Source of the DNA: Candidatus Heimdallarchaeota archaeon
GTDB lineage: Archaea; Asgardarchaeota; Heimdallarchaeia; Heimdallarchaeales; Kariarchaeaceae
Reading direction: 5' to 3'
DNA: 32,000 bases
Assembly: GCA_030149205.1 (NCBI GenBank)
Contig: JASBSB010000005.1
Span: 1-32,000, forward strand
Shown here: positions 1-32,000 of the stretch, piece after piece
How the letters are laid out: each line of letters begins with the position of its first letter
Numbering within the stretch: position 1 is the first letter of the stretch
Notes under the pieces: model-generated
Database searches by the model: none
Seen by the model: only the letters and a program-made list of their open reading frames with translations
What the model was told of the DNA's origin: nothing
Translations under genes and position numbers: made by a program

Positions 1-140
1 CTGAAGCAGCGAGCTCCGCTCCTGCGGGATCATAAGCCTCAGAACAAGCGGAAGAGTCTGCTGTGCTCTGTGGTCTGGTACAACCACAGAATCCGAGCTC
101 AGGGGGTGATTCCAGTGTAAACGAATTTTGGGACAAGCTT
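1..140. other. GC-rich, self-complementary segment running off the window edge; possible end of an inserted element or a structured RNA
   Basis: About 55% GC over 1-120 (67/120 counted) against about 22% in 121-180. Hairpin TCTGTGGT/ACCACAGA (68-90), GAGCTC at 11-16 and 95-100, GGAT/ATCC pairing, small CCGC/GCGG hairpin at 16-27. Boundary is approximate. Confidence 0.4.
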
Positions 141-1529
141 ATTTTTAAATTCATTTACTATTTTAATTAACTGTTCTTTTGAAAATGATATTAACTCTTT
201 TTTATTAAATATCATTTTTTCTAATTTCCCGCTTGATATGTTAAGTGCTTTCTCTTGATAAATCTCTTTCTTATTGATAATGTTAAAATCTAAATCTAAG
301 AAATAAGAAGAAGTATTGATTATGCCCTTAGCTAAAAAATGACCTTTGGCAATTTCAATTAAATAACAATTGTTGATTTTTTTGATTATACCCGAAAAAT
401 CAGCATCCCAAAATTCTTGTATTATAGCGATTGAGATCCAAGTATAATTTTGAACAAGCTTCATCAATTTAAACAAACTCGCATTAACACTTTTCTTATT
501 GTCTAATGCTCTAATTCCATACCTATAGCAAAATGAAATAAAATTTTTATCTTCTATCTGATTATTTGCGAAAAGCCTCTGTACTTTTCCGTTAATAGAT
601 GATGGGTGTATAAGAACCGTACTATATCCCATACAATACTTTGATGGAGAGATATCTATTTTATTAGGTATCTTAGGAATCCGGGATAAATTGTTTGAAA
701 TAAAGATATGTGCTTTCGATATATTGACACCAAACTCTTGTGCAATAAGTCTAATCTTAATTTTATCATTTGAGATTATAATCTTAGGTATAATTGATCT
801 GTTTTGCAATGAAACTTCAATTAATTTGTTGGTCTTAAAAAAAAGCCCTGTTATTGGTCTCGTTTGTATAATATATATTTCTCTGTTGTCACTAACCCAT
901 TCAACATCAACCGGAAAATTAATTTTTTTCTCTATACTCTTAATAATTTTCCCCAATTCAATAATTTCAGCATCCAACTCTCCGGTTTTATTAAATTCAA
1001 TCCCATTTTTCGTATAATTTAATTTAATTTCTGTTCCCCTAACATCCCCAGCCATTAGTTTTTGGCCATATCCTCTTACATAAGAAATCTGCCCAATTAA
1101 TTTATTTCCAGTTAGAGGGGATGAAGAAAAAGCAACCCCTGAAAAATTTGCTTCAATTTTCTTTTGAATAATCACTCCAATTTTTTGTTTACCAGAATTT
1201 TGAACTTTTTTACAATTGTTTAACAATTCGTTTTCATCAAATTCACCTAATATTGAAAGAAAATGACCTGCTTTGCTTTCTTCTTCAGAGTCTTCAGTTG
1301 AAGATGAGCTTCTAATAGCTACACTAAATTTTCCTTTCCGAGAAAATTTTTGAGTGTTTTTAAGAATATTTTTAACAACCAACTCATCATCTAAATTGAT
1401 GTTTTTTGATAGAAAAACGCAAGGCGGGACTTTGAATCCATTTTTATTAAGCCAGTTTAACCAATCTGCTTTATTTCCAAATTCCAACTTATCAATTTTT
1501 TCACTAAAATTTTTAATTAATTTAATCAT
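99..1529 (-). CDS. PEP/pyruvate-binding (PPDK N-terminal, ATP-grasp) domain protein with a second ATP-grasp-like domain; probably C-terminally truncated
   Basis: Motifs FGNKA..L..L...G..VP, IRSSSSTEDSEEESKAGHF, IIQ...SGVAFSSSPLTG and PVDVEW...IYIIQTRPI. Second unit NDKIKIR...IIQEFWDADFSGII...IEIAKG. The last residues and the stop come from the GC-rich segment. Confidence 0.75.
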   Translation of the reverse strand: MIKLIKNFSEKIDKLEFGNKADWLNWLNKNGFKVPPCVFLSKNINLDDELVVKNILKNTQKFSRKGKFSVAIRSSSSTEDSEEESKAGHFLSILGEFDENELLNNCKKVQNSGKQKIGVIIQKKIEANFSGVAFSSSPLTGNKLIGQISYVRGYGQKLMAGDVRGTEIKLNYTKNGIEFNKTGELDAEIIELGKIIKSIEKKINFPVDVEWVSDNREIYIIQTRPITGLFFKTNKLIEVSLQNRSIIPKIIISNDKIKIRLIAQEFGVNISKAHIFISNNLSRIPKIPNKIDISPSKYCMGYSTVLIHPSSINGKVQRLFANNQIEDKNFISFCYRYGIRALDNKKSVNASLFKLMKLVQNYTWISIAIIQEFWDADFSGIIKKINNCYLIEIAKGHFLAKGIINTSSYFLDLDFNIINKKEIYQEKALNISSGKLEKMIFNKKELISFSKEQLIKIVNEFKNKLVPKFVYTGITP

Positions 1530-2071
1530 CTCCCTATAAGTAATTTCTCCCTCTTAATATAATTAGATACTGCATTAGGTACGAATTTTTCCCATTGTTG
1601 ATTGTTTTTCATCATATCTCTTATTGAAGTTGCTGAAATTATTCGTTTACTCTGAACTGTTTTAACCTCTAGTTTTAAAGATTTTAATATTTCAATTTTC
1701 TCATAATTCCATTTATTATCAGATTCTGAATTTAAAAGTGTAGTATAATATGTTGCATTTTGTGGAGCATAATTGAGTATCAAATCTGGGTAATTTATAG
1801 GAAAAGGGAGTATTGAGAAAGATTCCAAAGGCCTTTTTAAGTCAGTTAAAACCTCACGTATCATTTGTTGTCTATGAAAATAGCTGAAGGGATTGGATTC
1901 AGGTAGTGATCTTGAGGGGTCATTTCTAGTAAATTTATTTTTTGTAGGATCTGGGTTGGTAATTCCGATATAAACAAAGTCACACTCTTTAAAGGCTGTG
2001 CTGATATGATCGATATGACCATTATGAAACGGTTGAAATCTTCCAAAAACCAATCCCTTCCTCTTTTTCAT
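1526..2071 (-). CDS. Cytidylyltransferase-like / archaeal NMNAT (NadM)-like nucleotidyltransferase
   Basis: GRFQPFHNGH (HxGH), NPFSY..R, ISATSIR and WEKFVP motifs. Start reassigned to MKKRK at 2071. ATGA overlap with the downstream gene at 1526-1529. Confidence 0.85.
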   Translation of the reverse strand: MKKRKGLVFGRFQPFHNGHIDHISTAFKECDFVYIGITNPDPTKNKFTRNDPSRSLPESNPFSYFHRQQMIREVLTDLKRPLESFSILPFPINYPDLILNYAPQNATYYTTLLNSESDNKWNYEKIEILKSLKLEVKTVQSKRIISATSIRDMMKNNQQWEKFVPNAVSNYIKREKLLIGR

Positions 2072-2319
2072 TGAAATATACATTTTTAGTGAGACTTCCA
2101 AATATTTTAAGGTACCGTACAGCCAACTCAAAATATTAGATATTTTTTAATTCTATCATAAATTTGTGAAACGAGTCTATTAATTAGACCTCTATAAATT
2201 CGAATTATCAAATTTGCATTGAACAATATTCCAATTATGATAAACCTCAATGGTACTTAGTTTTTTGCAATCACCATTACCCCGAAAAATATAAAATTGA
2301 TCAAAATATATTTTAACCA

Positions 2320-2593
2320 ATGAAGGTGAAAAACAAGCCTATTGCTTCGAACAAATTGAAGGCGAATATTGATCTGTACTAAATATATGCTTTAATTCTA
2401 ATGCTTATGGGGGTTTTGATTTTTTTTTTCAGTAGATCCCATTTATCAATTTGCACCTGAAGTCACAAATCTATTTGGGTTGTCAAAACCTTTTTTCTCA
2501 TTAGTTGTTAGTTTAATTGGTCTAACTTTTATATTATTGTCAATAACATGTTCGGTTTATAGATTGAATAAAGCAACAACTCAACCCTGGTGA
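2320..2593 (+). pseudogene. Possible decayed small two-TM membrane protein gene
   Basis: ATG at 2320 lies about 24 nt after CGAAAAATATAAAA. In-frame TAA at 2380, then hydrophobic IYALILMLMGVLIFF; removing one T from the T10 run (2420-2429) continues into SVDPIY...FFSLVVSLIGLTFILLSI...QPW and a stop at 2591-2593. Confidence 0.3.
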
Positions 2594-3550
2594 TAAAGGC
2601 AAAAATAACAAAAATGCAAATTACAAATACTGCCAACTGACTGTCATAATTTTGACTGTTTTGATTCTATTGACTAACAAGTTACCACTTGCTGAATTGC
2701 AAAACCCACTATTATGGGGATTTCGATCTCTGGAATATTACACTTTTTTTATTTGTATATTTTCTATACTTTCTTTGAAATTCAGAGCTGTGGTTGGAGG
2801 CACAACAGTTGTTTCTTACAGAGTGGTGCATTTTTTAATTTCAGTGCTTAATCTGACCAATTTTTTGATCTCTAACTTTTTTATCTATGTTAACCTAATT
2901 TTGTATCTCAGAACTCTAACAGATAAATATAATATTGTTTTTTGTAAATTCACCTTAAAGAATCTAGTAATCTCCAGCATTAATCCTTGTTTCTTGTAGT
3001 GTTAAGTCAAATAGGATTCCCTTCTTGATTTTCAACTTTAGGGATTCAATTGTGTTTTTGCGTATAGCTACGGCTAAACGCAATTTTTTTTGAAGCTTGA
3101 ATTTGAAAATGTGATAATCTCAAAATTTAGGGTTAAAATTAATGTTTGTTATTAACATACACTCATAAACCTAATTGATCCAAAAAACAGACTGAGGGAC
3201 TTCATATGGAATCTCTTGTGAAAGCATTTCTTTTGCGTTGCAACAGAACTTTATATCTTGTAGGGATTGAGAGCGTAATATCTGACTTGGTCGTCATTAA
3301 AGACTTAGATGGTTGGATTTTACATCTAAATTGGATTTAGACTGTCCATTAATAAATTCAAACAAACTAACTTAAGCTGCATAGGGAAATACAAGGTTAA
3401 GAAACCATGCGTGAGATTATAACCATAGGATTAATCCAGTTGCTTACTTTACAACGTTTGTCTTATCTCCATGAACGAAGAAGTTTTGATATCAAAACTC
3501 AAAATTGATTGCTAAAATTATATGTTATTGTTAATATTCTAAATAAGGGA

Positions 3551-3745
3551 TTAATATCTGTTGTTTCTACGTGGGGGCCTCTTTGCTCTGTAGCAATCTT
3601 GACAGTAGACAGGTCTCACACCGTCTGGTTTGAAGGGAACTTGGGTTTCCTTACCACATTCTGAACAGACAACTGTATGCATTTCTCTGGGTTCTCTATG
3701 ACCTCTTTCGGGTCTTCTTTCTGATTCGTCATTGGAATAGCTCAT
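3551..3745 (-). CDS. CxxC-x17-CxxC zinc-ribbon small protein, copy 1 (64 aa)
   Basis: CSEC-x17-CQDC with the typical VPFKP..RPVYC pattern; GGTGA Shine-Dalgarno just upstream of the ATG. Confidence 0.9.
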   Translation of the reverse strand: MSYSNDESERRPERGHREPREMHTVVCSECGKETQVPFKPDGVRPVYCQDCYRAKRPPRRNNRY

Positions 3746-3858
3746 TCTATCACCATTTGTGTAATATTACGGAACTATTTTGATTTACAGTGAAAGGAAA
3801 GATAATTACGTAATCTACGATACAATATACTGTGTTGAAGTTTATAAAGGGTTGTTTA
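3746..3858 (-). promoter_or_regulatory. Conserved BRE/TATA promoter and structured 5' leader, copy 1
   Basis: TTTATAAA at 3841-3848; 27-nt block 3792-3818 identical to 4968-4994; palindromes ATTACGTAAT (3805-3814) and GTAATATTAC (3761-3770). Confidence 0.75.
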
Positions 3859-4199
3859 TGAATGAATTATTCTATCATTTGAATTAATTTTTTATTGATT
3901 CTCAATAAATTCATTTTAATTTTTAATATGGGATCCCACCTCTTTCTTCTAATCCTAAGAACCATATCTGTATTAATTTGGATGTACCATATACACATTT
4001 CAATCTCTACCAGGGTTAACATTCTATAGCAACCGAGGTCATTTTTCTAAGGGGAAATAACTATGCATTTTGATTTTCAAAATCTTGGAACTATCGGAGT
4101 GGACAATTTGATTTTTTGTTAGATTCGGCCTCGAATAACCAAAAAAGATTTGTACAAATTTCTTCATAATAGTTTCTATCTTTTGGAATGATTGAATTT

Positions 4200-4511
4200 T
4201 CATAAATTAGTTTCTGGATGTAATGAGAGTTTCACCTCTCTTAAAGTCTCAATTGTCTGTACGCCACCTTTTATGGATGGATCATTTTCCATTATATTAC
4301 GAGCCTCGTTAAGGCTGTCTGCTTTGAAGATGTAAATTCCGAATGGGCTACCCTCATCGATTATTGGACCTGCAAGATAGAGCTTGCCCTCTTTCTGTAA
4401 TTTTTGAAGATATTGAAAATGTTCACTCATCAGTTTCTCATCTTTTTCTGTAAAATTAGTCATGAAGTCTTCTTTATATGGTTTAGCTGTTGCAAAAAAT
4501 GTTTTGACCAT
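4200..4511 (-). CDS. YciI family protein
   Basis: EHFQYL...GKLYLAGP...GIYIF.ADSL.EA...ENDP pattern, 103 aa. Confidence 0.85.
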   Translation of the reverse strand: MVKTFFATAKPYKEDFMTNFTEKDEKLMSEHFQYLQKLQKEGKLYLAGPIIDEGSPFGIYIFKADSLNEARNIMENDPSIKGGVQTIETLREVKLSLHPETNL

Positions 4512-4738
4512 AAAAAATAACGTTCAGTTAATAATTTAAATTGATTGTTACGCTAGTGTTGGTTAGATTAAGAAATTAAAGTTTTGGAGATACCCGATAG
4601 TTGATTTTTTTTGGGTTTACAAGTTCTACTTAGTCTCAGTTGCAAGCATTGCTAATAGTTCAAAATGTTCGAATTTTAAATTTGAAACAAATTTTTTTGT
4701 TGTTTAAATTATATATTTTTTAATATTTTATTATTGAA

Positions 4739-4915
4739 TTAATATCTGTTGTTTCTACGTGGGGGTCTCTTTGCTTTGTAGCAATCTTGACAGTAGACAG
4801 GTCTCACACCGTCTGGTTTGAAGGGAACCTGGGTTTCCTTTCCACATTCTGCACATGTAACTGTGTGCATTTCTCTTTCGGATCTTCTATCTGAATCGTT
4901 GTTGGTATAGCTCAT
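4739..4915 (-). CDS. CxxC-x17-CxxC zinc-ribbon small protein, copy 2 (58 aa; absent from the ORF track)
   Basis: Hand translation: MSYTNNDSDRRSEREMHTVTCAECGKETQVPFKPDGVRPVYCQDCYKAKRPPRRNNRY, then stop; same GGTGATAGA-ATG start context as copy 1. Confidence 0.9.
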   Translation of the reverse strand: MSYTNNDSDRRSEREMHTVTCAECGKETQVPFKPDGVRPVYCQDCYKAKRPPRRNNRY

Positions 4916-5034
4916 TCTATCACCTGTTTTTATTTTGTAATATTACGAAACTATTTTAGTTTTCTGAGAAAGGAAAGATAATTACGTAATCTACTAATTA
5001 ATGGTAAACATGATGGTTTATAAAGGATTGTTTA
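4916..5034 (-). promoter_or_regulatory. Conserved BRE/TATA promoter and structured 5' leader, copy 2
   Basis: TTTATAAA at 5017-5024; 5017-5034 matches 3841-3858 at 17/18 nt; 27-nt block at 4968-4994; GTAATATTAC at 4937-4946; same 22-nt TATA-to-block spacing as copy 1. Confidence 0.75.
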
Positions 5035-5250
5035 GAATTAACTTTTCCAGCAGAAGAATAATCCAATCTCTACATCAGTCTCAGAAAATAAAGAAATTAT
5101 AAAGAATTCAGGGTGATTTAGGCTCTGCATCCTTTGAAAAGTTAGTACTATCCATAAAATTTTTAGAGAATAACTTGTTTGAGTTGATGGATCAATAATT
5201 CAAAGTGAAGAAATAATATTTTACAAAATCATCATGTGAATTCTCGTATT

Positions 5251-6060
5251 CTAATACTCCAGAAGTGTTCCACTTCTTCTGGCGTCCCTTTCTTTTTTGA
5301 GGTAATATTTTACACCAATATAGGGAAAAGCCACTGCTGAAATTAAGCTTATTATAATTTCATACTCAATGGGAATAATTGTCTGAATTACTCCATTTGT
5401 CGAAAAAGCAACTCCTCTCAGGGCATCCACATTGTAGGTGAAGGGAATCATTAATGCGATATAATACCCTGTCTCTGGTAAAGAAGAAACTGGAATAAAG
5501 ACTCCAGATAGAATTATCACAAAAAACGGTAGAAAAAAGGCAGCTCTTAAGCCAGTTTCTTTAGCTGTTATTGTAAATCCGGACATAAATATTCCAAACC
5601 CAAAAGACTGGGCAATTATACCTAAAAATAAAAGAGTAGACCATATTGGGTTATGTAAGGCTGGATTTCCAAATGAGATGAGAACAATAAAGTAATACAA
5701 CACAATAATTCCAACTAAAAATCCAGCCCTGACAAAGAGTACTCCCAATACTGAGGAAAATCTAGGTGCAGGCGATAAAAGTATTGATTCAAGTGTTCCC
5801 TGTTGTTGCTCCTCTGTTATTCTCATCGGGGCATCAGAAGAGATGCTCACAATCATAAAAATGACCATTCCCAGAAATACCTCAGGAGCAAAAGTTCTAG
5901 AATTAATGCCTCCTGTTGGTTGGTATAATATCGCAGTAAAAGCAAATATCAGTGTTAAGAAGAGAGGAAATACAATGGCCCCTAGAATTCGAGCTGGATA
6001 GCGAAGAAATATTATCCTCTCTTTATCTATCATGGCCAAAATAAGTTTGATGTATTTCAT
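5251..6060 (-). CDS. ABC-2 type transporter permease
   Basis: About six hydrophobic helices, EEQQQGTLESILLSP, LSGVFIPVSSLP and PFTYNVDALR motifs; 1-nt overlap with the upstream permease. Confidence 0.9.
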   Translation of the reverse strand: MKYIKLILAMIDKERIIFLRYPARILGAIVFPLFLTLIFAFTAILYQPTGGINSRTFAPEVFLGMVIFMIVSISSDAPMRITEEQQQGTLESILLSPAPRFSSVLGVLFVRAGFLVGIIVLYYFIVLISFGNPALHNPIWSTLLFLGIIAQSFGFGIFMSGFTITAKETGLRAAFFLPFFVIILSGVFIPVSSLPETGYYIALMIPFTYNVDALRGVAFSTNGVIQTIIPIEYEIIISLISAVAFPYIGVKYYLKKERDARRSGTLLEY

Positions 6061-6950
6061 TAGAAAACCCCCAATCCCTGTGTCTTTCTCATAGATCTGT
6101 CGGTCATTGAATAAACCTTAGCTCCAACCAGAGGATAAAAGAGTGATAGGGCTAGAATCACCATGAGGTCCCCATACCAACTTCCTAATATCCATTGAGT
6201 TCCAATCAATGAAGAACGTATCCCATTATTTTGCCAGGTTGGCGGGAGAAGATAGGAGAAAACCTGAAAATATATCGGAAGCAATGTGATTGGGAAGAAG
6301 ATTCCCATTGCCACACCCATGAAATTTGAAATGATTCCCTGTAGGCTCTGCATATCCTTGTACTTCACTACAAGAGCACCAAATCCAAAAGCAAGTCCAT
6401 AGAGGGGAAGCATTCCCACTAAAAGAAAAAGCAGTGCGAACATCACCCCCGAAAATGAAGTGAATGGGTTCACCCTAAAAATCAATCCAGCAAGTATCAA
6501 AGAAACAAAAAAGTTGATAAGAGCTCGCACTATGGCATAAAATCCAGTTCCAAGTAAAACATATATCTGGCTGATTGGTGCTAGATATAATGATTCTAAG
6601 GTTCCGGTAACCTGTTCTCTTCTCAAAAAAAAGCCAAAATTGAACAGGGCACCATTTATGATTTGAAAGACATTAGCCCCTAAAATAGAATAAATGACAA
6701 AATTCGCAGTTGTAGAACCCACTGAGCTTTGAAAGTTTTTCACAGCGTTTCCATATCCTCCTGCGACCGAAATCCCTATAAAAATTGGAAAGACTGAAAA
6801 GAGAAGTGGTGTTATAATGTCAAAGAACAGTGCAGCTTTGTATCTTGATATCTGGGTTGTCCTCTGAACGAATACCCCCCAAGTTATAGACCAATTCGCC
6901 CTCCAAGAGAATTTAGTGTGGTGAGGTTTTGAAATGAACTCTTTATTCAT
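6060..6950 (-). CDS. ABC-2 type transporter permease
   Basis: REQVTGTLESLYLAP and GIFFPITLLP motifs, multiple TM helices; ATGA overlap with the ATPase gene. Confidence 0.9.
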   Translation of the reverse strand: MNKEFISKPHHTKFSWRANWSITWGVFVQRTTQISRYKAALFFDIITPLLFSVFPIFIGISVAGGYGNAVKNFQSSVGSTTANFVIYSILGANVFQIINGALFNFGFFLRREQVTGTLESLYLAPISQIYVLLGTGFYAIVRALINFFVSLILAGLIFRVNPFTSFSGVMFALLFLLVGMLPLYGLAFGFGALVVKYKDMQSLQGIISNFMGVAMGIFFPITLLPIYFQVFSYLLPPTWQNNGIRSSLIGTQWILGSWYGDLMVILALSLFYPLVGAKVYSMTDRSMRKTQGLGVF

Positions 6951-7954
6951 TTTCTGGTGTCCTCCGATAATGATCTCCCTGTTAATTCAATGAAAACATC
7001 TTCTAGGCTAGGTTCTGATCGACTGAGCGCATCTATTATTCCACCATTATTAATGATTACCTCCATGATTTTATGGAGACTTGAATCACCAGAAACCTCA
7101 ATTTGAAGTGATGTTAATCCATCATTGGTTTGTGAGGTTCCCACTCCTTTGACAAACTCCAATGAATTAAGTTTTGCAACAATATCCTCTGAAATTACAC
7201 CTGTGACTTTAACACTTCTTTCCATTTTAGAAAGCTTTTTGATGTTATCTGGCGTATCCTTTGCTATAATTCTTCCCTCATCAATTATGGCAACCTCATC
7301 ACAGAGTTCTGTTATCTCAGACATAATATGTGAGGTATACACAACAGTTTTACCCTCACTTGGAAGCTTTTTCACTATTTGTCTGAGCTTTCGAGCTCCT
7401 TGAACATCCATCGCAATGGTTGGTTCATCAAGAAATATGACCGGAGCATCATTAAGCAAAGCTTTTGCAAATGCCACTTTCATACGTTGTCCCGATGAAT
7501 AACTCTCCACAGTCCTATCAATAAATTCCTCCAATTCGAGAAGCTTAATCAAATATTGAATCCTATCCAAAATGAAATCTGGATCAAGTGAATACAACCT
7601 CCCAAAAAAAGTCAAATTCTCTCGACCAGTAAGTTTCCAATAAAGCCCCCGTTCTCCCATCAACATACATCCTATACTGGCTCTTACCTGTTTTTCATCA
7701 TTTATAACGTCATAGCCGTTGATCTTCAAGATTCCAGAGGTAGGGATTAAAAGGGTGGTCAAACATTTGATTAATGTGGTTTTTCCAGCACCGTTTGGAC
7801 CTAGCAGACCAAAAATAACTCCCTCTGGAATATCTAGGTCAATAGATTTTAATGCATGAACTTGTTTGGTTTCTGCACCAGAGAATAAGCCCTTTCTAAT
7901 TTTGGAACTGTAAGTCATTTTCAGATCTTTTATAGATATTATGGCACTCAACAA
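6947..7954 (-). CDS. ABC-2 type transporter ATP-binding protein (DrrA/CcmA-like)
   Basis: Walker A GPNGAGKTT, signature YSSGQ, Walker B IFLDEPT, H-loop YTSH, C-terminal EPSLEDVF. Confidence 0.95.
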   Translation of the reverse strand: MLSAIISIKDLKMTYSSKIRKGLFSGAETKQVHALKSIDLDIPEGVIFGLLGPNGAGKTTLIKCLTTLLIPTSGILKINGYDVINDEKQVRASIGCMLMGERGLYWKLTGRENLTFFGRLYSLDPDFILDRIQYLIKLLELEEFIDRTVESYSSGQRMKVAFAKALLNDAPVIFLDEPTIAMDVQGARKLRQIVKKLPSEGKTVVYTSHIMSEITELCDEVAIIDEGRIIAKDTPDNIKKLSKMERSVKVTGVISEDIVAKLNSLEFVKGVGTSQTNDGLTSLQIEVSGDSSLHKIMEVIINNGGIIDALSRSEPSLEDVFIELTGRSLSEDTRK

Positions 7955-8265
7955 AGCTTTATGTGGATATAGTTTAATAAGCCTTTTCTTTCAAATAAAA
8001 TTATTGGCATGAGAATATCCCCTCAATCTTAATTCTACTATGTTAATTTAAAGCAATAATGTATGTGATTAATAATTACCATGAAGATTGGATGAAATGT
8101 TATGGTAAATAAAAACCTTAGAATTTAAATGGGAGATTATCTGAAATCTATCTTTAGAAGTTACCATTAATTAATAATTCTCTTTCTAATTGAAATCATG
8201 AAACAAATCATAGGCTACAGGAAGTGAATTGATTTATTGATGAACTGCCTATGCTATACCTATTT

Positions 8266-9621
8266 CTACTTTTTCTTTGCACCATTTGTTCTCCTTAGGA
8301 GTATGTAACCAGAAATCCCAGCAATGAATGAAGCAATTAAGATTGCTATTTTTGACACTGATAACACAATCGGGTTCAATTCAAATGCTAATGTTGCGAT
8401 AAACGTCGACATGGTAAATCCTATCCCTGCCAGAAACCCGAGCCCTAGTATATGATTCCACGTTAACCCCGTTGGTAATTTTGCAAAGCCTGACTGTAAA
8501 GCTATATATGATGCAAGAAATATCCCCAATGGTTTTCCAATAGCCAACCCAAGAATTATCCCAAGAGAAACAGGGTGGGAAATAGCATCTATCGAGTTAG
8601 CTGAAAATTTAACCCCTGCATTTGCTAAGGCAAAAATGGGCATAACCGTAAATGTTACCCAAGGAGCAAGTGAATGTTCCAACCTTTGAAGGGGAGATTC
8701 AACTTCTTGACAATTGTGTTCAAGTTTGGCTATTGTATCCATATAGATGGATAACTCCTTCGCTGAAAATTCCTTATCAATTGTTGCATCTGTAAGGTTT
8801 TGAATTAATAATTTTGATTTGTCCCTAAATTCTACAAAATCAATTTTTACGGTTGCAGGGATTGTCATAGCTAATATGACTCCAGCGATAGTAGCATGTA
8901 TTCCAGACCCAAAAAAACCGTACCACATAACAGCTCCAATCAACATATAAGGGAGGATTCTCCTCACATTTAGCAGGTTTAGACCGACAAGCAAAAGAAA
9001 CATCACCAGTGCCAAAACCAAATAATTGAACTTGATGCTACCTGAATAAAATACTGCAATAATCAATATGGCAGCAATATCGTCAATAATCGCAAGTGAA
9101 GCTAAAAATACTCGAGCTGTCATTGGAACCCTGTTTCCGAGTAGATAGAGCACACCAAGTGCAAATGCAATATCTGTGGCTGCTGGAATAGCCCAGCCCT
9201 TTGTGTTTAGTGGGTTTGACATATTAAAGGCAAGATACAACCCTGCTGGGACTAATATCCCACCTATAGCTGCAGTGATGGGTAGCATGGCTGCTTTCAA
9301 GTTTCTAAGTTCCCCGATAAGAATCTCTCGCTTAACTTCTAAACCAACCAAGAGAAAGAAAATTGCCATAAGAAGATCATTAATCCAAAGTGTAAGAGGT
9401 TTTGAAAGTATGAAACTCCCTGAAGAAACAGTAAAATAAATGTGCCAAAAATCATAATATCCTTTATTGTCAACATTTGCCCATATCAGGGCTACAATTA
9501 CTGTGGCAATCAAAATTATTCCACTGGTTGCTTCATATTTTAAGAATTTTCTAAAGGGTGTTGCTATTTTTTCAGCTGGGGTATCACGCCTCATTCTCAT
9601 GATGTTTGTACTATGAACCAT
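8266..9621 (-). CDS. nhaA: Na+/H+ antiporter NhaA
   Basis: WINDLLMAIFFLLVGLEVKRE, GWAIPAATDIAFALG, LAIIDD, SGIHATIAGV and GIGFTMS motifs. Confidence 0.95.
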   Translation of the reverse strand: MVHSTNIMRMRRDTPAEKIATPFRKFLKYEATSGIILIATVIVALIWANVDNKGYYDFWHIYFTVSSGSFILSKPLTLWINDLLMAIFFLLVGLEVKREILIGELRNLKAAMLPITAAIGGILVPAGLYLAFNMSNPLNTKGWAIPAATDIAFALGVLYLLGNRVPMTARVFLASLAIIDDIAAILIIAVFYSGSIKFNYLVLALVMFLLLVGLNLLNVRRILPYMLIGAVMWYGFFGSGIHATIAGVILAMTIPATVKIDFVEFRDKSKLLIQNLTDATIDKEFSAKELSIYMDTIAKLEHNCQEVESPLQRLEHSLAPWVTFTVMPIFALANAGVKFSANSIDAISHPVSLGIILGLAIGKPLGIFLASYIALQSGFAKLPTGLTWNHILGLGFLAGIGFTMSTFIATLAFELNPIVLSVSKIAILIASFIAGISGYILLRRTNGAKKK

Positions 9622-9794
9622 AAATTAGGTGAAGTGTCTTAAATTATAAATTAATTCGTTAAAACCCATGAAAAATAATTGAATTACTAAAAAATCCTAA
9701 AATTCTCATTTAAAATTAAAATATCCTTATAGTATTAGAGTATCTCATATTTTATAGTATTATTTAGTTTATTTATCGCTAGATTCTATTACAA

Positions 9795-11243
9795 TTAAGG
9801 CTCAAGTTTTGATGGGGGATAAAGCTTGTTCGATCTTAATTTGATTCTCTTCCTAACTCTAAAAATATGTGTCATGACACCAATTATAATTCCACCAAAG
9901 ATAAATATTGACAGTACCGCTGGTGGTGGTGGAAATAGAAGGAAAATTAATTCCTCATAGAAAGGCCTTCGTTGGTAATAACCATTATCGGGAATAATTC
10001 CAGCGTTAGTAAACAGGAGGGTGCTAATATTTATGGTTATCTCTGTGAAATTATATCCGAGATTCCCTGCACGATCCCTTGTTTCAATAAAAAATGTAAG
10101 CTTTTTTTGTTCTTTAGTTCGCTCAGAATACGATAAATTTGATATCCAAGTTTTATTCCATGTAACTTGAATATATGTTTTGTTGTAACCAGTCTTCAGT
10201 ATTTCATCTGCAACCATATCACCTGAGAAATCCAGAGAAATATTGTAAATAAACCCATTATCTGGTGGGTTAGAATCATTGGCCTTCCAATTCAAGGTTA
10301 TGTTTGTATAATCTAGGGTTTTGTGGTTTGGCTTAATAATCACCATTGGAGAGAGCCTATCAAGAATGATCTTCACTGGAACTATAAGCTCTTGCATATT
10401 ATTTTCAATGTCAAATGCTCTTAGAAGAAGCAGACCAGAGCCAACAAATCTAAAAAGTTTTGCAAAAGAAATGTTATATCCAACGTATTGAATTGTGGTT
10501 CTGTTCATGAGGACCCTATACTTGTTACTGTTTAGATAAAATGGTTGATTCTCACCTAAGTTATCGCCCCCAGTCAGAAATGTCATGTTATAGGAAGAGT
10601 CATTTGTTAAAAAATAAATGTAAAGACTTCTTGGAAACCTGTTATCTGTCACGATTATGTTAAAGTTGGTCTGTAACCTTGGGTTAGAAGAGAAATCTAA
10701 TACAGAAGGAAGAGTCCCTTTAGACCCATTAAACCTATTAGTAAAATCATTTGAAGAAATCTCTATTTTTGGCTTTGTCGTGTCATTGTTATAGTTAACC
10801 TGAAGGTAATACTTAACTGATGCAATTTCCATATCATAGTTTAACCCAGTTATTTTTAGGGTGTAGTTCCCAGAACCATACCCTCTGCGGTCCTTTGGCA
10901 AGAAAGTGATGTTCCAATTTGTGGAATTTATCTGTATCACCCTCGCTGGCACCTTTAAATATTTGTAATAACTTGGTCCACCAATTAAAGACACGTTTAT
11001 TGAAGGTTTCGGAACCAAGGAACCATTGGAATATTTGAACAGAACCGTCTCAGTTAGATTATCAAAATCTAGATGAACTGTTCCTGATTTATGGGATAAA
11101 TTTAACATGGCATTTGATTCAACTGCAAATTCGGAGTTAGATTTATCCTGGCTAATTAAGTCCAACTCAGAAGGTATATCCATGTTTCCAGTTGGTAGCA
11201 TTAACCAGATAAGAAGTATGAAGATACATGAACTGAATTTCAC
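9795..11243 (-). CDS. Secreted, C-terminally anchored surface protein with Ig-like segments
   Basis: N-terminal signal-like segment, many NxS/T sequons, DTTKP / DRLSP / DRAGN Ig-repeat-type motifs, TM helix near the C-terminus followed by basic RVRKRIK. Confidence 0.75.
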   Translation of the reverse strand: MKFSSCIFILLIWLMLPTGNMDIPSELDLISQDKSNSEFAVESNAMLNLSHKSGTVHLDFDNLTETVLFKYSNGSLVPKPSINVSLIGGPSYYKYLKVPARVIQINSTNWNITFLPKDRRGYGSGNYTLKITGLNYDMEIASVKYYLQVNYNNDTTKPKIEISSNDFTNRFNGSKGTLPSVLDFSSNPRLQTNFNIIVTDNRFPRSLYIYFLTNDSSYNMTFLTGGDNLGENQPFYLNSNKYRVLMNRTTIQYVGYNISFAKLFRFVGSGLLLLRAFDIENNMQELIVPVKIILDRLSPMVIIKPNHKTLDYTNITLNWKANDSNPPDNGFIYNISLDFSGDMVADEILKTGYNKTYIQVTWNKTWISNLSYSERTKEQKKLTFFIETRDRAGNLGYNFTEITINISTLLFTNAGIIPDNGYYQRRPFYEELIFLLFPPPPAVLSIFIFGGIIIGVMTHIFRVRKRIKLRSNKLYPPSKLEP

Positions 11244-11385
11244 ACATATTGATACCTTTGCACAGTAAAAAGTCTTACCACCTAAAATTTATTACAAGGA
11301 GAAAATGTTTGATTAAATCAATTTTTAGTCTGAACAATCTACAAATTATCCTTATCCTACAAATTATCTTATTCTAGATATTGCA

Positions 11386-11763
11386 CTAAACTGTATTTAC
11401 CTGTTGAACAGGTCTCAAAGATCCCTGTTCTTGTTTGGTAATTTTGTGATAAACCCAGAAACTTGCCACAGCAATGGCTATCTGCAACCAAACACCAAAC
11501 CATTTAATCAAAGGATGAATAGTATCAGTTAAAATTGGTAGCCCCAACCAAGGAATCACATAATTCAATGCTATTAGATAAAAGATTACGAAAGTGTTTA
11601 CATATCTGCTTCCTCCAAAGTTATGACTAAACGAGCAGTAATTTGCTATCCAAAGTGGCTTGGTAGGGGAGTCTTTGTTTAATAGAGATGAGACAACCCC
11701 CATATTCCATTTGGATGCAGGTTTTTGACAGATGAAGCAGTGTTTGTCTTTAATATGTATCAA
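11386..11763 (-). CDS. Hypothetical membrane protein with a possible N-terminal Zn-binding motif
   Basis: CFIC...CSFSH followed by two hydrophobic helices. Confidence 0.6.
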   Translation of the reverse strand: MIHIKDKHCFICQKPASKWNMGVVSSLLNKDSPTKPLWIANYCSFSHNFGGSRYVNTFVIFYLIALNYVIPWLGLPILTDTIHPLIKWFGVWLQIAIAVASFWVYHKITKQEQGSLRPVQQVNTV

Positions 11764-11905
11764 TCATTTTTAAAATTTAAAACTTTATAGTTAAGTTAAG
11801 TCCAATAGATTACGGAAATGACCTCTCAAGTGTTTTTTAAGACTTAACTCAAGAATTATCATACCACAATCAAGGTAGTTGTTCCTAGAATGAACCATTT
11901 TATGT

Positions 11906-12601
11906 CTAGCCAAAAAACTCTCTTGTGATCTGGGTTTTGTCCACCCCAATTCCGATGAGTTTTGATCGTAAGGATTTCACGAACTCAGATTTACCAGCAA
12001 TGTAAAACTCATTGGTTAGATGTTCTGCAAATATTTGATCCAATTCTTTTTTCTTGGGTTTTCCCTGAGCCCATCCAGGGTTTTGGTCTGTAATTTGTAT
12101 CGGGACATATTGAATTTGAAGTAGATTAGAAAATTTCTCAACAAAGGGAGGGTAAAGAGAAGTGAATTCAGGAGTTAAGACATCTATAATGAGGTTCTCT
12201 TGTGTGTATAGATCTTTGTGATCAGCCATAAACTGTAGGTGAGCAATATTTGCAACAGAGCCTATGTTTAATGAGATAAACACTTTTTTTGTCTGAGTTT
12301 TTTGTAGAAGATATCGTCCCTTTGGACCGTTGAACTTGAAAGTCTCACCATTTTTCAACGAGTGCAAAAATTCACCAACGTGAGATCCTGGGTAATTTTC
12401 AACCATTATTTGGAAGATTTCTGGGTGTTCCACACTGGAGGTGATTGTGTAGTCTGCAACCCTTTCCTCACCTTCTATTCGATTTTTAGTCACAATAAAC
12501 TGTCCAGAATCCCAGATAAATGGAGTGGATGGATGAATCTCTATGAGCTTGACTGAATCTGTTAGGCTGATGCTCTTGGTTATCTCACCCTTTTGGTACA
12601 T
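11906..12601 (-). CDS. Ferredoxin-NADP reductase-like FAD-binding oxidoreductase with degenerate motifs
   Basis: GQF, DYTITS, GP.G.Y and FYIAG segments and C-terminal REFFG follow the FNR-family layout. Confidence 0.8.
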   Translation of the reverse strand: MYQKGEITKSISLTDSVKLIEIHPSTPFIWDSGQFIVTKNRIEGEERVADYTITSSVEHPEIFQIMVENYPGSHVGEFLHSLKNGETFKFNGPKGRYLLQKTQTKKVFISLNIGSVANIAHLQFMADHKDLYTQENLIIDVLTPEFTSLYPPFVEKFSNLLQIQYVPIQITDQNPGWAQGKPKKKELDQIFAEHLTNEFYIAGKSEFVKSLRSKLIGIGVDKTQITREFFG

Positions 12602-12961
12602 ACATTGTTATTTTGTGTTAACTTAAAAAAATTGAGGAAACGGAAGACTCTGTTCTTTTTTATTTAATAGCTAAATGAAGAATATGAATATTTACAACTT
12701 ATGACCTCCCTATTAAAAGATCTAGTCTTGCTAAATTAAGTTCTAGTAACTTAAATTCTTTCATTGATAAAGCTGAGATATAGACCTGAATTATCCTCTT
12801 CACGATAATCCTTTTACATAGAATAGATTAATAAAATTATAATCAGTTAATTAACGACTTTGACTAAAAAATTAAAATTAGAAGAGGAATAATAGGAATG
12901 AAAGTTGTTAGGTTAAATCAATAAAAAACGAAATCCATCCTTCAATATTTCAATTGATATT

Positions 12962-15900
12962 CTATTCTTCAGACAATTCCTCATTAAAGTTAAATTCTGG
13001 CAGATCATCAAATAGAGACTCTGTGGTTGAACCATTGGTGATGGTATCAATGACATTATAGTTCCAACCCTCTTTGATAGTTTTGTAGATTGTTTCTAAG
13101 ATGAGATCTTTGGACCTCAGATACTCCACCAGTACCTCCAACGTTAAGGGAAGTTCTGCCTCTTTCAAAGAATTTGCTAGTGGAATGAATAGATCAAAGT
13201 TCATTCTTATATTTCTGCTGATTGAGTTGTTATTTTGAACCTTTGGTATTTGAGAAACATCTATCTTAAGAAAATCCTTTAGCTGTAGGTTAAGATTAGA
13301 ATCAATCAACATTTGCTTCACAACCTCAGGGTCAATGTCATGGATCTTGATGGCATCGTTAATGAAACCCTTAAATTTGTCCTCAATTCTTTGATGAGCT
13401 ATTGTGATCTTTTTCAGGTATGACTCAGGTAGTGGTTTTTCTGCAACTATGATAAATGTTGAGCGTTTGTTTTTGTGGGAGATAATTGAGAGCCCAGATC
13501 GTTGCATAACCTCAACACCTAACTCTTCATCCTTTAACTCACTGAGGACAGAGGAGATTGCTGTGGTTAACCCAGAAAGTAACGCTGGATCGACAGTAGA
13601 ACTTTCAGACCAAATTTGATCATAGAAGGGGATACCTGTACTGTTGCTCTTTATCAAAATTGTGGAGATCGAACGTAAGGCATCAATTTCTTCGACAATA
13701 TTGAGGTTCTCCGCTTCAATCATTTTCTTTTGTATTTTAGTCTTTCTTCGTCTGATCAAGAGTAAGAACAAGAATAGAGCTAAGAAGGCAAGTATACCAA
13801 CAAAAACTAAAAGATTCTTCTCAATGAGTTTCCTTGCTTCTTGGACATAATCTAGCCATGTCTTGTTGGGACTAAGTATTTTTGGTAGGACACTTGAATT
13901 AATAATTCCTGGTGAAGTCAAGTTCTGGTCAACAACGCTTGCCTGGATTGAGGTGATAGATTTAAAGGTACTTGTTACACTTCCTGGGATTGTATAGATT
14001 GCATACCCCTGTTTGTTTGTCTTTACTGTTGTTAATATCTCTGACTGAGTATTTGTGACACCAGTATAAACAATCTTGAAAGTAATATTAACCCCAGCAA
14101 CTGGACCATTATCGTATCCTATTAATGATTGAAGATTTAACATTGAGCTAGTCTGTTTTCTTGGTGCGTAAGTTACCAGAGCAGAAACAGTGTAATTTTC
14201 TCCCTGTCGCAAGGTATTGGACGCCTCTAGTGAAAGTAATACCTGTGGGTTTTCTACAACAACAATCTTTCCAAAGTTGAGTGTCTCATAGCTGAATCTG
14301 TTTGTTCTAAACTTCCATTCATAGGTTCCCTTAGCTAAGCCTGTGTAATTCAACAAGAGATTAAAGTATCCACTGGAATTTGTTTGTGCTGGTGCAAAGC
14401 TCTTGATTACCTGTCCCTTTGTATAACCAGTCACATTTAGAGCAGTCAGGTTCATGTAAAGCTCACCCTTAGGTACAAATTCACCGGTCAGATTTGTCCA
14501 TCTTAGTGTAATTAGCTCTAAGTCTCCTCTAAAGACCTTTGGAGTAACCTGGGAGATCATATTAATTTTTGTCTCAATGATAACTGGATTCTTTATGGTT
14601 AATGTCACTGATTGAGAGACTGAGTTTCCATAGTTGTCCTGGAATTTCACGGTTATATTGTGGACACCTAGACTAAGGTTAGTTACATTAAATGAGATTG
14701 TCTGGTTATTTGCAAAAGATCCACTCTGCACAGTTTTTCCATCTAATATTATAGAATAATCTTTAGGGTTAATTTCCTGCACTCTCCACATCAGTAAATT
14801 TGTCTTCTCTGGATTCTTAAAGATTCGAAGAGAAGTTGGGGGAGAAGAAAGGAGTTTGGGTGGTGTGGTGTCTTTAACTGTAATAATCACAACATCCCTT
14901 GACATCAGATTGCTGGTGTCATAGGCAACAATGGTGAAATTATAAATCCCCACATTAAATGAATCTAACAACACAGAGACATTTTGTCCACTAACCCAAG
15001 AACCAGACCTATAAACGCTATTGTTCAACAGAATCTGATATTGATAGGGATGCACATCTGTGAGTACCCAGGAGATGATTGTGCCATTGATTCCTGCTTC
15101 TTTTATCACGTTTGTCTGAGGAGTTATGTTCGGAGGGGTGACATCTGATACTGTTATCGGTTGAGATATTTCTGCATAGTTTCCTGCGAGGTCATAAGTC
15201 CTTAACTTAAAGATGTAAACACCTTTTGGAAGTCCATCTACATTAATTGATACCTCTGCTCCGCTTGTCCATGTATTTGTGTACGTAAGAGTGTTGTTGA
15301 TGAACACATCATAGTAAGAGGCATGAAGATCTGTTGATATGAATTTAAACTGGTTCCCTGTTGTTCCCTCAGCATATCCTGAGAGGCTTGTAAATGTTAT
15401 AACTGGCTTAGTTACATCTCTTACAGTCACAGTTACATTACTCACTGCCTTGTTTCCTGCACTGTCTAATACCTGAAGTGAGTAATAATATACACCATAA
15501 ACCATTGAGTTTAGATTGTATGATATAGAGGTACCACTCCAAGGTTGATTCGTGACAGTTATTGAGTTATTTAGATAAATCGAATACGTGGCAGGGTAAG
15601 TGTCGTAGACCGTCCATGATAACACCGAGCTTTGTCCTTCATCCATGGTCACATTTGAATGAGGTACTATGGTTGGACTTTTGTTGTCTGTTACTTGGAA
15701 CTCATATAACACTGTTGTGTTTGCTAAAGATGCACTAGTTCGAAATCCTGGGTATACCCAGTTGAATTGGATTGCATTCCACCCAAGTCTGAACACAGAA
15801 GACCAAGGGATGGTAAAGTTAAATTGTGCTAATCTGTAATCATACACAAATGAAGAGCTGATGTTGTTAGACACAAGGATCTTAGATGAATTAACGGGAA

Positions 15901-18184
15901 CAGATCCCCCTGTAACATTCAACAACGAGAAGTATAGTTTGTATGTGTTGTTTGCCTGCAGAACGCTTTGCGTGGTTGCTTTACCTTGTTGATCAACGAT
16001 TTTGGCAAGACCACGATAATAAACATTAAGGGTAAAACTGACAGATTTTATGATTTGAAAATCATTAAATGTTATGGCCACAGAATACGTTGTGTTCTTT
16101 ACAGGGTTTGCAGGATATGCTAACACAGAAAGGTCAATGATGTAAGAATACATGTATCTTGCATCATTTGGAACCTTACCCAGTAAAGTCATCGCACCAG
16201 TTGAGATCTGCCAATCAAGTAAATTTGATGAGCTGCTCCAACTGGAGTTATGTGTTCGATCCAATACCAAAACCGTCACATTGACCTTGTCACCTTCTAA
16301 TGCATTATAACTCCCAATTGGGCTGTTTAACTCCAGAGAAACGTTTGCTTTAACCAAAAACTCTTCAAACACCCCTCCAATTGCAGTTCCATTGTTGAAA
16401 ATATATTGGAAACTGTAATAACCTGTGGTGATGTTTGGATCAAGATTTGTGATAAAAGACCCATTTGTGACTAATCCTAAATTTGCAGAACTTAGATATC
16501 CATCCTTGTATGTTAAATATGATTGATTTGTATAAATCTGACCGGTCTGAGACCGTAAGGATGCGTTCAGTACCCCATTTTCTAATTTGTAACTTGCAAG
16601 GTTGACTACCTCACCCCTCACAAGACTTCCCTGTTTTACACTTGGATAAAGGGTTCCAGCGGTTCCGATCTTCTTTGGAATCCAAGTAGAATTCAATACA
16701 TAGGTTTTCACCGTTGAGTAAAACAGTAGGTTTGGAGTGGTTGCATTGATTTCTAGTGTTCCTGAGGTTGTGTAGAACTGAAGTGTGTCATTTGCTGAGC
16801 TAAATACCTTTCTTGTATAATCCGAAGGTGTTGTTAATGTCAATCCACTCCGTCTTAATGTTGTTAAGGTAAAGTTATGTGGAATGTACATGAATTTCTT
16901 TAGTGTTGCATTAGATGTGGGTAATGTATCTAAGTAAGTTACAGACCAGTTAACAGATGCGATCTTGGGGGAGAACTCATAATAGACTGATGCAAGTGAA
17001 TTAGTAACCTTGGTTTGATAATAGGTGATATTAAATTGAACAGGGTATCCATATGCTAAAGTGGCATTATGACTAAAAATATAGGTTTGTGTGGTAGTAT
17101 ATGATTTATATTGATTATAGGTATTACTGGGACTCAACGGAGTTATAACAGCGTTATTTTCAACTGTCACATTGAGATTGCTCGGGTTAAAGTTAACAGT
17201 ATAGTTAAAATCTGACCTAATATCAAAGTTAGGTCTATAGGTCCAATTGTTAGGAAGAATGTTTGCAGTATCAATTTTTGAAGCTGAAGTAAAATTATAA
17301 TTTAGCCCTGAATCAACTCCAGTGGTATTGTAATCTAAAAACAATTGCTTTGTTGGATCTGGAACTTTTATATAAAACAGAAAGAAAAAATATCCAGCTG
17401 TGATATTTGAATAAGTGGTACTCTTACTTATAATTGTATTGGAAGGAAAATTTAAAGATAATTTTGGATTAGTTCCTGGACTAGTTACATTTACTTCTGA
17501 AATTTTAAAGGAAGGAGTTAACCGTTGATCCAAAGATCGATTTATTGCACTCCACAATTCAACCGTTAACAATCCAGGATTTGAGAAGGGATTAAAAACG
17601 TAAATATTCATAGAATTAAAATTTACTGATTTGACCGAACTTGAAATATTATTCAATACTGGTAATTGGAAACCTTGTGCTTGTACTATATAATTGGAAG
17701 CTTGACCAGAACCAGCCTTAGTACTCCCTGACTCTATTATTGCTTGAGTTTCTTGTGATTTTGCAGAAACAGTTGCATTAAATGCATCATACCTTCCGTT
17801 TTGCACTGGGACACTCATAGAATATGGTGAGGGTTGATTTATAGCAGTTCCAGCCTTTGAGTTATTGACCTGAAACCTGAAACCTTTAACAGATGTCTTC
17901 TTTACAGTATCAATCTTTGCAATAGAGGTTGTATTTCCATTTGATTTAGATGAAACATCGTTCTGAGGTAAATTAACAGTGGGTGAATTAACAGGTAAAT
18001 TTGGTGTATTTGTGGGTTGTTTCGGATGATTAATCTGAAACGTGGGGTTATTTTCCCTGGGGATGACAAGTGAAGTCTGAAAATAAATTGTGGAGAAAAC
18101 AAGAAGAACAATTATTGAAATTGTAAAAATTTTTATTTTACTGTTATTTACCTGAGGGAATCTAAGATGCATCAATTTCAGCAT
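12962..18184 (-). CDS. Large single-pass surface protein: Ig-like ectodomain, TM helix, cytoplasmic longin-like domain
   Basis: N-terminal hydrophobic segment; Asn/Ser/Thr-rich beta-type ectodomain; four Ig-like repeats; TM helix at about 13755-13820 followed by RRRK; cytoplasmic DPALLSGLTTAISS segment. Confidence 0.9.
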   Translation of the reverse strand: MLKLMHLRFPQVNNSKIKIFTISIIVLLVFSTIYFQTSLVIPRENNPTFQINHPKQPTNTPNLPVNSPTVNLPQNDVSSKSNGNTTSIAKIDTVKKTSVKGFRFQVNNSKAGTAINQPSPYSMSVPVQNGRYDAFNATVSAKSQETQAIIESGSTKAGSGQASNYIVQAQGFQLPVLNNISSSVKSVNFNSMNIYVFNPFSNPGLLTVELWSAINRSLDQRLTPSFKISEVNVTSPGTNPKLSLNFPSNTIISKSTTYSNITAGYFFFLFYIKVPDPTKQLFLDYNTTGVDSGLNYNFTSASKIDTANILPNNWTYRPNFDIRSDFNYTVNFNPSNLNVTVENNAVITPLSPSNTYNQYKSYTTTQTYIFSHNATLAYGYPVQFNITYYQTKVTNSLASVYYEFSPKIASVNWSVTYLDTLPTSNATLKKFMYIPHNFTLTTLRRSGLTLTTPSDYTRKVFSSANDTLQFYTTSGTLEINATTPNLLFYSTVKTYVLNSTWIPKKIGTAGTLYPSVKQGSLVRGEVVNLASYKLENGVLNASLRSQTGQIYTNQSYLTYKDGYLSSANLGLVTNGSFITNLDPNITTGYYSFQYIFNNGTAIGGVFEEFLVKANVSLELNSPIGSYNALEGDKVNVTVLVLDRTHNSSWSSSSNLLDWQISTGAMTLLGKVPNDARYMYSYIIDLSVLAYPANPVKNTTYSVAITFNDFQIIKSVSFTLNVYYRGLAKIVDQQGKATTQSVLQANNTYKLYFSLLNVTGGSVPVNSSKILVSNNISSSFVYDYRLAQFNFTIPWSSVFRLGWNAIQFNWVYPGFRTSASLANTTVLYEFQVTDNKSPTIVPHSNVTMDEGQSSVLSWTVYDTYPATYSIYLNNSITVTNQPWSGTSISYNLNSMVYGVYYYSLQVLDSAGNKAVSNVTVTVRDVTKPVITFTSLSGYAEGTTGNQFKFISTDLHASYYDVFINNTLTYTNTWTSGAEVSINVDGLPKGVYIFKLRTYDLAGNYAEISQPITVSDVTPPNITPQTNVIKEAGINGTIISWVLTDVHPYQYQILLNNSVYRSGSWVSGQNVSVLLDSFNVGIYNFTIVAYDTSNLMSRDVVIITVKDTTPPKLLSSPPTSLRIFKNPEKTNLLMWRVQEINPKDYSIILDGKTVQSGSFANNQTISFNVTNLSLGVHNITVKFQDNYGNSVSQSVTLTIKNPVIIETKINMISQVTPKVFRGDLELITLRWTNLTGEFVPKGELYMNLTALNVTGYTKGQVIKSFAPAQTNSSGYFNLLLNYTGLAKGTYEWKFRTNRFSYETLNFGKIVVVENPQVLLSLEASNTLRQGENYTVSALVTYAPRKQTSSMLNLQSLIGYDNGPVAGVNITFKIVYTGVTNTQSEILTTVKTNKQGYAIYTIPGSVTSTFKSITSIQASVVDQNLTSPGIINSSVLPKILSPNKTWLDYVQEARKLIEKNLLVFVGILAFLALFLFLLLIRRRKTKIQKKMIEAENLNIVEEIDALRSISTILIKSNSTGIPFYDQIWSESSTVDPALLSGLTTAISSVLSELKDEELGVEVMQRSGLSIISHKNKRSTFIIVAEKPLPESYLKKITIAHQRIEDKFKGFINDAIKIHDIDPEVVKQMLIDSNLNLQLKDFLKIDVSQIPKVQNNNSISRNIRMNFDLFIPLANSLKEAELPLTLEVLVEYLRSKDLILETIYKTIKEGWNYNVIDTITNGSTTESLFDDLPEFNFNEELSEE
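14591..15688 (-). repeat. Four tandem Ig-like protein repeats of about 91 aa
   Basis: Units start DNKSP, DVTKP, DVTPP and DTTPP, each with W....D..P..Y.I..N...W/F...G.Y.......D..GN; diverged at the DNA level. Confidence 0.8.
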
Positions 18185-18366
18185 GTTTATGGTTATTAAG
18201 ATTAATAACTTTTATAGATTATCACCAAAGTATACTATAATTATGTTAATTAAAGAAATAATATCAAGTTTTAGTATAACCACTATTTTTGTTTAACAAT
18301 TCGTGAACCAAAATTAACTAAGAAATAAGGAAGAAATCACCCGTTAGAGATAAGATATTTAATTAG

Positions 18367-18378
18367 GGTAATATTACC
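18367..18378. promoter_or_regulatory. 12-bp perfect palindrome GGTAATATTACC just before a start codon
   Basis: Perfect inverted repeat ending 2 nt before the TTG at 18381; contains the GTAATATTAC core also seen at 3761 and 4937. Confidence 0.35.
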
Positions 18379-18380
18379 TC

Positions 18381-19436
18381 TTGCTTGTGAAAGGTTTTTC
18401 ATACCTTGTTGAAGATGAAAAGGACTCTAAACAACTGGTACTGAAAACTTCTAAAATTCCGGTTTCGTTAATTATCGATCTGATCAAGAAAGATAAGACC
18501 TTTCATCAGATAAAAGAGCAATATTCCTCATTAACAGAGGTAGAGTTTCAGGAAACTTTGGATTTCATTAAATTCGAAAATGAAAGGTTGCTATTTGCCT
18601 TTGACAGTGTTCAAAAAACCTATAGAAATGTTGTGGCGTTGAAAAAACTCACATATAAGACTTCTGCCAGGTCAATTGGATTGTTTGGAAGGAATGGAAG
18701 TGGAAAATCAACACTGATCAAGCTCTTACTTGGACTGATAAAACCAGAGTCTGGAAGTGTGACCTTTAACTACTCAACTCAAGACCTAAGAGTTGTACCA
18801 GATTTCCCAAAGCTTCCAAGCCATTACTCTGTTAACAAATGGATGGAAACACTCGAGAATCTCTATGGACTTCCTGATATCAACGTTGATTTTGAGGGAT
18901 TATTTGATCTTAAGGGAGATGAGTTACTTGGTGAACTATCTGCTGGGCGATATCGTGTTGCTGCCCTACTGCCAATATTTTATGGCAAACCAAAGATCAT
19001 TATATTGGATGAACCCACCACCTTCTTAGATGCCGTGATGAAGGATTTGGTTCTCACTTTGATAAAAAGGCAGGTTGAGAAATATCAATCCAAGGTAATT
19101 ATCGCATCACATCAAATTGATGAGATCAATCTTTTTTCAGATGCTGTTCTTTTGTTGGATGATGGGTTGTTACTTGCTGAGATTCCCATGACTGATGATA
19201 TTGAGACCAAATATAGTATACGTGTGAGTGACACGATGGAATTTGAGGGGGTTCTAAAGAAGAACAAGATTAAGTATGAATTGAAGGAGACACGTTTTGG
19301 GTTCATGTTTGTGACCCCTTTGAATACAAAGCTTTGGACTGCCACAAGACAGTATCTCTCAAATGAGAAAATGATTTACTCAATAAAGAAAATTGACAAA
19401 CTACAGGAAAAACTGGGAGGGATTATAACTGAGTAA
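18381..19436 (+). CDS. DUF433-like HTH domain fused to an ABC transporter ATPase
   Basis: N-terminal KIPVSLIIDLIKKDKTFHQIKEQYSSLT...LDF; Walker A GRNGSGKS, signature LSAG, Walker B IIILDEPT, H-loop ASH. Confidence 0.85.
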   Translation: MLVKGFSYLVEDEKDSKQLVLKTSKIPVSLIIDLIKKDKTFHQIKEQYSSLTEVEFQETLDFIKFENERLLFAFDSVQKTYRNVVALKKLTYKTSARSIGLFGRNGSGKSTLIKLLLGLIKPESGSVTFNYSTQDLRVVPDFPKLPSHYSVNKWMETLENLYGLPDINVDFEGLFDLKGDELLGELSAGRYRVAALLPIFYGKPKIIILDEPTTFLDAVMKDLVLTLIKRQVEKYQSKVIIASHQIDEINLFSDAVLLLDDGLLLAEIPMTDDIETKYSIRVSDTMEFEGVLKKNKIKYELKETRFGFMFVTPLNTKLWTATRQYLSNEKMIYSIKKIDKLQEKLGGIITE

Positions 19437-19452
19437 AGGAGTATCAACAAAT

Positions 19453-20211
19453 ATGTTCACAGGTCTTCATAATTATATTCAGAATTATTCAGAATCTGAT
19501 AAATTTGAGAAGGAAGCAGTTAAGGCCCTCTTTTTTAAGTCTTACCTCAAAGAAATACTGATTCTTGTGCCCATGAGTCTTGGTTTCCTATTTTTTCTCT
19601 TTACTTCCTCCGACACGTACACCTCAGGGACATCCATTGTCACACAATTCGAATTGATGCGCAGTCGCTTGATATTTAGTTTTCTTGAGGGTGTTTTTGT
19701 TGGGATTACGGTTATTATAGCCATGGTACAGTTGATCCGTTGGATAAGCTCACAAAGTGATGGAAGCTTTGGATACTGGGTGGGTATCGGAGCTAAGAGA
19801 GAGAAAATTTTACGACATACCTTGATCTCGACGATCTATTTTTCAACTCTTGGTGTAATAATCGGGTTTATACTAGTATTCTCAATTGGTGGAATCTCAT
19901 TTGGTTCAATTGAAATTTTAGCTCTGTTGATAGCTACAGTGTCGAATATAATCACATGGCTATTAATTGGTTTAATTCTATCTCAGTTTATACAAAATCA
20001 GGTCTTGACACCAATACTCTTTCTTTTCTTGGCAGCAACAAATCTATATGCTCTAAGACCACTAAGTGAGGTATATAGGTACTTCCTCGCACCTCAATTT
20101 AACACAACCATTAACTCCCTCATGGTTGGTATATTACTAAGCTTACTGCTTAACATCCTTCTCTTTATGAGTACTTTGTGGGTACACAAAAGGAGTGAAC
20201 TTGTTCTATAG
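19453..20211 (+). CDS. ABC-2 type permease
   Basis: About six TM helices, SDGSFGYWVGIGAKREKI (EAA-like loop), directly after an ABC ATPase gene. Confidence 0.75.
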   Translation: MFTGLHNYIQNYSESDKFEKEAVKALFFKSYLKEILILVPMSLGFLFFLFTSSDTYTSGTSIVTQFELMRSRLIFSFLEGVFVGITVIIAMVQLIRWISSQSDGSFGYWVGIGAKREKILRHTLISTIYFSTLGVIIGFILVFSIGGISFGSIEILALLIATVSNIITWLLIGLILSQFIQNQVLTPILFLFLAATNLYALRPLSEVYRYFLAPQFNTTINSLMVGILLSLLLNILLFMSTLWVHKRSELVL

Positions 20212-20637
20212 GTGAATGTTATGAGGTACAAAAATATTGTTTTGGTATTGTTTATAATTTCTATCATTACCTTTCTCCCTGGATTCAAACCTAGTCAGAC
20301 CTATTCACTTGTTCCGAGCACTCCCAGATCTATAATTTTTGATGTGACATCACCAACTCTTGAGCTAACGCTGAGTCAAAATTCAGGTGTGTCGATAAAT
20401 CTATCCTATTATTTTGGTGGAAATGTGGTGCAGATCAAGCAGAATCTTAACTTTACAAACTCATTGGTTTTGGACAATCTGTCTCCAGGATTATATTATC
20501 TTCAGATTTTATCAAGTAACCTAAATGAAATTACTATTGGAAATTCTGGTATATATATTGCTCAAATTGGTGTCTTTGTTTTTCTTGGTTTGCTCAACCT
20601 CTATGTCTTTAATAAGGAGCTAAAGATACGATCCTGA
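20212..20637 (+). CDS. Small exported protein with a C-terminal TM anchor
   Basis: Signal-like N-terminus, beta-rich middle, C-terminal hydrophobic helix; abuts the permease stop codon. Confidence 0.7.
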   Translation: MNVMRYKNIVLVLFIISIITFLPGFKPSQTYSLVPSTPRSIIFDVTSPTLELTLSQNSGVSINLSYYFGGNVVQIKQNLNFTNSLVLDNLSPGLYYLQILSSNLNEITIGNSGIYIAQIGVFVFLGLLNLYVFNKELKIRS

Positions 20638-20789
20638 ATCAATTACAAATTTCCAGATCTTAAGACTGCTTTAATTGAGATTCCTCAACAAATAACAAAA
20701 AGGCTCTAAATTTACAGATGATTTAATTTTGAAGGCAAAATTTCTTTTTTGCCCTGAATTAGAGATTATTATTTGATGGTTGGGAATGC

Positions 20790-21644
20790 TTATCCACGAT
20801 ACTTATAGAACCCTTCTCCAGTCTTTATTCCTAGTTTTCCCTCTTCAACGAGCTTTACAAGTATGTTTGCTGGTTTGTAAGCTTCTCCAAGCTCTCTTTC
20901 CATGGTTCGTTGGCTTGCTAAGGCAACATCCAACCCTACCATATCTGCAAGTGTCAGTGGGCCAGCTGGAAAGTTAGCCCCTAACATAAGTGCCTGATCT
21001 ATATCTTCCTTAGTTGCGACTTCTTCGTCTAAGAGTTTAGCAGCTTCGTTTAGTGAGGGTAATAAGACCCTGTTCACAATAAATCCGGGTGAGTCTTTTG
21101 CAACAATTGGAACTTTTTTGAGTGTTGTCACAAATCCTTTGGCTGACTCTACAACCATATCACTGGTCTCTTTACCCTTGATAACTTCAACTAATCTCAT
21201 AGCAGCTGGTGGATTGAAAAAATGTAACCCTAAAACTCTCTGTGGATTTTTCACAACTTCAGCAATCTTAGAGATAGATAAGGTGCTTGTGTTACTAGCG
21301 AGTATAGTGTTTTCATCTGCAAATTTTGATAGCTCTGAAAACACCTCATGCTTTACATTCATGTCTTCAAAAACTGCCTCAATAACCAGATTAGCCCCTT
21401 TGACAGCCTCTTCTACTGACAATGTAGATTTAATTCTTGAAAATACTTTTTCACCCTCTGCAGGTGTGAGCTTTTTCCTTTCAATTCCGTCCATCAATGC
21501 TTTTCTGATCTTGTCCAACCCAGCATCAAGGAATCTCTGTTCCTTATCCAGAATGGTCACATTAATTCCTGCAACAGCAGACACATAGGCAATTCCAGAT
21601 CCCATTGCACCGGTACCAATAACAACTAGATTTTTGATTTCCAT
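20790..21644 (-). CDS. hbd: 3-hydroxyacyl-CoA (3-hydroxybutyryl-CoA) dehydrogenase
   Basis: GTGAMGSGIA Rossmann motif, EAVFE, LASNTS, catalytic GLHFFNP, PGFIVNR and GKLGIKTGEGFY. Confidence 0.95.
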   Translation of the reverse strand: MEIKNLVVIGTGAMGSGIAYVSAVAGINVTILDKEQRFLDAGLDKIRKALMDGIERKKLTPAEGEKVFSRIKSTLSVEEAVKGANLVIEAVFEDMNVKHEVFSELSKFADENTILASNTSTLSISKIAEVVKNPQRVLGLHFFNPPAAMRLVEVIKGKETSDMVVESAKGFVTTLKKVPIVAKDSPGFIVNRVLLPSLNEAAKLLDEEVATKEDIDQALMLGANFPAGPLTLADMVGLDVALASQRTMERELGEAYKPANILVKLVEEGKLGIKTGEGFYKYRG

Positions 21645-21897
21645 GAGGTATGATGTTATCTTCTATTTATTTAACTTAAGAAAACAATCAAAACAAGATT
21701 CTTAAATTCTTATATTTTTTTATCAATTTTAGGGTGTCTATCATACATGGAATCCTGCTATAATACCTTAGATACTAAATAAATAGGCTAATTAAACAGA
21801 ATTTTCTCTCAAATTATCAATACTTTACTCTGATCAAAACTGGTCAGAACACTGTTCTACTCCCTATCTTAATAAACTATCAAGAGGAATAACGAGT

Positions 21898-23562
21898 ATG
21901 CAATCAATAAGAAAGTTCTTTCTCTTTGGAGTCCCCATCAAGCAGATTTCAGTAGTTTTTTTACTGTCTGGATTGTTGATGACTGGAGTAGTTTTCTTAA
22001 CAGATAATAATTTGATTCCTAAATATGCATCACATTATTATCCCGCTCCATATTTTTCAAATGTGATACAGGTCAACAGTGCTTTATACTGGATAGAATT
22101 GAACAGTTCTGGTTCTTTCAATTTGTCGTTTGATCTTCATTCAAGAAATCTACAAAGCAACATTAGCACAGTTTCTAAACTCGTGGGACTGAATACAGGG
22201 ATGATCCTTGCAAATACAACATCAATTAATTTTCAATTCAAATTACTACCGTATGGTGTCAATGCTTTCCTTATTCTAATGCAACAATATCATAATTATG
22301 ACTCATTTCGTAGTTTTGTTTATCCAACAGAGACTCCATATTCAATGGATATTCTGCCAGTTCATATACTAAGTTCTGGAGATTTAAATTTTGGAACGCT
22401 GACCTTAATCAACAAAACACGGTCCCTTCAATTTAATCTATTTTCAAACTTCAATAATTATTTGAATAAAGAGATACTTCTGACCTTTAGTAATGGTTCT
22501 GAACCAAGAACTCATTATATGTTCACGTCATCATTATTTCAAAAAATATTAAGTACCTCAACTGAAGGGTCTGTGTATTTACCACCTTTTGAAATCGCCA
22601 CAAAGCTATCAACACAGTTTATTCAATTAGATTCTTTTATTCAAAAAGAGGCACATGTTTCAAATATCTCAAAAATTTCATCAATCAATCTTATAGATGC
22701 TAGAGTAAAATTAATCGATAGCTACGGAAGAATCCATTTCTTCGGGCAAGGAATAATTAAAGATGAAACTGAGGGAACTTTGGCAGCATTAAATGTGCCA
22801 GATTATGCTGTATTAATTCCCAGTACAAATAATGTTCAGTATTGGCAATTGCTACCAAATTTTTTCAAGTCTGTAAATTATAACAATTTCTATCCTAGAA
22901 CAGTCTCACTTTTTCAGCTAAATTCAAGTATAATGGTATCTTTTATATCTCCAGATGTAAATGGTTTTTACAACAATTTGAGGTTCTGGGAGAAATCCTC
23001 TACTTACAATTACACTCAATACATGGATTATTCGAAGTCAAATAGTTTCCAAATTTCCTTCTTTGATCCTCTAAATATTACACACTCAATGAATATTTCA
23101 TTTACAGGGAATCGGACAACTTTTCCTCGGTTAAGTTCTTCTCATGTGATTCTAAGGGATATTTATAATACCCAAACCTTTCATTCTTTTGCGTATTCTT
23201 ACTATTTACTATCATCAATCCCTGGAAATTCAGAGACTCAATTCTACTTAACCATTAAATTAAACAAGGAAAACAGCTCATACGTCCCGATAACTGATTC
23301 TGTTACCCAGAACAAGGTTTTAACACTTGTTCGATTCAATGTATCTAAAAATTATCAAACAGGTCCCATAGTAACGAGAGACATATTGTATACACCTAAA
23401 ACAACTAATTCTTCATCTCAGCTCCGTCATTCCGGTGGAATAAACATTGGTAGTTTATTTCTAATTGCAAAAAATAATAAATCTCTCATTTTAATATACT
23501 TTGATTATTCCTCTGAGGGAAGTTCCATGGCTATGATAGTAATTTGGGGGATTAAAACCTGA
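21898..23562 (+). CDS. Hypothetical N-terminally anchored extracellular protein
   Basis: 554-aa ORF, one N-terminal hydrophobic helix, Asn/Ser-rich with many sequons; no family recognised. Confidence 0.7.
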   Translation: MQSIRKFFLFGVPIKQISVVFLLSGLLMTGVVFLTDNNLIPKYASHYYPAPYFSNVIQVNSALYWIELNSSGSFNLSFDLHSRNLQSNISTVSKLVGLNTGMILANTTSINFQFKLLPYGVNAFLILMQQYHNYDSFRSFVYPTETPYSMDILPVHILSSGDLNFGTLTLINKTRSLQFNLFSNFNNYLNKEILLTFSNGSEPRTHYMFTSSLFQKILSTSTEGSVYLPPFEIATKLSTQFIQLDSFIQKEAHVSNISKISSINLIDARVKLIDSYGRIHFFGQGIIKDETEGTLAALNVPDYAVLIPSTNNVQYWQLLPNFFKSVNYNNFYPRTVSLFQLNSSIMVSFISPDVNGFYNNLRFWEKSSTYNYTQYMDYSKSNSFQISFFDPLNITHSMNISFTGNRTTFPRLSSSHVILRDIYNTQTFHSFAYSYYLLSSIPGNSETQFYLTIKLNKENSSYVPITDSVTQNKVLTLVRFNVSKNYQTGPIVTRDILYTPKTTNSSSQLRHSGGINIGSLFLIAKNNKSLILIYFDYSSEGSSMAMIVIWGIKT

Positions 23563-23636
23563 AAATAGATAAACCTAAAGTACAGAATATAGCTACTTCT
23601 AAGGACGACCTATATCCTGATGAGCAAAACTTACCT

Positions 23637-24074
23637 GTGATTCAAAAGGATGTGAGAGGTAAAACGCTTGAGGTTTATTATTTCTTAACATCACATCCTG
23701 ATACAGAATTTGGTGTTAGAGAAATCCAACGGGAATTGAACTACTCCTCACCATCTGTGGCATCTTACCATCTGTCAAGATTGTATAACTTCCATTTAGT
23801 TGAAAAAAATGAGAACGGGAGATACTTTGTCAAGAAGAAGGATCCATTGGTTCTCGGTGAGCTTGCAGATCATATCCGGGTTGCAGAATGGTCTATTCCT
23901 ACTTTGGTTGTGTATGTGTTTTTTGGCGTTTTTGCTATTTTAATAGCAATAGCGTTTTTTGTGGTTAAGATGCCCAATGAATCCTGGTTCGTATTTGTGT
24001 TATTCTACAACCTGATTTTCATTTTTTGGGTTATTCGTGACGTAATGAGGTACTACAAGAAAATAGAACAGTGA
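23637..24074 (+). CDS. Winged helix-turn-helix protein with two C-terminal TM helices
   Basis: RGKTLEVYYFL...GVREIQRELNYSSPSVASYHLSRL...LVEK..GRY, followed by two hydrophobic helices. Confidence 0.85.
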   Translation: MIQKDVRGKTLEVYYFLTSHPDTEFGVREIQRELNYSSPSVASYHLSRLYNFHLVEKNENGRYFVKKKDPLVLGELADHIRVAEWSIPTLVVYVFFGVFAILIAIAFFVVKMPNESWFVFVLFYNLIFIFWVIRDVMRYYKKIEQ

Positions 24075-24171
24075 AAATGTAGGGGTTATCTTTTATTCTA
24101 TTACAAAATTAGATACATTATCATCTTATAATCTGAAAACGATTTTATATCAGTAATACTTTACAAATGTA

Positions 24172-25269
24172 GTGGAATGGCAGGAATTTAATCTGGGAGT
24201 CTATAATCTTATAAATGGAGAAATTGCCCCAAATTCTCTGCTCCAGAAACTAATAGAGTCATTCTCTAAGACATATTCAATTAAAGATGTCTTGATTGTT
24301 AAGGATAACAAGAACTCCATCACTGTGTTCAGTGGAAAGTATCCTCATTGGCAGGATATTTACAATTTTGGTGTAACCTACAAGGATATTTATTCAACCC
24401 TATCAGAGTTCTCCTTACTTACCAATGAATCTCATGAGGGTATCAAATTTTATACTGAGAGAAGAGTGTTTAAGCTGGTAAACAGATATTATCAACCTCT
24501 TCTAAAAACCGAGAAAACGACCTTATCTGAGGAGTACATTATTCTTGCAGTTTTAGGGTCTCAAGATTCAGTCATTCAACTTCTTCCCACCTCAGAAAAA
24601 TCCCTTGGACTGATAACCATACTTCAGATAATTTCTGTGTACCAACAAAATTTAATCCTAAAAGACCTGTTAAATTATTTTGCTAACGAGTTAATTGATG
24701 CCTATAAAGTTATTCCGTTTCATCTTCGCGAGGTTGACAAATCAAGAATTACACCCGAACAGATGGATGAGATTATTCCTGTCGCATATACAGCCTATTT
24801 TAATGAACAACTTGGCCCCACTGCCTTTGTTTCCTCTCCCAGAAATTACAATATGGTCAATCTTTCGCGTCAGCTTGTCTCAAGTTACACAGTTATAGAT
24901 TTTGATTTTGTCATTGAGGCGGAGTTCATATTAAACACCAGTCAGCAGGTTGTTCCAGAGAAAGGAGAGTTTCTCTCCTTGTTCTTTGTAAGGGATACAT
25001 CTGAGGCTAGGGCAGGAAAAGAACTTCATTCAATGAACGTGATTATCAATGAAAAATACAACTTTCAACTGTTACAGACAATGCCCCTGATAAAAGCAAA
25101 CCTTATGGTTTTTGGGAAGCATTATAAGCAGATGATATCTGAATTACCCACATTAATAGATAAACTTGACAAAGGTGAGAAAGAAACACTAAAGTCTCGG
25201 ATTTCAGATTTATTGTTTGAGCTACGAAGGGACCTTGCAACACATATAATTAAAATAATTGAAGGTTAA
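24172..25269 (+). CDS. Hypothetical protein with a C-terminal uDENN/longin-like (folliculin-type) domain
   Basis: VAYTAYFNEQLGPTAF and FLSLFFVRDTSEARAGKELHSMNVII segments. Confidence 0.75.
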   Translation: MEWQEFNLGVYNLINGEIAPNSLLQKLIESFSKTYSIKDVLIVKDNKNSITVFSGKYPHWQDIYNFGVTYKDIYSTLSEFSLLTNESHEGIKFYTERRVFKLVNRYYQPLLKTEKTTLSEEYIILAVLGSQDSVIQLLPTSEKSLGLITILQIISVYQQNLILKDLLNYFANELIDAYKVIPFHLREVDKSRITPEQMDEIIPVAYTAYFNEQLGPTAFVSSPRNYNMVNLSRQLVSSYTVIDFDFVIEAEFILNTSQQVVPEKGEFLSLFFVRDTSEARAGKELHSMNVIINEKYNFQLLQTMPLIKANLMVFGKHYKQMISELPTLIDKLDKGEKETLKSRISDLLFELRRDLATHIIKIIEG

Positions 25270-25817
25270 AACTCTAAATCATCCCAAAGGTCTTTATTTT
25301 TTTGTCTGCGCTTTTTGCGGTCTTCAAGAACAGTTTCAACCTTTTCTTTTGGAACCTCATTAAACTCAAGATCACCCAGATCGAGTGCTTCCTCTAAAGT
25401 GAGATTCTCTGTAGACCCTTTCTGTTCTTTTCTCTTCTTTCGCCTCTTAAAAACTCCTCTTATCCCGCTTGGTTCTTCCTTTGTGTCTCTTTTACTCTTC
25501 TCTTTCGGTTTTTTAAAGGTGCCAGTTAGTTCTGCCTGTGGTGTTGATGGTAAATCTGTCTGTTCATCACCATCTCTAAATATATCTGCTGTGGCACCTG
25601 GTGCATACATGTCAAGGGAGTTAATAATTTCTTTTGCTAACAGCTTTAAAGTTGGATTAAGGCTTGTTTGGTTTTGGGCAAAGTGGGTTTTAACCTCATT
25701 CAAAAAATGGATACCTGTATCAAAATCTCTAGATACAAAGCCAGATATTGCCTGTATTATGAAAAGCCTCATCATTTTATCAACAATCGATCTGTCTCCA
25801 GCTTTCTGATTATACAT
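25266..25817 (-). CDS. Hypothetical protein with a helical N-terminus and a charged low-complexity tail
   Basis: 183-aa ORF with an ATG start, K/E/R-rich C-terminal half; 4-nt convergent stop overlap. Confidence 0.65.
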   Translation of the reverse strand: MYNQKAGDRSIVDKMMRLFIIQAISGFVSRDFDTGIHFLNEVKTHFAQNQTSLNPTLKLLAKEIINSLDMYAPGATADIFRDGDEQTDLPSTPQAELTGTFKKPKEKSKRDTKEEPSGIRGVFKRRKKRKEQKGSTENLTLEEALDLGDLEFNEVPKEKVETVLEDRKKRRQKNKDLWDDLEF

Positions 25818-25954
25818 TTAGTCACTTCCTTGTTTAGGTATATAGTGGACTTATTTAAATCTTCCATTAGAAAGTTTTGAAGATTCAGTTAAAAATTAAA
25901 TAATTCTTGACCTTGAGAATACGATTTATAATTATTGATTTTTGGACTATCTTC

Positions 25955-26905
25955 ATGAGAATCGTTATTGCACTGGGAGGAAATATGATTGTCGAGGGCA
26001 AAAGTACTGGTACGTATCAAGAGCAGAAAGCTAAGTTAGAAAAGAGTGCAAAAGTTATAGTTGATCTTCTCAAGATGGGACATGATCTGATCTTAACTCA
26101 TGGAAATGGCCCACAGGTGGGTAATTTGCTTCTACAACAGGCAAGCATTTCTACTGTTCCAGCATTACCCCTTAGAATTTTAGGAGCAATGACGCAGGCA
26201 CAAATTGGAGTTATGCTTGAATTGGCTCTCAAAAATGAGCTATTAAACTCAAAGGATGCGAATTTATCAGAAAAAGAGGTAATTGTGGTACCAACTTCAG
26301 TCCTGGTCAATTCTGACGACCCTAGCTTTCAGGATCCCACCAAACCTATTGGACCTTTCTTTGATGAGAATCAATTCACAAAAATCAAGATCGGTGAGGA
26401 TGAGATATATAAGACCTTTAATTTAGGATACAGACGTGTTGTTCCCTCTCCAGACCCAGTTGATATTATTGAGAGGCAGTTGATCGAAAGTTTATCTAAA
26501 GCAGGAAATCTGGTAATTGCTGTTGGAGGTGGGGGAACCCCTGTAGTTAGCAAAAAAGGAAAACTTGAACCTGTAGATGCAGTAATTGATAAGGATAGAG
26601 CCTCAAGCCTTCTGGCAAGAGAGATCCATGCTGATGGTTTATTGATATTGACGAATGTTGATGGGGTTTACAAAAGATTTGGGTCTGCTGAACAAAAACT
26701 GATCTCAAAACTAGATAGAATGATTGTTGATGACTTAGAAAAGGATGGGGAGCTGCAATCTGGAACAATTAAACCTAAAGTTTATGCCTGCCAAACCTTT
26801 GTTGAAAATGGGGGGAAATTTGCAATTATCACATCTCCTGACAAAGCTCTAAAAGCCTTAACCGGTAAAGCTGGGACGATTTATGGTACACCAATAGAAA
26901 TTTGA
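25955..26905 (+). CDS. arcC: Carbamate kinase
   Basis: ALGGN, THGNGPQVG, AMTQAQIG, DPSFQDPTKPIGPF, YRRVVPSPDP, GGGGTPV and DAVIDKD; start reassigned to MRIVIALGG. Confidence 0.95.
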   Translation: MRIVIALGGNMIVEGKSTGTYQEQKAKLEKSAKVIVDLLKMGHDLILTHGNGPQVGNLLLQQASISTVPALPLRILGAMTQAQIGVMLELALKNELLNSKDANLSEKEVIVVPTSVLVNSDDPSFQDPTKPIGPFFDENQFTKIKIGEDEIYKTFNLGYRRVVPSPDPVDIIERQLIESLSKAGNLVIAVGGGGTPVVSKKGKLEPVDAVIDKDRASSLLAREIHADGLLILTNVDGVYKRFGSAEQKLISKLDRMIVDDLEKDGELQSGTIKPKVYACQTFVENGGKFAIITSPDKALKALTGKAGTIYGTPIEI

Positions 26906-27063
26906 GATCAGAGTACTCATCTTACAATTAGGGTAATTCTATTGAATTAAAATTAAAGATTATGGGTTTTTGCAAAACCCTTCAACAATACCTCAGGTAT
27001 AATCTACAACTAGAACAGTCTAAAATCCGAACAATTTTAAAATATGACAATATATCTCTATTT

Positions 27064-27480
27064 ATGCTTTTGAATGACTCAGAAATCAAAAAATTATTAG
27101 AAGAAGCCGAAGTTGTTGCTGTTTACGGTTGCTCTACTAATCCATCAAAACCATCTCACGAGGTTCCAGAATTCCTACAAAACAAGGGGTATAAAATAAT
27201 TCCAATGAATCCTAAGGCTGAAAATATACTAGGAGAAAAAGTAATACGACAACTTAAGGATCTTCCTAAGGATGTTGATATTATTGATGTCTTTAGACCA
27301 AGTGAAGAAGCTAAAGAAGTTGTACGAGAGATAGTGAGCCTTGGTTTAAAACCAAAAGCTATTTGGTTGCAGCTTGGTATAAAGCATCCTGAAGCTGAAA
27401 AACTGGCCAATGATGCTAACATCCCAATTATTATGGATAAATGTATGAAAATTGAGTATAACAAACATTTCACCAAGTAA
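27064..27480 (+). CDS. CoA-binding protein (YccU-like)
   Basis: VAVYGCSTNPSKPS, GYKIIPMNP, DIIDVFRPS, WLQLGI and MDKCMKIE; start reassigned to MLLND. Confidence 0.9.
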   Translation: MLLNDSEIKKLLEEAEVVAVYGCSTNPSKPSHEVPEFLQNKGYKIIPMNPKAENILGEKVIRQLKDLPKDVDIIDVFRPSEEAKEVVREIVSLGLKPKAIWLQLGIKHPEAEKLANDANIPIIMDKCMKIEYNKHFTK

Positions 27481-27526
27481 TTCACACAGACAAAGTATTT
27501 ATTAAAATTCAAATCTACCGTTTCAT

Positions 27527-28258
27527 GTGTTCAATCTCTTTCGACCAAATCTTCCAGAAAGAAAATACAAAAAATACACCAAAGAAGAACTAGAATTAAG
27601 AAAAAGTTGGATTGAAAGACGGGGAAATCAGAAACTTATTGTGTTACATACCTACCATTCCATCGTAGATTCTTTGGTACCAATCCTGATTACTGGATTC
27701 TTAATGAGTTCAGTGGTAGGAGTGATCGTCGCATATTTCGCAAGAAATCTTACAGCAGTCTTTATTTCAATGCTTATTGTCTTTATCATCATAACTTCAC
27801 TAAGAAACAAAGAATTTTCACTTATTGAATTTGACTTAAATGATAATATCTTTTATTACAAGGGGATTATTGAAATTGGTGGTGAACCACGCTTTACGGA
27901 TTATCTGGGACCATTAGAAGCAGTCGAAGGGGTCGAAATTATTCGTACTGGAAAAATCCGCAAGAATTGGGAAACAAGATTTATTACGTCCTCTGGCTAT
28001 TTGAGGCTTCCTTGGCCACTACCCACAGAAGTTGTCACATATTTAAACAATAAAAAAATTCTAACTGAAGCTTTCACAATACCTGATGAGCCCATTGAAA
28101 AAAAATATGGACGTGAAATTTTCTACAGAAACATTATAGATAGAACTGAGTTCTACAAAGAATTGAGAGCTTTAAAGGAAAAGGAAAAGGGACTCCGAAT
28201 GCAAGAAAGAATAGAGAAAGGAAAGATAGATGATAATTCACCATCTCCAGAAGAATAG
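27527..28258 (+). CDS. Hypothetical two-TM membrane protein
   Basis: 243-aa ORF with a GTG start, two hydrophobic helices and a charged C-terminal domain. Confidence 0.7.
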   Translation: MFNLFRPNLPERKYKKYTKEELELRKSWIERRGNQKLIVLHTYHSIVDSLVPILITGFLMSSVVGVIVAYFARNLTAVFISMLIVFIIITSLRNKEFSLIEFDLNDNIFYYKGIIEIGGEPRFTDYLGPLEAVEGVEIIRTGKIRKNWETRFITSSGYLRLPWPLPTEVVTYLNNKKILTEAFTIPDEPIEKKYGREIFYRNIIDRTEFYKELRALKEKEKGLRMQERIEKGKIDDNSPSPEE

Positions 28259-28396
28259 GTCATAAATCAGAATCCCTTTCAATAAAATTCTATTTCTTGT
28301 GCGTTTCAGACTTTTGAATCGAATAATTTTAGTCTAACGCGTAGTATCATGGTTTTTATGATAAATCTAAAAAAGAATATTTTATGAAGATAGAAT

Positions 28397-29182
28397 ATGA
28401 AGATTGTTGTACTTCTAAAAGCAGTGCCAGACACAGAAACGAGATTCAAAATTCGTGAGGATGAGACTGACGTAGTATATGATGATTCTATAGAATGGAT
28501 TGCATCCCCATACGATGAATATGGGTTGGAAGCAGGCATTCAGTTCAAGGAGAAACTAGATGGCACTGAACTGACCATATTGACTCTGGGCAAAGGTAAT
28601 GAGAGTCAAGTGATTAGAAAAGCATTGGCAATGGGAGCTGACAAGGCTTCCTTGATAAACAACGAGGATCTTGCTAGCAGCGACCCACTGGGAGTTGCAA
28701 AGGTACTAGCAAAGGAGCTTGAAGAGCTGAAACCAGATCTGATAATAGCAGGTAGGTTAGCCACTGATTCATCAGATAGCTTTGTAGGACCAGCACTCGC
28801 TGAAATAATGAAATACAGTTTGGTTTCAGAAGTATCAACTATCGAAAATTTTGATGAATCTCATCTTGTTGTACTGAGGGACGCGACAGGCAGAAAAGAG
28901 AAGTTTGAAGTCAAGCTCCCCGCATTAATTACCACAGATAAGGGTTTAAACGAGCCTAGATATCCCAAACTTCCAGATATTATGAAAGCAAAAAGAAAAC
29001 CACTTGATGAGAAAGACTTAGCTGAGTTGAGTGCAATTTCAGGAGTTGCAAATCGCAAAGTAAAACAAGTAAAGGTAGCATTTCCACCGAAGAAACAGGG
29101 TGGAGAGATATTTACTGGAGACCTCGATGAAGCTGTTGATAAACTTGTAAAGGCGTTACATGATAAGGAGAAGGTGTTTTAA
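28397..29182 (+). CDS. etfB: Electron transfer flavoprotein beta subunit
   Basis: LKAVPDT, PYDEYGLE, ALAMGAD, GRLATDS and NEPRYPKLPDIMKAK. Confidence 0.95.
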   Translation: MKIVVLLKAVPDTETRFKIREDETDVVYDDSIEWIASPYDEYGLEAGIQFKEKLDGTELTILTLGKGNESQVIRKALAMGADKASLINNEDLASSDPLGVAKVLAKELEELKPDLIIAGRLATDSSDSFVGPALAEIMKYSLVSEVSTIENFDESHLVVLRDATGRKEKFEVKLPALITTDKGLNEPRYPKLPDIMKAKRKPLDEKDLAELSAISGVANRKVKQVKVAFPPKKQGGEIFTGDLDEAVDKLVKALHDKEKVF

Positions 29183-30129
29183 TGAAAATCGTCATATTTT
29201 TAGAAAGTTATAACGGAAAGCTGGTCAAGGCAGCCAAAGAAGCAATTTCAGTTGCAGATAAAATTGATTCAGGTGCTGAGAAGATAGGGGTACTTTTGGG
29301 TACTGATTTAGATTCTATAGCAAATGATCTTAAGAATTATGGTCTGAAGGAAGTTTACAAAGGTGAGGGTGGTGAATATGCAACTTATCATTCCAGTATC
29401 TATGCCAAAGCCATTAAATCAGTAGATGCTGATTATTATGTAATTCCTGGAACTGTCTGGGGTAGAGAAATCGGTCCAAGATTAACTGTCATGCTAGATT
29501 CATCATTTGCTGGAGATGTCACCGAAGTATTAGACAGTACCAAATTTGTAAGATCAATACACGGAAACAAAGTTCTTTCAACCGTAGAGGTTTCTGGTCA
29601 AACTGTTGTAACAGTCAGACCTGGAGTCTTTGACTTACCATCAGAAACACCCTCTGAATATGAGCTAAAAACACTTGAAGGACATAAGGAAGACCATGAT
29701 GAAAATGTTTCACTTGTTGAAGTTTTAGCCGCTGAGAGTGGTAAAATTGAGCTTACTGAGGCAGACATCATAGTCTCTGGGGGTAGAGGTGTTAAAGGCC
29801 CCGAAAACTTTCATTTGATTGAAGAATTAGCTGGTCTGTTAGGTGCCGCAGTGGGTGCATCTCGAGCTGTTGTTGATGCAGGGTGGAGACCACACTCAGA
29901 GCAAGTTGGTCAAACTGGTAAGTTTGTCAGTCCAAAACTTTACATGGCTGTGGGAATCTCAGGTGCAATTCAACATTTAGCAGGAATGTCAACCTCTGAT
30001 ATTATTGTAGCAATTAACAAAGACGAAGAGGCACCTATTTTCAAGGTTTCAGATTATGGCATTGTAGGTGACCTCTTTGTGGTAGTTCCTAAACTTATGG
30101 AAAAAATAAAGGAAGTCAAAAATCAATAA
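29182..30129 (+). CDS. etfA: Electron transfer flavoprotein alpha subunit
   Basis: LTEADIIVSGGRG, GASRAVVDAGW, QVGQTGK, GISGAIQHLAGM and INKDEEAPIF; 1-nt overlap with etfB. Confidence 0.95.
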   Translation: MKIVIFLESYNGKLVKAAKEAISVADKIDSGAEKIGVLLGTDLDSIANDLKNYGLKEVYKGEGGEYATYHSSIYAKAIKSVDADYYVIPGTVWGREIGPRLTVMLDSSFAGDVTEVLDSTKFVRSIHGNKVLSTVEVSGQTVVTVRPGVFDLPSETPSEYELKTLEGHKEDHDENVSLVEVLAAESGKIELTEADIIVSGGRGVKGPENFHLIEELAGLLGAAVGASRAVVDAGWRPHSEQVGQTGKFVSPKLYMAVGISGAIQHLAGMSTSDIIVAINKDEEAPIFKVSDYGIVGDLFVVVPKLMEKIKEVKNQ

Positions 30130-30173
30130 ATAATCTCTAAGAAACTAAAGTCTTCATCTGATATTTTACGGAA

Positions 30174-30181
30174 TATATAAA
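30174..30181 (+). promoter_or_regulatory. Likely TATA box of the tRNA gene
   Basis: TATATAAA ending 26 nt before tRNA position 1. Confidence 0.5.
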
Positions 30182-30207
30182 AATTAGAAATTAATCTTAG
30201 AATTATA

Positions 30208-30326
30208 GAGGTAGTAGCTCAGCTTGGAAGAGCGCTGCCCTTCTAAAAATGTGGTTAAACCTCATTTGTAGCAAGGCAGATGTCGCGGGTTCGAAATCCA
30301 ATAAGACGAAATTCCCGTCTACCTCG
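30208..30326 (+). tRNA. tRNA-Arg(UCU) with two introns (30246-30273 at 37/38; 30296-30312 at 59/60)
   Basis: Acceptor GAGGTAG/CTACCTC (7 bp), D stem GCTC/GAGC, anticodon stem CTGCC/GGCAG, T stem GCGGG/CCCGT. Removing both inserts gives a 74-nt cloverleaf with loops CTTCTAA and TTCGAAT, plus Arg identity elements A20 and G73. Confidence 0.92.
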
Positions 30327-30361
30327 TAATTTATTATCAATTTTATTTTTATGTTTTAATT

Positions 30362-31588
30362 TCACCAAAGAGTTTTGACATTTACTGATGGTGCATCTTG
30401 ATCCCAAGATGAACTAGTATTTCCAACCTCTTCACCCAAATCCAAAGCATATGGAGAATCCACCCCAGATAATATAACTGTTACTTCAAGCTTGTTCCCT
30501 AAACTTTCGTCCTTGTCAGTTCCCCAAATAATTTCAGCACCCCTACCAATTTCTTGAGTAATCATTCTAACACTTCTCTTAATCTCATCCAAGCTTAGTG
30601 ATTCTCCTCCTGTTATCTGAATCAAAGCAGCCTTAGCATCCGAGATTTGAATATCCAAAAGGTTTGAAGCAAGTGCCTCTGCTATGGCTTCTTCCACTCG
30701 ATGTTCTCCTTCTCCTTCTCCTACTCCAATTACAGAACTACCACCCCTGGTAAGAATTTGTCTGATGTCTGCGAAATCTACATTCACATAAGCTTTGCTT
30801 TTGATTAGGTTAACAATTCCTCTAACAGCTTTGATTAAGATCTCGTCAGCGACCTTAAATGCCAAATCTAAGGGGAGGTCTGAACTTAATTGTAATAATT
30901 TCTCATTTGGAATTACTATAACTGTATCACATGATTTGTATAGCTCTCTTAACCCTTCCAATGCATTTTTGATCTTGTACTCTCCTTCCATCTCAAATGG
31001 TAATGTACAAACTCCAACAACCAAGGCACCTTGTTCTTTTGCTACACTTGCTATAACTGGAGCAGCACCAGTTCCTGTTCCACCTCCCATTCCTGCTTGC
31101 ACGAAAACTAGATCTGCACCAGACACCAATTCTTCAATCTCTGGGATTGATTCCTCTGCAGCTGCTCTGCCTATCACGGGGTCATTTCCTGCTCCAAGCC
31201 CCTCAGTTAGGTTTTTTCCAAGTATCAATTTCTTGTTACTATTGGTACTGTAGAGATGAAAAGCGTCAGTGTTCGCTGCAACTGACACCGCCCCCTTCAA
31301 GCCCTTTAGGTGCAATCTGTTAACAGCATTTGAACCTGCTCCACCCACCCCAAACACCAGTATCTTGTTTAGATTGTTGGTAATCAAGACTTTTATAATA
31401 TTGTCAACCTGGTCAGAGTTGTATTTGCTCTTTTTATCATTCAGCGGAATTTCATTAGATGATTTCTCTTGATGTTTCCTCTTTATACTGGAAATAAAGG
31501 ATGGTTCTTTGATTTTGGGTTCTTGTGACTGATAAACAGTCTCCAACTCATCCCACATATCAAGATGATCTTTAATGGGAGAACTCAT
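30362..31588 (-). CDS. ftsZ: Cell division protein FtsZ with an N-terminal extension
   Basis: GVGGAGSNA, ANTD, GLGAGNDP, AGMGGGTGTGAAP, PFEMEG, IPNEKL and T7 loop NVDFAD; start reassigned to MSSPI at 31588. Confidence 0.97.
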   Translation of the reverse strand: MSSPIKDHLDMWDELETVYQSQEPKIKEPSFISSIKRKHQEKSSNEIPLNDKKSKYNSDQVDNIIKVLITNNLNKILVFGVGGAGSNAVNRLHLKGLKGAVSVAANTDAFHLYSTNSNKKLILGKNLTEGLGAGNDPVIGRAAAEESIPEIEELVSGADLVFVQAGMGGGTGTGAAPVIASVAKEQGALVVGVCTLPFEMEGEYKIKNALEGLRELYKSCDTVIVIPNEKLLQLSSDLPLDLAFKVADEILIKAVRGIVNLIKSKAYVNVDFADIRQILTRGGSSVIGVGEGEGEHRVEEAIAEALASNLLDIQISDAKAALIQITGGESLSLDEIKRSVRMITQEIGRGAEIIWGTDKDESLGNKLEVTVILSGVDSPYALDLGEEVGNTSSSWDQDAPSVNVKTLW

Positions 31589-31768
31589 AGAAAAAAATCT
31601 AGTACTTAGAATTAATAAAGAAGTCAATATAGATGTGTTATGTCAGTAGTATCGAACCAAGGAGTATACTGAATTATTACAAATAAAAAGTATATTTTAG
31701 TAAGCTAATGGAATAGGGAGAAGCCTTTAATCAATATATTAAAATATGTTACTTACAGTATATCTACA

Positions 31769-32000
31769 TTGATAGATTTCAATATCGAAGATGCTGAAAG
31801 TGCCGAGAAGGATTTTACCCAAAATTTCTCTAGACTTCATCTTACAGATTTTCAAATGACAATTGTGGATAATATCACAGAGTTTCTTGATGATAAATTA
31901 GTTCTAAGTGTATTTGCTTTAAAGGGGTTCATTTATAGAGCAGTCAAGGTTTGGCAACAAACCATGGAAAAACCCGGTAACAGTATTGAGTCTTTTACTC
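31769..32000 (+). CDS. Partial hypothetical CDS running off the window
   Basis: Frame open from 31709 to the window end; first start codon is TTG at 31769 (IDFNIEDAESAEKDF...); divergent from ftsZ. Confidence 0.55.
   Translation, partial: MIDFNIEDAESAEKDFTQNFSRLHLTDFQMTIVDNITEFLDDKLVLSVFALKGFIYRAVKVWQQTMEKPGNSIESFT

Follow-up and report, generated by a model that had tools for sequence, protein, structure and literature searches.

The bacterial 5' stabiliser stem-loops, such as the E. coli ompA leader and the Bacillus 5' stabilisers, combine a helix at or near the mRNA 5' end with an accessible ribosome-binding site, and they precede highly expressed genes. Another kind of structured leader is autoregulatory: in ribosomal-protein and L7Ae-type leaders, the protein recognises a mimic site on the mRNA that encodes it. 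We know of no cis-acting mRNA element described so far in Asgard archaea. The leaders of genes for CxxC-x17-CxxC proteins are of interest because these proteins are abundant, widespread and of unknown function. Eight such paralogs (TIGR04272 / PF23477 zf_Tbcl_2) have been detected with high confidence in Methanosarcina mazei, where zinc binding was shown (PMC12704099). With regard to leaders, long ones are common in some archaea, and in Methanolobus 51% of them exceed 50 nt; the cspA-type long 5' UTRs act both as RNA thermosensor and as autoregulated leader of cold-shock genes (PMC5378194).

The present analysis concerns two CxxC-x17-CxxC genes in a stretch of 32,000 nucleotides (the window) from a Candidatus Heimdallarchaeota archaeon. 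The reading that we favour, tentatively and with somewhat less than even confidence, is that both genes carry a lineage-specific structured leader with a predicted 5'-terminal helix, a candidate RNA element for mRNA stability or translation.

Two zinc-ribbon genes with shared promoter and leader blocks

The proteins of copy A and copy B are 86% identical, and the CxxC-17-CxxC spacing is present in both translations. Their scores against TIGR04272 (73.6 and 73.9 bits, cut-off 36) and PF23477 (72.7 and 73.7 bits, cut-off 27) place them in the same family as the M. mazei small proteins; unlike those, the window proteins have a C-terminal tail rich in Arg, KRPPRRNNRY, and the M. mazei account does not describe a leader RNA (PMC12704099). 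When the PDB was searched by sequence with the zinc-ribbon protein, no significant relative was found, the best relevant match being a Haloferax CPxCG zinc-finger protein (E=0.088). A search for longer fused forms returned double zinc ribbons and one TraG-like fusion only, and no helicase or cold-shock-domain fusion with the query. Part of the identity between the copies could stem from recency or gene conversion, given a duplication with low synonymous divergence of the coding sequences. The features of the locus are as follows.

3551-3745, minus strand: copy A gene, coding sequence of a 64-residue CxxC-x17-CxxC zinc-ribbon protein (open reading frame and TIGR04272/PF23477 profiles)
4739-4915, minus strand: copy B gene, coding sequence of a 58-residue CxxC-x17-CxxC zinc-ribbon protein (open reading frame and TIGR04272/PF23477 profiles)
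4200-4511, minus strand: YciI-like gene (PF03795, 54 bits) between the two copies, outside the leader element, defining the tandem layout
3840-3858, minus strand: copy A BRE/TATA block, TAAACAACCC-TTTATAAA-C, TATA at 3841-3848, 18/19 identical to copy B
5016-5034, minus strand: copy B BRE/TATA block, TATA at 5017-5024, 18/19 identical to copy A
3819-3839, minus strand: copy A spacer from TATA to predicted transcription start site (TSS), 21 nt, 5/21 identical to copy B
4995-5015, minus strand: copy B spacer from TATA to predicted TSS, 21 nt, equal in length to that of copy A
3749-3754, minus strand: copy A Shine-Dalgarno (SD) GGUGAU, in the 12/12 SD-ATG block; start codon 3743-3745
4919-4924, minus strand: copy B SD GGUGAU, in the 12/12 SD-ATG block; start codon 4913-4915

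The initial annotation had described a series of conserved blocks, separated by diverged spacers, upstream of both genes, and this layout was recovered on the minus strand. It opens with the BRE/TATA block (consensus of both copies TAAACAAyCCTTTATAAAC), followed by the spacer, which was said to be equal in length and different in sequence; indeed, it measures 21 nt in both copies, or 22 nt when the C after TATAAA is included, while its identity is at random level. Next comes a 27-mer, GTAGATTACGTAATTATCTTTCCTTTC, identical in both copies (3792-3818 and 4968-4994, minus strand) and beginning 30 nt after the TATA start. It is followed by a 10-nt patch (5/10 identical), the 22-nt block AAAATAGTTyCGTAATATTACA (21/22), a 6-nt indel and the SD-ATG block GGTGATAGAATG (12/12). 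Taken together, the leader blocks are identical at 60/61 positions.

The first conserved leader base falls exactly at the position expected of an archaeal TSS, as had been proposed, the TSS itself being a prediction. If it is the G some 30 nt past the TATA start, the mRNA 5' ends would lie at 3818 (copy A) and 4994 (copy B), both on the minus strand, giving leaders of 73 and 79 nt; a promoter some 100 nt upstream is supported, as is the leader length of 73-79 nt proposed earlier. Copies A and B would then form two separate transcription units, each with its own archaeal BRE/TATA promoter.

Other promoter readings were also considered. The 22-nt block could be taken as a proximal BRE/TATA (TAATATTA) of a leaderless transcript, which would put the start of copy A 6 nt inside the coding sequence; this reading was set aside because its spacing fits copy B only and the SD is conserved in both copies. 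A sigma-70 promoter scan scored below the shuffle mean and is irrelevant to an archaeon. A genome-wide histogram of TATA-to-ATG distances, drawn for the typical leader length, had too few counts and showed no peak.

Occurrence of the motif and the question of recent duplication

Is this motif found anywhere else? In the 3.3-Mb genome the 27-mer has no further occurrence, even with up to 3 mismatches allowed, and the exact motif is absent from the rest of that genome, from 47 genomes of its order and from about 240 fetched loci. Exact and fuzzy block searches over about 208 loci, together with blastn of the leaders, returned no homolog of the window leader, and a covariance model built on it (R1) matched, over 46 sources, only the two window copies and their antisense. 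A 15-mer search across those 47 genomes, allowing 2 mismatches, was uninformative, its counts equalling those of the reversed-pattern control. The contigs examined for the nearest proteins in a set of 5.8 billion (79-71% identity) carry leader sequences that differ from those of the window, and contigs from three other metagenomes over the stretch are near-identical or fragmentary, with leaders that offer no usable variation. Among the sequencing runs listed for this stretch, none was an RNA run. As for described families, the initial annotation had not recognised the leader as a named RNA, and a search of the whole window against Rfam 15 likewise gave 0 matches at the gathering score; up to E=10, the region 3400-5300 yielded weak snoRNA-like chance matches only, none of them overlapping the leaders. 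The window motif is not a conserved RNA family, and in the genomes searched it is known only as these two paralogs.

This narrow distribution, which includes its absence from three genomes of the same genus, would fit the reading that there is no dedicated element at all: a recent duplicate, or gene conversion, would have left inherited promoter and UTR blocks, and the AU-rich stem described below would be fortuitous. The low divergence of the paralogs points the same way. Synonymous-comparable codons differ at 5/51 positions between the two coding sequences, as against 40-60% of shared codons between orthologues of different species, and because of this small difference the identity of the blocks is only modestly above the synonymous background. 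The informative signal is instead the mosaic, in which identical blocks are flanked by patches of random identity. Neutral divergence of about 10% does not predict a 21-nt spacer of constant length at 24% identity, nor a 10-nt patch at 50%, and conversion tracts of 19-27 nt between unalignable patches seem implausible. We regard an origin by duplication or conversion alone as quite unlikely.

Predicted fold of the leaders and its possible roles

The same long stem had been proposed for both leaders, and it is both the RNAfold minimum free energy (MFE) structure and the centroid structure in each of them: 10 bp interrupted by a single bulged A, an unpaired position (a mismatch) and 6 bp more, with 2/16 pairs being G·U. 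The helix begins at the first conserved base, at the predicted TSS. The conserved pyrimidine loop, too, is borne out, the tract CUUUCCUUUC being identical in both copies and unpaired in the fold. The predicted elements are listed below.

3802-3818, minus strand: copy A 5' arm of the closing helix, GUAGAUUACG followed by AAUUAU, containing the palindrome ATTACGTAAT (MFE fold)
3792-3801, minus strand: copy A pyrimidine tract CUUUCCUUUC, unpaired loop at the end of the 27-mer (fold and alignment)
3761-3778, minus strand: copy A 3' arm, AUAGUU-C-CGUAAU-A-UUAC, containing the palindrome GTAATATTAC, with an alternative pairing to the SD/AUG region (fold)
4978-4994, minus strand: copy B 5' arm (MFE fold)
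4968-4977, minus strand: copy B pyrimidine tract CUUUCCUUUC (fold and alignment)
4937-4954, minus strand: copy B 3' arm, AUAGUU-U-CGUAAU-A-UUAC (fold)

Both arms contain perfect DNA palindromes, a feature that the RNA model does not require. With energies of -8 to -10 kcal/mol, these AU-rich stems are weak, and their folding energy is ordinary in comparison with shuffles (z of 0.02 and -1.12 for the two leaders), as a fortuitous stem would be. No substitution falls at a paired position between the two copies; covariation cannot show for the window motif because only two paralogous copies exist. Model R1 scores 98 bits for copy A and 109 bits for copy B in the sense direction and 32-33 bits in the antisense direction (33 bits for copy A); it favours the sense strand because the two G·U pairs become A·C on the other one.

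What might such a helix do? According to the reading that we favour, leader nucleotides 1-17 would be paired to 18 nt ending 6-12 nt before the SD (the spacer between 3' arm and SD is 6 nt longer in copy B than in copy A). The 5'-terminal helix would thereby close a 23-nt loop carrying the CU-rich tract, and leave the A-rich spacer, the SD and the AUG single-stranded. Its most likely role would be to shield the mRNA 5' end from 5'-to-3' decay while keeping the ribosome-binding site open, with stable, high expression of an abundant small protein as the outcome. We infer that the helix exists in vivo and that it affects stability or translation; the stabilising role is argued by analogy with the bacterial 5' stabilisers, which likewise have a helix at or near the (here predicted) 5' end, followed by an open ribosome-binding site. 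Unlike them, the window leaders are archaeal and belong to a design with a long-range closing stem around a loop of 23-100 nt rather than a simple hairpin, and the nuclease concerned, of the beta-CASP aRNase J/aCPSF2 type, is presumed. Archaeal 5'-3' exonucleases are members of the beta-CASP nuclease family, and three beta-CASP nucleases are encoded in this genome. If the element is a stabilising helix only, it represents a modest addition to known biology.

The conserved loop might, in addition, serve as a docking site for some factor. In this respect the leaders recall those of the ribosomal-protein and L7Ae type, as the gene of a small basic protein is preceded by a structured, conserved leader whose unpaired loop is invariant. 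They differ from them in that no k-turn or rRNA-mimic motif is recognised and no Rfam model matches.

Related to this is the question of thermosensing, which the initial annotation had raised as a possible function. The classical form of it is not indicated: SD and AUG are unpaired in the default fold, that is in the leader-alone MFE structure of both copies, unlike in a ROSE/fourU-type thermometer, and when coding sequence is included SD sequestration competes with the closing stem in copy A only. A less classical switch can still be drawn. Its 3' arm (AAUAGUUyCGUAAUAUUAC) would pair either with the 5' arm, leaving the SD open, or with the SD and first codons, GUGAUAGAAUGAGCUAU, closing it, and the balance would be tipped by temperature, by loss of the 5' arm, or by the Arg-rich zinc-ribbon protein binding the leader, resulting in feedback or in cold/heat control. 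In copy A the two folds are near iso-energetic, at -11.0 vs -10.8 kcal/mol with 12 nt of coding sequence and -19.3 vs -17.5 with 46 nt, and the lone C to U substitution in the 22-nt block preserves the alternative pair (C-G to U·G). Also in keeping with a switch, no cold-shock-domain gene was found in this genome, at 93.5% completeness. In copy B, however, sequestration costs 4-6 kcal/mol relative to the closing-helix fold, and among the Heimdall homologs the pre-SD segment has no tendency to pair with the SD/start region, the z-scores being scattered around 0. Overall, a switch of this kind has, in our judgement, a small chance of being correct.

A more specific proposal is an autoregulatory or temperature switch of a CspA-like RNA chaperone, in which the Arg-tailed zinc ribbon would bind its own CU-rich loop or 5' arm; this we hold to be improbable. 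We give just as little credence to the step by which such binding would switch the 3' arm from closing the leader to masking SD/AUG and back. Like the cspA leaders, those of the window are long and conserved, and they precede paralogous genes whose product is very small and probably binds nucleic acid; they show no similarity to cspA in sequence or structure, however, and alternate masking of the SD does not extend to both copies. Were the proposal true, the leaders of CxxC-x17-CxxC genes across archaea and bacteria would be varied solutions to one autoregulatory problem.

The palindromes open a different avenue, since they could be DNA operators. Here ATTACGTAAT and GTAATATTAC would be bound by a dimeric transcription factor, which might be the zinc-ribbon protein itself and would repress from just downstream of TATA and TSS, and the RNA complementarity would be a by-product of the shared half-site. 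Archaeal repressors typically sit over or just after the TSS, and at the predicted TSS the first palindrome falls in such a position, at +5 to +14; the second lies 44 bp further on, at +49 to +58. Both are perfect 10-bp palindromes of one half-site and identical in copies A and B, and although each occurs 6-8 times in 3.3 Mb, they co-occur at these two loci only. Against this, the genome shows no enrichment of the palindromes (8 and 6 occurrences vs about 12 expected), and they mark no other promoter. Moreover, the complementarity runs past them (GUAG/UUAC, AAUUAU/AUAGUU) and includes two G·U pairs, mismatched at the DNA level, and operators account neither for the 6-bp inner stem nor for the conservation of the CU tract.

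A recurring helix design in relatives of the Heimdallarchaeial order

Homologs from the Heimdall order have leaders of unrelated sequence, a number of which show predicted pairing of the 5' end with a segment before the A-rich/SD region. Whole-region duplex z-scores are individually insignificant, and position-based tests were used in their place. When TATA+29 is taken blindly as the TSS, pairing between the initial 6 nt and the 3' part is found in 0.50 of 20 leader clusters, as against 0.04-0.25 at shifts of at least 10 nt, so that across relatives the positional signal peaks at TATA+29; for non-Heimdall homologs in the same pipeline the fraction is 0.14. For the pre-SD window, the best pairing partner was located 24-33 nt downstream of a TATA-like motif in 5.2/21 clusters vs 1.0 expected (Fisher p 0.02, KS p 0.006).

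Two groups of leaders of this gene in the order share the design, each with a sequence of its own. In group 1 (10 sequences), an 11-bp helix has 95.5% of cells paired vs 36-54% when slid, with many G·U/A-U alternations; its covariation is modest, 16-18/500 shuffles reaching the observed values. In group 2 (7 sequences), a 23-pair helix is 87.6% paired vs 27-52% slid, with UA, UG and CG at one pair, and the covariation measures are not significant. The same 5'-end/pre-SD design is also seen at loci L230, L229, L231/L011, L008, L037, L016, L021/23, L007/9 and L236.

G·U pairs abound in the helices of the relatives, and they hold on the mRNA strand only. That unrelated leaders keep a 5'-end/pre-SD helix with such pairs lends indirect support to the RNA-level reading. 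It also bears on the operators, which had been named from the outset as the alternative: the palindromes they call for are real in the window, and at L231 both arms are likewise palindromic around one half-site, but in most other lineages the arms are non-palindromic while the pairing is kept, rich in G·U. On balance, we consider DNA operators unlikely, if worth keeping in mind. Nor would duplication or conversion of the two window genes by itself explain a predicted helix at the predicted 5' end that recurs in about 10 unrelated leader families and not in the control set.

The initial suggestion of a new cis-regulatory RNA thus divides in two. As a motif family it does not stand, there being two copies only and no covariation; as an architecture it gains indirect support from the recurrence of the design in relatives. 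If the design is indeed kept by structure, not by sequence, across the Heimdallarchaeial order, it would mark these genes as post-transcriptionally controlled.

Some further features of the relatives can be added. For the predicted leaders, the MFE z-score averages -0.94 (n=39, the sequences not being independent). The sense duplex energy is better than the antisense one in 33/45 cases, a count not used as evidence, as the chosen positions are noisy. Homologs of the same genus have leaders of about 30 nt that open with a hairpin, the sequence of which differs in each species.

Two paralogous genes and the mosaic of their leaders

Copy A and copy B clearly belong to the CxxC-x17-CxxC "probable treble clef" zinc finger family (TIGR04272 / PF23477), and they are the only CxxC-x17-CxxC genes in their own genome (3.3 Mb, 93.5% complete). 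The alignment of their upstream regions yields exactly the mosaic of blocks that the initial annotation had described.

Genes and leader elements of the two copies
3551-3745, minus strand: copy A zinc-ribbon gene, 64 aa (TIGR04272 / PF23477 match, about 73 bits)
4739-4915, minus strand: copy B zinc-ribbon gene, 58 aa (TIGR04272 / PF23477 match, about 73 bits)
4200-4511: YciI-like gene, between copy A and copy B
3840-3858 and 5016-5034, minus strand: BRE/TATA block TAAACAAyCCTTTATAAAC, 18/19 identical
21 nt in both copies: spacer after the BRE/TATA block, equal in length, identity 5/21
3792-3818 and 4968-4994, minus strand: 27-nt block, fully matching between copies
10 nt: patch after the 27-nt block, identity 5/10
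Block AAAATAGTTyCGTAATATTACA: 21/22 identical between copies, followed by a 6-nt indel
Last block before the coding region: GGTGATAGAATG, identical in both copies

The 27-mer was not found at any further position of the genome, even with up to three mismatches allowed. Together, the conserved blocks are identical at 60/61 positions. Because the coding cores of the paralogs are close (5 of 51 same-amino-acid codons differ, vs 40-60% of those codons against orthologues of other species), this figure only modestly exceeds the synonymous background. Could the blocks then lack a dedicated function? The low paralog dS and an ordinary folding energy would fit this, but the block/patch mosaic of the two leaders and a positional signal across lineages argue against it, and we regard it as improbable. 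Judged from the alignment, the contrast between patches of random identity and constant length and the perfect blocks would be hard to explain without selection, and blocks of 19-27 nt are probably too short to be plausible conversion tracts.

Past the stops, the 3' flanks (3500-3550 and 4690-4738, minus strand) are ∼70% alignable, with indels, over ∼50 nt, and both terminate in short T runs; the duplicated unit therefore extends from promoter to terminator. Near-identical, low-depth contigs of window positions 3450-5150 occur in one hydrothermal-vent and one sediment metagenome from other studies, so the species or close strains are present at more than one sampled site.

Predicted fold of the window leaders

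The long stem proposed in the initial annotation is both the MFE and the centroid fold of the two leaders (RNAfold). This closing helix has its 5' arm at the predicted mRNA 5' end, starting with the first conserved base (TATA start + 30), and its 3' arm just before the SD region. It comprises a 10-bp stretch interrupted by a bulged A, a single unpaired position and a further 6 bp, with G·U accounting for 2/16 pairs. At -8.1 and -10.3 kcal/mol the folds are weak, and dinucleotide shuffles fold equally well (z 0.02 and -1.12). Once the closing helix forms, both copies are predicted to contain a local hairpin, GGUGAUAG / CUAU(U/A)CC (3735-3755 and 4905-4925, minus strand), whose loop carries the AUG and whose stem includes part of the SD.

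The same arms might instead act as a DNA operator. They contain a pair of perfect 10-bp palindromes, based on a single half-site and placed 44 bp apart, the first just downstream of the predicted TSS, and this palindromy is a genuine feature, superfluous to an RNA model. However, the pairing reaches past the palindromes and includes G·U pairs, and the score of R1, the covariance model made from both leaders, falls from ∼100 to 33 bits on the antisense strand; the arms are non-palindromic in most other lineages, and in the own genome the palindromes are neither enriched nor paired elsewhere. An operator is thus unlikely, if somewhat less so than blocks devoid of dedicated function.

As improbable, in our estimate, as blocks devoid of dedicated function is a regulatory switch, in which the 3' arm would alternatively pair with the SD and the initial codons. 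The two modelled folds of copy A are iso-energetic, but for copy B the sequestering one is less favourable by 4-6 kcal/mol, and relatives show no general tendency to such SD/start pairing. SD sequestration proved not to be the general leader design. Because copy B disfavours SD masking and the relatives show no such trend, the thermosensing idea, taken as a classical RNA thermometer, is unsupported.

A closing helix tied to the predicted 5' end

Is the motif a known or conserved RNA? The initial annotation had not recognised it as a named family, and nothing in Rfam 15 matches at gathering or permissive thresholds. The search covered 41 relatives, all 47 genomes of the order, 80 metagenome and 80 genome loci retrieved with the protein, and contigs of the closest proteins (79-71% identity) from a 5.8-billion-protein set. 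Block search, blastn and R1 found the motif nowhere else among the relatives, the order and the protein-derived loci, so its sequence is private to the own genome or species, in two copies in all that have no substitution at any paired position. A new conserved RNA family, as first proposed, is therefore not what the motif represents; what recurs in Heimdallarchaeia relatives is the structured-leader design.

Nearly all homologs whose upstream regions were read carry a TATA box 60-190 nt before the start codon. In leaders that are unalignable with those of the window, a segment beginning ∼25-30 nt past the TATA is complementary to one just ahead of the A-rich/SD region. The complementary arms are GUAUAAUGAUU / AAUUAUUAUAU in one group of ten sequences, UUGUAG... 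/ ...CUACAA or CUGCAA in a second group of seven, GUAGUUUAC / GUAAAUUA(G)C at locus L230, and GUAAGUUUGA / UCGAGCUUAC, including two G·U pairs, at locus L008. For each of the two multi-sequence groups, RNAalifold predicts the closing helix as consensus structure: paired cells amount to 95.5% in group 1 and 87.6% in group 2, vs 36-54% and 27-52% with the partner columns slid. Covariation proper is modest: in group 1, 16-18 of 500 shuffles score at least as high as observed, and group 2 lacks significance. Many helix pairs switch between G·U and A-U, or among U-A, U·G and C-G, with few A·C cells; this pattern fits a sense-strand RNA and not a DNA inverted repeat. The mean MFE z of the predicted leaders is -0.94 (n=39, sequences non-independent).

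This architecture is tied in position to the predicted 5' end, as three alignment-free tests indicate. In the first, 5.2 of 21 leader clusters (weighted; expected 1.0) have the best 12-mer partner of the pre-SD window 24-33 nt past a TATA-like motif; in a windowed version, p is 0.02 (Fisher) and 0.006 (KS). In the second, the TSS was fixed blindly at TATA start + 29 and the leader folded up to the ATG: the first six nt pair with the leader's 3' part in 0.50 of 20 clusters, in 0.34-0.38 at a shift of +3/+6 (a position still within the arm), and in 0.04-0.25 at shifts of at least 10 nt. In the third, the same pipeline applied to homologs from Thermoplasmatota, Methanothrix, Bathyarchaeia and Bacillota gave 0.14 at shift 0, with a baseline of 0.01-0.16. 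With its predicted helix at the first conserved base, TATA start + 30, the window pair matches the relatives' pattern exactly.

Not all leaders are long. Three same-genus loci (L015:1463-1500, L028:1467-1503 and L034:1522-1559) have short predicted leaders, ∼30 nt, that open with hairpins of unlike sequence (AUCCGG/CUGGAU, ACCAU/AUGGU and CAAUCC/GGAUUG); immediately after the hairpin come A-rich sequence and the SD, GUGAUA/GUGAAA. Another Heimdall-order genome has a tandem CxxC-x17-CxxC pair ∼2 kb apart (L009 and L037, G012:C38), and its leaders, in contrast to the window pair, are unlike each other.

A possible working of the leader

The likeliest reading, which we hold tentatively and by analogy, is that of a structured leader with a 5'-terminal, stabiliser-like helix. 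The evidence, all of it computational, supports with moderate strength that the window leader is one case of a design which Heimdallarchaeia keep in structure on this gene family (a closing helix at the 5' end and an SD left open). Transcripts would start at 3818 and 4994, their extreme 5' end would be locked in the helix, and the opposite strand would end shortly before the SD, so that the A-rich spacer, SD and AUG would be left open. The nearest functional analogy is the bacterial 5'-terminal stabiliser helix, which blocks 5'-end-dependent mRNA decay; the leader helix may guard against such decay in the same manner. Archaeal 5'-3' exonucleases come from the beta-CASP family, and the own genome has three beta-CASP nuclease genes (C2:468710, C4:641897 and C2:492761).

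The invariant CU tract in the loop is a possible factor-binding site, because several further leader groups also carry CU-rich tracts in their loops. The length of the leader is by itself unremarkable, since some archaea often have long 5' UTRs: in Methanolobus psychrophilus, 51% of 5' UTRs exceed 50 nt (PMC5378194).

As for the proteins, a CspA-like role is a speculative idea, kept alive by the fact that no cold-shock-domain gene (PF00313) was found in the own genome (93.5% completeness). In M. mazei, members of this family rank among the small proteins detected with most confidence (PMC12704099), which agrees with genes made for high and stable expression. Elsewhere, in genus g11 of family f2, five loci (L020, L024, L029, L030 and L032) encode CxxC-x17-CxxC proteins with several repeats: the open frames span 328-445 aa and contain 4-6 ribbons, and the linkers between them have many Arg-Ser, Arg-Asp and Arg-Gly repeats, e.g., RRSSDRRPSDRR, an SR-protein-like composition in Asgard archaea.
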